Origin: a virus
Taxonomy: Duplodnaviria > Caudoviricetes
DNA: 57,699 nucleotides
Reading direction: 5' to 3' (one strand)
IMG/VR virus record: IMGVR_UViG_3300047547_000110
Span: 1-57,699 of that record
Below are positions 1 through 57,699 of this stretch, piece by piece (position 1 is the first letter of the stretch; each line of letters opens with the position of its first letter). The position numbers and the translations under genes were made by a program. The notes beneath the pieces were generated by a model. It was not told where the DNA came from. It did no database searches and worked only from the letters and a program-made list of their open reading frames with translations.

Positions 1-22
1 GCCTTAGATAGCTGGAAGCTAT

Positions 23-50
23 AAGGGCCCTTCGGGGCCCTTTTTCTATT
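23..50 (+). terminator. Rho-independent terminator after the VRR-NUC gene (also at ~57539-57566)
   Basis: AGGGCCC-TTCG-GGGCCCT followed by a T tract. Confidence 0.85.
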
Positions 51-73
51 GCCCTAAAAAAAAGTTGCTGGAG

Positions 74-106
74 GGGGCTCCCAACGGTCGAAAACCCCCT
101 TATAAT
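74..106 (+). promoter_or_regulatory. Early promoter P1
   Basis: A-tract, GGGGCTCCCA, 17-bp spacer, TATAAT; same motif at 936-967 and 22760-22792. Confidence 0.75.
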
Positions 107-139
107 CATCCCATACCAACCAAACATTGGAGAATAAAC

Positions 140-895
140 ATGACGACCATCGCCAACACCATCCGCGCCGCCCTCGCTGCCGGCAAGACTAACGACCAAG
201 TGCTTGCCGACGTGAAAGCAGCTCACCCCAACGCAAATACCTCCGCTGCATGCGTGTCCTACTATCGCAGCAAGATGAAGAAGGCGGGTACGGCCACCGC
301 GAAGCCCGAGCCGACGGCTATCACCAAAGCGGTTGCTGCAGTGAGTGGCAATGCAGCCTACACGGTCAAGAATGTCAAGACCTTCATCGGTAATGAGGGT
401 CACGGCTTCAACGCCACCCTCTACCGAGATGGCAAGGCGATTGCATTCGTATATGACGACGCTTCGGGTGGGCCCGTTGCCTTCGAGTGGAAGGACCGCG
501 TCGACGGCCTCGTTGAAGTGGCTACGAAGGACTATAAGGGCGAGCCTTGGACTGTCAAAATGACCAATGAAGAGAAGGCCTACCATGCCTTCGTGAGCGC
601 TCTTCCTAAGCATGTGTGCTCCTTCACGGATGACGACGGCAAGCCCGTGGAGATGGATGTCAATATGGAGATGCACGTCTCTGACCTCGTGAACGATGTG
701 CTCACCTTGCGTGACATTGCTCGCATGACTAAGGGCAAGATCGCTTTTGTGAAGACCGATGGCAAGCTCTACACCATCAAGTGCGAGCCCAACGACAAGA
801 ACATCGCCGCCATCAAGGCCAAGCACGCTGGTTGTGTGATTTTGAATGGTATGAGCGACGTCGCGGCCCTCGCTACGATGCGCGCCCTCTCTTGA
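140..895 (+). CDS. Early hypothetical protein with N-terminal helical (HTH-like) domain
   Basis: ATG at 140 after GGAG RBS; N-terminal GKTNDQVLADVK..HPNANTS..CVSYYRSKM paralogous to 1031-1603 and 52646-53122. Confidence 0.8.
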   Translation: MTTIANTIRAALAAGKTNDQVLADVKAAHPNANTSAACVSYYRSKMKKAGTATAKPEPTAITKAVAAVSGNAAYTVKNVKTFIGNEGHGFNATLYRDGKAIAFVYDDASGGPVAFEWKDRVDGLVEVATKDYKGEPWTVKMTNEEKAYHAFVSALPKHVCSFTDDDGKPVEMDVNMEMHVSDLVNDVLTLRDIARMTKGKIAFVKTDGKLYTIKCEPNDKNIAAIKAKHAGCVILNGMSDVAALATMRALS

Positions 896-935
896 TGCCA
901 TCATTTACAAAAATAATGGAAAATTGGCGCCCGAG

Positions 936-967
936 GGGGCTCCCAATCCCCACCATTAGTGCATAAT
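936..967 (+). promoter_or_regulatory. Early promoter P2
   Basis: GGGGCTCCCA, 16-bp spacer, CATAAT, A-rich upstream. Confidence 0.7.
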
Positions 968-1030
968 GGATTCCATCGACACACGCAATGCGTCGATGCC
1001 CAAACCGAACCAACCTTTTAGGAGAATGAC

Positions 1031-1603
1031 ATGACGAAGCTGACCGAACAATCCAACATCACCGACATCGCTGCAGTGTACAACGAGCTCAAGGGCACCA
1101 ACACGGATGCCAAGACCCTCGGCAAACGATGCAAGGCCAAGCTGCTGGCCCAAATCGACGCCATGCTCGAAGCGCAAGCCGAGAAGAAGGCGGAGGAGCA
1201 GTCCACCAAGGAGGAAGCTCCAAAGGTGGAAGAAGCCCCGAAGCCGAGCGCATTGGGTCATCTCGTGCAGCACATGGCGGAAGTGACTGACAAGACCGAG
1301 GCCGCTCCTACCAAGCCGAAGGCGAAGCGTGAGCCGAAGGCCCCGAAAGAGAAAAAGGAGAAGGGCCCCGTCATCCGCGTCGTCGCTGAGGCTCTGCTGC
1401 TCGAAGTCGTCACCCATGACGAAGACAAGCGTCCGTACGGTCACTCCTACGACGAAATTCTGAATCGCATCCATGCACAATTCGAGGGTGCGAAGACGAC
1501 GGTGGCGTGCCTGCGTTGGTACGCTGTCCACATGCGTGAGCGTGGCGAGAAGGTTCCGAACCGTCCGCGCGCTACCCCTACCACTGTGAAGAAGGAGGCT
1601 TGA
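1031..1603 (+). CDS. Early Lys/Ala/Glu-rich protein with C-terminal HTH-like domain
   Basis: AGGAG RBS; C-terminal YDEILNRIHAQFEGAKTTVACLRWY paralogous domain. Confidence 0.8.
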   Translation: MTKLTEQSNITDIAAVYNELKGTNTDAKTLGKRCKAKLLAQIDAMLEAQAEKKAEEQSTKEEAPKVEEAPKPSALGHLVQHMAEVTDKTEAAPTKPKAKREPKAPKEKKEKGPVIRVVAEALLLEVVTHDEDKRPYGHSYDEILNRIHAQFEGAKTTVACLRWYAVHMRERGEKVPNRPRATPTTVKKEA

Positions 1604-1893
1604 TCGCCATGCCCACAATGTTGACCTACATTGCGGGCGCCCCTTACTATGAGGGCGCCCGTGAAGCAATCGCCAAACTGAAGGAGGGCGACAAGCTCCT
1701 TCTCGTCCGTGAGCCCAACAACGAATACGACCGCAACGCCGTGGCCGTGCATGGAGTCGATGGGCTCAAGTTGGGCCATGTGCCGAGGGTCGATGCTCCG
1801 ACCATCGCCAAGGTCCTTGACCGCGAATTGCCCTACACGTGCAAGCGTAAGGGCATCTCTTCAACCGCCATTGACATCTCGTGGGAGGCATAA
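1600..1893 (+). CDS. HIRAN-domain protein
   Basis: IAGAPYY...LLLVREPNNEYDRNAVAV...KLGHVPR matches the HIRAN signature. Confidence 0.85.
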   Translation: MIAMPTMLTYIAGAPYYEGAREAIAKLKEGDKLLLVREPNNEYDRNAVAVHGVDGLKLGHVPRVDAPTIAKVLDRELPYTCKRKGISSTAIDISWEA

Positions 1894-1894
1894 C

Positions 1895-2188
1895 ATGGAC
1901 GACAATCAAGAGGAAGGCTTGACACCTGATGAATTGGTGGCGGTACTCACCGGCCGCTGCGTGCATGAGGTCCAACTCGGCCGACTCATGGGCTTGCTCG
2001 GTCTTGCTGCTGCCAACGCAGGCGGCAAGTTGGAGCTCAAGCTTGATGACCTCAAAGCTCTTGACGGCAAGGGCATTGGAATTGCCTTTGACGAAAAGGC
2101 GGGCACGGCCACGGTTGAGCTCTTGGACGCCCCTAAGGGTGATGACATTAAACCGACGCACTTCGCGGCGTCCAACATGCGCCACTAA
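1895..2188 (+). CDS. Hypothetical protein
   Basis: ATG after GGAGG; in operon with upstream genes. Confidence 0.7.
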   Translation: MDDNQEEGLTPDELVAVLTGRCVHEVQLGRLMGLLGLAAANAGGKLELKLDDLKALDGKGIGIAFDEKAGTATVELLDAPKGDDIKPTHFAASNMRH

Positions 2189-2205
2189 GGCATAAGGAGA
2201 CTGAG

Positions 2206-2457
2206 ATGCAATACGAGACAAAGACCCGCAGTATGGGCCGGCTGGGCTACGTCGCCATGTTCGTGGCAGTAGCCATGCTCACCTTGTTGGTGCTACACCA
2301 ATTCATCGTGCTGCTGGATCGTCCTGAAGTCCATGTCTCGTACAGCACTGGTCAGTGCGTCGAGGTAGTGGACCATAAGGCCAAGCACGAAGGCAAGCGG
2401 TCAGAATGGTCCTGCGACAAGCTGCCTGAGACCTACGAACGCATCTGGGTGTATTGA
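2206..2457 (+). CDS. Small membrane protein
   Basis: AAGGAG RBS; N-terminal hydrophobic helix, two Cys. Confidence 0.7.
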   Translation: MQYETKTRSMGRLGYVAMFVAVAMLTLLVLHQFIVLLDRPEVHVSYSTGQCVEVVDHKAKHEGKRSEWSCDKLPETYERIWVY

Positions 2458-2526
2458 CGGCTCGACCGGCAAGGCCAGTGTGTCATGATGCCTTCTCGGG
2501 GATGGTCCCCACGGAGGCATTTTATT

Positions 2527-2709
2527 ATGTACGATCAGGAAGGGGATGAGGATGGTTTGGGCTGCGCTCGCGGCCTTATGGTGGCGGTTCCTGTGGGGAT
2601 TTTGATGTGGATCGCGATCATCGGTGCTGTGATGCTGATCCGGGGCTGCCACGACGAGCCTGTGGCGCAATTCAGGTCAGCTCCGGCAGTCGAGGTGCAT
2701 GTCACCTAG
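2527..2709 (+). CDS. Small membrane protein
   Basis: GGAGG RBS, ATG at 2527, one TM helix; promoter-like GGCTCGAC-N17-CATGAT at 2459-2489. Confidence 0.6.
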   Translation: MYDQEGDEDGLGCARGLMVAVPVGILMWIAIIGAVMLIRGCHDEPVAQFRSAPAVEVHVT

Positions 2710-2761
2710 GCGCTGAGCCGGGCTACTCGGCCCGAGAGCTAAAACATAGACCTGAAGTAAG

Positions 2762-2787
2762 AAAAAGACACCGCCAGGCGGCGGTGT
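2762..2787 (-). terminator. Terminator ending the late (lysis) transcript at the convergence point
   Basis: ACACCGCC-GCCT-GGCGGTGT then CTTTTT on the minus strand. Confidence 0.75.
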
Positions 2788-2845
2788 TAAAGGCTCAGGC
2801 GGGCGTGAAGGAGAGGAACCCAACCGCCTGAGGCCGCGGGGCTTG

Positions 2846-3244
2846 TCACTTGCCTACGAACTCCTTGATGCCAACCCAAAGGGCGGCAAGCATACCGCTG
2901 ACGAGAATGCCCATGACGGTGAGCAGGCCTTTCGACTTGATGCTCTCGGTCGTGTTGCGCCACTCGCGGAGGTGCTGGAAGTCCTTTTGAACTTCAATGG
3001 GATCATCGACTTTCACCCCGAGCATGAGGAACGTCTCACGGACGGCCTCACGGATCAAGGCACGAGCCTCTTCGGGGGTCAGGTTCTGGAGCTGCTGCTC
3101 GGGGCCAGGTCGGTTGTTTTCACTCACTTCGTTCCCTCCCGGGCAGAATGGTAGTTCAGGGCTATCGCTGCGCCGGCGTCCAAAGACGGCTTCAGCAACG
3201 GCAGCCCGCACTGGGTTGCATTGTGTTCTCCGATCATCATTCAC
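2846..3244 (-). CDS. Membrane protein downstream of the spanins
   Basis: C-terminal TM helix; last gene of the lysis operon; start uncertain. Confidence 0.7.
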   Translation of the reverse strand: MNDDRRTQCNPVRAAVAEAVFGRRRSDSPELPFCPGGNEVSENNRPGPEQQLQNLTPEEARALIREAVRETFLMLGVKVDDPIEVQKDFQHLREWRNTTESIKSKGLLTVMGILVSGMLAALWVGIKEFVGK

Positions 3245-3621
3245 TTCCCGCCCTTCCCGTCGCCTTCAGGCACGGGCTGCTGCCGTGTCCGGCGGTAGAA
3301 GTCGAGCTGATAGCTGGCTTCACGAGCCCAGCGTACCATCTCAGACATGTTGCGAGAAAGTGCCTCGTATCCGCGGGCAGGCAAGGCGAACAACGCCTCG
3401 CCCTCGACTTCAACGACCTGCCAGCGGACCGTCTCGAGCTTAACCGGCTCAGGAGCCGGGAGCACGGGCAGCGGGGGCTGCTTGGTCTCCGTTGGAGGTT
3501 GGAGCTTGGGTGGAGTGCTCGAGCAGGCGGATAACCCGATCAGAGCCATCGTTAACCCGGCGCTCAATAAGACCCGGCTTACGCTTGGCGAGCGCGCCGA
3601 GGTCATGCTTGGATAGGACAT
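3241..3621 (-). CDS. o-spanin (Rz1-like lipoprotein)
   Basis: Lipobox LSAC followed by Pro-rich segment; overlaps the i-spanin in another frame. Confidence 0.8.
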   Translation of the reverse strand: MSYPSMTSARSPSVSRVLLSAGLTMALIGLSACSSTPPKLQPPTETKQPPLPVLPAPEPVKLETVRWQVVEVEGEALFALPARGYEALSRNMSEMVRWAREASYQLDFYRRTRQQPVPEGDGKGGK

Positions 3622-3910
3622 CCTTAAGCTCCCTCGAGTATGCGCCAGCCTCACGCTGGGCGGTTGAAAAGTCCTCCAGCGCCTTAGCTTGCACCTTTGC
3701 CGCCGAGTCCCATGCGTCGATGGACTTCTCGAAGGCGTCGGCCCGTGCTTTCTCGCGGGAGACATCTTCCGTCAAAGTCGCAACCTGCCCGGTGAGCTGA
3801 GCATTGGCCTCGACTAAGCCAGAGTAATGGCGATATGATAACGCAACTGCCGTTGCCAAAGCAACCCCAATTGCGATGCCAACGTATGCTTTCCAGCTCA
3901 AACCGAACAT
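3449..3910 (-). CDS. i-spanin (Rz-like)
   Basis: N-terminal TM helix then coiled coil; directly after endolysin. Confidence 0.8.
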   Translation of the reverse strand: MFGLSWKAYVGIAIGVALATAVALSYRHYSGLVEANAQLTGQVATLTEDVSREKARADAFEKSIDAWDSAAKVQAKALEDFSTAQREAGAYSRELKDVLSKHDLGALAKRKPGLIERRVNDGSDRVIRLLEHSTQAPTSNGDQAAPAARAPGS

Positions 3911-3920
3911 GATCTTCTCC

Positions 3921-4421
3921 TTAAGGGTAGATGCTGGAGGGCAGCTCGAAATGAGGCCCATCCAGGAATGCCTTCTTGCCTGCAGCCTTGCGGCGAGTGA
4001 CATAGCCGGCGACTTCGTCTTCCATGTCTCCAGCGAGGTCGGCCAGCGTCTTGTCCCAAACCCCGCCCCAACGGATGGGGACCTGGAGCTCAAGACTTGC
4101 CCGGCGCACAGCGTCCGCCACGCGATAGCAGAGATTCCAGTCCCACCGCAGTTCGGCCTTGCCATCACCATCGAAGTCGATCAGTGGCACCAAGTCAACC
4201 GCGTGGCCGAGGCCGTCAGAACCAGGGAGATGGCGGGAGTCCATGGTCTGGCTTGCTCCCTGTGCGACCAGCTTGGCTTGGCGAGCGCGAGTGCGCAAGC
4301 CTTCATAGACCTGGAAGTCGACCGATGTGACCTGGATGGCACGTTCTACCACGCGAATAAGGTCAGGGTGAACGCCTGCCAGGCTTTGACGGGACTTAGT
4401 CCCTAGTACGAAAGTAGTCAT
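3921..4421 (-). CDS. Endolysin, peptidase M15 family (L-Ala-D-Glu peptidase type)
   Basis: EGLRT..RQ, SRH, GHAVD, WGG.W, DGPHFEL motifs. Confidence 0.9.
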   Translation of the reverse strand: MTTFVLGTKSRQSLAGVHPDLIRVVERAIQVTSVDFQVYEGLRTRARQAKLVAQGASQTMDSRHLPGSDGLGHAVDLVPLIDFDGDGKAELRWDWNLCYRVADAVRRASLELQVPIRWGGVWDKTLADLAGDMEDEVAGYVTRRKAAGKKAFLDGPHFELPSSIYP

Positions 4422-4738
4422 GGCTCATCCTCTATTTTTGCTGATGCCCCAGGGCCTGGGGCGGGCTTACTCGGCCGAGCTGCAGCCATTGCAGCAGGGC
4501 CCTTGATCTTTGCTATGCTGACGTCTTCCCAGGTGGCTCCGAACACGTACGAGCCAACTATGCCGATGAGAGTCAAGAAGGCCATGGTCACGGCGGTGTC
4601 TGCCGGCCCGGTGGCCAATCCTTTCCACAGGATATAGGCGATGGTCCACATGCAGAAAGCCGCCACCGCAAACATGAAGCGGCGGCGAATCTTCCAGCTC
4701 GACGCCGGGATGGGGTTGCGCAGTTTGTCATCATCCAT
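4418..4738 (-). CDS. Holin
   Basis: Two TM helices, basic WKIRRR N-region, upstream of endolysin. Confidence 0.7.
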   Translation of the reverse strand: MDDDKLRNPIPASSWKIRRRFMFAVAAFCMWTIAYILWKGLATGPADTAVTMAFLTLIGIVGSYVFGATWEDVSIAKIKGPAAMAAARPSKPAPGPGASAKIEDEP

Positions 4739-7700
4739 CACGACGTCTTCTCCATGCGCTTGTTCTCGTTTGCGCCCCACGTCAAGCCGGTCTCAAACCA
4801 CACAGGCACCCAGGTTGTGCCGTCTGTGCTGGCTTCAATCTCCACGTCGGTCGGCATCTTGGTTGCATCGCCGGTCGGGTTGCGAAGCTCCACGGCGGTC
4901 ACATCTACAGCTGAGCCCATGTCGTATGCTACCCAGGCCGTGCCGTTCGCGATCTGAGCGGCTGTGCCAGTCCAGAAAGTCGCCGGGTCATTGTCGTCCA
5001 CGTTCGCAAGGCCTGAGCCAGCGCCTTGGGACTTCGTGTAGCCAGTATGCTTCGTCGCGCCATTAAAGAACGCCAGCTCTGCATAGGTGACATCCGTTCC
5101 AATCGAAGCCGCTGTGCGTAGGCGCCAGTAGCGACGTGTGCCGGTGTTGTAGTTGCGGATCGTGGACTTGGTCCAGGTGGTGCCATTCGAGGAGTACCAG
5201 GGCTCATTGGCGCCACCGGATGCCGTAGGGCGCGACCCTACAACATTCGTGCCATTGGCGCGCAAAGCCGTAGGGTAATTTGCCAGTGCAGTACGTGTCC
5301 AGGTAGCTCCGTCGTCCGTGCTGACATTCAATCCGCCAGGACCTGTTGCGACGTAGCCGCTCGCACCAAAGGCCTCGACCTCTTGGAAGTCATTGCCAGT
5401 CGAGGCCCCGCTGACCATTGCCACTTCGCTGACCAGGGTGAAGTTCAGCCCGTCAGTTGAGCGCAGGACGAGTTCCTTCATCGTGCCGTCACCTACGTTG
5501 CGGCGACCCATGGCAGTGATGACAAAGCTTGTCGCGCTGCGGGCTGCAACACCATACGGGCGGAAGAACTGCCATCCACCAGTCACGGCAGCCGGATAGT
5601 CGTAGTAGCCAGAACCCGGGCACACAGACCAGCTCAGCAGGTTGGTGGAACGCATCAGGAGCACACTATCTGCCTGGAATTGTGAGCCCTTGCCAGAGTG
5701 GAAGGCATACCAGTAGGACCCTACCTTGAAGAGCTCCATCCACATGCCCGTGTACCACGTCCAGCCCGAGCCGATACTCGGCAGAGTCATGCTGCCGAGG
5801 TTGCTCCAGCTTAGACCGTCAGTGGACGTCTGCACCGTCTTGTCGTTCATGATGCGGACAAAGCGGGAATTGGAAGCGTCCCAAGCAATGCACAACGGCA
5901 AGGCGCCGGTGATGTTTGAGGTGGTCCACGGCCGAGGCGGATAAGAGCGGGCGAAGTCGGCCACCTGTGTGTTGTACCAAGGGGCAGACGAACCCACCGA
6001 AGCATAGTATTTCGGGAAGGACGCATACCGATTGGAGCCACGTGCCATGCCAGGCTTCTGACGGCTGAACATGTTGCCGCCGTCCAGGGTGCCCATGTAC
6101 TCGAACGTCACACCGCCATCAGTCGACCCATAGAAACGAGTCACCGCGTATTGGCTTGCTGCCGGGCCGGCATAGGCTTGGCTTGCTGCTAGGAAGCGCG
6201 TGCCGTCATAGAGGTAGTTCTCCATGGCGACCGATGAGCCAAAGCCTGGACCGATCGGCTGGCCAGTTTCATCGACCCGCACGAACTCGTCATATTGGCG
6301 CAACAGGGATTCAACGCCTGCCCGCACTGAGTAGACCTCTGCACGGATATTGGCCACGCTGCCAAGGTCCAGGGTAGTGAAGGATGCGCTTGTGCCCGTC
6401 AGGCCGCTGAGTGTCTTAATCACAGCGCTCGTGGACGAGTTGAGCACCCGGGCGACATAGGTTGTGCCCGCCTCGGGTCCGACGTTGGCAGCGTTCTGGT
6501 CAACCAGAGTCTGGGCAGTCTGCTGGATGCGATCACGGTGTGCCCAGGCCAGGGACACGCCATCATAGCCACTGATTTGCGCCGGGTAGACGTTGCCATT
6601 GACCGTGAACTTGCCAGGCGGGTACGGACGCCACTGGCGGCCTGACGTCGCATTGACTGCCAGGGTGTCAGTTGCGCCGGAGCCCAGTGCCAAGGTGCCT
6701 TGGCCCGTGGTGGTCAGCATACGAACGCTGACCGACTCACCCAGGGCGTACTCATTGGGCAGCTCGACGACCGAAGGATTGTCCCCGCTACCGAGGAAGA
6801 TCAGACGGGTGTTGGAGGCGATCGGCACGGGAACCGTATCCAGCATGCCACGCTTGACCGTGACAAGGGTGTCAGTGATAGACACCACTTGCACCAGTTC
6901 GCGGGTGTTGATAGCTCCAGTGCCCACTGCAGCAACGTCTCCGACGGCAACCAGGTCGAGGTCAAGCCCGCCGGTGATTGCGAGCGCGGTGTCAGCCTGG
7001 CCGTAAGCGGCCGAGATGACCGCCGTCGGGCAGAAGTTCGCCACGGCCTGCTGTTGATAGCCTGCACCCTCATCGACGTAAATCTGGGCGCTGTACGCAG
7101 AGCCACCGGGGTTGGTGCCGCCGATCATCATGTAGGAAGCCGTCTGCGGGAGAGCAGCTGCCGCCGAGTCGCCGAGGGTGCGAGCGATCAGGTAGTAAGG
7201 CACCTCTGTCAGCAGACGGAAAGGCACAGGCGTCGGAGCGCCAATCGGATTAGTCCATTCACTAGGCGGTGGTGGCGAGTAGATTGCACTCGACAGAGCG
7301 AACACGTCTTCCACGACAGACAGCTTGATGAGGTTGCTCGTCAGCTCACCGAGCTCGATATTGGTCACCCGAAACACGACCTGCGAGATACCGTACTCAG
7401 CCCAGGCAAAGCGAAAGACGTCACCGATATTCAGGCTTGCAGCCTTGCGTGTGACGTACAAAGTAGCGGAAGCCAAAGGAGTGGACAAGGCCTTCAGGTC
7501 ACGAGCTGCCGCCCGCGTGGCGATGGTTCCGTTGGTGAAGCCAGGATACTGAGAAGTCGTGCCGACTGTGGCGCCCTGACTGGCGGCAAGAGCAATGTCC
7601 TGCACAGTCACAGAGTTGTTCTTGCCAGTCGACTTGTCCCAGAAAACCACGCTCACCTGGTTGGTGAGTTCGGCCACGGTTGAGCGCTTGAAGTCCGTCA

Positions 7701-8445
7701 CCCGCTCCACGACCGCCTCGTCGAGAAGCATCAGTGACGGGATGTCATACCCGCCACGGGCAAGCTTGATGACAAACTGGCCCGTGGTCCGGTCAGTGTA
7801 CAGAGACCCGTCGATGTGCCGCAGCACGATCGCCAGGAAGTCAGAAAGCTGCTGCTGCTTATCCCAAAGGATGGACATGCCCATGCCTTCTGCGTGCAGA
7901 ATATCCGCTGCAGCCGTGAAGGAGGTGTTGTCCACGTCGGCTTCAGGGTAGCCCATGCCCCAGTCGGGATCGGTGAGCACTTCGCGCAAGATGTGCGCCG
8001 GGTTCATGTCACCACCGACGTCAGCCTTTGCCGCATACCATTGAGCGATGCCGTCCTGGCGGAGCTGGATGCGCGTGGCACGAATAGCCCAGCGCTTCAA
8101 GTAGGGGTTGTTGCCCAAGTAGCACTGGCGGAATACCAGGCCGAGCACGCGGCGGAAAGCGGGGATGGCTGCGCCAAGCTGGCTCTGCAGGTAGGCGTTA
8201 CGCCCCTGCGACGGCAAGCCCATCTCAATGTCGATCGTGCCTGACACGCCGCCCTCGCGCTCATCACCGCCGAACAACATCGGGGCGTTGACCACCACGG
8301 CTCCGCCGGTGCTCGTGCCACTCCAGGCCGCTTTGCCGTCCACGCTGAACCGAGTCACCTTGTCGACTGGCCCATGGCACATGATGGCGTGCATGCCTAG
8401 ATAGTATTTGTACCCTACGGTCTGCGCCTTGCTACTTCCGCCCAT
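4738..8445 (-). CDS. Tail tip / host-specificity protein with C-terminal beta-propeller-like and discoidin-like regions
   Basis: MGGSSK start, DMNPAHI motif of GTA-like tail-tip proteins; S.DG..W Asp-box repeats; F5/8-C-like C-terminus. Confidence 0.85.
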   Translation of the reverse strand: MGGSSKAQTVGYKYYLGMHAIMCHGPVDKVTRFSVDGKAAWSGTSTGGAVVVNAPMLFGGDEREGGVSGTIDIEMGLPSQGRNAYLQSQLGAAIPAFRRVLGLVFRQCYLGNNPYLKRWAIRATRIQLRQDGIAQWYAAKADVGGDMNPAHILREVLTDPDWGMGYPEADVDNTSFTAAADILHAEGMGMSILWDKQQQLSDFLAIVLRHIDGSLYTDRTTGQFVIKLARGGYDIPSLMLLDEAVVERVTDFKRSTVAELTNQVSVVFWDKSTGKNNSVTVQDIALAASQGATVGTTSQYPGFTNGTIATRAAARDLKALSTPLASATLYVTRKAASLNIGDVFRFAWAEYGISQVVFRVTNIELGELTSNLIKLSVVEDVFALSSAIYSPPPPSEWTNPIGAPTPVPFRLLTEVPYYLIARTLGDSAAAALPQTASYMMIGGTNPGGSAYSAQIYVDEGAGYQQQAVANFCPTAVISAAYGQADTALAITGGLDLDLVAVGDVAAVGTGAINTRELVQVVSITDTLVTVKRGMLDTVPVPIASNTRLIFLGSGDNPSVVELPNEYALGESVSVRMLTTTGQGTLALGSGATDTLAVNATSGRQWRPYPPGKFTVNGNVYPAQISGYDGVSLAWAHRDRIQQTAQTLVDQNAANVGPEAGTTYVARVLNSSTSAVIKTLSGLTGTSASFTTLDLGSVANIRAEVYSVRAGVESLLRQYDEFVRVDETGQPIGPGFGSSVAMENYLYDGTRFLAASQAYAGPAASQYAVTRFYGSTDGGVTFEYMGTLDGGNMFSRQKPGMARGSNRYASFPKYYASVGSSAPWYNTQVADFARSYPPRPWTTSNITGALPLCIAWDASNSRFVRIMNDKTVQTSTDGLSWSNLGSMTLPSIGSGWTWYTGMWMELFKVGSYWYAFHSGKGSQFQADSVLLMRSTNLLSWSVCPGSGYYDYPAAVTGGWQFFRPYGVAARSATSFVITAMGRRNVGDGTMKELVLRSTDGLNFTLVSEVAMVSGASTGNDFQEVEAFGASGYVATGPGGLNVSTDDGATWTRTALANYPTALRANGTNVVGSRPTASGGANEPWYSSNGTTWTKSTIRNYNTGTRRYWRLRTAASIGTDVTYAELAFFNGATKHTGYTKSQGAGSGLANVDDNDPATFWTGTAAQIANGTAWVAYDMGSAVDVTAVELRNPTGDATKMPTDVEIEASTDGTTWVPVWFETGLTWGANENKRMEKTS

Positions 8446-8644
8446 TGCGAGCCTCCTCAATTGCTGCGAGAGCCATGCCGTCACCGGTGGCTATCAAGTC
8501 ATCCTCCCCGACACCTTCTTGAAGGAAGGCACCGTAGTCCAGGCCATGCCTGGCGAAGAAGGCGCGAACGCCGCCGGAGCAGTAACCCAGGCGGCGAAGG
8601 TGCTCCATGCGCACCACTGTTTTGTTGTCGGCTTCGTCTGTCAC
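8432..8644 (-). CDS. Small tail assembly protein
   Basis: YCSGGVRAFFARHGLD pattern and position before the tail tip gene. Confidence 0.7.
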   Translation of the reverse strand: MTDEADNKTVVRMEHLRRLGYCSGGVRAFFARHGLDYGAFLQEGVGEDDLIATGDGMALAAIEEARNGRK

Positions 8645-8871
8645 TTCTTGCCGCCCTTCTTCTTGATGGGTACAGCTCGGAAGTGCCCATACCAGACGAT
8701 GTTGGGACCTTCTAGGTCCCTCTCACCGAATAGCACAGGAATCTCGCGGCCGACCTCAGCCGTTGGAGCTGTCACATCACCGAGACCCGCCGGCTTGGCG
8801 TTCTCCGGCTTGGGCATCATCGAGTAGGAGACGACCAGTGCGACGATGAAGACTACGATATACCACCACAT
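8641..8871 (-). CDS. Small tail assembly protein
   Basis: Hydrophobic N-terminus, PTAEVGREIPVLFG motif, KKKGGKK end. Confidence 0.75.
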   Translation of the reverse strand: MWWYIVVFIVALVVSYSMMPKPENAKPAGLGDVTAPTAEVGREIPVLFGERDLEGPNIVWYGHFRAVPIKKKGGKK

Positions 8872-8880
8872 AGGGGCCTC

Positions 8881-9693
8881 CTAAACGATCGAACTTCCGT
8901 CGAACGGGTTGCGACTTGGAATCCAGGGAAAGCCCCCGAAGTTGTCGAGATTGTTGAATTTGGTGTCGCACGTCGTGCGCAGGTGGTCACAGCCCGGGTA
9001 GAGCTTCACCACCTGGCCCGTCGTGAGGCTAGCTAGCGGCCTGGACAGAGTAACCACGCCGGCAGAGTGCGCGACAATGAAACGGGACGAGTTATCAGGG
9101 GCGACAAGGATGCCGCCCGTTAACCAGCCATCAGCGTAGACGCCTGCGACACCTGCCACTTCCACGTTGAGGCCACCTGTCAAGGTCAGCACGAGGTTCT
9201 CGTGCTTGTAGAGCTCACGGTTGACTCCGCAGCCGCGTGCATAGAGAACATGGCGGCAGCCGTACTCGAACTTGGCACGAAGACCAGGACGACGAATGGA
9301 GGTATAGACCGGCTCACATTCCAGCTCGATCTGCGAATCCGTCGCCTTGGCGGAAAGCACACGACCTTTCCAATAGACGATGTACTGGTTGTCAGGATCG
9401 CCCCAATGCCCACGCAGGATGGTCACCGTGGTAATCTCTTCAGGAGCAAAGCCTAGGAACTGCGAGGCGAACTCATCATCCCGCGGGAAGGTGAGCTTCA
9501 TGCTGTTCTTGAAGATGTCGGTCGACTGCTTGACCCGATCGCGCTTGATAGGGCTCGGCTTGTAGGTCTGCCCTAGACGCACGATCTGGTCGGCGCCGCT
9601 GATGTAGTTCCAACGCGAAAGACCCTGGATGAACTCATAGAGCTCAACCGGGGTCCCTTGCTGGACCGAATTTTCATACGTGGCGTAGGTCAC
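8881..9693 (-). CDS. Tail tip hub protein, DUF2163/BR0599 family
   Basis: C-terminal PGCDH...C..KFNNLDNFGGFPWIP motif. Confidence 0.85.
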   Translation of the reverse strand: MTYATYENSVQQGTPVELYEFIQGLSRWNYISGADQIVRLGQTYKPSPIKRDRVKQSTDIFKNSMKLTFPRDDEFASQFLGFAPEEITTVTILRGHWGDPDNQYIVYWKGRVLSAKATDSQIELECEPVYTSIRRPGLRAKFEYGCRHVLYARGCGVNRELYKHENLVLTLTGGLNVEVAGVAGVYADGWLTGGILVAPDNSSRFIVAHSAGVVTLSRPLASLTTGQVVKLYPGCDHLRTTCDTKFNNLDNFGGFPWIPSRNPFDGSSIV

Positions 9694-9696
9694 TCA

Positions 9697-11382
9697 CTAG
9701 TCTCCTTCGGGGACCTCGACCACGGCCACGGTGCAGCTCGCGCGCCCCGCATAGTCGTGATTGATGTCGGCATTGTCGGTGTCCAGCCGGACGTGCTTCA
9801 TGAAGCAAACCAGGTCGATGTCTGCGACATTGAAGGCAACACCGAAGCTTGCTGACATGGCTAGGACTTCGTTGCCGCTTGGATCAGTTGCCGCCGACAA
9901 GACGCGATTGAACAAGAGAGTGCCATTGTTCAGCTGGACCATGATGTCAGTGGTACCATAATACAGCGGATAGCCGATCGGCCGAACCGTTATGCTGGTG
10001 GCCGAGCTTGACACGTTTTCCAACAAGATGAGGTCACGGTTCCAGCCGGGTAGCCAGAACGTACGCTGCTTGCCACGGCGAGCGTGGAGCCACTTGCGCA
10101 TCCGCCAAACATCGGCGCGGTTCTGTGGGTCCATGCTGAGCACCTCAGTCCGATCGGGGTACGCACGTTCCTGGTCAATGGTCACCGGGCCAGACCCGTT
10201 GTCAAAGACGTCGACAGCCCGGACGATCTTCTCAGACATATCTGAGAGGACCACGGAGCGGTCAGTCATCACATCCTTGGTGCGATAGGTCGGATAACCG
10301 ATGGAGGCTCCGAGGTCCACATTGTTGTTCACCAGGAAAGCCAGGCGCGCCCGAGTCACGGTATGCGCCATGCGGCTGAACTCGCTGCCTTGGAGTGTCC
10401 TGGCGAACCTGAGAGGCATCACGTAGGCGTTCGAGTATGATTGGTCAAGCGGCAACTTCAGGGTGATGCTGCCGGCCGTCAGAGTCGTCGTCTCTGCCGC
10501 CACAAACTTGGTATCGCTCTCCCAGACCAGCACGATGTCATTCGCGCGGTAATCAGCATTGGTCGTGTCAAACACGATGGACGTGATGCCGGCAGACAGA
10601 TTGCCAAGGCGAGTGGCTTCAGCCCAGATGGGCGCGCCATACACACGATGTGCCCACTGCGTGCTGATGGCCTTGGCCCGTGAGTATTGCTGCTGGTCAA
10701 GCTGGAAGTCGTACTGCAAGGTCTGGCGAGCCGCAGCACGCAAGGCAAGACGCTGCTCAGCCGAGTAGGCCTGCATGACGTCAGTCATCCACTGAAGCTG
10801 CTCGCGGAACTTGGTCTGCGGAACGAAGGGCCACACAACTACGCGGCGGCCGGTAATGTGCAGAGTGGGAGTCTCACCAGGGAAGTGGAACTCATACTCG
10901 CCATCGATGACCGGTGCGCCATTCGTCGAGATGCTGAGCGTGTATATACGCGACTCCAGTGCCTTGAACGTGGTGGGAGCCGGAGCGGGCTCGGCCAGGT
11001 CGATGCCGTCAAGACCCACGTCGGTGATGCTGGAGAGGAGCTTGCCGACGAAGTAGGCGTTCCAGACTTCCACCTGACGCGTCTGACTGGATAGCAGGTT
11101 GCCCAGGTCGATGACGCCAGGACGCACATGAATCCGATAGTAGTAGTCATCCAAGAAGGAAGGCATGCGCCAGCCTGCTGAGCTGGATTTAGGCTCCAAG
11201 TCAATTGGCAGGTTGTCCGCTACAGTTGCCGCGCCCAAAGGCAAGTTCTCAAGTACAGGCTGGCGGAACGGATACGACTGATCTGTATGACCGCCAATCT
11301 CCGTGATATTAGGGGCCTCCTGCGGAGGCGGCTGACGGCGCTCGTCAAACGCCATCAATCCGTAGGTAGTCACCACTGCCAT
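9697..11382 (-). CDS. Virion structural / distal tail protein
   Basis: Position after TMP-linked genes; EQRLALR, RRGKQRTFW motifs. Confidence 0.75.
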   Translation of the reverse strand: MAVVTTYGLMAFDERRQPPPQEAPNITEIGGHTDQSYPFRQPVLENLPLGAATVADNLPIDLEPKSSSAGWRMPSFLDDYYYRIHVRPGVIDLGNLLSSQTRQVEVWNAYFVGKLLSSITDVGLDGIDLAEPAPAPTTFKALESRIYTLSISTNGAPVIDGEYEFHFPGETPTLHITGRRVVVWPFVPQTKFREQLQWMTDVMQAYSAEQRLALRAAARQTLQYDFQLDQQQYSRAKAISTQWAHRVYGAPIWAEATRLGNLSAGITSIVFDTTNADYRANDIVLVWESDTKFVAAETTTLTAGSITLKLPLDQSYSNAYVMPLRFARTLQGSEFSRMAHTVTRARLAFLVNNNVDLGASIGYPTYRTKDVMTDRSVVLSDMSEKIVRAVDVFDNGSGPVTIDQERAYPDRTEVLSMDPQNRADVWRMRKWLHARRGKQRTFWLPGWNRDLILLENVSSSATSITVRPIGYPLYYGTTDIMVQLNNGTLLFNRVLSAATDPSGNEVLAMSASFGVAFNVADIDLVCFMKHVRLDTDNADINHDYAGRASCTVAVVEVPEGD

Positions 11383-11383
11383 G

Positions 11384-12385
11384 TCAGGTCACCTTCTTGT
11401 AAGCGATGCCGCGTTGATAGCTGCGCCCGTTTTTCTGGTACCAAGGGAAGACCTTCCAGGTGTCGGAACCGAGGGTGAACTCGTCACCAGGCAGGTAGTT
11501 CGTCATGTCCATGTAACGGATACCTGGTACGACGCCAACCGGGTGCAGATACTCATTCGCCCGATTCACCGAGACAACATTCGGGGTCAGGATACCGATG
11601 CCATTGAGCGGGTTCGGGGAGGCATCACGCAAAAGCTTGTCATGTACCCCACCGCCTTGGCAAGACTGCGGAGTCACCGACGCAACACCGGTGCGTTGTG
11701 AAGAGCACCAGTTATCAAATGAGTCAAAGGCCGCGCGTACAGCAGAACCAATCTGCGTAGTTGTGCCATTGTAATCAGCAGCCCGGAATGGCACCTCTTC
11801 CAACGCATAGGAGCCATTGTCAATTTCAGAGCCAAGCCACGAACTCGGGCTTGTTGAGTTGGTCACTGAGGCCGAGCTGCCAGTTGAGTAGAAGAAACGA
11901 CCGCCACCAGGAGTGGATGGGTTGAACAAGTCGAGAGACCCGAAGCCCATGCGCTGGAACGTGCCCGTGGTAACTTCCACTTCCAGATAAATGGTCTTGC
12001 TGTCTGGCGCGAACAGGTAGTAGGCAGGAAAAGGGCCGGTGCTTGTCACGAACGGCATGTGCACAGTCCATTGGTCGGAGCCTACCGTGCCACTCGTGCG
12101 GATCGGGTAGCCTGCCTGGCGGTCCCACGTGCTGCCGGACGCAAAGCCGTCCGAGCCGTTCATGCTGATCCCGTAGCGGCTTGTGTAGTTCGAGCCGTTG
12201 CTGAAGACTGTCTCGTTCTGGTAGGACCGCATGTTGTAGTACGCCGCGCCCTTCGACACGCAAAGCTCGCGACCGGAGCCGACGGTCACCCAGCGGTTCA
12301 CAGTCCAACCTTGCGCAATTGCAAAGAGACGCAGCTTGTCCAGTAGATCATTGGGGCCAGTAGATGCCCCGGTCTCGTATGCCAT
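11384..12385 (-). CDS. Virion structural (tail) protein
   Basis: MAYETG start; beta-rich; tail operon. Confidence 0.75.
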   Translation of the reverse strand: MAYETGASTGPNDLLDKLRLFAIAQGWTVNRWVTVGSGRELCVSKGAAYYNMRSYQNETVFSNGSNYTSRYGISMNGSDGFASGSTWDRQAGYPIRTSGTVGSDQWTVHMPFVTSTGPFPAYYLFAPDSKTIYLEVEVTTGTFQRMGFGSLDLFNPSTPGGGRFFYSTGSSASVTNSTSPSSWLGSEIDNGSYALEEVPFRAADYNGTTTQIGSAVRAAFDSFDNWCSSQRTGVASVTPQSCQGGGVHDKLLRDASPNPLNGIGILTPNVVSVNRANEYLHPVGVVPGIRYMDMTNYLPGDEFTLGSDTWKVFPWYQKNGRSYQRGIAYKKVT

Positions 12386-12395
12386 GTGTCTCTCC

Positions 12396-13925
12396 TCAGT
12401 TCAAGGCCATCGCCCAGTACTCATGCGGTTCCGTCCGCGCGACGTTCTGGAAGATGATGTAGTTGGTACCGGCAAAAGTCGTTGTATTCTCAGACGCGTT
12501 GGAGAAGCCCGAGATAGCCATGCAGCCCTCAAGCTCACCCCACACGGCCGGCGTCGGGAGCCGCTGGTGAATGATAAGCGGCTGCAGCAGATAGCCACCG
12601 CCAAGCACTTCGCGGTAGTCGCGACGCGGAGCGGTAGAGCCAACGTTACGCACGGAAGTTGGCCACACTCCACGACGCAGGCCGGCCTGGGTGTACGGGT
12701 AGCTGAGCGGCTGCGTCATCTCGGTCAGCGCGTTTGCATCGGCGCTACTACCGTAGCGGTTGCCCACGTAGCCCCAGACGCCGTCCGGCGTGCGGAGGTA
12801 GAGCGAGCAGCTGATGGTCTCGGTCGTGCCGGTCGGCGAACTCTCGGCGGCCGGGATCGGGAACACGCTGTGTTTCTGGTTGTTGTAGGAGTAGCGCCAC
12901 GGGGTGGAGCGGTCGCCGTCGGTTGGCACTAGGGAGCCGCCTACGGCCAGCGGGTACGGGTACTGCGCCGGCGTTGCGTAGGGGAGTATGAACCCGAGGT
13001 ACCCGCCCTCGAAGGACGTCGAGACCTTCACGCCGAACACGAAGGACCGGCCGTTCGCACGGAACCAGTAGGGCATGGCGACATTCCAGCACGGAACCAT
13101 GGGCACGTTGAGCGGGCTGCCACTCTGGTAGTGCGGGATGGCGCCGGGCTGCTTGAACCAGCTGGTCTCGTTGGGGTCGTAGCCGGTGTAGCCGTTGAGG
13201 AAGAGGTTGTACCAGCCGTTTGCCGCGTCGTACTCCGAGCGGATGCCCGTGTAGATGGCGTCGGTCCCGGACGTGCCGGTGGCCTTGAGCAGGACCTCGC
13301 TGCCGAAGTGGTTCGCGACGTCGCCGCCCGCGTCCAGCAGCAGCAGGCACTTCCAGTAGACAGAGCCTGTAGTCGCACCGTCCTGCTTGCGGTCGATGAT
13401 AATACGCCAATACAAATGCGACCCCGGTGTGCCTGGCACAGCGAAGTCACGCGTCTGGTGCATGATGTAGGCTGGATTGCTGTTAACCGTCAGAGCTGTC
13501 GTCCAGGATGAGTTATCATCCGAATACTGTAGCCGGAAGTTCTGCAGCATGCCTGTGGTGCCAGTCCCGTCATTTGCAGCCTGCATGCGTACTGTCGCAA
13601 TAGCTTTGGCCGCCTTCAACGTGATGGTGATCTGGCTGGTGCCAGCTACGTAACTCGTGCAGGTTGTGGAGCCCGTGGTCGTGTTGTCTGGTATGTTGGA
13701 CCCAATCGACCGCGGCTCATAACGGAAGCTGTGCAGAATGCGCCGGTTCGCATAAGTTGCGCTCTCCACCAGGTTGGTGGAGATGCCAGCTACATTGTCA
13801 CGGAACTGGCGAAGGACTTGCCACTGCTGGCTGGCAGACACCAGCGCCGAGTTGGTCGTCAGGAAGCTCACGATCTTCCCGAACAAGTCCTCCAGGTTGG
13901 ACGCGGTGCCTACCTCATTTGCCAT
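12396..13925 (-). CDS. Virion structural (tail) protein with discoidin-like domain
   Basis: FRLQYSDDNSSWT...YWRII motif; directly after TMP. Confidence 0.75.
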   Translation of the reverse strand: MANEVGTASNLEDLFGKIVSFLTTNSALVSASQQWQVLRQFRDNVAGISTNLVESATYANRRILHSFRYEPRSIGSNIPDNTTTGSTTCTSYVAGTSQITITLKAAKAIATVRMQAANDGTGTTGMLQNFRLQYSDDNSSWTTALTVNSNPAYIMHQTRDFAVPGTPGSHLYWRIIIDRKQDGATTGSVYWKCLLLLDAGGDVANHFGSEVLLKATGTSGTDAIYTGIRSEYDAANGWYNLFLNGYTGYDPNETSWFKQPGAIPHYQSGSPLNVPMVPCWNVAMPYWFRANGRSFVFGVKVSTSFEGGYLGFILPYATPAQYPYPLAVGGSLVPTDGDRSTPWRYSYNNQKHSVFPIPAAESSPTGTTETISCSLYLRTPDGVWGYVGNRYGSSADANALTEMTQPLSYPYTQAGLRRGVWPTSVRNVGSTAPRRDYREVLGGGYLLQPLIIHQRLPTPAVWGELEGCMAISGFSNASENTTTFAGTNYIIFQNVARTEPHEYWAMALN

Positions 13926-13939
13926 CTCTATTCTCCTAA

Positions 13940-16423
13940 TCAGTATCCCAGCGATTGCTGGTTGCGTTGCACCACGTTCATGATGAGCTTCTCGCCCTCG
14001 TCCGTGCCAAGGTAGTCGCCCACCAGGCTCGGGTCGAGCACGTTGATGTTCCGGACATTCACCTGCGCCGGTGCTGCCGCAGGAGCTTGTCCGCCGTCCG
14101 GATAGGTACGGCTGGACAGCTCACGCCCGCGCACCGACGCCGGACCACTCACCAGCTCAGGACCATACTCACCCACGATGCCGATCTTGCCAGCAGGAAT
14201 CTGACCGCCTTGGTCGTAGGCGCCAGAGAACTGCGAGCCGTTAATCTGGGAGACAATCGACGCGCCAGTAGCCGCCACGCGGGCCATCTCTGCCAAGTTA
14301 GCCGGGAAGCCCAACTCCTGGGCTTTGGCGAGACCGGTCGAGATGGACATGGCAGCCTGAGCTACGCTGAATGCCTTGCTCACAGCGAATAGTACCCTGT
14401 AAGCCTTCGATTGCTCGCCAGCATACCCTTTTGCCAGTCCAGCCAGGCCGTCGAACAGAGTCGCGGCACCTTGGAGCTGGGTCTGAATGCGCTGCGTTTC
14501 CATCGCGGCTTGTTCATCGGTGAACTGCTGCTGCAGGCGGCGCAGGAGGTCCTGACGCTCGGTCTCCGTGACGGCTTCACTCTCGAGGATGAGAGCCTTC
14601 TTCCGTTCGTAGGACTGACGCAGAGACTCCTCTTCGGTCAGCAGGGAGTTGTACAGACTGTCCCTCTCTGCTTGCCGTTGTTTCTCGATGTCGGCCAGCG
14701 CCTTGGTCCGATCCTCTGCCGTGCGGGCCTCCAAGTCGGTGCGCAGCTGAGAACCTTCCTCCGTGTTGCGGCGAATAATCTCCATCCGCTTGTCGTAGGA
14801 TTCCTGGATGACCTCTTCCTGCGTACGCAGCGAGGAGCGCAAGCCTTCCAGCTCGGCGCCACGCTCGTCTTCCAGCTTCTTCAGCTGCTCAGCCCGGTCA
14901 GCATCGAGGCGCTTCATCAGGTCGATACGGAGCTCACTGCCTGCTTTGGTGTTCGCCTCAATGATCGCCTTGCGCTTCTCGTAGGAGGCTGCGATGGACT
15001 CCTCTTCAGTGCGCAGAGACTCCTGCAGAGACTTGAACTCGTTCTCCTGTTGCTTGCGCTTCTGTTCAGCCGCTTTGGCGGCAGCCTTGTCAACGGAGTC
15101 GCTCGGCTTGGACGTGCCACCCACCTTGTACTGGGCGAGACGATCCACACCAGCGTTGGCCTTCTTCTTGGCCTCAGCAGCGGCATCGTATTCGGCACGC
15201 AGGCGGGAAGCTGCGGCAACCTGGTCATCACTTGCCTTAACGGAAGCATCACGCTCCTGCAGGGCTGCATCCAAGCTATCCAACCGCGCGGACTGGATGG
15301 CCTTCAAGCGATTCTCCAACCGCTGGCCGACGCCGGCAACCGTGTCATCGTTGAAGATGGCCGCAACGCCATCCTTGAAGGCGCCAGCGTAGGCCATCAC
15401 ACGGTCAAGGCCGGCTGCGACCTCCACCGTCATGATCTGGATGAAGGCACGAACGTTGGAAGGCAGGTTCTTGAAGGCACCAATCAGGAAGTCTACGGCT
15501 CCCTTGCCTTCGTCTTCCCACTCGCCGAAGCTGTCCTTGAGGAACTTGGTGACAATCTCGACGGTGCGCTCAATGTCATTACCCCAGGTGTCAAACTGCA
15601 CCGTGATGGACTTCAGGTAAGCCTCTAGCTCACCCGATGCGAGCATGTCGTTCAGCTCCTGTAGTGCATCCGTCGCGAGCCGTACGGCTGCCTCGATTGC
15701 ATCGCCCACGCCGCTCTGAGACACGTTGCGGAAGAGAGCATCCCAGGTGTCGCCCAGGTTGGCGATGGCGCCGTCCAGGGTATCCATCCGGCGCTCCATA
15801 GCACCGGCAAACTGGTTTTCACCCAGAGCTGTCAGGTACTGTTCAATCTCAGAGGCGTTGTTCCCGATGGTCGTCTTGACCCCCTGGAACGTGAAGGTGA
15901 CCTTGTCCCCCTCCTGCTTGGCCTTGATACCGAATTCTTTCAACCGCTCGAACTCACCAGTGGCAGCATCGGCCACCGCTTCGATCATTTGGTTGAGGTC
16001 TTTGCCCATCGCACTGGCAGTGTTGCCGTACGACATGAGGGCGCGCTCACTTGGCGTGAGGCCCAGGTTGACCAGCTTGGTGAATCCCTCGACCGCCTGG
16101 TTGAGGTCATACGGTGTCTTCTGAGCGAAGTCCGATAACGCCTCAAACGCTTGCGCGGCCTTCTCGCTAGAACCGGTCGCTGTGACCAGACCAGCGTTCA
16201 GGACGTCAAACTCGCGTTGGACACTCACCAGCTTGGAAAGAGCTGCGCCCGCTGACACGACAGCAGTCAGCGGGCCAAGCAGCTTGGAGAAGGCTCCGGT
16301 CAAGCCGGATGTGGCGCGCTCGGCTGAGCCGCCGGAGGACGAAAGCCCCTTCAGGCGCCGGTCAGCTTCCGACACCTGCAGGGACTCTACGCGAATTGCT
16401 AGGCTAGCTACGTCGGTTGCCAT
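13940..16423 (-). CDS. Tape measure protein
   Basis: 827-aa helical Ala/Glu-rich ORF with FAQKTPYDL tape-measure motif after tail chaperones. Confidence 0.9.
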   Translation of the reverse strand: MATDVASLAIRVESLQVSEADRRLKGLSSSGGSAERATSGLTGAFSKLLGPLTAVVSAGAALSKLVSVQREFDVLNAGLVTATGSSEKAAQAFEALSDFAQKTPYDLNQAVEGFTKLVNLGLTPSERALMSYGNTASAMGKDLNQMIEAVADAATGEFERLKEFGIKAKQEGDKVTFTFQGVKTTIGNNASEIEQYLTALGENQFAGAMERRMDTLDGAIANLGDTWDALFRNVSQSGVGDAIEAAVRLATDALQELNDMLASGELEAYLKSITVQFDTWGNDIERTVEIVTKFLKDSFGEWEDEGKGAVDFLIGAFKNLPSNVRAFIQIMTVEVAAGLDRVMAYAGAFKDGVAAIFNDDTVAGVGQRLENRLKAIQSARLDSLDAALQERDASVKASDDQVAAASRLRAEYDAAAEAKKKANAGVDRLAQYKVGGTSKPSDSVDKAAAKAAEQKRKQQENEFKSLQESLRTEEESIAASYEKRKAIIEANTKAGSELRIDLMKRLDADRAEQLKKLEDERGAELEGLRSSLRTQEEVIQESYDKRMEIIRRNTEEGSQLRTDLEARTAEDRTKALADIEKQRQAERDSLYNSLLTEEESLRQSYERKKALILESEAVTETERQDLLRRLQQQFTDEQAAMETQRIQTQLQGAATLFDGLAGLAKGYAGEQSKAYRVLFAVSKAFSVAQAAMSISTGLAKAQELGFPANLAEMARVAATGASIVSQINGSQFSGAYDQGGQIPAGKIGIVGEYGPELVSGPASVRGRELSSRTYPDGGQAPAAAPAQVNVRNINVLDPSLVGDYLGTDEGEKLIMNVVQRNQQSLGY

Positions 16424-16751
16424 GCTGCACCTTCCAGAATATACGGTCGAGGGACTTAATCAGCTCGGCCTCCCAACCCTGCAGACGCTTCCCCGTCATG
16501 CTGGACCAAGACTGCAGCTCGGTATACGTCAGCGGCTCACCCGCAAACACCTCCCGGAACCACTCCCAAACATACCGAAGCTCCTCGGGGAGCTCCGGCG
16601 CATTTTCGAGCTGAGGCGGCTTGCGCTTCAGCGTCTTCCAAACCTGCATGAGAGAAGCACGCAGGGACTGTTTTGAGCCCTTAGGGATTAGGTCGAGCCG
16701 GAACTCGTGCTCGGCGAAGGCTGCGAGCTGTTCGACCGCCCCACGAAAAAA
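16404..16751 (-). CDS. Tail assembly chaperone, -1 frameshift extension (gpT-like)
   Basis: -1 frame is open from the slippery site through to the stop at 16404. Confidence 0.8.
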   Translation of the reverse strand, partial: FFRGAVEQLAAFAEHEFRLDLIPKGSKQSLRASLMQVWKTLKRKPPQLENAPELPEELRYVWEWFREVFAGEPLTYTELQSWSSMTGKRLQGWEAELIKSLDRIFWKVQHGNRRS

Positions 16752-17140
16752 AGTGCCCGCTTGCTCGCTGCCAAGTCGATGGCATCCATGATCTGCGGAG
16801 CCTCCTGGAAGAAAGCATCGACTGCATCAGCCGTGCATTCCTGCGGGAAGCTCCAGGCGCAAACCAGGGACGCGATCAGACGGCGCTTGCTCTTGGCAAT
16901 CTCCGCTGCCCGCTCCTCGCGAGACTCGATACCGGCGATGCGGAAAGCGTCACGCTTGGACTCCGCCTCAGCAGCGCGGAAGGCATCAGAGTCGACGCCC
17001 AACACGCGCACCCAGTGCTCGCTTTTCTCCCCGGTCGGGAGGTACAGCGGAAGCTGCACTCCCTCGTTGGCCACGCCACGCGTGAAGAAGGCATTCATTG
17101 CGGGAGTTGCCGCCCCCGCGGCGTTGTTATTGTCAGTCAT
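16688..17140 (-). CDS. Tail assembly chaperone (gpG-like)
   Basis: Between major tail protein and TMP; contains slippery heptamer. Confidence 0.8.
   Translation of the reverse strand: MTDNNNAAGAATPAMNAFFTRGVANEGVQLPLYLPTGEKSEHWVRVLGVDSDAFRAAEAESKRDAFRIAGIESREERAAEIAKSKRRLIASLVCAWSFPQECTADAVDAFFQEAPQIMDAIDLAASKRALFFVGRSNSSQPSPSTSSGST
16745..16751 (-). other. Programmed -1 ribosomal frameshift site T_TTT_TTC
   Basis: X XXY YYZ in frame (CTT TTT TTC); -1 shift yields FRGAVEQLAAFAEHEF...MQVWKT. Confidence 0.8.
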
Positions 17141-18306
17141 TATGCAGGCACCCTTTCGATCTGGATGTTTGTGGAAGTTGCCGCGTTCAGGAGAGCCTGG
17201 AACGGCATGCTCAGGGTAATGGGACCCTCGCCCTCAACGTCAGGCTGACCGCCGTTGTACTTGATGCGCGGCAGCGTGAAGATGTACTTGTTGCCAGCGC
17301 CGTCCGGCAGCTCGAACACGATGTTGGACTCGGTCTCGTTGATGAACTTGTCCAGCAGGAGCGAGTTCTCGAAGTACGCCGTGATCTGACCGGAGCAGTT
17401 CGAGCGACCGATCGACGGCCGGATGGACGCCTTCGATCCGACCACGAAGCGAGCCTCCAGGCCGTTCTCCACGTTCAGCTGAATCTCCGTGATAACGGCA
17501 ATCGGCGTACCGGCCTCGTTGAGGGTACCGGTGAACGAGTCGAGCGGCGAGGTGGTAGTCGGTGCAGCGTAAGTGGCGCCAGCCACGATGGCCGTGTCCG
17601 TGGTCATGTTCTGACCGAGAACACCGAGGGTGCCGGTAATCATCGCGTTGGCGCTGATCGCCAGGGCCAGGGTGTTGAACTCGACGCCAGTGAAGCGATG
17701 GTACGGCTTGTCGATGGTGAGGATGTCACCGAAGAAGCGTTCCACCGTGAACGAGCGGCGAACCGTGCCAGCCTTGAGGATAGCGCGGAGGCTATTCACC
17801 TGACGACCAGCCGCAGCGGCTTCCACCACCATGGTCTGGCCTTCAAGCGCGGTCAGCGTCATCACCGTAGCCGTCAAGGCCGAGATGCGGAAGCGCCCGT
17901 TGTTGCCAGCGTTGGTGAAGCCACTGTTGATGACCACATCGTTGACTGCGAAGCCATCAGTCAGGAAGGAACCAGCCGAGCGGACCACCGTGCCCACGGT
18001 TGCTGAGAAGCTCTGCGCGCCAGTGGTCTTGGTCGAGGTCCAGGTGCCCAGGAGCACAGCTTCCAGCAGGTCATCGAAGCTAGCAAAGCTCAGCTCGATG
18101 TTCATGTCGCCCCCAACTTGGTAGGCGCCATGGCGGAAGTCAGCAATCTGGCGATCGTCGCGAATCTCCTCGGACTGCAGGGATTCCTTCGACAGACCCA
18201 GGGTCGTGCTGGTGTGACGAATCGGCTTGAAAGCCGGAGTAGCCGGCGTCGTCCCGTAGGTCGACTCGGCGATGTAACGCATGGAATGGCGGCTGCCGTT
18301 TGCCAT
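17140..18306 (-). CDS. Major tail tube protein
   Basis: ESTYGTTP, SEEIR.DRQ, RRSFTVE motifs typical of phage tube proteins; position. Confidence 0.85.
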   Translation of the reverse strand: MANGSRHSMRYIAESTYGTTPATPAFKPIRHTSTTLGLSKESLQSEEIRDDRQIADFRHGAYQVGGDMNIELSFASFDDLLEAVLLGTWTSTKTTGAQSFSATVGTVVRSAGSFLTDGFAVNDVVINSGFTNAGNNGRFRISALTATVMTLTALEGQTMVVEAAAAGRQVNSLRAILKAGTVRRSFTVERFFGDILTIDKPYHRFTGVEFNTLALAISANAMITGTLGVLGQNMTTDTAIVAGATYAAPTTTSPLDSFTGTLNEAGTPIAVITEIQLNVENGLEARFVVGSKASIRPSIGRSNCSGQITAYFENSLLLDKFINETESNIVFELPDGAGNKYIFTLPRIKYNGGQPDVEGEGPITLSMPFQALLNAATSTNIQIERVPA

Positions 18307-18330
18307 GATGTGTGCTCCTTAAAGTGAAGA

Positions 18331-18753
18331 TCAGTTGCGGGACACCCGGGCAAACCAGGTGACAGTCATGCTCACGCGATACCACCCATCGACTTCCCGC
18401 CCGCGTGAGCGGCCGCAAGAAGCCACCGTGAGCTCGACTCCCGAGTGAGCAAGTCGCTTGCCCGCTTTGAAGAAGTCTGTCAGCTCGTCCGCCTTGGCCG
18501 TCACGGCCGCCTCGCCGGTCATCAGCGGGTAATTCAGGTCGATCTGCAGGAAGCCGTCATGGCCATCCTGACCCTCGTCACCAAGCGTGGCGACTGAAGG
18601 CTGGTTCATAAATACGAACGCCGCTGCCCATGGACTCTGGTCAGTCGGCTTGTCGAATGGAGCGTTTTCAACGGCGTACGGAAGGCCGAGCGGGGAGTCT
18701 TCCACTCCCTGCATCAAAGCCTTCCGCAGTCCCGCGTACGGGTTCACAGCCAT
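18331..18753 (-). CDS. Tail terminator protein
   Basis: GFLQIDL..P...G, FF..G..L pattern; precedes tube gene. Confidence 0.7.
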   Translation of the reverse strand: MAVNPYAGLRKALMQGVEDSPLGLPYAVENAPFDKPTDQSPWAAAFVFMNQPSVATLGDEGQDGHDGFLQIDLNYPLMTGEAAVTAKADELTDFFKAGKRLAHSGVELTVASCGRSRGREVDGWYRVSMTVTWFARVSRN

Positions 18754-18766
18754 ATCCTCGCTCCTA

Positions 18767-19168
18767 TCAACGTCCCAAAGCCGCAGCCTTGGCACTCACA
18801 ATTCTTTGCCACTGAGCAAGATGCCGTCGCACCATGCCTTCGGGCGCTTGCCTGCTCCAGCCTTCGTACTCAATACGCTCGGCATAGGGCAGGTTGTTGG
18901 TAAACCAGACAACATCTGCCAGGCTCCCCAGGTTGGCCATGGCTTCCGCCAAGGCCGCTGCTCCGCTCGGGTCATCTCGGCTAATCTCGGACCCAGCAGG
19001 CGAGTTGATGGTCGTCTGCCAGTTACCGCGAAGCCGACCGGTATCAACCGGCGTGGCCATAATGACCAGCTTGAACAGTTCCAGCACCGAGGCCCTACGC
19101 ACCTTATCGACCTTTTCAAGGGCCTTGATGCCGAAGCCGCGAAGCTGGGATTCAAACCGACCAGCCAT
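18767..19168 (-). CDS. Tail completion / neck protein (HK97 gp10-like)
   Basis: TPVDTGRLRGNW, NNLPYA..IEY.G.S.QAP.GMVR. Confidence 0.85.
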   Translation of the reverse strand: MAGRFESQLRGFGIKALEKVDKVRRASVLELFKLVIMATPVDTGRLRGNWQTTINSPAGSEISRDDPSGAAALAEAMANLGSLADVVWFTNNLPYAERIEYEGWSRQAPEGMVRRHLAQWQRIVSAKAAALGR

Positions 19169-19171
19169 CTC

Positions 19172-19537
19172 TTACCTCCGCAACTGCAGGGCGTACACAA
19201 CTGCAAGCCCGGCAGGATTCACAGGGTTGACGTCGACAATCGCCCACACAACCCCGTTGGCCTCGGCAAACGTGTCTGCTTGCTTTGGCTCTTGATTCGC
19301 TTGGATGTAAGCTTGACGGTCGCCTCGCATGATCGTCTCACCATCCACCAGTTTCTCCTCGTAGTCAACGACAACGCCGATGACCTCGAAGACTTGCGGA
19401 GCTCCTCCTGTCACAGTCCCGTTGACCGGGTCAACCGTGACAGGTGCTCCGGCCCTGCGAAGCTCACAATCCTGGCCGAACTCGGCCAGGAGCGCGTCCA
19501 CAGTGCCCTTCAAGCCGGCGTAGTCGAAGGTAGCCAT
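19172..19537 (-). CDS. Head closure protein
   Basis: Position and LLAEFG...DG..I..GD pattern. Confidence 0.7.
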   Translation of the reverse strand: MATFDYAGLKGTVDALLAEFGQDCELRRAGAPVTVDPVNGTVTGGAPQVFEVIGVVVDYEEKLVDGETIMRGDRQAYIQANQEPKQADTFAEANGVVWAIVDVNPVNPAGLAVVYALQLRR

Positions 19538-19539
19538 TG

Positions 19540-20064
19540 TTAGGCCCTCCCAAGTTCGCCGGAGTTGCTCGACCCGATCAAGCCTGCAGCTTGCAGAGTG
19601 AGGGTGACTTCCGGGTAGTCAGGAGTGGAGGCCGACGCAGAAGCTCCCACCGACTCACTGTACTTGGTCTGCACCTTGATAGGTCCAACCTCTTTCAAGG
19701 ACTCGATGACTTTGCCGCCAGAAGCGTCGAAGGTCGGGTCCGGCATCAGAGGCTTGCCTGTCAGTGCGCGATTTGCCATCATGCAGGTCGCAGTGACCAA
19801 GGCAGGAGGCAGACCACGCAGGAACGATGTCACGCCGCCACGAGGCCATTGAGTGCCCTGCAGGCGACGAATCTGGTAGCCAACCCACTTGTACCGACCA
19901 TCCAGGTAGGTCGTCGCATTGACGATGGCAGCCTGGAGCTCGGCATCGGTTCGAGCCGCAAGGTCTACCCCGCGGTCGAGCCAGTAGGCGCGTGCCGTTG
20001 CCGGATCAGTGTAGGCGTTTGCCCCGTCCACTGTTCCGTCATTGTCTTGAGGAGTGAAGGCCAT
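19540..20064 (-). CDS. Head-tail adaptor
   Basis: GANAY, AT.YLD, Q...WPR, VGPI...Y motifs. Confidence 0.75.
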   Translation of the reverse strand: MAFTPQDNDGTVDGANAYTDPATARAYWLDRGVDLAARTDAELQAAIVNATTYLDGRYKWVGYQIRRLQGTQWPRGGVTSFLRGLPPALVTATCMMANRALTGKPLMPDPTFDASGGKVIESLKEVGPIKVQTKYSESVGASASASTPDYPEVTLTLQAAGLIGSSNSGELGRA

Positions 20065-20074
20065 GTCTTAGCCC

Positions 20075-20305
20075 TCACTCAATCTTCAGGTCTGAAGCGT
20101 TCTCAGCGAGCACTTGCCCCTGGTCACGCCAGTCCGCCCCGGTCACCGTGGCAATGACGCCGTTGGTGGCCTTGCGGATGGTTACTTGACCGCCCGGAGG
20201 AACCCGGACGGTCTGCTGACCAGCCGGGGCCTTCGGGGGCGTGGCGGGAGCCTGGCCCGCCGTCGTACGCGGCTTGGTCATATCGCTGCTAGTGTAGCGG
20301 GCCAT
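20075..20305 (-). CDS. Hypothetical protein (head region)
   Basis: AAGGAGG RBS, ATG at 20305. Confidence 0.65.
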   Translation of the reverse strand: MARYTSSDMTKPRTTAGQAPATPPKAPAGQQTVRVPPGGQVTIRKATNGVIATVTGADWRDQGQVLAENASDLKIE

Positions 20306-20318
20306 GGCTATTCCCTCC

Positions 20319-20963
20319 TTACTGCTTTGCGGCGCGCGCTTTGGCGCGGGTGTAGCCTTCGGCCACGGCGTCGACTTCGTCGCGGGCAACCTTCTTGCCA
20401 ACCAGCTCACCGAGGTGCTCGAGGTTCGGCAGGTTGTTCGACGTCCAGTGGGCATCGGTCTCGGGGTCGAGCAGGCCGATCGCCTCGGCAAGGCTCGGCT
20501 TCACGTCCGGAGCGCCGTTCGGCGTGTTCTGGGCGGTACCGGTCGTCTCGGTGGACGTGGTGCTGCCTTGCGTGCCGGCTTGATCGCCCGTGGCATCCTG
20601 GCTCGCCTGAACCTTGACCAGTTCACGCACCTTGACCTCGTCTTCAGCAGTGAAGAGCTCACCGAAGTGGGCGCTCATGGCCTTGACCACATATTCAGGG
20701 TCGGTCTGGTCGCCAGGCAGCTCGGAGAGAGCTTTGTCCAGGTCGGCGCGGATGGGGCCAGTACGCTCGCTGCGCAGCTGGTCCAGCTCGGCCTTCTCGG
20801 CGGTTACCGCGCCGTAGAACTCCAAGACACGCGCCAGGGTGGCGGCTTGGCCTTCAGAGCCGGAGTAGATGAATTCGCCATCAACGAACTCGTGCCCGTT
20901 GACAACCATGCTCCGACCGGCGTGCGGGCCGATCAGAACAAACTTCTGGGTGACTGATGCCAT
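20319..20963 (-). CDS. Hypothetical protein (head region)
   Basis: AAGGAG RBS; C-terminal HWT..N.P..E.L pattern. Confidence 0.75.
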   Translation of the reverse strand: MASVTQKFVLIGPHAGRSMVVNGHEFVDGEFIYSGSEGQAATLARVLEFYGAVTAEKAELDQLRSERTGPIRADLDKALSELPGDQTDPEYVVKAMSAHFGELFTAEDEVKVRELVKVQASQDATGDQAGTQGSTTSTETTGTAQNTPNGAPDVKPSLAEAIGLLDPETDAHWTSNNLPNLEHLGELVGKKVARDEVDAVAEGYTRAKARAAKQ

Positions 20964-21034
20964 GATGCTTTCTCCTTCACATGGATTCGTAAGCCATTAG
21001 ACCCCACTAGTTGCCCAGTGAGGTCTTCAGGGGT

Positions 21035-21265
21035 TTAGTTGGGACTCGACAGCAGGATCGGAGCGGCGAGGCCGGTCGTCAGTGCCGTCACGGTTGCGTC
21101 AGACCAAATGCCAGCAGAACCACCAGCTGCAGCAGCTGCAGCAGCACGCGCATTCGCGTTGGCTGCCACATCGTCTGCGACGACGATGACGTTGTTGACT
21201 TTGTTCTGCAAGGTTTGGCCGGTTCGCGAAGGCGAGAGAGCGACCAGGTACAAGGCGTTGGCCAT
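21035..21265 (-). CDS. Small Ala-rich virion protein (possible head decoration)
   Basis: GGAGG RBS; directly after MCP. Confidence 0.6.
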   Translation of the reverse strand: MANALYLVALSPSRTGQTLQNKVNNVIVVADDVAANANARAAAAAAAGGSAGIWSDATVTALTTGLAAPILLSSPN

Positions 21266-21331
21266 GTGGAATCCTCCAATATACGCCCGCCGGCATTATG
21301 CCGGCGGGCTGACTGTGGACCCAGCTAAAGA

Positions 21332-22264
21332 TTAGCCGGGGATGACGCCCTTCAGCACAGCGAGACCCTTCTCGCTGAACAGAGCCAGACCGCAGTACCA
21401 CACCACGCGGGTGATGGACTCGTCCGCATCTTCCTTCTCGCCGACTTCCTTGATGTTGATACCGGCCGCCTTCTCAGCGGTCAGACCGGCGATACCGTGC
21501 GAACGGCTGCCGTCGTCGAAGGTACCCGCGAACACCGAGGTGGCATTCGACGCGGAACCCTGGGTCTGCGTGATCGGAATCCAGTCATTGCGGAAGATCG
21601 GGATGCCGCGGTAAGCCGGCACCTGACGACCGGACGCCATGGTGTACACATCGCCCGGCGAAGTGCCACCCAGGCTGCGGAGCAGCGCGAGGTACTTGCG
21701 GCGGGTGCGGCTGTGCATCATCAGGTAGTCCACCTGACCGTCCTTGTCGGTCACCAGGTCGATCAGCGCATCCAGGTCCTCGAAGGACAGGGCTGCACCG
21801 TTCGCGGCGCCGTTGTTGGCGGTGATGGTCTGACCCGCAGCAACCAGGCCGAACATGCCAGCCATGTTGTTGCCGGTGGCGTCACCGTTAATCATCTGGT
21901 CCTGGTACTTGCGACCGGCCGACTTTGCCTTGGAGGCGATCTGCACCGCCTTCTGGTCGTTGCCGTCGCCGGAGCGAGTGGCCTGAATCAGACCGTTGAC
22001 CTCGGCGTCGCCGATGATCGTGGTGAGGGTCGAGGTGACCTGCGTGAAGGTCGCAGCCGCCTTGGCAGTGATGGTCGAGCCCACGCCAGCGACTTGCACA
22101 TCGCCCAGCACGTTCTCGCGGTTGTACGCGAGGGCGTTGCCGTCGATGCCGTCGAAGGGCAGCAGTTCGAACATCTCGTTGACGGTGATGACGTTTTCGA
22201 TGACACCAGCGACGAGTTCGTCCTGGGCCAGCTTCGCCGACTCGGCGAGGGTTACGGAAGCCAT
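21332..22264 (-). CDS. Major capsid protein
   Basis: MASVTLAESAKL, LPF..I.GNALAYNRE, YRGIPIFRND, RVVWYCGLALFS; strong AGGAG RBS. Confidence 0.9.
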   Translation of the reverse strand: MASVTLAESAKLAQDELVAGVIENVITVNEMFELLPFDGIDGNALAYNRENVLGDVQVAGVGSTITAKAAATFTQVTSTLTTIIGDAEVNGLIQATRSGDGNDQKAVQIASKAKSAGRKYQDQMINGDATGNNMAGMFGLVAAGQTITANNGAANGAALSFEDLDALIDLVTDKDGQVDYLMMHSRTRRKYLALLRSLGGTSPGDVYTMASGRQVPAYRGIPIFRNDWIPITQTQGSASNATSVFAGTFDDGSRSHGIAGLTAEKAAGINIKEVGEKEDADESITRVVWYCGLALFSEKGLAVLKGVIPG

Positions 22265-22466
22265 GTTGTTTCTCCTAACAGAGGTTGAGGGTTTGCTTGG
22301 TTTGGTGCCGGATCGCCCGACGATTCGACCCCGGGCCAGGCGTCACGCCTCTGCTGGGTCAGCGAGCGCGGTTCGCGGAGGTCATCCGCGCTCGCACGCT
22401 ATGGTTCGAAACTTTGCCATGACGGCACCAGCTCGTAACCCCATAAACCAGCACCAGCACAGCAGT

Positions 22467-22584
22467 ATCTGAGCTATCTGAGTCCCTCAAAGTGCCAGGT
22501 CCGTACGTAGAAAGCTATGCGCACCAAGGACTTAGAGCCATTTTGGACCGTACGAGCCTTGGACTCGGTGTTGTACCAGGAAAA
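22467..22584 (+). repeat. 118-bp conserved non-coding element, copy A
   Basis: 84/118 ungapped identity to the reverse complement of 37316-37433. Confidence 0.9.
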
Positions 22585-22759
22585 CACACGGCCACCGATT
22601 CAGGGCAAGGTCAGCCACGGCGTAACCGAGGTCTAGAAGCCTTAGATGGCCTAGAAGTCCTTATCCGGCTTAGAGTTACAGTCACTTAGAGACCTATATA
22701 AGGTTTAGATTACCTTAGATTAAAGGATAGATAAAATAAATAGAAAATAATTGCTTGAA

Positions 22760-22792
22760 GGGGCTCCCAAGCTAGGAGAACCCTGCCATAAT
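22760..22792 (+). promoter_or_regulatory. Early promoter P3
   Basis: GGGGCTCCCA-N17-CATAAT; shares ATAATCATCCCAT with P1. Confidence 0.75.
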
Positions 22793-22829
22793 CATCCCAT
22801 CAACACGAAACACTGACTTGGAGCTCAAC

Positions 22830-23030
22830 ATGAACCGCCCTTTCGCCAACACCGCAGCCGCTGACTACGACGCCACTGTGGCAGCTGTTGAACTGCAGCT
22901 CGCCAAGCTGAAGGGCAAGATTGAAGCCCACAAGGCGAAGGCCAAGACCGACCCCAAGAATTGGGGCTATTCGGGTGACCTTCGCAAGGTTGAGTCCGAC
23001 CTCGCTGACCTTCTCGCCTTCCTCAACTAA
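22830..23030 (+). CDS. Small early coiled-coil protein
   Basis: GGAG RBS, first gene after P3. Confidence 0.75.
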   Translation: MNRPFANTAAADYDATVAAVELQLAKLKGKIEAHKAKAKTDPKNWGYSGDLRKVESDLADLLAFLN

Positions 23031-23041
23031 GGAGCCACATC

Positions 23042-23545
23042 ATGACCGCCAAGAAGACCGCCTTTGCGAAGTCCATTGTCACGCAGCTCGAGGATGGTGC
23101 CATTGTGGCCATCGGGGACTGCTGTGTCATGCTTCGACTGTCTGAGACCGAAACCTATTCCAACCTCCATGAGGTGGTGGAAGGTAAGCTCATCCCGCAA
23201 TATACGGAGCTGCTCGACTCGGCTCTTGGGTTTGCTCAAGCCTTCAAGCCCACTGCTGCATTCAACAAGGACCTAGTGGCGCATGCCTTCCTTTGCCAAC
23301 TCGTGGCCGATATTGGCGAGGAGAACTTCGCCGAAGTGGTTCGCAAGCAGAAGGAGACACCGATTCAAGGCGTCTGCTATTCTCATGACTTCTGTGACGC
23401 CAACATGACCATGGACGCAGCGATGAAGTCTCTCGGCATCGATCCAATGCCCGAGGACGAAGATGGCATGCCCGACCGCGTGGTCGACCTTTGGAATGCT
23501 GCATGGGACCACGCCAAGACTCGCATGGAGGCTATGACCCTCTAA
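23042..23545 (+). CDS. Hypothetical early protein
   Basis: TAAGGAG RBS; C.SHDFCDAN motif. Confidence 0.75.
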   Translation: MTAKKTAFAKSIVTQLEDGAIVAIGDCCVMLRLSETETYSNLHEVVEGKLIPQYTELLDSALGFAQAFKPTAAFNKDLVAHAFLCQLVADIGEENFAEVVRKQKETPIQGVCYSHDFCDANMTMDAAMKSLGIDPMPEDEDGMPDRVVDLWNAAWDHAKTRMEAMTL

Positions 23546-23613
23546 ACAACGGCATCAGATGCACCTAGCTGGGTGCATGATTACTTCACCGACCTACCTA
23601 TGGGAGAATACCG

Positions 23614-24498
23614 ATGGATGACTTCTTTCCGTCCGACGACTACCTCGACGCTTTTGCCGAGGACGTTGGGCTCAACTCGAAGCCGAGCCGCTTCCGTGAA
23701 CCGCCGCACAAGATCGCGGTGAAACGTGGATGGAGCACTATGGTGGGCAATTCCGCGAACAAGCAAGTGCCTCGCGGTGGAGCGCCGTGGACGGGCAAGG
23801 AAGACGCCGACCTGCTCAAGTCTGCTAAGCGCACGACGGACCTCGGCCGTATTGCCAAGGCCCACGGTCGGACTGAGACTGCCATCGCTTGTCGCCTCGA
23901 GCATCTCGGGTATGACAAGGGCGCTCTCATTGCCATGGACTTTGCCGACGTCGAGCTCCGCGTCGTCTCCCACATGATCGCAAACAACACGAAAGGAACC
24001 AACAAGATGAAAATGACTGCCAACCGACTGATCCTGCTGCTCGGCGCGTACCGCGGAAGCCTCGAGGCTGAGACTCGCACCGGAACCACCGCCCCGGACC
24101 TTTGCTTCCTCACCGTGGAAGGGCTTCTCGCTCAAGACGGTGTGGGCGGACACTTCATCACGGATGAAGGCCGTGTGCTTGTAGAGGGTCTGCTGGGCCG
24201 CTCGTCCTCGGCTTCCGGCCGTGATGGCGCCAGCACGTCTTGGAATGGCCCGCGCAACACCAGCATGCTCGATGACCAGCGCTTCTACATGGTTGCCTCG
24301 GGTGACTGCATGAAGGGCGGACCGCACGGACGTCCTCAGCTCAAAAAGCCAGCAATCACTGTGCAGAGCTCGGGCCGCGATGCTGAGAAGGAGGCCAAGC
24401 GCCTCGCCGATCTGAGCCGTGGCGAGAAGTTCTTCGTCCTGCAGGCTGTCTCGGTGCATGAGGTCCAGCCGCAGCCTGCCACGTCCCGCCGTCTGTGA
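23614..24498 (+). CDS. Protein with Myb/SANT-like HTH domain
   Basis: GAPWT.KED..L...IAKAHGRT..AI..RL. Confidence 0.7.
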   Translation: MDDFFPSDDYLDAFAEDVGLNSKPSRFREPPHKIAVKRGWSTMVGNSANKQVPRGGAPWTGKEDADLLKSAKRTTDLGRIAKAHGRTETAIACRLEHLGYDKGALIAMDFADVELRVVSHMIANNTKGTNKMKMTANRLILLLGAYRGSLEAETRTGTTAPDLCFLTVEGLLAQDGVGGHFITDEGRVLVEGLLGRSSSASGRDGASTSWNGPRNTSMLDDQRFYMVASGDCMKGGPHGRPQLKKPAITVQSSGRDAEKEAKRLADLSRGEKFFVLQAVSVHEVQPQPATSRRL

Positions 24499-24506
24499 TT
24501 GGGCAA

Positions 24507-24536
24507 AAGAAAAGGGAGCCGAAGCTCCCTTTTCTT
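24507..24536. terminator. Bidirectional terminator
   Basis: AAGAAAAGGGAGC-CGAA-GCTCCCTTTTCTT between convergent genes. Confidence 0.85.
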
Positions 24537-24548
24537 GCTGCCTTGCGC

Positions 24549-25325
24549 TTAGCGGCGCTTGGCGAGGCCCGCTGCAATCTTCTCGGTCGGCGAGAGGTCG
24601 CGCTTCTGCGGGTTGGGCTTGCCCGTGGTGGAGCCCGGCTTGACACCTGAACCGCTCGGCGCTTCGCTCTCGAAAGCGCGGCCGAAGGTGGGGCTGGCCT
24701 TCATCTCTTTCACGAGGTCCTCGACCGTCATGAAACCGCCGGAGGCGTTGCCACGCGGATCGCCAGACTCATCGATCACACGGACGACGTACTCCTCGCC
24801 TTCCTTGATGACCTTGGTCTTGGCCTGGATATGCGGGAGCAGCAGCTCAGGCACACCCTTCTGGCCGGCGATCGCTTGCACAGCCGCCGTGGTGACCAGG
24901 TACTTCTGGAGGGTCTTGCCCATGTTCTGGAGTTCGCCGTCCTTGCCCTGCAGCTGGGTCTGGAAGCCACGCTCCAGGTCCTTCTTCATCTTCTCCCAGT
25001 TGACCTTGCCGTCTTTCGACTCACCGATGACACGCTCGACCGCCTGCTTGAGTGTCTCAGCCGAGACAGCATCGTCGCCTTCAAGGCCGAGCAGCTGGCC
25101 GACAGCGGCGAAGCCTGACACGTCAGGGCGGTTGCGCTTGGCTTCATCAGCGTCACGGCGAGCAGCCTTGAGGGACTTGTTCAGGCCGTCGATCGCACCA
25201 GCAGTACCCTTGAACGTTTCACCCAAGACGTAGCCGCCGTCGCCTTCGCTGTACATCCCGCGGAATTGCTCAGGCACCTTGTCGATGCTGTCCACGGTGG
25301 GGTTCTTCAGAAATTCAAATTCCAT
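24549..25325 (-). CDS. Capsid scaffolding protein
   Basis: Coiled coil, G.G..PG then short C-terminal helix (PTEKIAAGL); follows the head morphogenesis gene. Confidence 0.8.
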   Translation of the reverse strand: MEFEFLKNPTVDSIDKVPEQFRGMYSEGDGGYVLGETFKGTAGAIDGLNKSLKAARRDADEAKRNRPDVSGFAAVGQLLGLEGDDAVSAETLKQAVERVIGESKDGKVNWEKMKKDLERGFQTQLQGKDGELQNMGKTLQKYLVTTAAVQAIAGQKGVPELLLPHIQAKTKVIKEGEEYVVRVIDESGDPRGNASGGFMTVEDLVKEMKASPTFGRAFESEAPSGSGVKPGSTTGKPNPQKRDLSPTEKIAAGLAKRR

Positions 25326-25457
25326 CACACTCTCCTTCTGCGCATCACGCGCGGTTGTTGGGCATCGCGCCCGGGATAATCTCAGATTGGCACCTTAACG
25401 CCGGCGCCTATATGTTGTGGACCATTGTTTGCTTACCGGGTCGACTTCGGCCACGGA

Positions 25458-26651
25458 TCAGTCGTCCGTCCCACGAAGCCGGTCTAGCAGTTCGCGGGCA
25501 TCGTCGTCAAGCCGAGTACGCAGCTGGTCCAGGTTGTACTGGCGCCCGCTAGCATCCACAAACTTGTCGAGTGACACGCCACCGTCACGGAACAAGCGGG
25601 CACGCGTAGGGCCCAGGACCTCGTCCTGGAACTTCGCAGGCTGGCGCTTGATCCAGTCCTGGTAGGTGACATTGCTTGGGGTCAAGCCGATGTTCTCCGC
25701 AGCCCAGGCGTCACGCCGAGCCTTGACTTGCGCCCGACGATCGGCAGCCGACATGCGGGACCACTCTTTCGCGCCTGCCTCTTCACGAGCTTCCTGGGTG
25801 AAGTCCAGCTCACGCTTGCGGCGGGTACGACCGTCACGGACTGTGGGCCGATCACCCACAATCTCCTCACCGGCCAGAATAGGGACCACCGTGGAGCGGC
25901 AGTTTGGATGCGCTGGCGGGCGAGGCCCTTTGTCAATTGGGTAGACTTCACCGTCACGAGAACGGCAGACAGCCGAGGTGCGGCCGTCCAAGGTAGCTAC
26001 CCAACGGACTCCGCTGATGATGTCAGCATTGGCCTCCCAGGTCGCTTGGCGGGCGCCAGTCGAGACGTGGTTCGCCGCTGTACGCACAACAGTCTCGGCG
26101 TCACGCTTGGTGATAGCCAGAACCCCGTCAGAGTAGTTCGCGGCCTTGGTCCCACGGATGCGGCGCACGATCTGGTCGTTGGTCTCGCCCTGCAGGATGC
26201 CCAGACGCAGCTGTTGCTCGATGCGCTGAGAGTCTGCAGCAGCCAGACGATCCCACCAGCCTTGCAACGGAATGCCGTTGATAGGCGACGCCACGACAGC
26301 CCTCAGCGTAGCAGGCGCTACGGTGTTGAAGGCAATCTCGACAGGCACAGCCGCAGCCATGGCATTAACCTCCCAAGTGGCCTCGACTTGAGACAACCCA
26401 TTGAGGTCAGGGCGCACGTCGGCATCGACCGCAGCAATAGCTGCTGCCCGCAGCCTCCGAATCTCGATCAGCATCGCGTTTAGGCGCGCTTCTTGGAACT
26501 CGGTGAGGTTCTCCTGGAGCATCGCGACAAGCTCACGATCCGAAGCCTCCAGGAGCTTGACTGCATCAGCTGCCATGCGGTTAGAGAACCGCAAGACAGC
26601 GATCTGATGGCGGACCGTGGCGTCGAGGAGCTCCTCGTTCGCGGTAGGCAT
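25458..26651 (-). CDS. Head morphogenesis protein (SPP1 gp7 / MuF family)
   Basis: ATLDGRTS..C..RDG, PPAHPNCRS. Confidence 0.9.
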   Translation of the reverse strand: MPTANEELLDATVRHQIAVLRFSNRMAADAVKLLEASDRELVAMLQENLTEFQEARLNAMLIEIRRLRAAAIAAVDADVRPDLNGLSQVEATWEVNAMAAAVPVEIAFNTVAPATLRAVVASPINGIPLQGWWDRLAAADSQRIEQQLRLGILQGETNDQIVRRIRGTKAANYSDGVLAITKRDAETVVRTAANHVSTGARQATWEANADIISGVRWVATLDGRTSAVCRSRDGEVYPIDKGPRPPAHPNCRSTVVPILAGEEIVGDRPTVRDGRTRRKRELDFTQEAREEAGAKEWSRMSAADRRAQVKARRDAWAAENIGLTPSNVTYQDWIKRQPAKFQDEVLGPTRARLFRDGGVSLDKFVDASGRQYNLDQLRTRLDDDARELLDRLRGTDD

Positions 26652-28210
26652 CAGTCAGCTCCAGGATTCAGTGCCGGGTCAACCGGTGGGGCGTTGGGAT
26701 TGGCAGGCGGGTTGTTTGGGTCAACCGGTGGGGCGTTGGGATCGGCAGGCGGGTTGTTCGGGTCGGCAGGAGGCGTCTGGGTGCCATTGCCATTGCCAAA
26801 CATGTCGCCCATCGAGCTCGTAGCTTCTTCCTTCAGCTGCTCGGCGTCTTCGTCTTCGTCGAAGTCGTCGGACAGCACTTGGCGGGACTTCATCTCCTTC
26901 AGGAAGGCCTTGCGAGACAGGTCGCGCTGAGCACGCATCTTCAGCAGAGCATCCAGCTCAGCGGAATCAGCTTCCGTCAAGTCCACATCGGTGTTAACCG
27001 TGGCCGAACCTCCAGCCTCAAGACCGAGCCAGTCGGCGGTGAACTGCATGGCCTGCTCGAGGCAGTCCTGGAAGTCCCTCACAGTCGCAGCCAGGTAGGA
27101 CGACGATTCAGCCGAGTCCAGGGCGCGCCCGGTAGCTGTCTCGTCGCCAGGACGCTGACGCATGTACTCCGCGCCGTAGGTGGCCATCTGATTCTCCAAA
27201 GACTGGAGGTCATTGGCACCTGCGGTGATGGCCGCGCCGGTGTGCTCGACGTAGTACCACTTGCCTTCGGGGGCTTCAGTGGTGAGGAAGTTGTTGGGGC
27301 CGATGTTGACCTTCTGGTCTGCCGCCACACCGGACGCAGCCAGGATGGGGAAGCGGGACACAGTGAGAACGTTGCGCTGATCGCTGGCAGACTGCCAGTG
27401 CGCAACGTTGAGGAAGGCCAGGTCAGTGAGGGGCGGCTTGCACTCCATCAGACCCGAGCGCTTGCCTGCATAGAAGGTAACCAGCGGAATGTAGTCCAGC
27501 GAGGTGGTGCCTTCGGATTCGATGTGCCACTCGTCACCTTTTTCATTGGGTGCCCAGACTTCCCACATGCCGGGTTCGAGCACGCGGACGCGGACGACCT
27601 CGACTTCCTCCCAGCCGACACGCTCGACAGTCTTCTCAAGGATGCGGATGTGCGTGAGAACCTCCTGGCCAAGCACCACCGCCGAGTAGGCAGCAATGAG
27701 GCATTCAGGCTTGACGTGCACCCAGTACGGGCGCAAGCCATCAGCACGGTCGTCAGCCAGGGTGCGGGGACGATCGTCACCCTCAGCATCAGTCTTGGCT
27801 TCAGGTGTAGGATGCTCCACGAGGACATGGGAGAAGCCTTTGGCCCAGGCTTCCCGGAACCAGGAGCGCGAGAAGGCCTGCAGGTTGTTGCCCTGCATGT
27901 CAATGTCTTCGGCGTAGTCCACAATCTGAGCGGGCACGTCTTCGCCAAGCACAACCGCTTCACGAAAGGGCTTGCCTGCAAGGGTGTCCAGCGTCTGCTC
28001 AGTCATGTTGAGCAGCGTGGCACGCGACTTGCGGGCTTCGTAGTTCTTGTTGGATTCATTGTCATACTGCGGGAGGAATTCATCCCCAGCAGCTCGCATT
28101 GCTTCCGTGCCAGCAAGCAATACGTCGATCATGCGCCAGCGCGGCGTCATGCGGAGGTAAGCCGACGACGGGGTCGCCACTGTCGGCTTCTTATTGGGTG
28201 TATCTGCCAT
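26651..28210 (-). CDS. Portal protein (DUF4055-like)
   Basis: GTEAMRAAG..FLP, IPLV, PPL.DLA.LN.AHWQ motifs. Confidence 0.85.
   Translation of the reverse strand: MADTPNKKPTVATPSSAYLRMTPRWRMIDVLLAGTEAMRAAGDEFLPQYDNESNKNYEARKSRATLLNMTEQTLDTLAGKPFREAVVLGEDVPAQIVDYAEDIDMQGNNLQAFSRSWFREAWAKGFSHVLVEHPTPEAKTDAEGDDRPRTLADDRADGLRPYWVHVKPECLIAAYSAVVLGQEVLTHIRILEKTVERVGWEEVEVVRVRVLEPGMWEVWAPNEKGDEWHIESEGTTSLDYIPLVTFYAGKRSGLMECKPPLTDLAFLNVAHWQSASDQRNVLTVSRFPILAASGVAADQKVNIGPNNFLTTEAPEGKWYYVEHTGAAITAGANDLQSLENQMATYGAEYMRQRPGDETATGRALDSAESSSYLAATVRDFQDCLEQAMQFTADWLGLEAGGSATVNTDVDLTEADSAELDALLKMRAQRDLSRKAFLKEMKSRQVLSDDFDEDEDAEQLKEEATSSMGDMFGNGNGTQTPPADPNNPPADPNAPPVDPNNPPANPNAPPVDPALNPGAD
26676..26770 (-). 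repeat. Tandem 21/42-bp repeat encoding PP(A/V)(D/N)PN(N/A) at the portal C-terminus
   Basis: GGGTCAACCGGTGGGGCGTTGGGAT..GCAGGCGGGTTGTT present twice on the + strand. Confidence 0.85.
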
Positions 28211-28286
28211 GAGCGGCTCCTCGGTCGGCGGTGTACGTAGATGACCGCGATGGTACCTCGTAAACCGCCGATTCGGGAGCCAGCAA

Positions 28287-29186
28287 TCACGCGTCGCCTG
28301 GGTGGCGTTCCCCTAAGAAGACAGGGAAACGAGGCGCATCTTTCGACCCAATTGGGAAGAACTTGTACTTGACCGTCTTGCCGTGCCACAGGCCCGGACT
28401 CGCCCAAATCAACGCCCTGGTCGCAGCGTCGAAGCCGGTGCCAATGTTGAACTCCACACCGGCGAAAGGACCATTGATTCCCCGGACCTTCAGAGCGCCC
28501 AGTGTGTTCATGCCCACCATGCCGTCTTTCGAGTGGCCGCGTTCGGTCTGCCCCAGGAGCCCGATACTGGCCTCGTTGGAGTTGTGCAGGAGCTCCTCGA
28601 ACCCGATGACCAGAGCCTCTGCATCCTCAAACCGCTTGAGTTTCATCAGGTCCTGCTTAGAGGCCGTGCCACGACCGAACTTGTAGGGTGAGGAGGCGTC
28701 ACGCAGCATGACACCCTCATAGCCTAGCTCTAGCTGGACTCGCTCATACTCATCCAGCTCGTCAAGCGATGTGATGATGGTCTGCTCAACCATCACGCTG
28801 CGACCCGAGCCGGTGGCAATGTCACGGGCCATGCCGAGACGCTCATGATACGGCTTACCGGGCTCGCGCACACAGTCGAAGACATGGAGGAACACATCGG
28901 GCTCACCGTCACGACTCATCACGCCGGACGTCGTGCCGAGGAAGGCACGCGGGTCACGCGGATCGCCCACCAAGAGCTCACCATCCAGTCCTTCCAAGAA
29001 GGTCTTGCCAAAGATGGCTTGGACCCGCCGGTTGGGAATAGGCTTGAGGTTGCGGGACACCACAACCCCGTCACGGATGATCGCACGAATGCCATCCAGC
29101 TTAGGACTGCCCAGCAGCGGCCAGCGAACGGCGGCGGAGTCGGCCACGGTTGCGGCGAGCATGGGGCGAAAGGCTCTCTCAGTCAT
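28287..29186 (-). CDS. lig: ATP-dependent DNA ligase
   Basis: KLDG.R, LDGEL, FD, EGVM, KLK nucleotidyltransferase motifs; OB-fold G.GF...RFP. Confidence 0.92.
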   Translation of the reverse strand: MTERAFRPMLAATVADSAAVRWPLLGSPKLDGIRAIIRDGVVVSRNLKPIPNRRVQAIFGKTFLEGLDGELLVGDPRDPRAFLGTTSGVMSRDGEPDVFLHVFDCVREPGKPYHERLGMARDIATGSGRSVMVEQTIITSLDELDEYERVQLELGYEGVMLRDASSPYKFGRGTASKQDLMKLKRFEDAEALVIGFEELLHNSNEASIGLLGQTERGHSKDGMVGMNTLGALKVRGINGPFAGVEFNIGTGFDAATRALIWASPGLWHGKTVKYKFFPIGSKDAPRFPVFLGERHPGDA

Positions 29187-29371
29187 GACGGATTCTCCTG
29201 TGCTGCAGCTTCCAGTAGCTCGATCAGCCGAAGCCCGTTGCCGCCATAGCCGTCTTCCAGTAAGTTGGCTATGCGACGGGCCGCTTCTTCTGCGCGGTCC
29301 GCTGCTTGAGACATGCGGTCAGCCGTGGCTTCAAGCCTATGAACTGCGCGCCACATTGATTCATCATTCAT
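29183..29371 (-). CDS. Hypothetical protein
   Basis: Overlapping start/stop with neighbours. Confidence 0.6.
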   Translation of the reverse strand: MNDESMWRAVHRLEATADRMSQAADRAEEAARRIANLLEDGYGGNGLRLIELLEAAAQENPS

Positions 29372-29921
29372 GGCTTGGCACCCCGTGCGTATGAATTGGG
29401 TTCAGGTCATCTGCCCAAGAGGGCCAGTCACGGAGAGGACGACGAACCAGGCGAGCCTTGCCGCCTTCGAGGTGGAGGTATTCGGTGATGAAGACACTAG
29501 GCTCGGCAGGCGAACCGCCCAGCAGCTCTTGCAGGACGTCCAGGGCCACGCCGACCTCGGACGAGGAGGCTTCTCCAATGTGCTCCATGCCCTGCAGACG
29601 CTCAACAACACGTATCAGCGCCCGGGCCTGCAGGTCGCGCCGGTTGGTGTGCTCCCGCACGACGTCGAGGATGGCATCGTCGAAGGGCGACGGGTCCATG
29701 TCTTTGCCGTTCTCCGCCTCGGCAACCAGGCGCTCAACGCATGCCTCGTCATCCTCAGCAGCATGCAGCTCGACGAGAGCGTACTCGAGACCACGACGGT
29801 ATGCGTCACGAGCTGGAGCCCGGCAGTAGCTGTGCTGGCTACGCCATTGGCGGAATACGATGACCAGCAGTATGGCCATTAGCACGATTGAGAGAGTGAC
29901 CCAGGGGTCGATGTTGTTCAT
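29364..29921 (-). CDS. Membrane-anchored hypothetical protein
   Basis: GGAG RBS, N-terminal TM helix. Confidence 0.65.
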   Translation of the reverse strand: MNNIDPWVTLSIVLMAILLVIVFRQWRSQHSYCRAPARDAYRRGLEYALVELHAAEDDEACVERLVAEAENGKDMDPSPFDDAILDVVREHTNRRDLQARALIRVVERLQGMEHIGEASSSEVGVALDVLQELLGGSPAEPSVFITEYLHLEGGKARLVRRPLRDWPSWADDLNPIHTHGVPSHE

Positions 29922-29930
29922 GATGTTCTC

Positions 29931-30440
29931 CTATTGGTCAACAGCTGATATGAAACGCTTAAGAGCATGGTAGGCCTTGCTATCAGTCTGCCCGTCGATT
30001 ACAGCATCCTCGACGTAGCCGTTCGTAGTCTGCACCCGCAGCCACGTCCGCTGAGAGGCGGTGATCTTACGGACAAAGTCTAGCGGCACGAGGAAGCCCT
30101 TGCGCGATTCTTTTGTTGCAGCCCCGAACTCATTAAAGTTGGTCAAGGGCTGCATGATCGAGAGGTCGTGCGTCTGCCCGTCGATGTTGAGCTTGGCGCC
30201 CGTAATGCCCTTGATGTCGTTGAATAGGTAGACGACGAGGATGGCCTCGGCTGGGCTCTTAGACGTCCACTGTGCGCCGAGTCCGGTGCAAAGCATGCCC
30301 TTGCAAGCATTACCGTGGCCGCCGATGGCTACAACCCGCGCATTGTCGAAGCCACTACGGGTGACATTGGGGCCAGTGCCTGAGGTAGTTGAGCAGCCTA
30401 TCAAGAGCAGCCCAACAGCAAAAAGAAGTAATCGAATCAT
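29931..30440 (-). CDS. Predicted lipoprotein
   Basis: Signal peptide with lipobox LIGC. Confidence 0.75.
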   Translation of the reverse strand: MIRLLLFAVGLLLIGCSTTSGTGPNVTRSGFDNARVVAIGGHGNACKGMLCTGLGAQWTSKSPAEAILVVYLFNDIKGITGAKLNIDGQTHDLSIMQPLTNFNEFGAATKESRKGFLVPLDFVRKITASQRTWLRVQTTNGYVEDAVIDGQTDSKAYHALKRFISAVDQ

Positions 30441-30477
30441 TATTAGCTCCTACCCGGTGTCGCTAAGCCGGGAGATA

Positions 30478-30519
30478 AAAGAAGGGGCGACGATCACAGT
30501 GTATCGCCGCCCCTTCTTT
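30478..30519. terminator. Terminator-like hairpin after nrdB
   Basis: AAAGAAGGGGCG...CGCCCCTTCTTT. Confidence 0.7.
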
Positions 30520-30544
30520 CAGGATGCCATCATTCCCAGCTGGG

Positions 30545-31504
30545 TCAATCGAAGGCGTCGTCCCATGTACCTTCGATGGCCCCCTTCGAGTAGTCCGTCG
30601 CCCGATTCTCGAAGAAGTTAGTATGCTCCTTCCCGAAGACGATCACATCGACCCAAGGCAGAGGGTTGGTGGCCACGCCAAAGAGAGGCCGCTCGCCAAG
30701 CTGGCCGAGACGCTGGTCAGCCACATAGCGGATATATCCCTTAACCTCCTCGGCCGTCATGCCTGAGTTGCCGCCACCGTCATACGCCAGGTCGATGAAG
30801 GCGAACTCGAGCTCCACCATCCGCTGAGCCACCTCACGAATACGCTCGGAGTGCTCTGCGGTCCGGATGTGGGGGTGTTCGGCCAGCAGCTGGTGATACA
30901 CCCTCACCATGCACTCGACGTGATGGGTCTCGTCACGGATGGACCAGCTGACGATCTGCCCCATACCCACCATCTTGCCAAAGCGGGTGAAGTTGAGCAG
31001 CATGACGAAGCTGGAGAAGAGCTGCAGCCCCTCTCCGAAGGCCGAGAAGACCGCGATGTCAAGCGCCAGACCTTCCAGCCCCTCGCGCTGCTGGAACAGG
31101 TACTCATGCTTGTCCACCATCTCGCTGTATCCCATGAAGGCGGAGTACTCCACCTCAGGGATACCCAGCTCGTCGATCAGCATCGAGTAGGCCTGGATGT
31201 GCACGCCCTCGCGGGCGGCAATCGAGGCCATCATCATGCGCAACTCGACCGGCTTGAAGGTCGGCATGTAGCGCTCGATGTACCCAGAGGCTACATCGAC
31301 GTCAGCCTGGGTGAAGAAGCGGAAGATGTGGGTCAGCAGGGACTTCTCCTCTGCTGTCAGCACAGTCTTCCAGGTCTTGATGTCCTCCGTCAGAGGCACC
31401 TCACGAGCGAGCCAGTGCATTTGCTCACTCGCTACAAAGGCCTCATAGGCCCATGGATACCAGAACGGCTTATATGCCGCCCGTTTGTCAAAGATACTCG
31501 CCAT
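30545..31504 (-). CDS. nrdB: Ribonucleotide reductase class Ia beta subunit
   Basis: Metal ligands D, E..H, E, DE..H and radical Tyr (EGVHIQAY); NFFE tail. Confidence 0.93.
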   Translation of the reverse strand: MASIFDKRAAYKPFWYPWAYEAFVASEQMHWLAREVPLTEDIKTWKTVLTAEEKSLLTHIFRFFTQADVDVASGYIERYMPTFKPVELRMMMASIAAREGVHIQAYSMLIDELGIPEVEYSAFMGYSEMVDKHEYLFQQREGLEGLALDIAVFSAFGEGLQLFSSFVMLLNFTRFGKMVGMGQIVSWSIRDETHHVECMVRVYHQLLAEHPHIRTAEHSERIREVAQRMVELEFAFIDLAYDGGGNSGMTAEEVKGYIRYVADQRLGQLGERPLFGVATNPLPWVDVIVFGKEHTNFFENRATDYSKGAIEGTWDDAFD

Positions 31505-31507
31505 AGT

Positions 31508-33322
31508 TTACCCCTCGCAGCTCGTGCAACCTTCACCAAGAGTGCATACTGCACCAGACGGGGCCGCGTCGTCCGCCTTCGTCTCTACGGGAGCAGGCTC
31601 ACGCAGGATGTCAGGCATCACACCGACCGACGTCGCCTTGACAGACGAGGAGCGGAGGTAGTAGAGGGACTTCAGGCCGAGCTCCCATGCACGGAAGTGG
31701 GTCTGATGGAGCGTCTTGGTCGAGACGTTGGCAGGCAGGAAGAGGTTGAGGCTCTGCGCCTGGCAGATGAACGGCTGGCGATCAGCAGCCAGTTCGAGCA
31801 TCACGTTCGGATCGACCTCCGAAGCAGTCTCGAAGACAGCCTTATCGTGCGCCGAAAGGAAGTCCAGGTGCTGTACAGAGCCGCGTTCGAGCACGATCGA
31901 GCGCCAGACCTCCGGGTCATCGCGGCCGAGTTCTGCAAGCCTGACCTGCAGTGCCGGATTGCGCACTTCATGAGAGCCTGCCATGGTCTTCTGCACGAAG
32001 GCATTGCTGACCAGGGGCTCCGTGCTCGGGCTGACCCCGCCGCAGATGATCGAAGAGGTGGCGTTCGGAGCGATCGCGATCAGGTGAGCATGACGCAGGC
32101 CTGTTCCCTTCATGTCCTCAGCTTCACCGCGCTCAACCGCGAGACGCATGGACGCCAGACGAGCCTCGCTGCGGATCGCATGGTAGAGCTGAGCGTTGAA
32201 CTCGGCAACGTGGGAGGAACCAAGTGCCCAGCCTTGCAGCTGGCAGTAGGTATGGAAGCCAAGGGTGCCGAGACCAATGGAGCGCTCCGACACGACCGAC
32301 TTGACAGCCCGCCACATCTCGTCAGGGGCGCGCTGGCAGAACACCTCGAGCGCATTGTCCAGCATGGTCACCAGGTCATCGATAAACTGGGTCCGATTCG
32401 GCCACCAGTCGTCGAGCTTTGCCACGTTGATGCTGGAGAGGCAGCAGACAGCGGTGCGGTCGGGAGCGGTCGGGAGGGTTATCTCAGTGCAGAGGTTCGA
32501 GTGGTGCACGCGGAGGCCCTTATCCTTGAGAGGCTGCGGCAGGCTGCGGTTGGCAGCGTCCACGAAGAAGAGGTAGGGTTCACCGAGGCGAGCACGTTGC
32601 TGGAGCATCTGAACCCACAGGCCGCGGGCTTGGACCGTCTCGCGGACGTTGCCGGAGTGAGGGTCAACCAGGTCCCATGGTTGGTCATCGCGCACAGCCT
32701 GCATGAAGGCATCACTGATGCAGACCCCGTGATGGAGGTTCTCGTTCTTGCGGTGAACGTCTCCACCCGTGGCCGAACGCATGTTGATGAACTCGACAAT
32801 CTCGGGATGGGACACATCGAGGTAGGTCGCATGAGCACCGCGACGAGTGGAGCCTTGGTGGTAGGCGATGGCCTGCGAGTCCTGGACGTGCATGAAGGAC
32901 ATGACGCCCGGCGTGTCCACGCCCTTGCTGGTGACTTCACCAACAGAGCGCACGTCACCCCAGTAGGTGCCGATGCCGCCGCCATTAGTCGAGAGGAAAG
33001 CGTTCTCCACGAAGTTCTCAGCCAAGCCGCGCACAGAGTCATCGACGTGGTTGAGGAAGCAGCTGATAGGCAGACCGCGGGTCGTGCCGCCATTCGCCAG
33101 CAGCGGAGTGGCGAACATGAACCATTGATTGGAGGAGTAGTTGTACAGTCGCTGCGCCAGGGCATCGTCGCCCCCGCTGAACGCCTTTGCCGCCCGGGCC
33201 AAGGCCTGCTGACCGGTCTCGCCGGGCAAGCAGAACTGTTTCTTGAGGGTCGTTACCGCGAAGGCACTCATGGCCTCATCGCGGGTGGGGTCGATGTCGA
33301 TCCCGGTCGCAGCATCTATCAT
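31508..33322 (-). CDS. nrdA: Ribonucleotide reductase class I alpha subunit (no ATP cone)
   Basis: ATP...N.G, ISCF, GGGIG, GEPY, SNLCTEI, APNATSS, KSLYYLRS, C-terminal CTSC. Confidence 0.93.
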   Translation of the reverse strand: MIDAATGIDIDPTRDEAMSAFAVTTLKKQFCLPGETGQQALARAAKAFSGGDDALAQRLYNYSSNQWFMFATPLLANGGTTRGLPISCFLNHVDDSVRGLAENFVENAFLSTNGGGIGTYWGDVRSVGEVTSKGVDTPGVMSFMHVQDSQAIAYHQGSTRRGAHATYLDVSHPEIVEFINMRSATGGDVHRKNENLHHGVCISDAFMQAVRDDQPWDLVDPHSGNVRETVQARGLWVQMLQQRARLGEPYLFFVDAANRSLPQPLKDKGLRVHHSNLCTEITLPTAPDRTAVCCLSSINVAKLDDWWPNRTQFIDDLVTMLDNALEVFCQRAPDEMWRAVKSVVSERSIGLGTLGFHTYCQLQGWALGSSHVAEFNAQLYHAIRSEARLASMRLAVERGEAEDMKGTGLRHAHLIAIAPNATSSIICGGVSPSTEPLVSNAFVQKTMAGSHEVRNPALQVRLAELGRDDPEVWRSIVLERGSVQHLDFLSAHDKAVFETASEVDPNVMLELAADRQPFICQAQSLNLFLPANVSTKTLHQTHFRAWELGLKSLYYLRSSSVKATSVGVMPDILREPAPVETKADDAAPSGAVCTLGEGCTSCEG

Positions 33323-33360
33323 ATTCAGGGGCTCCTGGTGGTTGAAGAGAAAGAGCTACG

Positions 33361-33391
33361 ATCTTGACACGTCTCGGGCGTAACGCAAGCC
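33361..33391 (-). promoter_or_regulatory. Putative nrdA promoter
   Basis: GG-CTTGCG-N17-CAAGAT. Confidence 0.45.
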
Positions 33392-33394
33392 GAC

Positions 33395-33433
33395 AAAAAG
33401 GAAAACCCCTGAAGCCTTGCAGCTTCAGGGGTT
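33395..33433 (-). terminator. Rho-independent terminator closing the ncRNA unit
   Basis: AACCCCTGAAG...CTTCAGGGGTT then TTCCTTTTT. Confidence 0.85.
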
Positions 33434-33435
33434 CG

Positions 33436-33665
33436 CCAGAGCCCAACCAACCGATCACAGGAGTGTGGAGATGAACGTCAACCACGAATGCAGTGTACTG
33501 CAGGAGACCGAGCAGCGCAACCGTCGTTGTCGCCAGGCCCAGGCCTAGATACGACAAAGCCCGCTCGGGGCGGGCTCTGAAGGACAGTGCGGTGTCAGCG
33601 GGCCGCCAGGCGCCACACATGCTCCCGTGCAGGACCCACGTCTGGGTTGCCCTGCAGGTTCGCAT
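33436..33665 (-). ncRNA. Putative structured RNA downstream of the tRNA
   Basis: Consecutive hairpins; no convincing minus-strand CDS. Confidence 0.45.
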
Positions 33666-33741
33666 TGGTTGCGGAGGTGGGACTCGAACCCACGACCTCC
33701 GGGTTATGAACCCAGCGGGCTGCCAACTGCCCTACTCCGCG
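33666..33741 (-). tRNA. tRNA-Met(CAT), initiator (fMet) type
   Basis: 76-nt cloverleaf, C1xA72 mismatch, GGG/CCC anticodon-stem pairs, TTCGAG T-loop, encoded CCA. Confidence 0.93.
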
Positions 33742-33746
33742 TCAAA

Positions 33747-33783
33747 TGGTGCCGGGCCATCAGGTTAGCCCGTCAGGCCCGGC
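33747..33783 (-). ncRNA. ACCA-terminated minihelix-like RNA
   Basis: GCCGGGCC/GGCCCGGC 8-bp stem plus unpaired ACCA, 5 nt before the tRNA. Confidence 0.45.
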
Positions 33784-33784
33784 G

Positions 33785-33856
33785 TGGTGAGAGGTAGACC
33801 TTGCTGCAAAGGTATGGGGCCGAGGCCCTAGCCAGTTCGCCTAGCGCTGTCTCACC
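33785..33856 (-). ncRNA. Atypical 72-nt cloverleaf RNA
   Basis: 7-bp closing stem GGTGAGA/TCTCACC+A and three internal hairpins. Confidence 0.45.
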
Positions 33857-33881
33857 GTTCAGCGTGTCGGAAGGTATGGTG

Positions 33882-33912
33882 ATGATAGCGGGCGACCTCG
33901 GCCACGGATGCC
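33882..33912 (-). promoter_or_regulatory. Putative promoter of the ncRNA unit
   Basis: GG-CATCCG-N17-TATCAT right after the terL stop. Confidence 0.55.
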
Positions 33913-33917
33913 ATCGT

Positions 33918-35384
33918 TTAGAAGGAGCCCTGCCGGACCTCCTTGCGCTTGAAGCGGACGCGATAGCGGGCCTCGTCAGCGATGTGGTCCTCCACGTCCG
34001 AATCGACGTCATCAGGGTCAGCCTCATCGCGCGGGATGGGTACAAAGGTCCTGATAAAGGCGGGACAGCGCTCTGCCACCACGAACAGACCAGGCTTCTC
34101 GCGAGGGCCGGCGATCGGCTGATCCTCCTCATCAAGGTTGAGCGCACCCTTGAGCCGCTTGCGTGTCTGCTCCCAGCCCTGCTTGCGTGACCCTGGTCCC
34201 TTGTCAGCCTTCTCCCACTTGACGCCCTTGCCAGCCATATCTTTGGCGATGCAGTTGCCGTTCTCCTCGTCGAAGATGGAGGAGTCAGCAGGACCAGGCT
34301 TCACGCGGCCCGCCAGGCCCAGGCCTATCTCGCGGAACTTGATGCCCTCAGCGATGTCGGAGGCGAGCATGCGCAGGCCCTCGTTCTCAGCGCCCTTCTT
34401 GCAGCCGTACCACTCGCCAATGCGGAACAGGTCGCCCTTGACCGTACTGATCTTGCGACCGCTCGGCAGGGTGAGCTCCGTGCCGTCAGACTCGGCCCAC
34501 CAGCCCACTGAGAAGGGCTTCGAGGAGCCCCAGTCGAAGGACCTGTCCACCGTCCAGGAGCGTGGCACTTGGAAGACTGGCACGCAGTGGACCTGCGTCT
34601 GCCAGAGGTCGTCGAACATGCCGCCCGACGTGATGTCCCAGCTGCCATCGAGCCAGGCCGCGACCTGCGCCGGGTTCGAGGCCGACGCGCGGATGCGCTG
34701 GATGTAGTCGGGGTCGGCATCCAGCAGGATGCGGTTCTCGCTGATGTGCCCGTGGATCGCCACGCGGTCGGGCTCGCCGGCCGTCTTGATGATCTTGCCC
34801 CGCATGCCAGGCAGCTGCCACCGGTTCTTGACCCAGTTGTGCCCGCGGCCGTACGGGTTGGTCGTGGCGCGCACCTTGCGAGGCATGCCCGCGACCGTTG
34901 AGCGGCAGCAGGAGAACATCTTGAGGTACATCTCGGAGGTGGCCCAGTTGGTGAGCTCCTCCCAGCCGATCCACGGGTACGCGTGGCCGTGGTAGTTGTC
35001 ATAGTCCGCCGGCTTGGACATGTAGCGCAGCAGGAGCTGCTCGCCGCTTGGGAACGTCCAGACGTAGTCGCTCTCGTTGAACTTGGCGCCTGGGAACCAC
35101 AGCTTGAACCAGGCCTTGGACTTCGCCACGACGTCGGAGAGCTGCTTATAGGTGGAGCGGAACAGGATGCCCCGCCACGCTGCGCCGTAGCCTTGCCCCA
35201 CGTGCTGGCAGAAGTCAGCCAGCAGCGCGTCAGTCTTGCCTGGGCCGCGGGTGCCCTCGTACAGGGTCTCGAATACCGGACTTGAGAGGAAGAGCACCTG
35301 CGAGCCGGCCTGCGCAGCCCACACCTTCACCTCAGGCTGCGCGACCTTCTTCTTCTTTTTCCAGTGCGGTGGGGTGTAGGCCAT
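33918..35384 (-). CDS. terL: Terminase large subunit
   Basis: Q-motif, Walker A GTRGPGKT, Walker B IGWEEL, TTNP, nuclease DWG...DHIADEARY. Confidence 0.93.
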   Translation of the reverse strand: MAYTPPHWKKKKKVAQPEVKVWAAQAGSQVLFLSSPVFETLYEGTRGPGKTDALLADFCQHVGQGYGAAWRGILFRSTYKQLSDVVAKSKAWFKLWFPGAKFNESDYVWTFPSGEQLLLRYMSKPADYDNYHGHAYPWIGWEELTNWATSEMYLKMFSCCRSTVAGMPRKVRATTNPYGRGHNWVKNRWQLPGMRGKIIKTAGEPDRVAIHGHISENRILLDADPDYIQRIRASASNPAQVAAWLDGSWDITSGGMFDDLWQTQVHCVPVFQVPRSWTVDRSFDWGSSKPFSVGWWAESDGTELTLPSGRKISTVKGDLFRIGEWYGCKKGAENEGLRMLASDIAEGIKFREIGLGLAGRVKPGPADSSIFDEENGNCIAKDMAGKGVKWEKADKGPGSRKQGWEQTRKRLKGALNLDEEDQPIAGPREKPGLFVVAERCPAFIRTFVPIPRDEADPDDVDSDVEDHIADEARYRVRFKRKEVRQGSF

Positions 35385-35794
35385 CAGAGCACCCTCTCCA
35401 CGCGCAGGATGGCGCGGTCGAACCAGGACGTGAAGTCGTGGAGCCAGTCCGTCAGGGAGCGGTCAAACTCACTGTGGATGCGGGTATGGTCCCGCTCGTC
35501 CAGCACGCGGATGAGGTAGTACTCCAGCTGCTCGGCGCGCCAGCCCAGGGTCACCTCGAGGTAGCGGTCGCCGTCCACCACGACGTAGTGTAGGATGGGC
35601 TCGCCACCATCAAGGTAAACGGTCTCGGCTATCCTGAGCCCGCGGTCTGGGTGGGTGCGCAGGTACTCCACGCAGTTCTCGTGGCAGCGGAAGTTGAAGA
35701 GGCCTGCCTCGGGGATAGGCCTGATGCCCTGGTGTCGGGCACGCAACCGGCGGGCAATCCGCTCTCGGGCTCGTTTGATGGCACGCTGGCGCAT
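35384..35794 (-). CDS. Hypothetical protein (Cys...His, possibly transglutaminase/papain-like)
   Basis: AAGGAG RBS; RCHENC...ILHY. Confidence 0.7.
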   Translation of the reverse strand: MRQRAIKRARERIARRLRARHQGIRPIPEAGLFNFRCHENCVEYLRTHPDRGLRIAETVYLDGGEPILHYVVVDGDRYLEVTLGWRAEQLEYYLIRVLDERDHTRIHSEFDRSLTDWLHDFTSWFDRAILRVERVL

Positions 35795-35880
35795 GGTGTG
35801 TTCTCCTTCTGTTCGTGGCGCGCCCATGGGCAATGCGGGGCGGTGTGACCGTCCCCACCGCAGAGCGCGCAATGCTTCAA
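35629..35880 (-). CDS. Possible zinc-knuckle protein (CX2CX4HX4C)
   Basis: TTG start overlapping the upstream stop, GGAG RBS; CALCGGDGHTAPHC. Confidence 0.45.
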   Translation of the reverse strand: MKHCALCGGDGHTAPHCPWARHEQKENTPCASVPSNEPESGLPAGCVPDTRASGLSPRQASSTSAATRTAWSTCAPTQTAGSG

Positions 35881-36131
35881 CGGCGCTCCATCTTGGTAGC
35901 GCATTCGATGGTCAGCCCATAGCCGAGGGCCAAGCGGCGCGGGTCTACGTCTTCACCACACCCGCAGGCGCAGCTACCGTCCTCCCTGGGAGCCCATCGG
36001 GCCTTGGCCTGGTCATTGCGCAGTCTTTGGGCGTCGATCGCGTCCTGGACGTGTATGGCAGTCTCTGCGCTTGCCCGGTCAATAGGGTCTGGGTGGTGTT
36101 CTGCTTCTGCCGTGGGTCTGCTCTCAATCAT
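35877..36131 (-). CDS. DksA/TraR-like zinc-finger protein
   Basis: DPIDRA...C.CGCGE.V...RL.L.....EC. Confidence 0.8.
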   Translation of the reverse strand: MIESRPTAEAEHHPDPIDRASAETAIHVQDAIDAQRLRNDQAKARWAPREDGSCACGCGEDVDPRRLALGYGLTIECATKMERR

Positions 36132-36201
36132 CGGTTGATCCTTTAGGTTAGATGTGGAAACGCGCCCGACCGGGCGCGCTCATTTAACATACTGCCATGG
36201 G

Positions 36202-36810
36202 TCAGGCTTTATCCTCGCCCTCATTGCCCGCGTACTTGGCTTGCTGCTCGCGGGCAGCATCAGCCCAGGCCTTCGGATCGATCACGCCGGGCACGATGAG
36301 AACGCCGCCAGCACCGCCTTCGACTTCCACCTTGTGGTTCTCGCGGTACTTCTCAGGACGGGCACCCTTGAGGACCAGAGCCATCAGCGTGTCGCTGTAC
36401 TTGCGCACAGTCAACTGGCGCTGCTCGCCCGTCTCAGGGTCCACGACTGTGGTCGGCATGCCTTGGTAGATGACAGGCTCGTCGTAGCCATCCACGGCAC
36501 GCCGCATGGCCTCTGCCTCGATACGGTCAGCAGCCTCCTCGATCGCAATCGAGTAGAGCTCCTCAAACCACTCGGACTGCTCCCGCCACTTGTCGACCGT
36601 GGAACGCGATACGCCCGCAGCACGGCAGCCCTCAAGGACGATGCCACGATTGGCGAAGGTACGCAGGAAGAGGCGACGGCGTTCGATGCTCAGGCGTTCA
36701 GAAGCGGAGAGGTCGTCGAGTTCCCACTCCACCAGTTCGAGCTCAGACACAGGACCCCGCTCATGCAAGAAGTCCCGCTGCTCATCTGTCATGTTCTTGG
36801 CGGACATCAC
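36202..36810 (-). CDS. terS: Terminase small subunit
   Basis: HTH (C.AAGVSRSTV..W), EA.RRAVDG..EPV, RKYSDTL...LKG.RPEKY. Confidence 0.85.
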   Translation of the reverse strand: MMSAKNMTDEQRDFLHERGPVSELELVEWELDDLSASERLSIERRRLFLRTFANRGIVLEGCRAAGVSRSTVDKWREQSEWFEELYSIAIEEAADRIEAEAMRRAVDGYDEPVIYQGMPTTVVDPETGEQRQLTVRKYSDTLMALVLKGARPEKYRENHKVEVEGGAGGVLIVPGVIDPKAWADAAREQQAKYAGNEGEDKA

Positions 36811-36844
36811 GTCCTCCTTTCAGTTTAATGGCTTACATGGTGTG

Positions 36845-36875
36845 ATGGTAGCACTCCAGGTCGGGAGCGTAAGCC
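36845..36875 (-). promoter_or_regulatory. Putative terS promoter
   Basis: GG-CTTACG-N17-TACCAT. Confidence 0.5.
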
Positions 36876-37315
36876 AGCAGCGATGGCGGAGGTCTCCCCT
36901 TGTTCCTTCGTGCGCGAAACTCACCGCCCTTGTTTCGCCGGATTTTTCGACGCAGATGAAGCCACCTAGCTGGAAGACTCAATCGGATTTTTCTACGCAA
37001 AGGGCCTCACCCAACTGGGCCCTCGCGCGGCCACCGGAATCGACCACGGATGCTCCGTACGAGGGGAAACTCCCAATCGGCAGCCCTCAGAACAGCCCAT
37101 GGCGAGCGTCACGACCGAATCCATCAAAAGGCCTAGATTGCTATTTTTACTGGAAAGTTGTTTTTATAGGATTAGATTTATCTAAACCTTTATTATTTAA
37201 GGTCTAGATTAAAATAACTAATAAAAACAATAACTTATGATGCAATCTAAGGCATCTAAGCTGTCTAAGCCGAGTAGCCGTGCCGGAAAATCACCACTGA
37301 GAAAAGGGTATATTA

Positions 37316-37433
37316 TTTTCCTGGTACAACATCGAGCTCAAGGTCCAGATTGCTCAGATTGGCTCTAAGTCCTTGATTTACATAGCAAAAGCAGTACGAG
37401 CCTGGCCTTATAAGGGATCTAGATAGCTTAGAT
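37316..37433 (-). repeat. 118-bp conserved non-coding element, copy B (inverted)
   Basis: 84/118 identity to 22467-22584. Confidence 0.9.
37366..37378 (-). promoter_or_regulatory. IHF-binding consensus
   Basis: AATCAAGGACTTA matches WATCAANNNNTTR. Confidence 0.6.
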
Positions 37434-37511
37434 CGTCGCCGCCACAAACAAATGAGGGAGCAGCCGCGAAGCATGCTCCCTCATAATCAGAGACCGTGGC
37501 CGACCTCGACG

Positions 37512-39848
37512 TCAATCAAGGGCATCGCGTGGCCAGTCAACCTTGCTGCCGAACCGAGCCTCGAGCAGACCGCGACAGTGACTCAGGGCAGGAATCTTCG
37601 ACGCAGACGCGCGGCCCATACGATCGACCTTGACCATGTAGTCCGTATCGTCAGGCTTGACCTGAGTGTTGGCCATCTCGCCATTGAGCAGCTTATTGAG
37701 GCGCATCCCGAATGCCACAGGATCAGCAGGACGGTAGACCCGCTGCTCCTTGGCGAACTCCAGATAATCCGCCCGCAGGTGTTCCTTAACCACCACGACG
37801 CCCGTCTCATGCCAGTCGCCACGCGCGTTGGGCAACATGCCGTCGAGCAACTTGTTGTACCACCAGCGCTCCACGTCGTCCATCGTCAAGACCTTCTGGT
37901 CGACGAGTGCCTTGGTAGCAGGTACCTCATCGCGAGGTGCCCATCCCTTGATGTCCCGGCTCAGCAGGTCAAACAACATACCCTCGATGCCACCCTCTTC
38001 GTAGAGCTGATCGTTCAGCGCCTTGAAGAAGGCCTTGTCGCCGCGCCTCTTGCTATTTACCGCGAAGACCGCAAAGCGGCGTTCACCGTCCAGGCCTGCA
38101 GGCACGACCCAGTCACCGTTGGCAGCCATGATGATGTGGACATGGTTCTTGCCCATCACAGCATCACGCCCCTTGCCTTCGTACGCGATCGTCGGCTCGG
38201 TCACCAACTGCTTGAGCTTCGCCTCGCCCGCCTTGTCACCGGCCCAGAAGGCTTCATCAGCGAACAGGCAGATGCAGTTCTGCAGGTGGGAATTGAAGCG
38301 GCCAACGAGGTGCTCCGGCGAGCTGATGTGGAGGCCGTGCGACCCAGCCAGCATTGCAGCTGCGCGGCCTAGCGTTCCCTTGCCGGTACCCTTCTCACCC
38401 TTGAAGCACATCGCGACCTCAGCAGCACGCGAAGGGTGTTGGACCATGTAGGCGAGCCAGTCAAGCACGTACTCATAATGCTCCTGCACGCCATCCACGA
38501 GGACGTCGCGGATGAGCTCCTTGAGCAGAGACCAGTCACGCTTGTTGGGCTGCACGGCCCAGCCGCGCCACAGGTTCAACCAGCCTTCATGCCCGCGCTC
38601 CGGGTCGAAGATGATGCCCTTGTATTGGCGACGATGCGGGTTGCGAATCCAGTAGGACGACCGAGTCACCAGCTTGTCATGAACCTCCACCAATTGGTTG
38701 CAGTAGAGGTTCTCGAAGTCTTCCTTCGTGCTGCGTTGAAAGAAGGGGCGGTTCAGAACCGGGTCCATCTCCTCAGTGAAGATGCGAAACTTGCCGCCCT
38801 CCATCACAACGCAGTGGGCTTCATTCATCTCCTCCATGACGGCGGCAATGCCTTCAGCCTTGGGCTCCGCACGAAGGGTAGCGTCGTCGACACCGTGGCC
38901 GTGCTCGGAGGGGTCCTCCCAGACGTCGAAGTCGTCCTCAGGGTCGGAGCGGACAACCTCGCCGCCCGCTTCCTGCACAACCTTGTGGAGGAACTTGACC
39001 GTGACAGGACGACCGCCCTTGCCCGAGGTGGCATGCAGCGAATCCCAGCGACGGCCGATAATCCATGCGTCATCTTGGTACTTCGCATCTTGCGTGGACC
39101 ACTCGATGAACTCCTGACGGCCTTCACCATTCGTAGCATGGTGGCACGCCATCATCAGGTCGCGCCACGTGTCATGATCTTGGAAGTCTTCGGCGTCGAG
39201 CTGCTCCAAGGTAGCGGCGAGCATCTCTGGTGTGAGCTCGCCGAGGCCCGCAGCATCACCGTGCGCCCGGGTTGGACGACGGCAGAGACGCAGGAGCGTG
39301 TCCGGCATCTCGGGCATGTCGTCCAGAGTGGGAGCTAGGTCGTCCCATTCATAGTGCCGACCGTTCGGGTGGACCGAGCCGGCGGATACGACTTGGCGGC
39401 CTTGCGACTTGAACTCTACTCCCGGATAGGCTTCCAGGGTATCGAGCAACGATACATCAGCCGGCTTGGTGAACCAGTAGTGATGCCCGCCTGAGCCTGT
39501 AATGGTATGAGGCGCAGAGGACAGGTCCAGCCCCACGTCGGCGACAAGTTCGGCCAGGGAGTCGCGGCCTTCGGGGAAGTTGCGCGGGTCGACGTCCAGC
39601 ACCATAATGGATGCGGGAAGACGGATGCCTGCATTGATGCCATCCCTATCAGCGAGTTGAATGATTCCATCAGAGTCGTATTCACGGGCTTGCCATGCGC
39701 CGTCCCTCGGCGTCTTGCCACGGTCACGGCCTTTGCTGTCGACCGCATTCCATGTATGGAGCGGGATCAGCTGCAGGCCTGCTTTAATGTACGCGCGCAT
39801 GTCCGCCACACGTGGGCGCAGGTTTTTCTTCTTCTTGTCGGTACTCAC
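37512..39848 (-). CDS. Primase-polymerase / PriCT / helicase fusion
   Basis: GKTP, VLDVD, TGSGG.H.W Prim-Pol motifs; Walker A GEKGTGKG, Walker B LFADEA. Confidence 0.9.
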   Translation of the reverse strand: MSTDKKKKNLRPRVADMRAYIKAGLQLIPLHTWNAVDSKGRDRGKTPRDGAWQAREYDSDGIIQLADRDGINAGIRLPASIMVLDVDPRNFPEGRDSLAELVADVGLDLSSAPHTITGSGGHHYWFTKPADVSLLDTLEAYPGVEFKSQGRQVVSAGSVHPNGRHYEWDDLAPTLDDMPEMPDTLLRLCRRPTRAHGDAAGLGELTPEMLAATLEQLDAEDFQDHDTWRDLMMACHHATNGEGRQEFIEWSTQDAKYQDDAWIIGRRWDSLHATSGKGGRPVTVKFLHKVVQEAGGEVVRSDPEDDFDVWEDPSEHGHGVDDATLRAEPKAEGIAAVMEEMNEAHCVVMEGGKFRIFTEEMDPVLNRPFFQRSTKEDFENLYCNQLVEVHDKLVTRSSYWIRNPHRRQYKGIIFDPERGHEGWLNLWRGWAVQPNKRDWSLLKELIRDVLVDGVQEHYEYVLDWLAYMVQHPSRAAEVAMCFKGEKGTGKGTLGRAAAMLAGSHGLHISSPEHLVGRFNSHLQNCICLFADEAFWAGDKAGEAKLKQLVTEPTIAYEGKGRDAVMGKNHVHIIMAANGDWVVPAGLDGERRFAVFAVNSKRRGDKAFFKALNDQLYEEGGIEGMLFDLLSRDIKGWAPRDEVPATKALVDQKVLTMDDVERWWYNKLLDGMLPNARGDWHETGVVVVKEHLRADYLEFAKEQRVYRPADPVAFGMRLNKLLNGEMANTQVKPDDTDYMVKVDRMGRASASKIPALSHCRGLLEARFGSKVDWPRDALD

Positions 39849-40036
39849 TCGCGCACCCCCGCTTCCTGGAGGGACACGGGCTGACGGCCTGCCTCTTCAA
39901 TTAGAGCGCGAACTGCGTCGGCTTCTGTGACCTTCTCAGGGTCGGGACTTTCTCGCCGTAGCGACTCCAGCTTGCCGCGAATGAGGTCGCGGTGGGCATC
40001 GGAGAGTCGCAGCGACATCTGTTGGCTGAGTGCCAT
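39845..40036 (-). CDS. Small ribbon-helix-helix-like regulator
   Basis: QMSLRLS strand, ADAVRALI helix; at the divergent control region. Confidence 0.6.
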   Translation of the reverse strand: MALSQQMSLRLSDAHRDLIRGKLESLRRESPDPEKVTEADAVRALIEEAGRQPVSLQEAGVRE

Positions 40037-40252
40037 GGGCGTGCTCCTTCTCAGTATGTGATCGGTTGGGCCTTGGGTGGGCCGGGACTGTCATCTTACC
40101 CGGACGTAATGCAATGCGAAACCGTCGGTTGACCCATCTAGGCCTTATAAGGCTCAGATGCCCTAGACCATTGTCCCGTGAACGTGGGTCCGCAGTGCAT
40201 GGCCTCGGTGTTACGATGAACATCCCTAAACCGCTCAACGAAGGAGAGCAAG

Positions 40253-40786
40253 ATGGACGTCAACGAGTACATGAAGCAGAGCCTGTCCCTGCTGGAGCGC
40301 ATCGCCGAGGGTATCGAAGCCCTCAACGAAAACGGCGTGCACGTCACCAACTTTGTCCTGCCCGAGGGTACGGACCTGAAGGCCGTCGGCAACGTGGTTC
40401 ACGCCCAGCCGGCGGACAATGCCAAGTCGGACGAAGCTGACAAGAAGGCCAAGGCTGACGCCGATGCCAAGGCGAAGAAAGAGAAGGCTGACGCCGATGC
40501 CAAGGCGAAGAAGGAAGCCGACGCGAAGGCTGCCAAGGAGAAGGCTGACGCCGATGCCAAGGCCAAAGCGGATGCTGACGCCAAGAAGGAAGAAGAGAAG
40601 CCGGCAGACACCAAGAAGAAGGTCACGGCCGACGACGCTCGCAAGGCTCTCAAGGCCTATGCCGCGATCGAGGGCAACGACGCTGCAATGGAACTGCTGA
40701 CCAGCCTTGGCGCCGGGTCCATCACAGCCCTGGCCGAGCAAGGCGACGACAAGCTGGCTGAGCTGGTCGCGAAGTGCGGGGGCTGA
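40253..40786 (+). CDS. Lys/Ala/Asp-repeat protein preceding the exonuclease
   Basis: AAGGAG RBS; KADADAKAKKE repeats. Confidence 0.8.
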   Translation: MDVNEYMKQSLSLLERIAEGIEALNENGVHVTNFVLPEGTDLKAVGNVVHAQPADNAKSDEADKKAKADADAKAKKEKADADAKAKKEADAKAAKEKADADAKAKADADAKKEEEKPADTKKKVTADDARKALKAYAAIEGNDAAMELLTSLGAGSITALAEQGDDKLAELVAKCGG

Positions 40787-40791
40787 ACGAG

Positions 40792-41055
40792 ATGAGCGAT
40801 CAACCCAATATGAAGATGCCCAAAGACGCAGCGCAGATTGTGTTCTGGTTCAAGGGCCTTCCGCAACCGACCGCCTTCCTGACGACCCGCGAGGAAGCAG
40901 ACAAGGTGGTCGCCGGCTTCAAGCATGGCGATGAGTCGGTCTCGTTCATGTCGTACCCCGACGGTCGTGGCGTGCGCTCTGAGAGCGTATTTGAGGTGGA
41001 CAACCTCCGCGGCGTGACCATCGAGTATCCGACCATTCAACTGGTAGGAGGCTGA
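40792..41055 (+). CDS. Hypothetical protein
   Basis: Operon-spaced ORF. Confidence 0.65.
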   Translation: MSDQPNMKMPKDAAQIVFWFKGLPQPTAFLTTREEADKVVAGFKHGDESVSFMSYPDGRGVRSESVFEVDNLRGVTIEYPTIQLVGG

Positions 41056-41057
41056 CC

Positions 41058-42593
41058 ATGCCTAGCGCCCACGCAGTACGTAACGCGTCGGGGGCAAAGC
41101 GCTGGATGAACTGCCCGGGCTCCATCAACATGGAGCACGGCCGTCCCAATAACTCCTCCGACGCCGCCCGGCTCGGTACTGCTGCCCATGCTTTGGGTGA
41201 AGCGTGCCTGCTGGATGGCTCGGAGGCTTGGGAATGGCTAGGCGGTCGAGTCCGGCTCGATCCCCGCGAACAGGCCGAAGTCTATCGGCCGAAGCAGCCC
41301 TACATGGGCGAAGATGATGGTGACAAGACTGTCATCGTTCCGGTCCATGCGACAGAGGATGGCTTGCCTCCTCAGGGTCATGAGGACTTCCCGATCGATG
41401 CCGACATGGCGGATGCTGTCCAGGTCTACCTGGATGCCGTCCGTGAAGAGATGGTACGGCTGGGCGAGCATGCTGAGCTGCAGGTCGAGAAGCGCTTCAA
41501 CCTGTCATGGCTTGTAGGCTATGACTACGACGAGGCCGAGGAGGCCAAGGCGCTCGAGGCAGGTGACTTCTACATCTCGCCGTCGGGCATCCGCCGTGAT
41601 GACTTCGGCGACCTGGTGCACGCCGACGGCAGTCCTTCGCACGGTCCGATGTTCGGGACGAATGACGCTTCTGTGGTCCTGCTGTTTGACCATGTGAGCG
41701 TGTTCGACTACAAGCACGGCCAGGGCGTTGTCGTTGAGGTGGAAGACAACGAGCAGGAGCTCTACTATGCCCTCGGCTGTGCCAAGGAGCTGGACTGGGC
41801 TTTCGACACGTTGGACCTCATCATCGTGCAACCCCGGGCTCGCCATGCAGACGGCAAGGTCCGGCGCTGGTCCACCTCCAAGGCCTACCTGCGGGAGTTC
41901 GAGGAACGCCTGCGTGTGGCAGCGGTTGCAACCGAGGCGCCTGATGCCCCGCTGGCGGCTGGTGACTGGTGCAAGTTCTGCAAGGCCGCGGCGGTATGTC
42001 CCCAGCTGCGGGAGGAAGCCTTCCGTCTGGCAGGCGTCGACTTCGGGGACGGATTCGAGGAGCCAACCGTGACCCTGACAGGACCTGAAGACAGTGATGC
42101 CGACCTGGAGCTGCGCATGCGGGCTATCCCCATGCTCGACAGCTTCATCAAGGCAACCGAAACCGAGGCGCTCCGTCGCCTGCGTGAAACCCCTGGCGGC
42201 GAGGCCTGCTATGGCAAGCTGGTCCGCAAGAAGGCGAACCGCGCCTTCCGCACCGACTTGACCGAGGAGGTCGACGGCGAGGAGAAGCCCATTGTGGTCT
42301 TCGACAAGCTGGTCGAGGCGGGCATCCCACGGGAGATGCTGTACGAGGAGCCGAAGCCGAAGAGCCCGTCCAAGGTGGAGGCGGTTCGTCCGCCCGAACT
42401 GATGGCGAAGCTCAAGGCTGAGAAGGTAAAGGCTCCGGCGGCGCACATCAAGGCGCTGGTGGCGCAGTACACCTTCAAGCCCGAGGGAGGCATCACCGTC
42501 GCGCCTCTGTCTGACCCCCGCGAGGCGGTCGATCCGAGCGCAGCGGCAGAAGCCGACTTCGATGCCGTCGATGGCGAGGCCTCCTACGAATAG
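41058..42593 (+). CDS. Cas4-like PD-(D/E)XK exonuclease (DUF2800 family)
   Basis: RW..CPGS, GTAAH, FGTND, DYKHG.G, Q...YALG, C.FC.A...C. Confidence 0.88.
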   Translation: MPSAHAVRNASGAKRWMNCPGSINMEHGRPNNSSDAARLGTAAHALGEACLLDGSEAWEWLGGRVRLDPREQAEVYRPKQPYMGEDDGDKTVIVPVHATEDGLPPQGHEDFPIDADMADAVQVYLDAVREEMVRLGEHAELQVEKRFNLSWLVGYDYDEAEEAKALEAGDFYISPSGIRRDDFGDLVHADGSPSHGPMFGTNDASVVLLFDHVSVFDYKHGQGVVVEVEDNEQELYYALGCAKELDWAFDTLDLIIVQPRARHADGKVRRWSTSKAYLREFEERLRVAAVATEAPDAPLAAGDWCKFCKAAAVCPQLREEAFRLAGVDFGDGFEEPTVTLTGPEDSDADLELRMRAIPMLDSFIKATETEALRRLRETPGGEACYGKLVRKKANRAFRTDLTEEVDGEEKPIVVFDKLVEAGIPREMLYEEPKPKSPSKVEAVRPPELMAKLKAEKVKAPAAHIKALVAQYTFKPEGGITVAPLSDPREAVDPSAAAEADFDAVDGEASYE

Positions 42594-42610
42594 GGGTATC
42601 GCTGCAACTT

Positions 42611-42647
42611 GGGTGGGAGCATGATGAGTGCTCCCACCCTTTCTTTT
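42611..42647 (+). terminator. Rho-independent terminator
   Basis: GGGTGGGAGCA...TGCTCCCACCC TTTCTTTT. Confidence 0.75.
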
Positions 42648-42667
42648 AACCTGTATAGGAGAATGTT

Positions 42668-43093
42668 ATGGCAAAGTCCAGTATCGATTCCCGGCGCCAG
42701 AATGTCAGCATCACCGGTGCCAACCGCAAGCAAGTCAAGAACCGCAACAAGCTGTCCGTCATCGGCAAGATTCACGAGCAGGCCATGTACGGCATCCAGA
42801 ATGCGACCAACGTGAAGGCTTGTAGTCTGTCTGGTGACGGTGCCTATGCGCTGATCGACCAGGGGCTCGCTTTCCTGGAACGCGTACCACCGTTTGACGG
42901 GTTCAACCCCACCACGATGGGTGAAGAGGTTGCTCAGGTCCTCGAGGCCCTGGCCACGCATGTGCGCCACAACCCTGAGGTGCTCGGTGCCGCGCTGCCG
43001 GGCGGAGCTGCGCCCATCTACCGCCTGTTGCTGGCCGACGCTGTTCGCATCAATACCCACTCCGACGCCGATTCCGAGCCCGACGAAGTCTAA
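42668..43093 (+). CDS. Hypothetical protein
   Basis: AGGAG RBS. Confidence 0.7.
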   Translation: MAKSSIDSRRQNVSITGANRKQVKNRNKLSVIGKIHEQAMYGIQNATNVKACSLSGDGAYALIDQGLAFLERVPPFDGFNPTTMGEEVAQVLEALATHVRHNPEVLGAALPGGAAPIYRLLLADAVRINTHSDADSEPDEV

Positions 43094-43128
43094 CGGCGCA
43101 GTCCAACCAACCGATCAAGGAGCAAACA

Positions 43129-43806
43129 ATGGAACAACCCAAGATGAGTGACCTGCAGTCCAAGCTGGCTGGCGATGCACAGCCTTCTTCGGCAGCCGAA
43201 GAACTGCGCCAAGCCATGCAGGACATGCTGGAGCAAGACAACCACCTGGTCAAGGGCCTTGCAGCACAGTCCAAGAAGCAGCTGGCCCGCGAAGTCGTCC
43301 ACCTGCGCGCCATGATTAAGGTGGTCCAGAATGCCACCCGCAATGTGCGCATCGACGGCCACCGGTTCGGCCACGCGGAAGCCTTTATGCTGATGACCTA
43401 CAAAGAGGTCGACGGCGAGGGCTCTATCCTGGTGTGGAACTCACGCGATGGCGTCACGCCGTTCGTCATCAACATCGGGTCGAAAAAGTACCAGCACGAC
43501 ATTCCGCGCCAGCAGGGCCCGTTCTTCGACCTGCCGCGTGAGCATTCGGTCTCCCATGTGTGGGTGACTCGCACCGATGCCCAGGTGCTCGAGGCGTGGC
43601 GTCGCACGATGGACCGCGCTGTCGAGCTGGGCAAGATCGATCCCGAGAAAGCCGCAGGCATGCGTGACAACCTGGAAGTCGCCGAGTCCTGGCACTACCG
43701 TATCGGCCTCCGTAACCTGGAGACCGGGCGCTTCACCGACGAAGAGGTCCTCGAGGCCGCTCACGCCACCAACCCCAACCAACCGGAGCTCTTTCCCAAT
43801 GACTGA
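43129..43806 (+). CDS. Hypothetical protein
   Basis: AAGGAG RBS; HAEAF.LM.Y...WNSRDGVTPF. Confidence 0.75.
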   Translation: MEQPKMSDLQSKLAGDAQPSSAAEELRQAMQDMLEQDNHLVKGLAAQSKKQLAREVVHLRAMIKVVQNATRNVRIDGHRFGHAEAFMLMTYKEVDGEGSILVWNSRDGVTPFVINIGSKKYQHDIPRQQGPFFDLPREHSVSHVWVTRTDAQVLEAWRRTMDRAVELGKIDPEKAAGMRDNLEVAESWHYRIGLRNLETGRFTDEEVLEAAHATNPNQPELFPND

Positions 43807-44377
43807 ACAACGCATCCCGGCGCGTGTGCTTCGCACCGTGCCTTATGACCAGATGGTCCGCAACCTCTTCAAGCCGATGGGCAGCAAAGAGGCCTCCTTC
43901 CTGCACGCCGCCATCGGCATCTCGGGTGAGTGCGGCGAGCTGCTTGTCGCCTCGTCCATCGAGAACATCGTCGAAGAGCTGGGCGACATCGAGTTCTACG
44001 TCGAGGCAGGGTACCAGGTCCTCGGCGGCCGTCGTACCCCTCTCGCTGATAGCCTCGAGGTGGCCGGTTCTGACCCTTGCATGCACCAGGTGCTGGGCAC
44101 GGTGACCATCGCCTTGTCATCCACGTCGGCGCGCTTACTCGACCTGGCCAAGAAGGGCTGGGTCTACAACAAGCCCATGGATGAGAACGTCGAGCGCGCC
44201 TTGCGCTATGAGCTCATGCGCATCGAGCTCATGATGGAGCAGCTGCGTGAGATGATCGGCGTGCGTCGTCCCGACGTCCTGGGCGCCAACCAGGGCAAGC
44301 TTGGCAAGCGCTATCCCGAGGGCGTCTACACCGACCAAGCCGCGCAGACTCGGGCTGACAAGCCTGACGGCGAGTGA
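43799..44377 (+). CDS. MazG-like nucleotide pyrophosphohydrolase
   Basis: LHAAIGISGECGEL, EELGDIEFY, N..KL..RYP.G. Confidence 0.8.
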   Translation: MTEQRIPARVLRTVPYDQMVRNLFKPMGSKEASFLHAAIGISGECGELLVASSIENIVEELGDIEFYVEAGYQVLGGRRTPLADSLEVAGSDPCMHQVLGTVTIALSSTSARLLDLAKKGWVYNKPMDENVERALRYELMRIELMMEQLREMIGVRRPDVLGANQGKLGKRYPEGVYTDQAAQTRADKPDGE

Positions 44378-44670
44378 CTACCAAGGTCATCAACCGCCGC
44401 AGTGGGGCGTCCTACGACTTGATGGTCGATAGGACGTCTTTCTGGGGCAACCCTTTCCATATTGGAGTTGACGGCACTCGTCGTGAGGTGATTGCCAAGT
44501 ACCGCGCGATGGTGTTGTCGCGACCTGATATGGTGGCCAGATTGCCGGAGCTGCGCGGCAAGACATTGGGCTGCTGGTGTAAGCCGAAACCCTGTCATGC
44601 CGACGTTCTTGCAGAGCTGGCAGATTCTGAGCTGTTTGACGGCTCGCTCTCAGGGATCAACCTGAGATAA
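44374..44670 (+). CDS. DUF4326-family protein
   Basis: WGNPF, LRGKTLGCWCKPKPCHADVL. Confidence 0.85.
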   Translation: MTTKVINRRSGASYDLMVDRTSFWGNPFHIGVDGTRREVIAKYRAMVLSRPDMVARLPELRGKTLGCWCKPKPCHADVLAELADSELFDGSLSGINLR

Positions 44671-44680
44671 TTCAACTCTA

Positions 44681-44730
44681 CTCGCTGCAGTCGCTTCCCT
44701 TGGGAGGCACACAGACCCGGCTGCAGCGGG
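44681..44730 (+). promoter_or_regulatory. Structured leader upstream of the SSB gene
   Basis: CGCTGCAGTCG/CGGCTGCAGCG stem enclosing a CTTCCC-TT-GGGAGG hairpin. Confidence 0.5.
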
Positions 44731-44785
44731 TGGACTCCATGTCAATCTCGACTATCTCGTAAACCCGCTATAAGGAGTATCATCC

Positions 44786-45388
44786 ATGGCAACCGATAAG
44801 AAAGACGTCCGCAAGGTCACCTCTCCCCGCTTCCGCGCCAGCTTCGTCTGGGCGTTCAAACCGCAGCCTCCGATGGAAGGCAGCACTGGTGATCCGAAGT
44901 ACGGCGTCACCATGCTGTTCGACGAAGCGGCTCGCAAGACGCCGCAGTACGAGGCGATGAAGAAGCTGGCAGTGCACGCCGCCAAGGAAAAGTTCGGCGA
45001 CAAGCTGAAGCCGGACGGCAAGGGCTGGTTCATCGGCCTGCGCAATCCGTTTCGCGACGGCGCTGAGAAGTCCGAGCTGGAAGGCTACGAGGGCATGACC
45101 TTCGCCAGCGCAACCAGCAAGATGCAACCGGGCATCGTGGACCAATCGCTGAGCCGCATCATCAGCGAGGACGACTACTACAGCGGCTGCTACAGCCGTG
45201 CCACTGTCACGGCCTACGGCTATGACAAGGCTGGCAACAAGGGCGTTGCGTTCGGCCTGCAGAACCTGCAGAAGCTGGGCGATGGCGACCGCTTCTCCGG
45301 CCGCACGGCTGCGGAAGACGACTTCGATTCCGTCGACGACTTCGTCGGCGAGGGTGAAGCCGGCAGCGACGCCAGCTTCCTCGACTAA
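44786..45388 (+). CDS. ssDNA-binding protein (DUF2815 family)
   Basis: PFRDG, YSGCY.RA, AY...GNKGVAFGLQNLQ...DG, acidic C-tail. Confidence 0.88.
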   Translation: MATDKKDVRKVTSPRFRASFVWAFKPQPPMEGSTGDPKYGVTMLFDEAARKTPQYEAMKKLAVHAAKEKFGDKLKPDGKGWFIGLRNPFRDGAEKSELEGYEGMTFASATSKMQPGIVDQSLSRIISEDDYYSGCYSRATVTAYGYDKAGNKGVAFGLQNLQKLGDGDRFSGRTAAEDDFDSVDDFVGEGEAGSDASFLD

Positions 45389-45404
45389 CCTCGAGCATGC
45401 TGGT

Positions 45405-45435
45405 AAGGAGGGGAGCTTCGGCTCCCCTTCTTTTT
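45405..45435 (+). terminator. Rho-independent terminator
   Basis: GGGGAGC-TTCG-GCTCCCC TTCTTTTT. Confidence 0.85.
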
Positions 45436-45472
45436 GCCCATTCAATGGCGTCCCAGGGCGGAAGACCACGCC

Positions 45473-45706
45473 ATGATCTATCCCATGCACTCAACGGAGC
45501 ACATCCAAATGGCTAGGACTGACGATAGACATGTCCACCTCGAGCTGGTGGATCACAAGACGGAAGAGGAGCGCTGGCGTGAGGAAGCCTTGCACAAGCT
45601 GCGCCCTCGCCCGGAGCTCCAGGCCAAGATCGATGAAGCCAAGCGCCGTCGGAGCCCCAAGACCAAGTTCCAAAAGGTCATGCGGTTCCTGCGGGGCGGG
45701 CGGTGA
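45473..45706 (+). CDS. Hypothetical protein
   Basis: ORF between terminator and next gene; start uncertain. Confidence 0.55.
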   Translation: MIYPMHSTEHIQMARTDDRHVHLELVDHKTEEERWREEALHKLRPRPELQAKIDEAKRRRSPKTKFQKVMRFLRGGR

Positions 45707-45891
45707 CACCAACCCGGGCGATGATGGCCCGTATAGAAGACAGCGGGTACCAGTTCCTCCGTGGGGAGTCGGGCTGGTCACTGTACGACCTCGATGACCG
45801 AAGCGAGGTCAAGGGCGCACATGCGAAAGCATTGGGCGATGCAATATGGCTCGCAGCCGACATACTCGGCTTGAAACACGAAGGAGAATGA
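45703..45891 (+). CDS. Hypothetical protein
   Basis: Overlapping start/stop. Confidence 0.55.
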   Translation: MTPTRAMMARIEDSGYQFLRGESGWSLYDLDDRSEVKGAHAKALGDAIWLAADILGLKHEGE

Positions 45892-46577
45892 CCGTGGAAG
45901 AAAATCGTAGGGAGAAACTCATCTCCCGACTCAAGAAGTGCTTGGCCCTATCGGCCTCGCCGGAGCCTCACGAAGCAGCTGCAGCGCTTCGACAAGCACA
46001 GAAGCTCATGACTGAATTGGGCATGACCGAGGCCGACCTGCTTGGCCTGGAGCTTGCCAATGCGGTCGTCAAAACGCGTGAGGGCTTTGGGGCCTGCCGG
46101 ACGATGAACTTCCTGACATCAATCATCATGGAGGCCTTCGGCATCCAGTGCATCTACGAGCGGAACCCAGGCTCAGCCAATCGGCTCAACGTCCGCTATG
46201 TTGGCCCGCAAGACCGCGTACTGCTGGCCGAGTACTCCCATCGAGTCGTGTGGCGAGCCATGCAGGGCTCGTGGGACAACTTCCTGATCCAGCGGCCTTG
46301 GCTTAAGGGTGACGGCGGCAAGCGTCAAGCCTTCCATCTTGGTTGGCTTGTCGGCGTCCGTGAGAAGATCGAGGCCATCGTCCCTTCAGATGAAGAGACT
46401 GCTGCAGTCAATCGCTGGATCGCCAAGAAGTATGGCGAGCTGGTGCCTGGCAAGGCTGTCAAGCAGAAGCCCGTCAACGCCGCTGCCTTCAACGCAGGCA
46501 TCGAGGCAGCCGAAGACTTCTCCCTCCACACTCCGGTTGAAGAGCATCAGCTCTCAATCGGCCACGCGGGAGCCTGA
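45888..46577 (+). CDS. DUF2786-domain protein
   Basis: KLI.RLKKCLAL..S.EPHEAAAALRQAQKLM; F..GW. Confidence 0.8.
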   Translation: MTVEENRREKLISRLKKCLALSASPEPHEAAAALRQAQKLMTELGMTEADLLGLELANAVVKTREGFGACRTMNFLTSIIMEAFGIQCIYERNPGSANRLNVRYVGPQDRVLLAEYSHRVVWRAMQGSWDNFLIQRPWLKGDGGKRQAFHLGWLVGVREKIEAIVPSDEETAAVNRWIAKKYGELVPGKAVKQKPVNAAAFNAGIEAAEDFSLHTPVEEHQLSIGHAGA

Positions 46578-46764
46578 TGCCATGTGTGCAAATACTGGAG
46601 ACGTGGCAAAAGCCATCTCAGACCTGCAGACCTTGATGGATGCCCACCTCGGTGAGGCGTTGCGCAAGGCTCTGTGGGAAGCCGGCCCGGCGGTGAAGTC
46701 CGGGTCCACAAGATTCACGACGAGCTGGTGTTCGATGTGAAACAAGCAACCATTAGGAGAACTC

Positions 46765-46998
46765 ATGAGCAAGCAAGAGGGTAGCAGTTGGCGGGGAAGT
46801 ACCGACTCCGCTGTGGAGGCCGGGTCGGCTACTTTCCGAGTCGGCGGTCACGTTGTTGAAGTGGAGCTCAAGAGCTTCACTGAATTCCGTGCCATAGAGG
46901 GCCTCCTGGAAGCCTCCAGGCGTCTCGGGCGTGGCGAAGCTAAGGCAACTATTGAAAACGCGGTCAAGCGCGCTATGGAGGACGTATGGGTGTTCTAA
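46765..46998 (+). CDS. Hypothetical protein
   Basis: AGGAG RBS. Confidence 0.65.
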   Translation: MSKQEGSSWRGSTDSAVEAGSATFRVGGHVVEVELKSFTEFRAIEGLLEASRRLGRGEAKATIENAVKRAMEDVWVF

Positions 46999-47309
46999 AG
47001 ACTATCCTGTGGATCATCCTGACGGGTGGTCTACGCTCGAAGCTGCTGACCCTCCCCGAGCATCAGCCTTTCCGCGTCGTGCGGGCTGGCGGTCGCCTGC
47101 TTGTCGAGCCGATCCCTACGCAGATGGACCCGGACAATCCGGTCCACTTCGAGCGCGGGGCCCGTATCGTCGTGCAACCCCATGCCGGCTTCCACAAAGG
47201 AGCCAAAGGCGAGGTCCAGTACCACGCCCCTGACGGCCGTGTCTGGGTTCGTCGTGATGGCGCTTCGTCCGACGTGTGGTACCTGCCACACGAGCTGCGG
47301 CCGGAGTGA
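46986..47309 (+). CDS. Hypothetical protein (SH3-like C-terminus)
   Basis: GGAGG RBS. Confidence 0.6.
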   Translation: MGVLKTILWIILTGGLRSKLLTLPEHQPFRVVRAGGRLLVEPIPTQMDPDNPVHFERGARIVVQPHAGFHKGAKGEVQYHAPDGRVWVRRDGASSDVWYLPHELRPE

Positions 47310-47314
47310 GGAGG

Positions 47315-47584
47315 ATGCAGAGAATCTACCTCATCGTTGGCGGCCCGCTGGATGGGCAAGCTTTCAGGCCGGAAGGAGGCCGATTCCCAGGCGAGTGGGT
47401 TCGCCTGGGCCCTCATACGCTGAGAGACGAATACGTCTACCGCATCGTGCGAACTCGCCGGCCTGCAGAACCGATCATGCTGCCAATCTGGGCCTTGGTC
47501 CATGACTCCGTTCCACGAAACGAGGTCACTTGGCAGATATTCATGAGCACTATGCGGGCGTGGGCCGCGGAGATACTCAGATGA
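47315..47584 (+). CDS. Hypothetical protein
   Basis: GAGG RBS; VGGPLDG motif. Confidence 0.6.
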   Translation: MQRIYLIVGGPLDGQAFRPEGGRFPGEWVRLGPHTLRDEYVYRIVRTRRPAEPIMLPIWALVHDSVPRNEVTWQIFMSTMRAWAAEILR

Positions 47585-47976
47585 CCCATTGCAAAGAACA
47601 CGGGGTCACTCTGCCCTGCCCTCTGTGCGCGCAGGACTTATGGCCCCTTCGCGACCTCAGAGCCGTGGCCGACTTCGCTGGCAATCCGCTCAATGGCCCT
47701 AATGGCCTTGTACCTGGCAGGAAGTACGTCCGTCTGTCCGACGTCGTGCGATCGATCGGCCGACGCTGGACTGAGCTGGAGAAGGTCAAGCTGACCGTGC
47801 TGGCTCCCTTGTACACGACCAAGAACGCCCTAGTGCGAGAAGCTCGCATTGGAGCGATAGATATTGGCAGGCTTGAGAAGGCAGCCCGCCAGGTTGCTAA
47901 GGGGTTCGAGACCGACTCCGATCCAATCGTGGAGCACTACATGCGTGCCATCATTGACGAGGAGTCGTCATGGTGA
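47581..47976 (+). CDS. Hypothetical protein
   Basis: GGAG RBS; C..H....PC..C N-terminus. Confidence 0.6.
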   Translation: MTHCKEHGVTLPCPLCAQDLWPLRDLRAVADFAGNPLNGPNGLVPGRKYVRLSDVVRSIGRRWTELEKVKLTVLAPLYTTKNALVREARIGAIDIGRLEKAARQVAKGFETDSDPIVEHYMRAIIDEESSW

Positions 47977-48045
47977 CTCAACGGCATATCTCAAAAAGCA
48001 TTATGGCCATAATACTTTTTGAGTATACGAATTGGAGAATCGCCA

Positions 48046-48621
48046 ATGCCAAAGAATGTATTGGATTTAGTGGCGCCGCTATTTGAAAGCGGAGTAGACG
48101 ACCTGGCAGAGTTGGCAGAGCAACTAACCGTGCAGCTGGGCTATACTCCGCGTCAAGCCACGCTGGCTAGCTATCGCTCACTATTCCGGCGGTTTGGGTC
48201 ATCATGGCGCGAAGAGCTGCGTAAGTCAAACACCCAATGGGGTCGAGATAACCGTCAAGCGCATAGCGAAGCTTCACGTAAATGGGCGGAAGCTTATCCA
48301 GCCAGGGCCCTACTTGGTCAAGCTCGGCAACGAGCCAAGCAGCGTGGTTTGCCGTGCGAATTGACTGAGGAATATGTGGAAAGCTTGCTACAGCCTGGTC
48401 GCTGTTCAGTGACTGGCATACTTCTCACGATGACGCGTGAAAATGATTGTGACTCGCTGAAAAATCCGTGGGCGCCGTCATTAGATCGTCTGGACCGCAA
48501 ACTTGGGTATGTTGAAGGCAATGTCCGGGTAACTTGCTGGCTTTTCAATCACATGCGATGCGACTACATGGATGAACATGTCCTGCAAGTCGCTCGCGCC
48601 ATAGTAGAGGCTAACAAATGA
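48046..48621 (+). CDS. HNH-type (homing) endonuclease
   Basis: RAK.RGL...LT, C..TG, PSLDR.D..LGY..GNV...C...N; AT-richer than flanks. Confidence 0.8.
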   Translation: MPKNVLDLVAPLFESGVDDLAELAEQLTVQLGYTPRQATLASYRSLFRRFGSSWREELRKSNTQWGRDNRQAHSEASRKWAEAYPARALLGQARQRAKQRGLPCELTEEYVESLLQPGRCSVTGILLTMTRENDCDSLKNPWAPSLDRLDRKLGYVEGNVRVTCWLFNHMRCDYMDEHVLQVARAIVEANK

Positions 48622-50813
48622 GTGATGCAGTTATAGCAGAGCAGTATGCCGCTCGCGCCAGCAGGGACATAACGTACGAAAACCCGCTGAAAGCTACAAT
48701 AGACTTCGAGACTCGGTCTGCGTGTTCTATTAAGGACTGCGGATCGTGGCGTTATTCACTTGACCCTACGACGCAGGTCATGTGCTTGGCTTTTCGACTT
48801 CCACATTGGGAGAAGGATCGCACAGCTTTGTGGCATCCAGCTTTCCCGCATCTAGGAGTAAAAGAGGCAGACTGCCCTGAACTGGAAGAGCTCTTTGCAT
48901 GGATCGCTGAGGGCAAACTGGTTGAAGCGCATAACTGCTGGTTTGAGCGCGGTATCTGGACCAACATTTGCGTGCCAAAGCTTGGCTGGCCCGAAGTCGG
49001 CCACCGGCAATGGAGATGCTCTGCAGCCAAAGCAGCGGCTCACTCATTGCCGCGTTCCTTGGATGGCTGCACTCTAGCCCTGGACCTCCGCACAAAGAAA
49101 GACGTCGAGGGCGCCAAGGTCATGAAGAAGATGGCCAAGCCTCGCAAGCCCCGTGTGGCAGAGGTGAAGTCCTTCGTGGCGCAGCAAGACGGTGTGCCAG
49201 CAATCAAGCAATGCGTCGTCACGACTGTGGCGACCGATACGGGCTGGAAGGCCAGCGTGTCATGGGATGGCGGGGAGCGTGACTTCTCCCTGCCTTTTTA
49301 TTGGCACGAGTCTGTGGAGATGATCGAACGCCTCTGTGCCTACTGCCGCAAGGACGTACTCGCCGAGGAAGCCGTCTCTCATCGCCTGCGTGACCTGTCC
49401 GCCAAAGAGACCGAGATGTACCTGATGGATCAAGCCATCAATCAACGCGGGTTCCAGCTCGATCGTGAAGGCATCGAGGCTGCGTTGGAGGTCGTCAATG
49501 GCATCTTCTTGGACCTGAACAAGGAGCTGGTAGAGCTGACAGGCGGCAGGGTCGAGAAAGCGACGCAGCGGGCTCGCATGATTCAGTGGTTCAATGAGAT
49601 GGGCCTTCCGCTGGAAGATACTCAGGGCTCGACTCTGGACGGTTGGCTTAAGCGCGAAGACCTTGAAGCAGACGTACGGCGCGGTCTGGAGCTCGTCAGA
49701 GCTCTCGGTAGATCGAGCACTGCCAAGTTCGTTGCTGCCGAGAATTGGGCCTCACCGGGCGCCTGGCGGGTGCATGGCGGACTCCTCTATCACGGCGCAG
49801 GCACAGGCCGGTGGTCAGGCTCAGGGGTCCAGCCGCACAACTTCCCTCGTGGCTCCATCAAGGACATGGACTTCGCGTGGGAGGTCATCAAGACCAAAGA
49901 CGTCGCCTTCATGGAGATGATGTACGGGGACGTCATGACGCTCCTGTCGCACGCTCTGCGTGGGATGATTGTTCCGACGCCTGGGCGGAAGCTGATGGTG
50001 GCGGACTACGCAGCCATTGAGGCTCGTGTGGTGCTCTGGCTCGCCGGAGACGAGGATGCCCTCAACATCTTCCGCCGCAACGAGTGTATCTACATGGCGA
50101 TGGCTACCGAGATTTACGGTAGGCCAATCACTGACAAGGTGAAGCAGGCTGACGAGCGTCAGATGGGCAAGCAAGCCGTCCTGGGGCTGGGCTATCAGAT
50201 GGGGGCCAAGAAGTTCCAGGCGACTCTTGCAGAGAAGTGGGGCATATTCATCGAGCTGGATTTTGCCCAGCAGATTGTCGATACCTACCGCGAGAAGTTC
50301 TGGCGCATCAAGAAGATGTGGTGGGACCAAGAAGCTGCCGCTATTGCTGCGGTCCGGCACCCGGGTCGTACGTTCCGCTGTGGCAAGGTGTTTTGGCGGA
50401 GCTTCGACGGCTTCCTTCATTGCAAGCTGCCGAGCGGTCGCCTGCTTGGGTACAGCGAGCCACGCATCTTCAAGAAGAAGACGCCGTGGGGTGAAGAGCG
50501 TGACTGCCTCACCTATATGGGCGTAGACCCGTACACCAAGAAGTGGCGTCGTCAGGACACCTATGGTGGTATGCTTGTCGAGAACATCACTCAGGCGGTC
50601 GCTCGCGACTTGATGGCTGATGCGATGCTGCGGTGCCATGAGGAAGGTATGTATGACGTCATCCTGTCTGTTCACGATGAACTGATCGCCGAGTGTGATG
50701 AAGGCGTGGGCAGTGTGAAGGACTTCGAGACCGTGATGGCGCACGTACCGGATTGGGCTGCAGGTTGCCCGGTGTCGGCTGAAGGCTGGACTGGCTACCG
50801 CTACAAGAAATAA
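48618..50813 (+). CDS. polA: DNA polymerase, family A, with 3'-5' exonuclease
   Basis: Exo DFET / AHN..FE / YC..D; motif A DYAAIEAR, B R..GK...LG.GY, C VHDE. Confidence 0.93.
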   Translation: MSDAVIAEQYAARASRDITYENPLKATIDFETRSACSIKDCGSWRYSLDPTTQVMCLAFRLPHWEKDRTALWHPAFPHLGVKEADCPELEELFAWIAEGKLVEAHNCWFERGIWTNICVPKLGWPEVGHRQWRCSAAKAAAHSLPRSLDGCTLALDLRTKKDVEGAKVMKKMAKPRKPRVAEVKSFVAQQDGVPAIKQCVVTTVATDTGWKASVSWDGGERDFSLPFYWHESVEMIERLCAYCRKDVLAEEAVSHRLRDLSAKETEMYLMDQAINQRGFQLDREGIEAALEVVNGIFLDLNKELVELTGGRVEKATQRARMIQWFNEMGLPLEDTQGSTLDGWLKREDLEADVRRGLELVRALGRSSTAKFVAAENWASPGAWRVHGGLLYHGAGTGRWSGSGVQPHNFPRGSIKDMDFAWEVIKTKDVAFMEMMYGDVMTLLSHALRGMIVPTPGRKLMVADYAAIEARVVLWLAGDEDALNIFRRNECIYMAMATEIYGRPITDKVKQADERQMGKQAVLGLGYQMGAKKFQATLAEKWGIFIELDFAQQIVDTYREKFWRIKKMWWDQEAAAIAAVRHPGRTFRCGKVFWRSFDGFLHCKLPSGRLLGYSEPRIFKKKTPWGEERDCLTYMGVDPYTKKWRRQDTYGGMLVENITQAVARDLMADAMLRCHEEGMYDVILSVHDELIAECDEGVGSVKDFETVMAHVPDWAAGCPVSAEGWTGYRYKK

Positions 50814-50823
50814 GGAGAGCCTA

Positions 50824-51027
50824 ATGGCTGGACAACAAACGGCCGGGCAGACTTGTCCCCACCATGGGGCGGTTTGGTCGGCAGGCAACAAGTACAAGTG
50901 CGGGTGCGCGATCGATAAGTGGACGCTGGCTCGTCTGAGGAAGGCGGCGGAGTCGGCGGAGTCGGCCACGGTTGCGCCGCGTCCTGAGTACACAGTGGAA
51001 GGGGAAGACGATGGGTACCATGACTGA
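50824..51027 (+). CDS. Small Cys-rich protein
   Basis: TAAGGAG RBS; CP.HG...Y.CGC. Confidence 0.6.
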   Translation: MAGQQTAGQTCPHHGAVWSAGNKYKCGCAIDKWTLARLRKAAESAESATVAPRPEYTVEGEDDGYHD

Positions 51028-52504
51028 AGCCCCCTTCCGCCTGCCAAACTTCAAGCATCAGCAGGACGAGTGGGATCGCCATCGAGACGATGACGCCCGC
51101 GCTCTGCTGTGGCAAATGCGTACCGGCAAGACCAAGGCCACTCTGGACCTCGCTTGCTACCGCAAGCAGAAGGGTGACATTGACGCCGTGCTGGTCATCG
51201 CTCCGAACGGGGTCCATGTCAACTGGATTCGCCGGCAGCTGCCCCAACATATCTGGACTGGCGTCCAGTACGTTGCCCATGCGTGGCAAGCGAGTGAGGC
51301 CCACAAGCCGGAGCATGCTGCGTCCCTTGAGCGGGTCCTATCGTCTCGCAGCGACACGCTGGCCGTGCTCGCCGTCAATTCTGAATCCATCATTCACGAC
51401 AAGCCGGCCAAGATCATCGGCCGGTTCCTGCGCAAGCATAAGGGCCGCGTGCTTTTGGTGGTGGATGAGTCGCACGACTTCCGGTCACCTGGCTCCAAGC
51501 GCACAAAGCGGGCTCGCTCACTCAAGCGGTACTGCAAGGTCCGCCGTATCCTCACGGGCACCGCTGTGTCCAATAGCCCTCTCGCGGCATATAGCCAATT
51601 TGAGCTGCTCGAGGATCATGCTTTGGGGTACACCAACTTCGCGGACTTCGAGAGCCACTATGCCTACTATGTCCAGGAGCGCACCAAAGGCGGGCGGTCC
51701 TATGACCGGCTAGATCACTACCGCAACCTTGATGACCTGCAGGAGAAGATGTCCAAGTGGGCCTCTGTGGTCCTTCGGGAAGACGTCGACGACATGCCCG
51801 ACCTGGTTATGGACGAGCGCACCGTGACGCTGCCGGAAGCGCAGATGAAGGCTTACCGCACGTTGCTCAAGGAGATGATACTCGAGCTTGAGGACGGTGG
51901 CGAAGTCGAGGCTATTGACGGAGGTGCTCGCCTTGTCAAGCTGCAGCAAATGCTTGGCGGCTTTGTCGTTGACATTGATGGCAATGTGCGGGAGCTGCTG
52001 TCTGACGAGGAGAATCCTCGGGTGCAGGCGATGCTGGACGAGGTCAAGAGCTCTGACCGCAAGGTCATTGTGTGGTGCAAATACCGGGAGGATATTCGCC
52101 GGGTTGTTCGCTCACTGAATGCCGAGGGCATCAAGTGCGTGGAGTACCACGGGGCAGTCCATTCTCAGTCCAAGCGCCAGCAAGCCATCGATGACTTCAA
52201 CAACGACCCCGAGGTCCGCGTGTTCGTTGGTCAGCCAAAAGCTGGCGGTCAGGGTCTGGACCTTTCGGCGGCAGACCTGATCCTGTGGTACTCTCACACG
52301 TTCGACTTGATCGAGCGGGATCAGGCAAACGAGCGGGCCACCCAGATTGGCGGCAAGACTGTGACCATCAAGGACTTTGTGACACCTGGGACCGTAGACG
52401 AATACATCCTCGCCAACTTGAACGAGAAGCGGTCTGTCTCGGAGTCATTGGCGGGTCGTGGATTGCGCGATCGTCTGCTGGCTCTATTCCGCAAGCAGTT
52501 GTGA
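51011..52504 (+). CDS. SNF2-family helicase
   Basis: MRTGKT, DESH, LTGT, GG.GLDL, QA.ERA..IG. Confidence 0.9.
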   Translation: MGTMTEAPFRLPNFKHQQDEWDRHRDDDARALLWQMRTGKTKATLDLACYRKQKGDIDAVLVIAPNGVHVNWIRRQLPQHIWTGVQYVAHAWQASEAHKPEHAASLERVLSSRSDTLAVLAVNSESIIHDKPAKIIGRFLRKHKGRVLLVVDESHDFRSPGSKRTKRARSLKRYCKVRRILTGTAVSNSPLAAYSQFELLEDHALGYTNFADFESHYAYYVQERTKGGRSYDRLDHYRNLDDLQEKMSKWASVVLREDVDDMPDLVMDERTVTLPEAQMKAYRTLLKEMILELEDGGEVEAIDGGARLVKLQQMLGGFVVDIDGNVRELLSDEENPRVQAMLDEVKSSDRKVIVWCKYREDIRRVVRSLNAEGIKCVEYHGAVHSQSKRQQAIDDFNNDPEVRVFVGQPKAGGQGLDLSAADLILWYSHTFDLIERDQANERATQIGGKTVTIKDFVTPGTVDEYILANLNEKRSVSESLAGRGLRDRLLALFRKQL

Positions 52505-52645
52505 TGCGCCCGAGCTGACGAGCAAACAACGGCTCCACGATCTTGCTCCCGGCGGTACACTACACCCACTGACGCACACCGGGCAAGCCGCCCGATCGGG
52601 TGGCGGCAGACCCCGAAAACTTTTGACTCTACGAAGGAGAGCATC

Positions 52646-53122
52646 ATGACCGAAGACGTGAAGAATGAAGCTGCTGAAACCAAGGAACCCAAAGCTCCTG
52701 GCGTGGGCGATGTGGCCAAGGGCCTGATCCGCGATGGCAAGACCAACGAGGAAGTCCTGGCAGCCATCAAGGAGCAGTTCCCGGATGCCAAGACCTCCAT
52801 GGCCAGCATCAACTGGTACCGCAACAAGCTGCGTGGCGACGGCGAGAACGTGCCGACTGCCCGCGAGCTGAAGGCGGACGCCAAGGCCGAGACCAAGGCT
52901 GCGAAGGAAGCCGAAAAGGCTGAGAAGAAGGCAGCCAAGGACGCCGAGAAGGCGGAAGCCAAGGCGAAGAAGGACGCCGAGAAGGCCGAGAAGAAGGCTG
53001 CTGCTGACAAGGCCAAGGCCGATGCCAAGGCTGCGAAGGAAGCTGCCAAGGCTGCCAAGGCCGAAGGCGGTGAAGCCGCTGGCGGCGAGGGCGATGGCAA
53101 GGGCCAGGACTTCCTGGAGTAA
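52646..53122 (+). CDS. Histone-like protein: HTH-like domain plus Lys/Ala/Glu-rich tail
   Basis: AAGGAG RBS; GKTNEEVLAAIKEQFPDAKTS...WYRNKLR; KAEKKAAK repeats. Confidence 0.8.
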   Translation: MTEDVKNEAAETKEPKAPGVGDVAKGLIRDGKTNEEVLAAIKEQFPDAKTSMASINWYRNKLRGDGENVPTARELKADAKAETKAAKEAEKAEKKAAKDAEKAEAKAKKDAEKAEKKAAADKAKADAKAAKEAAKAAKAEGGEAAGGEGDGKGQDFLE

Positions 53123-53169
53123 TCCAAGGGAAGTGATGGTTCGCGGGGCTTAGCCCCAAGCCTAAGATA

Positions 53170-53203
53170 AGGGGACGTGCTGCAGAGTACGTCCCCTTTC
53201 TTC
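53170..53203 (+). terminator. Terminator-like hairpin
   Basis: AGGGGACGT...ACGTCCCCT TTCTTC. Confidence 0.65.
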
Positions 53204-53220
53204 ATTCAGGAGCCTATGCC

Positions 53221-54222
53221 ATGATTCGACTTGCTCGCCTCTACTTTGTGCGTGGAGACATGCCCAGCCATACCCGTACTCGATTCGAGATTAAAGACCC
53301 ACCCTGCTCAGGCTATGGCCACGTAGCCATCATCCCGGGTGAGAAACGATCGACCCTGCTAAGCCCCTTCTCGCTGCAAGCTTGGCAGGTCAGCAATTCA
53401 TGCGATGAGATGCGTAGCGCTGAGTATGTGGAATGCTCACCCGAAAAGCTTGCCGGGTTCATCTATAAGGCTTGGGATGAGTGCATAAAGCTAGGGTTCC
53501 AGCGAGACTTTGGCGTCGCCGCAATGGTGCTGACCGAGCTCGGCCAGCCGGTGCCCAAGTATATACCGCCTCCGGTGGATGAATCCAAGAAGGACGAGTC
53601 CAAGCGAGGAGGCAAGCCCATCAATGAAGAGGCGCTGCGGCCGTGCAAGCCGACCAGCAAGCGCGGTGAAGTGGCTGCGTTCTTCATGCAGGACGATCCT
53701 CAGTCCCTACACGAGGCCATGGCTCGTCTCAGTCTCACCCGGTCGGGTGTGCTGTCTCACCTGTTCACTCTCAACAAGGACCACGGCGTCGGCTATGAGC
53801 TGGTCAGCGACTGTGCCCGCCTTTTGGTGCCTGAAGGTTTTGACTTGTTCGCTTGGGTAGAACCCGAGCGGGCTCCCAAAGCCGAGAAGCCTGTGCGCAC
53901 CAACGAGGACGGCACGGTCTACGAGCCCAAGAAAAGGACAAGCGGCAAGGCCGTCATTCCCGAGGCGCTCAAGCCGATCCCTGAGCCAGGCAAGCGCGCG
54001 GTGGTGGCTCGGTTCTTCGTTGATGGCTTCCACGACGTCGCCGAGGTCTGCACCAAGCTTGACTTGGACCGTTCGGCTGTGTTGTCTCACCTATTCACGA
54101 TCAACAAGGAGAATGGCCTAGGCTACGAACTGAGCGAGGATGGCAAGTGCGCTCGCTTGATCGTGCCTGAGGGGCATGTCGTCTTTGGCCCCAAGATTCC
54201 GCGAGCTAAGAAGGGTGAATGA
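53221..54222 (+). CDS. Protein with two tandem winged-HTH-like repeats
   Basis: Internal duplication RS.VLSHLFT.NK..G.GYEL...CARL.VPEG. Confidence 0.8.
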   Translation: MIRLARLYFVRGDMPSHTRTRFEIKDPPCSGYGHVAIIPGEKRSTLLSPFSLQAWQVSNSCDEMRSAEYVECSPEKLAGFIYKAWDECIKLGFQRDFGVAAMVLTELGQPVPKYIPPPVDESKKDESKRGGKPINEEALRPCKPTSKRGEVAAFFMQDDPQSLHEAMARLSLTRSGVLSHLFTLNKDHGVGYELVSDCARLLVPEGFDLFAWVEPERAPKAEKPVRTNEDGTVYEPKKRTSGKAVIPEALKPIPEPGKRAVVARFFVDGFHDVAEVCTKLDLDRSAVLSHLFTINKENGLGYELSEDGKCARLIVPEGHVVFGPKIPRAKKGE

Positions 54223-54443
54223 TGGCCAAGCTCTCGGAGGCGGACGTCGCGTGCAAAGTGCTCGAGTCCGCCGGCATCCCGTATGTCGTGGACCGACGCG
54301 GAAAGCACAATAAAGTCAGGTGGGAGGTGGACGGTCGCAAGTTCGCCTACTCCTGCGCCAAGAGCCCCGGTGACTGGCGAGCAAGTGAGAATTGCAGGTG
54401 CGCTGTGAGGCGCATCTTGCGGGCGGCCGGGGTCGACATCTGA
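54219..54443 (+). CDS. Small HicA-like protein
   Basis: GKH.K...SPGD.R pattern. Confidence 0.5.
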   Translation: MMAKLSEADVACKVLESAGIPYVVDRRGKHNKVRWEVDGRKFAYSCAKSPGDWRASENCRCAVRRILRAAGVDI

Positions 54444-54529
54444 CCCCACCGTTGAACCAAGCAAAATGGTTGCCTCGTGGCCGAGCTTGCGTCACGATAT
54501 ACCTTTCCTAACCAACCGGAGCAACTAAA

Positions 54530-55318
54530 ATGACTGAAGACCTGAACCAACAACCCCGCGAAGCTTTTGCGGCTGCCATCGCTGCGCGCATGCTTGTCAA
54601 AGTGGCAGACTTCAACCGTGAGGTTGTCGCCCTGCCGATTCCTGAGACTCCACAAGTCATCGGTCCTGAGCGTCAGAACTGGGCCAATGCCGCCCTGCAA
54701 GAAGAGCTCACCGAATTCAACGAAGCGATCGATGCAGGCGATGTGCTGGAAGCAGCCGATGCCCTTATCGACCTCGTGTACTTCGCCCTCGGTCGTCTCG
54801 TTGAGATGGGCGTGCCGGCGATTGCTGTGATGGATGAAGTCCAGCGCGCCAACATGGACAAGGAGCAAGGCGAGCTGTCCAAGCGTCCCGGCTCCATGGG
54901 CCACGATGCTATCAAGCCTGCGGGCTGGCAAGCGCCGGACCATGCGTGGCTGCTCGGCTTCAGCCTGTCGGATGTTCGCGAGCTGGCCAAGCTCCGCGCT
55001 GAAGCGGCTGAGCGTGAAGCGATGAGCCCCGTGTGGCTCGAGCTGCAGGCACTGCGTGAAGCCAAGGGCAAGGACTACAACGACGTGCCGGGTGGACGCG
55101 ATGCCTACTTCCCCTATGGGCACTTCTCCTATGCCCACATGCTGCAGACCAAGAACCTGCGCATCCAATCTCTGCTGGCTGCCTTGCAGAAGGGCCGCGA
55201 GGTGAACTTCGAGGGCTTGTACGATACCGTCAAGGACCTTGTCAACTACGGCACCTATTACGCCGAAGCCATGCGCGACGGCCGTCTGTCTCAGACATCC
55301 ATCGGGGGTGAAGCATGA
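54530..55318 (+). CDS. MazG/dUTPase-like pyrophosphohydrolase fused to a DUF1599/Nmad1-like helical domain
   Basis: EEL.EF..A, DALIDLVYF..G, V..ANM.K, KP.GW..P; C-terminal K..DY...K..R...DT..DL.NY. Confidence 0.75.
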   Translation: MTEDLNQQPREAFAAAIAARMLVKVADFNREVVALPIPETPQVIGPERQNWANAALQEELTEFNEAIDAGDVLEAADALIDLVYFALGRLVEMGVPAIAVMDEVQRANMDKEQGELSKRPGSMGHDAIKPAGWQAPDHAWLLGFSLSDVRELAKLRAEAAEREAMSPVWLELQALREAKGKDYNDVPGGRDAYFPYGHFSYAHMLQTKNLRIQSLLAALQKGREVNFEGLYDTVKDLVNYGTYYAEAMRDGRLSQTSIGGEA

Positions 55319-56178
55319 TCCCATTCTTCGACGCCTATGGAGCTATCGTCGCCTGGGTATATGGTGGCGATGTGGAGCTCAACGAACGGACCGGAGTGCG
55401 GGTCAAGGTAGGTCGTGGCGGTACGGCATTCCGTGTGGACCTCAGGGATGGCTTGCTGCCTACGATTGGCTTCCGCAAGACCTTTCCGAAGTCGGCGGCT
55501 GCCGAAGTCGCCTGGTATCTGCTCGGGACTCAGGATGCTGCCTTCATCCGCAAGTACGCTCCGCTGTGGGACAAGTTCGTCGAGCCCATCGAGCAGAAGA
55601 CGGACGAATGGCCATACATCCGCAAGACTGAAGGTGTCAAGGCCGCCTACGGATACCGCTGGCGCAACCACTTCGGCCGGGACCAGATTCGTCTTGCCGT
55701 CGAAGCCCTGAAGAAGGACCCGAGCGATCGCCGGTGCTTCATCTCGGCATGGGACCCTGCCACTGACGGGCTTGGTGAGGTCGGCCAGCGCAACGTTCCG
55801 TGCCCGGCAGTCTTCACCTTCAGCGTGCTTGGCGGGGAGTTGCACTCTTCCATCGTCTTGCGCAGCTCTGACATCTTCGTCGGGCTGCCTTACGATGTGA
55901 TGGGCCACGCGTTGCTCATGGATGCTATGGCTCACGAGCTGCGTCTCCGCCCGGGTGTCATGCACGTCACACTGGCCCATGCACATCTCTACGAGTCCCA
56001 TTGGGAACTCACCGCTGAGATGCTGAAGCAGGAGCCTGTTGTACCTGAGCTCCAGCTTCCGGGCTGGACCCTGTCTCAGATTGAGCGGGCCCCTGACGAC
56101 TACGTGGTCCGCTACGCTGAGGAGGCGAAGCAGCTGGCGTGGCCTACCTTCAACCCGCGGCCTGAAGTGGTGGAATGA
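55315..56178 (+). CDS. Thymidylate-synthase-fold protein, probable dCMP methyltransferase
   Basis: RTG, E..W, YG.RWR, RR..SAW, catalytic PC, RS.D...GLPYD, H.Y. Confidence 0.85.
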   Translation: MIPFFDAYGAIVAWVYGGDVELNERTGVRVKVGRGGTAFRVDLRDGLLPTIGFRKTFPKSAAAEVAWYLLGTQDAAFIRKYAPLWDKFVEPIEQKTDEWPYIRKTEGVKAAYGYRWRNHFGRDQIRLAVEALKKDPSDRRCFISAWDPATDGLGEVGQRNVPCPAVFTFSVLGGELHSSIVLRSSDIFVGLPYDVMGHALLMDAMAHELRLRPGVMHVTLAHAHLYESHWELTAEMLKQEPVVPELQLPGWTLSQIERAPDDYVVRYAEEAKQLAWPTFNPRPEVVE

Positions 56179-56639
56179 TGAACGAGCAGCCTATCAAGCG
56201 GACGCAGGAGGAGTGGGATAACTTCTTCCTGCGGTTCGCCCGCGACATCGCGAGCATGTCCAAGGACCCTGATCGCCAAGTCGGCGCGGTCGTGGTCACG
56301 CCTGATCGGCGGCAACTGTCTCTCGGCTACAACGGCTTCCCGCCGGGAGTCGAGGACCTGCCGTCACTCCTGGCCGACCGCGACTTCAAGCTGGCGAACA
56401 TGGTGCATGCTGAGGTCAACTGCCTCAGGCAGGCTCCTTTCGAGTTGGTGGGCTGCTCGATGTATGTCACCCGCTTCCCTTGCCACCACTGTGCTGAGAA
56501 GATCGTGGCAGCCCGTATCCATCGCGTGGTTGCTCCTGCCCCTGACTTCGGCCATGCGCGGTGGGGACAATCCTGGCGTCAATCAGCGGAGTCTCTAGAG
56601 TCCGCTGGTATCGCCATCACCCTCTACAAAGGAGAATAG
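56175..56639 (+). CDS. dCMP deaminase
   Basis: SKDP..QVGA, GYNGFP, HAE, PC..C. Confidence 0.92.
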   Translation: MMNEQPIKRTQEEWDNFFLRFARDIASMSKDPDRQVGAVVVTPDRRQLSLGYNGFPPGVEDLPSLLADRDFKLANMVHAEVNCLRQAPFELVGCSMYVTRFPCHHCAEKIVAARIHRVVAPAPDFGHARWGQSWRQSAESLESAGIAITLYKGE

Positions 56640-56640
56640 T

Positions 56641-57108
56641 ATGAGACTGCTGCTAGCCAGCTCGGCTGACGGGTATCTAGCCCGTGGCCCTGAAGATGGC
56701 ATGAAGTGGACGGGCCCCATCGACAAAGCGGTGTTCCGTCTGCTCACCCTGTCCAACGGGAATGATGTGCTGCTTGCCGGCTCCCGCACCTTCGATCAGA
56801 TGCCCAAGCTGCCTGGTCGGCGGATGGAGCGCCTGTCGCGTGGCCCGAATGGCCTAACCCTGGCGGATGCTGCCGCTCGATGGCCTGACGCCTGGCTGAT
56901 CGGCGGACCTGAGGTCTCGGTCGAGGCCTTGCGCCTGGGTCTTGTCACACGGGCATTCATTTGCATCTCGCAGGCCGAGTTGCGCGAGGGCATCCATGCT
57001 CAGGAGCTCTCAGCTTTGCTGCCGCATGAAGACTCAGCCTACACCATCAAGGTGGGAGACGTCCAGGTCAAGGTCTTCACGGAGGGCCAGAAGTGGCCCG
57101 TGAAGTAA
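56641..57108 (+). CDS. Dihydrofolate reductase-like protein
   Basis: W...D...F..LT, G.RT, LPGR, IGG motifs. Confidence 0.8.
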   Translation: MRLLLASSADGYLARGPEDGMKWTGPIDKAVFRLLTLSNGNDVLLAGSRTFDQMPKLPGRRMERLSRGPNGLTLADAAARWPDAWLIGGPEVSVEALRLGLVTRAFICISQAELREGIHAQELSALLPHEDSAYTIKVGDVQVKVFTEGQKWPVK

Positions 57109-57527
57109 GGCTATGGGAATGGCTGCGCGATGGACTGCGCGGCACCGAAGGCCTACACATGCGGCGGGTGGAGAACCTTGTGAGCGAAGGCGATCCAGAC
57201 GTTGACGGGTGTTGGCAAGGCCGGTATTTTGAGCTCGAGCTCAAGGGATGTGACCGGCCGGCGAAAGACGGGTCTCTGAGCTTTGACGTCCGCCAGTCGC
57301 AAGTCATCTGGCATCGCAGGCGCTGGAAGTGCGGCGGCAACATCTGGCTCTATATAAGAGTGGGTAAGGGGCGGGAGGTTCGGCGGTACCTGGTACCTGG
57401 AAACCTGACCGGGCGTGTGCAGGAAGGAGTGACTGAGGCCGAGCTAGCTCGCATGTCTATCCTCCCGCCTGGTCATACGGCTGCCGAGCTCCTAGCTCAA
57501 GCGGTAGACACTTCCAGCCTTAGATAG
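57093..57527 (+). CDS. VRR-NUC / Holliday-junction-resolvase-like nuclease
   Basis: G.PD...ELELK...Q..W PD-(D/E)XK pattern. Confidence 0.8.
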   Translation: MAREVRLWEWLRDGLRGTEGLHMRRVENLVSEGDPDVDGCWQGRYFELELKGCDRPAKDGSLSFDVRQSQVIWHRRRWKCGGNIWLYIRVGKGREVRRYLVPGNLTGRVQEGVTEAELARMSILPPGHTAAELLAQAVDTSSLR

Positions 57528-57699
57528 CTGGAAGCTATAAGGGCCCTTCGGGGCCCTTTTTCTATTGCCCTAAAAAAAAAGTTGCTGGAGGGGGCTCCCA
57601 ACGGTCGAAAACCCCCTTATAATCATCCCATACCAACCAAACATTGGAGAATAAACATGACGACCATCGCCAACACCATCCGCGCCGCCCTCGCTGCCG
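57517..57699. repeat. Terminal direct repeat / circular assembly overlap, right copy
   Basis: Matches 1-182. Confidence 0.95.

What the first reader, a model, noticed from the sequence alone, without database searches (positions are those of the whole stretch)
33395..33912. Self-contained ~480-nt non-coding RNA operon between terL and nrdA
Seen on the minus strand, in order: promoter-like GG-CATCCG-N17-TATCAT, a 72-nt cloverleaf, an ACCA-ended minihelix, tRNA-fMet, ~230 nt of hairpins, an anti-RBS segment and a strong terminator. Only 76 nt are explained by a standard tRNA. Inference: a polycistronic precursor processed by tRNA-maturation enzymes into several small RNAs, possibly an undescribed tRNA-mimic, decoy or regulatory system.
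Basis: partly seen in the sequence, partly recalled or inferred. Interest (0 to 1): 0.8.

Follow-up and report, generated by a model that had tools for sequence, protein, structure and literature searches.

The report
Conserved pseudoknot RNA beside phage tRNA
Next to its initiator tRNA gene this phage carries a small, apparently undescribed folded RNA with a tRNA-like tail; about two dozen related phages keep it, but what it does is unknown.

Summary
The sequence features exist, but the anatomy needs redrawing. The window is a whole PaMx74-like (Bradleyvirinae) phage record.

Between terL and nrdA, on the minus strand, lies a non-coding cassette of about 330 nt, not 480:
- a conserved -10-like element;
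- a 131-nt RNA made of a double-pseudoknot core (helices P1, P2, P3) plus a 12-bp minihelix ending ACCA;
- initiator tRNA-fMet;
- a 3' RNA with a covarying hairpin, 32 invariant nt and terminator T1.

The core is present in 27 relatives. P1 is fully paired in 27 of 27, in 12 sequence variants. On the 28-row alignment (27 loci; L045 contributes two matches) 98% of cells pair, against 39-53% for slid controls.

Only its outer stem (P3) is real; its other arms are replaced by pairings with the 5' leader.

The last ~150 nt (the "anti-RBS" and the strong terminator) belong to the neighbouring unit. In relatives a protein gene lies in between; the window has lost it.

Rfam and ARAGORN recognise only the tRNA. 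Some relatives keep the core with no tRNA at all, so it is an RNA gene in its own right.

Processing and function are inferred, not shown. This looks like a new phage ncRNA family of moderate to high interest.

The parts
33882..33915 (-). Promoter-like element: GATGG, then 23 nt, then TATCAT (-10-like hexamer at 33887-33882). The predicted RNA start is about 7 nt downstream, at the first base of P1 (~33877).
   Evidence: The spacing is identical in 26 copies compared without gaps. ATGG is nearly invariant. A2 and T6 of the hexamer are invariant, while positions 1, 3 and 4 vary (TATCAT, CATCAT, CATTAT, TAATAT, TAAACT, CAATAT). RNAalifold on 18 of these sequences finds 0 conserved pairs, which fits a DNA signal rather than RNA structure. 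The motif occurs once in the window. The sigma-70 scan did not call it.
33784..33877 (-). Double-pseudoknot core of the 5' RNA.
- P1: 33875-33871 with 33802-33798.
- Invariant CCGAC: 33870-33866.
- P2: 33864-33860 with 33849-33845.
- P3: loop of P2, 33856-33850, with 33792-33786.
- Conserved CUAGGC: 33844-33839.
- Variable hairpin: 33838-33808.
- Conserved GCAG: 33807-33804.
   Evidence: Counts come from 27 copies. P1 has 5 of 5 pairs in 27 of 27 copies, in 12 variants. P2 has 5 of 5 pairs in 26 of 27 copies, in 7 variants. P3 is perfect in 20 of 27 copies, in 8 variants; the other 7 have one mismatch. Model R1 scores 136.7 bits here and finds a single copy in the window. There is no Rfam match at E<=10.
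33747..33783 (-). Acceptor-like minihelix: an 8-bp G-C-rich stem, an internal loop and a 4-bp tip (12 bp in all), then unpaired ACCA (33750-33747). A 5-nt spacer, TTTGA (33746-33742), follows.
   Evidence: The fold has z = -4.08, and 0 of 200 shuffles fold as well. In the outer stem 7 of 8 pairs show changes on both sides, and 98.3% of cells are paired. The 3' end is NCCA in 20 of the 21 rows that carry the minihelix (ACCG in L044). The same module with other stem sequences occurs in L312 and L321.
33666..33741 (-). Initiator-type tRNA-Met (CAU) with encoded CCA.
   Evidence: ARAGORN calls it. Rfam tRNA scores 64 bits against a gathering score of 29. The drawn structure shows the C1/A72 mismatch and three G-C pairs next to the anticodon loop. 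A tRNA-Met at the same locus is called in 16 of the 41 related loci scanned.
33551..33665 (-). 3' RNA.
- Closing stem AUGC/GCAU: 33665-33662 with 33622-33619.
- Two-tier hairpin H1: 33658-33625.
- Invariant 32 nt: 33624-33593.
- Terminator-like hairpin T1 with tail UUUGUCGU: 33578-33551.
   Evidence: The alignment holds 7 sequences from 4 lineages. H1 keeps its shape with different sequences. The 32-mer is invariant in 6 of 7 rows and has exact matches in 6 IMG/VR contigs. The T1 stem has one compensatory change, in L002. A 1-nt indel between L002 and L010 inside H1 argues against the 43-aa ORF annotated in PaMx74. The scan did not call T1.
33471..33550 (.). Lineage-specific junction left where relatives carry gp06. 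It holds a 25-aa ORF on the + strand (33471-33548) behind AGGAG.
   Evidence: No match in relatives or in the phage collection. tblastn finds no gp06 in the window. The ATG of the ORF is absent from PaMx74-like sequences.
33441..33463 (-). The 'anti-RBS' segment CUCCUGUGAUCGGUUGGUUGGGC. It belongs to the spacer between gp06 and nrdA, not to the RNA cassette.
   Evidence: It is conserved just upstream of T2 in 5 PaMx74-like loci. Its + strand shares 15 exact nt with the leader of the gene at 43129. It is complementary to the nrdA leader. The duplex energy is -21.4 kcal/mol in the window, reached by 24 of 500 shuffles. In PaMx74 it is -36.8 kcal/mol, reached by 0 of 500 shuffles.
33393..33434 (-). 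Intrinsic terminator T2: 14-bp stem, tail UCCUUUUUGU.
   Evidence: The scan calls it. The stem sequence is wholly different in PaMx74-like loci but still pairs.

Best explanation
The region holds a dedicated small-RNA gene cassette of about 330 nt (about 33877 to 33551, minus strand). It sits between terL and nrdA in a PaMx74-like phage.

Shown:
- It encodes a 131-nt structured RNA of a family absent from Rfam. The RNA has a three-helix double-pseudoknot core (P1, P2, P3) with invariant joining nucleotides (CCGAC, UAGG, GCAG). A 12-bp hairpin ending in single-stranded ACCA follows the core.
- Five nt further on lies an initiator tRNA-fMet.
- After the tRNA comes a 3' RNA with a covarying hairpin, 32 invariant nt and a terminator-like hairpin.

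Inferred:
- Transcription starts at a conserved -10-like element, so that P1 is the 5' end of the RNA.
- RNase P cuts at the 5' side of the tRNA, and probably also at G1 of the minihelix.
- The exonucleases that trim tRNA 3' ends stop at the encoded CCA ends.
- The result would be several stable RNAs: core with or without the minihelix, the tRNA, and the 3' RNA.

My best guess at function is that the 5' RNA acts in trans as a stable tRNA-like RNA. I think it binds a host or phage protein through its invariant core, with the acceptor-like end serving maturation and protection.
For: 1. Conservation. blastn shows 33950-33542 conserved in PaMx74 (79% identity) and other Bradleyvirinae.

2. Structure on the MAFFT alignment. 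94.3% of cells pair, against 40-54% for slid controls. 16 of 27 pairs show changes on both sides, against 3-7 for slid controls. The covariation score is 0.375, against 0.05-0.16. 0 of 500 shuffles reach any of these values.

3. Structure on the 28-row alignment fitted to the model. 98.0% of cells pair, against 39-53%. 19 of 27 pairs show changes on both sides, against 4-8. P3 was not part of the model, yet 94.6% of its cells pair and 4 of its 7 pairs change on both sides.

4. Per-copy parse. P1 is fully paired in 27 of 27 copies, P2 in 26 of 27, and P3 is perfect in 20 of 27.

5. Strand. My tally of the pair table gives 14 G.U cells on the terL strand. It gives 5 A.C cells, which would be G.U on the other strand.

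6. An RNA gene of its own. The core occurs with no tRNA in L045, L022, L023, L326 and L012.

7. Features that suit RNase P. G1-C72 is kept in 19 of 24 rows. The helix is 11-13 bp long. The 3' end is NCCA.

8. Promoter-like conservation without RNA pairing.

9. RNA-library contigs bridge the parts. X16 record 9 covers 33582-33861. X18 record 20 covers 33594-33797. X15 record 1 covers 33667-33857 with 1 mismatch.

10. Not coding. The variable insert is 31-68 nt long and its lengths do not keep to multiples of three.
Against: - No RNA ends were mapped. The contigs cannot show starts, ends or strand. DNA can be present in RNA libraries.
- A relative's contig (X15 record 3, 33794-33998) bridges the end of terL and the core. 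Read-through from terL instead of a separate promoter is therefore possible.
- The sigma-70 scan found no promoter and did not call T1.
- Single-sequence folds are only modestly better than shuffles: z = -2.22 for the 5' part and -2.15 for the 3' part. The MFE fold is not the covariation-supported one.
- The 3' RNA rests on only 4 lineages.
- The core occurs without any acceptor-like end in L012/L013, and without the minihelix in L002/L010. The tRNA-like tail is therefore not essential to the core.
- 6 of 20 close terL relatives (78% identity or more) lack the element: L005, L006, L014, L018, L020 and L021. It is dispensable.
- Nothing tested here bears on a trans-acting role.
Confidence: 0.55

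Rival explanations
1. The core is a cis-acting 5' element, not a trans-acting RNA. One version is a promoter-proximal antiterminator in the manner of HK022 put RNA. It would let the polymerase that made it read through T1 and T2 into nrdAB, DNA ligase, portal and the structural genes. The other version is a 5' structure that stabilises the downstream tRNA, tmRNA or other RNAs, or guides their processing.
For: - The core is the first element after the promoter-like motif in all 27 copies.
- Whatever follows it varies: tRNA, tRNA plus tmRNA, tRNA-like RNA, or nothing. A T1-type terminator follows downstream in the copies read through to it.
- The minimal form, L012, is core plus terminator.
- Two terminators lie between terL and nrdAB, ligase and portal, all on the same strand. 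Some means of read-through, or internal promoters, is needed.
Against: - No test of termination was possible.
- put RNAs (recalled) are two plain stem-loops without a pseudoknot.
- A conserved TTGCG..CAAGATCG stretch between T2 and nrdA could be nrdA's own promoter.
- In most copies T1 is more than 200 nt from the core.
Confidence: 0.2
2. The core is a catalytic or ligand-sensing RNA. One version is a self-cleaving ribozyme that frees the RNA cassette from terL read-through transcripts. The other is a riboswitch-like aptamer.
For: - It is a compact pseudoknotted fold with a few invariant unpaired nucleotides (CCGAC, UAGG, GCAG) and a length-variable peripheral hairpin. That is the usual look of ribozyme and aptamer cores.
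- A relative's RNA-library contig spans the end of terL into the core.
Against: - No Rfam ribozyme or riboswitch family matches at E<=10.
- No expression platform follows the core. The hairpin after it has no U tract, and the next gene is a tRNA.
- The region upstream of P1 behaves as a DNA signal: 0 conserved pairs.
Confidence: 0.08
3. The flanks are decaying relics of former tRNA genes, or a DNA-level signal such as a packaging site or a protein-binding site next to terL. No functional RNA is involved.
For: - Relatives carry additional tRNAs at this locus: tRNA-Ile in L044 and L019.
- The element lies directly after terL.
Against: - Compensatory changes keep three helices and the minihelix across 27 copies.
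- G.U pairs favour one strand.
- ARAGORN finds nothing in the cloverleaf on the minus strand even at 60% thresholds.
- The element exists in genomes without any tRNA.
Confidence: 0.04

Closest known systems
Small stable RNAs of the phage T4 tRNA cluster (species 1 and 2, rnaC/rnaD). Recalled from memory; not compared here.
   Same: They are phage RNAs of unknown function, encoded next to tRNA genes. They are thought to be cut out of a common precursor by the host's tRNA-processing enzymes.
   Different: No sequence or structure comparison could be made. The family described here has a double-pseudoknot core and an encoded NCCA minihelix.
Viral tRNA-like structures of the tymovirus type (Rfam RF00233)
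   Same: A pseudoknotted RNA that ends in a single-stranded ACCA on an acceptor-like helix.
   Different: In those structures the pseudoknot builds the acceptor stem itself, T- and D-loop mimics are present, and the element ends an RNA genome. Here the pseudoknot lies upstream of a plain hairpin. RF00233 matched only the true tRNA, at 17.3 bits against a gathering score of 40.
Bacterial and phage Y-RNA-like RNAs (YrlA, RF02553)
   Same: A non-coding RNA with a tRNA-like module, often phage-borne.
   Different: YrlA carries a real T-arm and a stem formed by its two ends that binds the Ro protein (recalled). The match here is 17.6 bits against 69 and lies on the tRNA. The 5' RNA has no GTTCRA T-loop.
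tmRNA, including the permuted form (RF04321)
   Same: It combines a tRNA-like end with pseudoknots. Relatives L019 and L044 (phage QDWS359) carry a true permuted tmRNA downstream of the same core (112.2 and 108.7 bits, gathering 47).
   Different: The window has none: ARAGORN and Rfam are negative. The core has no tag reading frame and no T-arm.
HK022 put antiterminator RNA (recalled)
   Same: A structured RNA just downstream of a promoter, upstream of terminators, conserved by covariation.
   Different: put is two stem-loops and acts on early operons.
Large phage-associated RNAs found near tRNAs (GOLLD, ROOL; in Rfam by my recollection)
   Same: They are phage-borne, lie next to tRNA genes, and have no known function.
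   Different: They are several times larger. No Rfam family other than tRNA reached its threshold.

Membership tests
tRNA (for the 72-nt 'cloverleaf', 33856-33785) | Recognised by tRNA finders or covariance models | tested here: not met
   ARAGORN at default, 80% and 60% thresholds gives no call on the minus strand there. Rfam tRNA matches only 33741-33669.
tRNA (for the 72-nt 'cloverleaf', 33856-33785) | Four-arm cloverleaf kept by covariation, with a 7-nt anticodon loop and a T-loop | tested here: not met
   Only the outer stem (P3) covaries. The strands of the supposed D and T arms pair with the leader instead: P2 in 26 of 27 copies and P1 in 27 of 27. The central hairpin lies in a variable insert of 31-68 nt. 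There is no GTTCRA.
Bacterial initiator tRNA-fMet (33741-33666) | CAU anticodon, C1/A72 mismatch, three G-C pairs closing the anticodon stem | tested here: met
   ARAGORN drawing and Rfam alignment.
tmRNA (standard or permuted) | Match to the tmRNA models, or an ARAGORN tmRNA call with a tag peptide | tested here: not met
   None in the window. It is met in relatives L019 and L044.
YrlA / Y-RNA-like | Rfam RF02553 gathering score (69 bits) | tested here: not met
   17.6 bits, overlapping the tRNA.
Tymovirus-type tRNA-like structure | Rfam RF00233 gathering score (40 bits) | tested here: not met
   17.3 bits, on the tRNA itself.
RNase P substrate (minihelix type) | Coaxial helix of about 12 bp, G+1 paired with C, 3' RCCA | tested here: met
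   These sequence features are present. Cleavage itself cannot be tested with these tools.
Intrinsic terminator | G+C-rich hairpin followed by a T run | tested here: met
   T2 (33434-33403) is called by the scan. T1 (33578-33551) has the tail TTTGTCGT and was not called by that scan. It is conserved, with one compensatory change, so it is inconclusive as a terminator.
Sigma-70 promoter | -35 and -10 hexamers with a 16-18 nt spacer | tested here: inconclusive
   The scan gave 0 calls. A -10-like hexamer with invariant A2 and T6 is conserved (18-sequence alignment). No TTGACA-like -35 is present; a conserved ATGG lies 23 nt upstream instead.

The most novel reading that the evidence does not exclude
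The 5' RNA is a new class of phage tRNA mimic. It would have a double-pseudoknot body carrying an acceptor-like NCCA minihelix and would be matured by RNase P and the CCA-end enzymes like a tRNA. It would then act as a decoy or sponge for host proteins that recognise tRNA acceptor ends. Those could include defence toxins that modify or cut tRNA 3' ends. The effect would be to shield the co-encoded initiator tRNA and the host tRNA pool during infection.
Probability: 0.15. Interest if true: 0.85.

Novelty: new variant of a known kind. Interest (0 to 1): 0.62.

Why it matters
Phage genomes of this subfamily are annotated as having one tRNA or none at this locus. The AXL1 genome paper says no tRNA genes were found (PMC9206674, passages read).

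What is really there is a conserved, modular non-coding RNA locus of 300-650 nt. Its first module is a pseudoknotted RNA with no Rfam family. Downstream modules vary: initiator tRNA, tRNA-Ile, permuted tmRNA, a tRNA-like RNA, and a further ~330-nt conserved non-coding stretch in Bosaviruses.

The family has cultured members with tractable hosts: PaMx74 on Pseudomonas aeruginosa and Donnerlittchen on Janthinobacterium lividum. The function of a covariation-backed phage RNA can therefore be tested directly. The candidate roles all bear on open questions:
- tRNA mimicry;
- punctuation of precursors by RNase P;
- RNA-based antitermination.

Tried and rejected
- Rfam at E<=10 on 33250-34000 and at gathering scores on the whole window gave only the tRNA. 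The other ten rows are far below their thresholds.

- ARAGORN with relaxed thresholds gave only low-quality calls on the opposite strand (Arg, Ala, Pro with introns). I reject these.

Model R1 confirmed 1 of 119 metagenome loci (L113). Among the 120 genome loci it gave only one borderline hit, L206 (19.2 bits, E 0.008), which I do not count.

- blastn with the L012 form found nothing in the phage collection.

- I searched the phage's own genome for a target of the invariant 32-mer. The best non-self duplex was -54.5 kcal/mol, within the range of shuffled queries (-46 to -57). No target was found.

- The 25-aa ORF on the + strand (33471-33548) has a good AGGAG, but neither its ATG nor its body is conserved. 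I reject it as a gene, with low certainty.

- The 43-aa ORF annotated in PaMx74 over the 3' RNA is rejected. The nucleotide sequence is invariant without synonymous change, and L002 and L010 differ by a 1-nt indel.

- RNA structure in the 57 nt upstream of P1: RNAalifold finds none.

- gp06 is absent from the window and has no Pfam family.

- Laid RNA-library contigs: in X16 and X18 nothing lay on terL or nrdA within 33300-34300, while the RNA cassette was covered.

- The catalogue of about 10,000 candidate viral structured RNAs (PMC10690425, passages read) may contain this motif. Its supplementary tables are closed, so I cannot say.

- Literature searches found no description of this RNA. That covers only these word searches.
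Full report
**What the window is.** The window is a complete virus record of 57,699 bases. Its nearest named relative is Pseudomonas phage PaMx74. More distant relatives are other Bradleyvirinae that infect Xanthomonas, Stenotrophomonas, Janthinobacterium and Variovorax.

The minus strand runs in this order:
- primase
- terS
- an unknown gene
- terL (35384-33918)
- the stretch in question
- nrdA (33322-31508) and nrdB
- two unknown genes
- DNA ligase
- portal and head genes

**Checking the observation.** All the listed motifs can be read at the stated places. The tRNA is real and of the initiator type. The last hairpin is the only terminator-like site the scan called between 33000 and 34300. 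The scan called no sigma-70 promoter there. Rfam (4227 families) recognises nothing else, even at E<=10. Whether the flanks mean anything therefore had to be decided from relatives.

**Relatives.**
- A terL-based search of IMG/VR gave 37 loci.
- GenBank phages added 15 loci.
- blastn of the intergenic region against these shows 33950-33542 conserved in the PaMx74 group, Donnerlittchen, DoCa5, Xoo-sp2 and VBv52.
- 33409-33358 is conserved in the PaMx74 group.
- Nothing is conserved between 33541 and 33410.
- Querying 33560-33395 against the phage collection found nothing.

**The 5' RNA.** RNAalifold on ten sequences did not return the cloverleaf. Instead it paired the leader ACCUU with AAGGU (P1) and CGCUG with CAGCG (P2). 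That leaves GGUGAGA in the loop of P2. GGUGAGA pairs with UCUCACC downstream of P1 (P3), which makes a pseudoknot that crosses both other helices.

On a MAFFT alignment of 21 distinct copies the structure pairs in 94.3% of cells, against 40-54% when the partners are slid. 16 of 27 pairs change on both sides, against 3-7 for slid partners. No shuffle reaches these values.

A covariance model (R1) then found further copies:
- L113, L045, L023, L022, L012/L013
- L326

On the 28-row alignment fitted to the model, 98.0% of cells pair and 19 of 27 pairs change on both sides. P3 was not in the model, so it is an independent check. 94.6% of its cells pair.

A per-copy parse of 27 copies gives:

| Helix | Fully paired | Sequence variants |
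|---|---|---|
| P1 | 27 of 27 | 12 |
| P2 | 26 of 27 | 7 |
| P3 | 20 of 27 perfect | 8 |

The remaining 7 copies have a single P3 mismatch. It is A.C in six and U.U in one, by my reading of the printed strands.

The joining nucleotides are nearly invariant: YCGAM, YUAGRY and GCAG/GCAU (one lineage, L010, has GUCG instead). The hairpin between UAGG and GCAG varies from 31 to 68 nt. G.U pairs favour the terL strand: my tally of the pair table gives 14 such cells against 5 A.C cells. This is a folded RNA, not DNA and not coding.

**The minihelix.** Directly after P3 (two nt, AC) comes an 8-bp stem with an internal loop and a 4-bp tip, then unpaired ACCA.
- Seven of the eight outer pairs change on both sides among relatives.
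- In DoCa10 and FMYAK-P1 it is replaced by an unrelated perfect 13-bp hairpin that again ends in ACCA.
- The first pair is G-C in 19 of 24 rows.
- The end is NCCA in 20 of the 21 rows that have the module (ACCG in L044).
- The module is absent from L002 and L010, where the tRNA follows P3. It is also absent from L012.
- The module also occurs elsewhere with new stems. It lies between tRNA-Pro and tRNA-Asn in an unrelated 70-kb contig (L312) and before an ORF in L321.

It therefore behaves as a portable acceptor-like module with the sequence features of an RNase P minihelix substrate. Cleavage was not tested.

**Start of the RNA.** The 57 nt upstream of the core align without gaps in 26 copies.
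- ATGG is nearly invariant.
- 23 nt further on lies a hexamer with invariant A2 and T6 and free positions 1, 3 and 4. That is the pattern of a -10 element.
- RNAalifold on 18 of these sequences finds no conserved pair.
- P1 begins 6-7 nt after the hexamer.
- L006 keeps this motif, the tRNA and T1, but carries a different 145-nt insert that again starts with a closing stem at the same distance.

I infer a promoter of unusual -35 type. However, a relative's RNA-library contig bridges the end of terL and the core, so read-through is not excluded.

**The 3' RNA.** Right after the tRNA's CCA, AUGC pairs with GCAU around a two-tier hairpin. That hairpin keeps its shape with different sequences in four lineages.

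Then come 32 nt that are identical in 6 of the 7 aligned sequences, whose neighbouring hairpin has diverged freely. DoCa5 keeps 29 contiguous nt of the 32. Then comes a hairpin with tail UUUGUCGU (T1).

A 1-nt indel between L002 and L010 and the lack of synonymous change argue against the 43-aa ORF annotated in PaMx74. I found no target for the invariant stretch in the phage genome. This part rests on few lineages.

**The last 150 nt.** Alignment with PaMx74-like loci shows that 33500-33323 corresponds to their spacer between gp06 and nrd. That spacer holds:
- the CUCCUGU..GGUUGGU.GGGC segment;
- terminator T2, with fully different but pairing stems;
- a conserved TTGCG..CAAGATCG stretch.

Relatives carry gp06 (139 aa, phrog_23866, unknown function) between T1 and this spacer. 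The window has lost it.

The segment is complementary to the nrdA leader:

| Phage | Duplex energy | Shuffles at least as good |
|---|---|---|
| PaMx74 | -36.8 kcal/mol | 0 of 500 |
| Window | -21.4 kcal/mol | 24 of 500 |

A local role in nrdA translation is the simpler reading. The 15-nt identity of its + strand with the leader of gene 43129 is real.

**Architectures in relatives.**

| Architecture | Loci |
|---|---|
| Core + T1 only | L012/L013 |
| Core + extra hairpins + minihelix + terminator, no tRNA | L045, L022, L023; probably L326 |
| Core + tRNA-fMet | L002, L010 |
| Core + minihelix + tRNA-fMet | window, PaMx74, L004, L008, L015, L016, Xoo-sp2, VBv52, L113, DoCa5, Elanor |
| The same + tRNA-Ile + permuted tmRNA | L044 |
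| Core + minihelix + an odd tRNA + tRNA-Ile + permuted tmRNA | L019 |
| Core + minihelix + ~430 nt more non-coding sequence with a T-loop-bearing tRNA-like part | Bosaviruses |

For the Bosaviruses, Rfam was run on 2 of 7 loci (L057 and L060) and found nothing.

Among the 20 IMG/VR loci whose terL is 78% identical or more, 14 have the core and 6 lack it. None of the 16 more distant loci searched has it.

**Expression.** Short contigs from metatranscriptome libraries of three studies lie on the cassette and bridge its parts:
- 33582-33861, with 6 differences;
- 33594-33797, with 3 differences;
- 33667-33857, with 1 difference.

Contigs cannot show ends or strand, and DNA may be present in such libraries. 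This is weak support for a common precursor.

**Interpretation.** What is shown is a conserved, modular non-coding RNA locus. Its constant first module is a pseudoknotted RNA absent from Rfam. The window carries that module with an acceptor-like tail, an initiator tRNA and a conserved 3' RNA.

What is inferred is a promoter-to-T1 transcript cut by RNase P and trimmed to the encoded CCA ends. That would yield stable small RNAs. A trans-acting, protein-binding role is my best guess for the 5' RNA.

The core exists without any tRNA-like end, and it always sits first after the promoter-like motif. Both facts keep a cis-acting role alive: antitermination through T1 and T2, or 5' stabilisation. A ribozyme or aptamer core cannot be excluded.

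The genome papers I read in passages describe none of this.

Noticed in passing
L044 2017-2311 (Stenotrophomonas phage QDWS359) and L019 5145-5393: Both relatives carry a true permuted (two-piece) tmRNA downstream of the same core and tRNAs. RF04321 scores 108.7 and 112.2 bits against a gathering score of 47. ARAGORN reads the tag ANDSVYAQAIAA in L044. In the QDWS359 record the region is annotated as a minus-strand hypothetical protein.
   Followed up: partly
L057 1231-1880 (Xp12); likewise L058-L063 and L043: Bosaviruses have about 640-680 nt (about 880 nt in Elanor, L043) without an annotated gene after terL. The region holds the core, the minihelix, a tRNA-like stretch with a GGTTCGA T-loop, and about 330 nt of conserved GC-rich sequence ending in a terminator. 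ARAGORN did not call the tRNA-like stretch in Elanor. Rfam found no family in L057 or L060 at E<=0.1. The 3' end of the region resembles the window's invariant 3' stretch (GGAGCA..TGT..GCCTGGCGG).
   Followed up: partly
L006 4186-4620: This close relative (terL 97% identical) keeps the promoter-like motif, tRNA-fMet and T1. It has a different ~145-nt 5' insert whose topology looks similar. ATCCTG/CAGGAT forms a closing stem. GCTGACG inside that stem is complementary to CGTCAGC outside it.
   Followed up: no
L312 3304-3436: In an unrelated 70-kb viral contig the same minihelix (inner GGAGGTCCACCCGAG, new stem, ACCA end) sits between tRNA-Pro and tRNA-Asn. It follows about 90 nt of other hairpins. 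R1 scores only 30.5 bits there.
   Followed up: partly
window 33441-33463 with 33318-33362; L001 2436-2472 with 2548-2592: The segment upstream of terminator T2 is complementary to the nrdA leader and Shine-Dalgarno region. The match is strong in PaMx74 (-36.8 kcal/mol, 0 of 500 shuffles as good). It could mask nrdA translation on read-through transcripts.
   Followed up: partly
window 33350-33393: A conserved GTCGGCTTGCG ... CAAGATCG stretch lies between T2 and nrdA in the window and 5 PaMx74-like loci. It may be a promoter for nrdA.
   Followed up: no
window 26651-33322: Nucleotide-metabolism genes (nrdA, nrdB, DNA ligase) and two unknown genes lie between terL and the portal gene, on the same strand.
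   Followed up: partly
L007 3630-4049; L057 1878-2282: A protein of about 135-139 aa with unknown function (phrog_23866, no Pfam family) follows the RNA locus in PaMx74, Xoo-sp2 and Bosaviruses. The window has lost it.
   Followed up: partly

Follow-up and report, generated by a model that had tools for sequence, protein, structure and literature searches.

Results

Four genes, all on the plus strand, make up a cassette at positions 54530-57108 of the window (the whole stretch of 57,699 nt analysed here), and their starts and stops overlap or abut, as in translationally coupled genes. They encode a MazG-like pyrophosphatase fusion, a thymidylate synthase (TS) homologue, a protein of the dCMP deaminase family and a divergent dihydrofolate reductase (DHFR) (Table 1). 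An earlier note on this DNA had named the same set, and the open reading frames and the Pfam, PHROG and PDB matches agree with it. The TS and deaminase genes overlap by 4 nt, while the gap between the deaminase and DHFR genes is 1 nt, compared with about 400 nt in Pseudomonas phage PaMx74. The gene order, with an SNF2 helicase followed further on by pyrophosphatase, TS, deaminase, DHFR and a small nuclease-like gene, matches that of Xp12 and PaMx74. Roseobacter phage RDJL Phi 1 has this order too, as does Rhodobacter phage RcRudolph except for one extra small gene after DHFR. Achromobacter phage JWX carries the cassette without DHFR, which is therefore not obligatory for the clade.

Table 1. 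Positions in the window of the cassette genes, their key residues and associated features
Feature	Position	Strand	Remarks
MazG-like pyrophosphatase fusion	54530-55318	+	262 aa
C-terminal domain of the fusion, four-helix, DUF1599-like	54962-55315 (aa about 145-262)	+	leads only
TS homologue	55315-56178	+	287 aa
Active-site stretch N160-V-P-C163-P164	55792..55806	+	DNA reads AAC GTT CCG TGC CCG
Catalytic Cys163, TGC	55801-55803	+	aligns with ThyA C146
Asp194, GAT	55894-55896	+	aligns with ThyA Asn177, the pyrimidine-specificity residue
dCMP-deaminase-family protein	56175-56639	+	154 aa
Divergent DHFR (predicted)	56641-57108	+	155 aa
Conserved last cassette gene	57093..57527	+	144 aa; phrog_2165 3.7e-42, labelled 'DNA helicase'
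Terminator-like hairpin closing the transcription unit	57539..57558	+	consensus scan only
Class Ia ribonucleotide reductase, small and large subunits	30545..33322	-	Pfam Ribonuc_red_sm 1.6e-65, Ribonuc_red_lgC 1.2e-108

In the product of the last cassette gene, a D...ELK motif that was spotted by eye suggests a PD-(D/E)xK nuclease; searches of this protein against Pfam, NCBIfam and PDB gave no match. The position of the gene is kept in Xp12, PaMx74, RDJL Phi 1 and JWX, and its counterpart in RcRudolph is the second gene after DHFR, annotated 'nuclease'. As far as can be told, it stands outside the nucleotide pathway. Besides the hairpin that follows this gene, a second terminator-like hairpin lies upstream of the transcription unit, at 53169-53198; the consensus scan for such terminators found 5 sites against 3.9 expected in shuffles.

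The source record is a near-complete genome (94% complete) of a phage of the Bradleyvirinae, and at this completeness a gene could be missing from it. By its sequence the phage is an uncultured siphophage, with PaMx74 (JQ067093; Cinvestavvirus, Bradleyvirinae) as the closest sequenced relative. Nucleotide identity to PaMx74 is about 83% over 69% of the cassette, and about 83% again across 47% of a 24.9-kb replication block, values low enough to suggest at least a separate species. Near-identical DNA occurs in sequencing runs from 10 studies, covering freshwater, wastewater and bioreactors, although two rows of this count may be the source sample itself. A class Ia ribonucleotide reductase (Table 1) is predicted to provide the deoxynucleotide supply upstream of a 5-methylcytosine (5mC) pathway, and a Pfam scan of 65 ORFs revealed no glycosyl- or other transferase able to decorate 5-hydroxymethylcytosine (5hmC).

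The TS homologue matches Pfam PF00303 (Thymidylat_synt) at 8e-42 and is 87% identical to its counterpart in PaMx74, 74% to that of Xp12 (over the full length, with 100% coverage by tblastn), 30% to E. coli ThyA and 18% to T4 gp42. In alignments to solved thymidylate synthases, E. coli ThyA and T4 gp42, D194 falls on N177, C163 on C146 and P164 on H147. Asn160 occupies the ThyA L143 position, and the equivalents of ThyA Glu58, Tyr94, Arg166, Ser167, Asp169, His207 and Tyr209 are all retained. In the DNA, the codons CGC AGC TCT GAC ATC TTC GTC GGG CTG CCT TAC GAT translate as RSSDIFVGLPYD, the final GAT being Asp194. The earlier note had read an Asp at the Asn177 equivalent, a retained Cys163 and PCP instead of PCH, and both the DNA and the alignments bear this out; the comparison with ThyA, T4 gp42 and Xp12 homologues that it had proposed as a check is the one given here, with D194 on N177 and the 74% identity to Xp12.

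This active site is widely shared. Among the best 150 representatives (50%-identity clusters), the N177 column holds Asp in 142, Asn in 2, Glu in 1 and a gap in 5, while N is found at L143 in 121, Cys at C146 in 145 and Pro at H147 in 120 of the 150. The signature NCPDD is common to Xp12, PaMx74 and 98 of these 150, and as such N-x-P-C-P...D marks what is, by sequence, a large clade. Furthermore, the Asp194 codon is spanned with 0 differences by independent contigs, one from a DNA run of another sample (X3, 55458-56428) and one from an RNA library (X17, 55819-56069). Given these contigs and the Asp in 142/150 representatives, Asp194 is neither chance nor an assembly slip. The protein stays under the cut-off of all eight NCBIfam thymidylate-synthase equivalog models, with best scores of 110 against 327 bits and 97.6 against 108.35. 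A second TS-fold gene or a ThyX was not found in the 94% complete record, which means that thymine must come via the TS homologue or from the host.

We predict that the TS homologue is a deoxycytidylate 5-methyltransferase (5-methyl-dCMP synthase) of the Xp12 type. According to PMC8670742, no other positions separate modified-cytosine from unmodified phage contigs as well as 177 and 147 do, and that paper cites a switch of specificity to dCMP by N177D. The L143 position has been tied to a methyl versus hydroxymethyl product, with Asp or Glu in T4-type hydroxymethylases (PMC13326640); the Asn found here fits neither ThyA, where the residue is hydrophobic, nor the T4 type, where it is acidic, so that on this residue the rule is silent. 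Our assignment to methyl rather than hydroxymethyl is taken from the Xp12 enzyme, which carries the same Asn. The Xp12 TS homologue yielded 5mdC in an E. coli in vivo assay, as stated in a 2024 preprint (bioRxiv 10.1101/2024.12.05.627091), which also reports that, of 7 metagenomic cassette TS homologues, 5 gave 5mdCMP and 2 did not.

The deaminase, encoded in cis with this Asp177-type TS gene, belongs to Pfam PF00383 (dCMP_cyt_deam_1; 3.5e-21), carries the zinc motifs HAE (H78-A-E80) and PCxxC (P102-C103-x-x-C106), and is 86% identical to that of PaMx74 and 66% to that of Xp12. Its best PDB match is human dCMP deaminase (2w4l, 9.5e-19), followed by the PBCV-1 deaminase (7fh4, 7.9e-16). It is predicted to be a 5-methyl-dC-nucleotide deaminase supplying thymine nucleotides, a substrate preference transferred from mSCD-B5, to which it is likened by description. 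Both are single-domain, 154-aa PF00383 members beside an Asp177-type TS, and PBCV-1 7FH4, the second-best PDB match here, is the solved structure nearest to mSCD-B5; moreover, the neighbourhood of mSCD-B5 is likened by the preprint authors to Xp12 and PaMx74. The preprint (bioRxiv 10.1101/2024.12.05.627091) reports that mSCD-B5 converts 5mdCTP to dTTP, with 99% of 5mdCTP versus 4% of dCTP deaminated in 30 min, that it deaminates 5hmdCTP too (65% in 30 min), and that it is inactive on dCMP and 5mdCMP. The same source describes the activity as 'sporadically distributed' among family members and counts PRA-PH among the five commonest neighbour domains of such deaminases. An older paper names, in its title, an XP-12-induced '5-methyl-dCTP deaminase'. 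Because of this title and the action of mSCD-B5 on 5-methyl-dCTP, the branch to thymine probably lies at the triphosphate level. The role in dT synthesis that the earlier note gave to the deaminase can thus be kept, with dTTP as the predicted product, but its substrate probably has to be revised, as mSCD-B5 acts on 5-methyl-dCTP and not on 5-methyl-dCMP.

The product of the DHFR gene is predicted to be a divergent dihydrofolate reductase. It has no Pfam match, but corresponds to phrog_13578 ('dihydrofolate reductase', 8.9e-74) and to M. tuberculosis DHFR chains in the PDB (3.2e-6, aa 3-129, nearly full length); NCBIfam DfrA is matched at 0.0013, far under the cut-off. Identity is 85% to PaMx74 and 62% to Xp12. 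According to PMC9206674, the AXL1 homologue, about 91% identical to that of Xp12, is a functional trimethoprim-insensitive DHFR: the MIC of trimethoprim for E. coli, otherwise below 1 ug/mL, exceeded 256 ug/mL with this homologue.

By its sequence and structure model, the MazG-like fusion is a two-domain, all-alpha, pyrophosphatase-like protein (phrog_18404, 1.5e-150). Its N-domain (about aa 1-140) is MazG/PRA-PH-like, with a match to Pfam PRA-PH (PF01503) at 2.5e-16 over aa 31-108. Deinococcus DR2231 is the nearest solved relative, both against PDB sequences (6.4e-9) and by Foldseek with the model (pLDDT 85.2), where DR2231 fills all the top rows (E 1.4e-5, 136 columns). DR2231 was crystallised with dUMPNPP and dUMP; this nearest solved relative therefore binds a dUTP analogue, not dCTP. 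Residues E58, E59, E62, E74 and D77, which we take to be metal-binding, are invariant across 40/40 aligned homologues, and the DR2231 structure titles list E46A, E47A and E79A mutants. The protein is a candidate dCTP/dUTP pyrophosphatase, and, as in the earlier note, we infer that it removes dCTP; the choice of dCTP (or dUTP) as substrate, with 5-methyl-dCTP spared, follows from pathway logic and T4 gp56. The C-domain yields leads only. It reaches DUF1599 (PF07659, 'nucleotide modification associated domain 1') at E 0.17 with 12.7 bits against a cut-off of 25, and DUF1599 matches occur in 3 of 40 homologues (best 0.0028). Its Atlas feature score to DUF1599 clusters is 0.90, with 190/256 features shared, and VIA-align gives Z 6.3-7.2 to MazG/PRA-PH/RS21-C6-type chains.

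So what raises 5-methyl-dCMP to the triphosphate? Neither a P-loop kinase nor any other recognisable dNMP kinase was found in this genome, Xp12 or PaMx74, and no relative of the T4 dNMP kinase gp1 in the studied phage. Since 5-methyl-dCMP nevertheless has to become 5-methyl-dCTP, cassettes of this family may include a 5-methyl-dCMP kinase of a type not yet recognised, although we consider this unlikely. The DUF1599-like C-domain, the one conserved part of the cassette that lacks an assignment, could be such a kinase, or else a module for dCTP destruction that spares 5-methyl-dCTP. A 5-methyl-dCMP kinase activity induced by XP-12 was reportedly described in 1982, and if that report is right, the gene for this kinase was never assigned.

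Discussion

The cassette is very probably an Xp12-type 5-methylcytosine cassette, which would serve both 5mC DNA and the formation of thymine from 5-methyl-dC nucleotides. From the genes we infer each of the reactions, the substrate of the pyrophosphatase and how much 5mC the phage DNA contains. In the proposed pathway, the TS homologue would use Cys163 and 5,10-methylene-tetrahydrofolate to methylate dCMP, giving 5-methyl-dCMP and dihydrofolate, with Asp194 selecting the cytosine ring, and the adjacent DHFR would return dihydrofolate to tetrahydrofolate. Such a dCMP-specific enzyme, with DHFR recycling dihydrofolate, a by-product of methylation but not of hydroxymethylation, had been put forward in the earlier note and finds support in the homology to Xp12 and in the syntenic cassette. 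Host kinases or an unrecognised phage enzyme would then convert 5-methyl-dCMP to 5-methyl-dCTP, which the phage family-A DNA polymerase would incorporate instead of dCTP. Part of the 5-methyl-dC nucleotide pool would be turned by the deaminase into thymine nucleotides, probably from 5-methyl-dCTP to dTTP, in which case the phage can do without a dUMP-dependent thymidylate synthase. The MazG-like pyrophosphatase would most likely cleave dCTP and/or dUTP to the monophosphates, as T4 gp56 does, thereby excluding C and U from the DNA while feeding dCMP to the methylase.

A 5mC genome and a dT route had been posed as alternatives in the earlier note, whereas the preprint describes both together for Xp12-type phages; here too, both probably run side by side. 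That the cassette provides only a dUMP-free thymine route, in a phage whose DNA keeps ordinary cytosine or is substituted in part, appears highly improbable. The tight coupling of the deaminase and TS genes would suit it, as would the fact that there is neither a recognisable dNMP kinase nor a proven dCTPase. However, the missing kinase, which the earlier note had taken to fit the dT route, loses its weight as support, as Xp12 and PaMx74 are likewise without a recognisable one, and Xp12 shows full replacement with the same gene set. Both are said to 'replace C entirely with 5mC' (bioRxiv 10.1101/2024.12.05.627091), in the case of PaMx74 on the preprint's statement only. Furthermore, mSCD-B5 as described there needs 5-methyl-dCTP, itself a substrate for incorporation, and PMC9206674 reports that the DNA of AXL1, and reportedly also of DLP4, PaMx28 and PaMx74, resists G/C-containing restriction enzymes.

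Could the TS homologue instead be a dCMP hydroxymethylase, with 5hmC in the DNA in the T-even style? It shares the Asp at N177 with T4 gp42, its polar Asn at the L143 position might admit water, and the reported deamination of 5hmdCTP by mSCD-B5 would fit such a product. Conversely, the protein is far closer to the Xp12 methylase than to gp42 (74% against 18%), its L143 position holds Asn160 where T4-type enzymes have Asp or Glu (PMC13326640) and gp42 itself has Asp, DHFR is translationally coupled although this is the sole TS-fold enzyme, and no glucosyl- or other transferase was seen among the scanned ORFs, all of which makes this reading highly improbable. Least credible of all is that the TS homologue turns dUMP into dTMP like any thymidylate synthase, tolerating an Asn-to-Asp exchange, and that deaminase, TS and DHFR form a conventional thymidylate module, for although the PF00303 match, the retained ThyA residues and the annotation of GenBank relatives agree with it, Asn177 and His147 are both replaced clade-wide (in 142 and 120 of the best 150 representatives), the score is under every ThyA equivalog cut-off, N177D shifts specificity to dCMP (as cited in PMC8670742), and the Xp12 homologue is reported to produce 5mdC.

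The Xp12-type 5mC system has already been described, and the studied phage adds an uncultured, environmentally widespread member to the group predicted to replace C with 5mC. Potential for discovery lies only in the kinase, the pyrophosphatase substrate and the DUF1599-like domain. As the earlier note had expected of routine annotation, which would give 'thyA', homologues in GenBank phage records are labelled thymidylate synthase; public labels on such cassette genes also include 'HAD/Cof hydrolase' and even 'ThyX-like', which renders the modified DNA of these phages invisible to routine annotation. Such hidden modification bears on restriction, sequencing and cloning behaviour, and on the choice of phages for applied use.

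Among known systems, Xp12 (MT664984; Bosavirus, Xanthomonas host) carries all four genes, arranged and oriented as in the window and annotated 'hydrolase (HAD superfamily)' (QNN97215), TS (QNN97214), dCMP deaminase (QNN97213) and DHFR-like (QNN97212), and then the same small gene; it shares the N-x-P-C-P...D signature and, like the studied phage, has no recognisable dNMP kinase. It differs in an extra gene, missing from the window, between a small upstream ORF and the pyrophosphatase, a position at which PMC9206674 places an ENDO3c-domain protein in AXL1 and Xp12. In PaMx74 the counterparts are PaMx74_53 to _50, and the variable loop of its TS at aa 93-108 is longer. E. coli ThyA shares with the TS homologue the fold, the catalytic Cys and the phosphate- and folate-binding residues, but has N177, H147 and L143 in place of Asp, Pro and Asn. 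T4, with gp42 and gp56, likewise pairs an Asp177-type TS-fold enzyme acting on dCMP with an NTP pyrophosphatase for pre-replicative cytosine replacement; unlike the studied phage, however, it carries Asp at L143, makes a hydroxymethyl product, and has its own dNMP kinase gp1 and a separate dUMP thymidylate synthase.

Results

The cassette consists of four genes that all lie on the + strand and whose consecutive ends overlap or abut in the ORF reading of 54530-57108. Its second gene encodes a homologue of thymidylate synthase (TS), in which an aspartate, Asp194, had been placed by the earlier note at 55894-55896. Reading the DNA gives exactly the same residues: AAC GTT CCG TGC CCG at 55792-55806 encodes N160-V-P-C163-P164, and CCT TAC GAT at 55888-55896 closes the segment RSSDIFVGLPYD with the Asp194 codon. 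Contigs of two further runs, one on DNA of another sample and one on an RNA library, cover this codon with 0 differences; since DNA may be present in the latter, contig pieces of this kind are not evidence of transcription.

Coordinates of the cassette and of other features of the window
Feature	Position	Strand	Details
Candidate paralogue	65-895	+
Candidate paralogue	1031-1603	+
Second MazG-like pyrophosphatase	43577-44377	+	phrog_229 1.5e-22 over aa 74-265
DUF4326 protein	44374-44670	+	4.7e-26
Candidate paralogue	52646-53122	+
Terminator-like hairpin, upstream of cassette	53169-53198		consensus scan
First gene of transcription unit	53221-54222	+	333 aa; phrog_11422
MazG-like pyrophosphatase fusion	54530-55318	+	262 aa; Pfam PRA-PH/MazG 2.5e-16
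TS homologue	55315-56178	+	287 aa; Pfam Thymidylat_synt 8e-42
dCMP-deaminase-family protein	56175-56639	+	154 aa; Pfam dCMP_cyt_deam_1 3.5e-21
DHFR	56641-57108	+	predicted; 155 aa; phrog_13578 dihydrofolate reductase 8.9e-74
Fifth gene, last of the cassette	57093-57527	+	144 aa
Terminator-like hairpin, 3' of fifth gene	57539-57558		consensus scan

The TS homologue was aligned to solved thymidylate synthases and to two proteins extracted from genome records, E. coli ThyA and T4 gp42. In this alignment C163 corresponds to C146 of ThyA, P164 to H147, D194 to N177 and N160 to L143, while equivalents of ThyA E58, W80, Y94, R166, S167, D169, H207 and Y209 are all present. A phmmer search against 1.84 billion cluster representatives returned 11,152 proteins at E <= 0.001. 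Among the best 150 of these, the N177 column holds Asp in 142, Asn in 2, Glu in 1 and a gap in 5, which makes the aspartate a character of the clade instead of a one-off; within the same best 150, Pro occupies the H147 position in 120, Asn the L143 position in 121, and the full N-C-P-D-D pattern is found in 98. Positions 177 and 147 are also those that best separate the TS homologues of modified-cytosine contigs from others, as reported in section 11 of an eLife study (PMC8670742). The protein falls below all eight NCBIfam thymidylate-synthase equivalog cut-offs, and neither a second TS-fold gene nor ThyX is present in the window record. Residues 93-108 (55591-55636) form a loop of hypervariable length among relatives, with a longer insert in PaMx74; a single RNA-library contig of 90% likeness omits 44 nt at 55591-55636, probably because it derives from a related phage with an indel here and not through splicing.

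Would the product be methylated or hydroxymethylated? The residue at L143 correlates with this choice and is acidic in T4-type enzymes, according to PMC13326640. T4 gp42 shares the Asp at the N177 column, but has Asp at L143 where the TS homologue has Asn, and as Asn160 is neither hydrophobic nor acidic, the L143 rule is silent on it. Nevertheless, the homologue is predicted to transfer a methyl and not a hydroxymethyl group, because of its identity with the Xp12 enzyme (the L143-position residue included), because a DHFR is coupled to the cassette, because identity to T4 gp42 is just 18%, and because a transferase that could decorate 5hmC is absent, none having been found among the window ORFs scanned against Pfam or PHROGs.

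The MazG-like pyrophosphatase fusion has 278 homologues at E <= 1e-5, and the 120 that were listed are 230-326 aa long, indicating that the two-domain form is conserved. In its N-domain the acidic residues E58, E59, E62, E74 and D77 are invariant (40/40 aligned sequences). The best solved relative of this domain is Deinococcus DR2231, both by sequence (6.4e-9) and by fold (Foldseek E 1.4e-5 over 136 columns, model pLDDT 85.2). Since DR2231 crystals contained dUMPNPP and dUMP, either dUTP or dCTP is a plausible substrate by analogy. The C-domain (aa 145-262) is a four-helix unit in the predicted model (pLDDT 88). Its match to DUF1599, the 'nucleotide modification associated domain 1', is weak, with E 0.17 in the window protein and matches in 3/40 homologues of the fusion (best E 0.0028); an Atlas feature search scored 0.90 to viral clusters bearing DUF1599. 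No PDB structure was matched by Foldseek at E <= 0.001. The top chains in VIA-align were MazG, PRA-PH, YpjD and RS21-C6 at Z 6.3-7.2, by the tool's own standard an insecure range for helical bundles. As a lead, the C-domain could be a further all-alpha domain resembling a pyrophosphatase, divergent and of the MazG/DUF1599 kind; judged by title and abstract, the literature yielded no study of DUF1599 function. With the second MazG-like ORF at 43577-44377 the genome holds two candidates for the removal of dCTP or dUTP. The first ~70 codons of this ORF look non-coding, its true start probably lying later, and its product has neither a Pfam nor a PDB match; the DUF4326 gene lies directly downstream.

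The DHFR assignment comes from PHROGs, the Pfam scan of the protein giving no match, and residues 3-129 match Mycobacterium tuberculosis DHFR chains at 3e-6. The gene that follows is a conserved last gene of the cassette, called 'DNA helicase' in PHROGs and in several GenBank records. By eye, its product shows D-x(10)-E-L-K, a motif characteristic of PD-(D/E)xK nucleases, and a PDB sequence search with this product returned no match; in RcRudolph, the gene two places past DHFR, likened to it by position, is annotated as 'nuclease'. Counts from the promoter and terminator scans were close to those of shuffles, so the two hairpins are only candidate operon borders. The first gene of the transcription unit encodes a product with an internal duplication (…RSGVLSHLFTLNKDHGVGYEL… and …RSAVLSHLFTINKENGLGYEL…) and weak helix-turn-helix matches, which may be a DNA-binding protein.

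In a search for a dNMP kinase, no kinase family was found among 65 ORFs compared with Pfam and 42 compared with PHROGs. Apart from frames that are unlikely or of low complexity, Walker-A scans matched only the terminase, the primase/helicase and the SNF2 helicase, and a credible Walker A motif was found in no small ORF. The Thymidylate_kin, Cytidylate_kin and AAA_18 profiles gave 0 matches in the window, Xp12 and PaMx74, in a search for which 14/14 control genomes scored positive; a search for T4 gp1, run without a positive control, found it in 0/3 of these records. These negative results are compatible with a kinase being present. The earlier note had taken the missing kinase to favour a pure thymidylate route, an argument that is void as Xp12 shows the same lack. 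A 5-methyl-dCMP kinase activity induced by XP-12 was reportedly described in 1982, and if this is right, the gene for that enzyme is still to be assigned.

The record of 57,699 bases has an estimated completeness of 94% and carries a siphophage gene set (terminase, portal, capsid, tail tube and tape measure), next to class Ia ribonucleotide reductase, prim-pol, family-A DNA polymerase, SNF2 helicase, ligase and a Cas4-like nuclease. Through an N-terminal stretch that they have in common, …GKTN..VLA.[IV]K…, three further proteins cross-match PHROGs 17767, 17205, 38698, 34102, 16873, 21513 and 37268, all of unknown function; the three may be members of a small family of paralogues. The tail of the one at 52646-53122 is rich in Lys/Ala/Glu, and its label in Xp12 is 'TolA protein'.

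A run search for 54530-57527 gave 20 matching entries from 10 studies, two of the entries possibly being the source sample. The match is nearly identical, at 0.91-1.00 of the words sampled, in 14 metagenome runs from freshwater, sediment, bioreactor, microbial fuel cell and wastewater; uncovered bins in the run coverage of the window carry no meaning. The phage or its close kin is widespread in natural and engineered waters. As no listed run has a library description of bisulfite or similar conversion, none can show modification.

Discussion

The interpretation of the cassette in the earlier note is supported, subject to three corrections. There, a genome carrying 5mC and a thymine route through 5-methyl-dC were set out as alternatives; by analogy with the relatives, the two probably run together, with deamination probably at the triphosphate level; the third correction is to the argument from the missing kinase, treated above. 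Most likely, deoxycytidine nucleotides would be supplied by the phage reductase and host enzymes, and dCTP and/or dUTP would be taken to monophosphates, probably by the MazG-like enzyme. The TS homologue would then convert dCMP and methylene-THF to methylated dCMP and dihydrofolate, with tetrahydrofolate regenerated by the coupled DHFR. The 5-methyl-dCMP would be raised to the triphosphate by kinases and 5-methyl-dCTP incorporated by the polymerase, while part of the 5-methyl-dC nucleotide pool would be turned into thymine nucleotides by the deaminase.

For relatives, biochemistry is available in a preprint (bioRxiv 10.1101/2024.12.05.627091). Co-expression of the Xp12 TS homologue with T4 gp1 in E. 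coli led to 5mdC in DNA, as did 5/7 metagenomic TS homologues, and in Xp12 and PaMx74 C is described as replaced entirely by 5mC. A dCMP-deaminase gene lies <=3 kb from the TS gene in 104/149 modified-cytosine contigs versus 17/277 unmodified ones, PRA-PH being one of the five domains commonest beside such deaminases. The 5mC-selective deaminase mSCD-B5 (154 aa) deaminated 99% of 5mdCTP in 30 min, against 4% of dCTP, and its authors propose that deaminases of this type convert 5mdCTP to dTTP, which would render a dUMP thymidylate synthase dispensable. In the literature nothing further on mSCD-B5 was found beyond this preprint, and the passages retrieved held no account of an Xp12 dCTPase. According to PMC9206674, AXL1 DNA resists 26/31 restriction enzymes, and with the AXL1 DHFR homologue the MIC of trimethoprim for E. 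coli rose from <1 to >256 ug/mL (section 13).

The system is one already described in the closest relatives of this phage, whose own enzymatic functions and 5mC content are predicted from sequence. Among sequenced phages, the one closest to it is Pseudomonas phage PaMx74 (~83% nucleotide identity across 47-69% of compared stretches), followed by AAT-1, phiH1/H2, PaMx28, Donnerlittchen, DoCa5, Xoo-sp2 and Xp12; PaMx74 and these relatives are classified as Bradleyvirinae within the Mesyanzhinovviridae (record taxonomy and a table in PMC11946847). In public records of such phages wrong labels recur, with the MazG-like protein appearing as 'HAD superfamily hydrolase', 'Cof hydrolase' or 'haloacid dehalogenase', and the TS homologue as 'thymidylate synthase' or, in Rhodobacter phages, 'ThyX-like thymidylate synthase'.

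Synteny links the cassette to those of both PaMx74 and Xp12, the TS homologue, deaminase and DHFR being 87%, 86% and 85% identical to the PaMx74 proteins, and 74%, 66% and 62% to those of Xp12. Roseobacter phage RDJL Phi 1 has the same block of pyrophosphatase, TS, deaminase, DHFR and small gene, and so does Rhodobacter phage RcRudolph, with one additional small gene after DHFR. Unlike the window, Achromobacter phage JWX has a cassette without DHFR, and before its TS gene, at 2355-3360, lie two genes, for a 172 aa 'hydrolase' and a 161 aa hypothetical protein, which may be counterparts of the two pyrophosphatase domains. If so, fusion and DHFR would be optional across the wider clade. N[VI]PCP and RSSDxFVGLPYD are found in all three TS homologues of RDJL Phi 1, RcRudolph and JWX.
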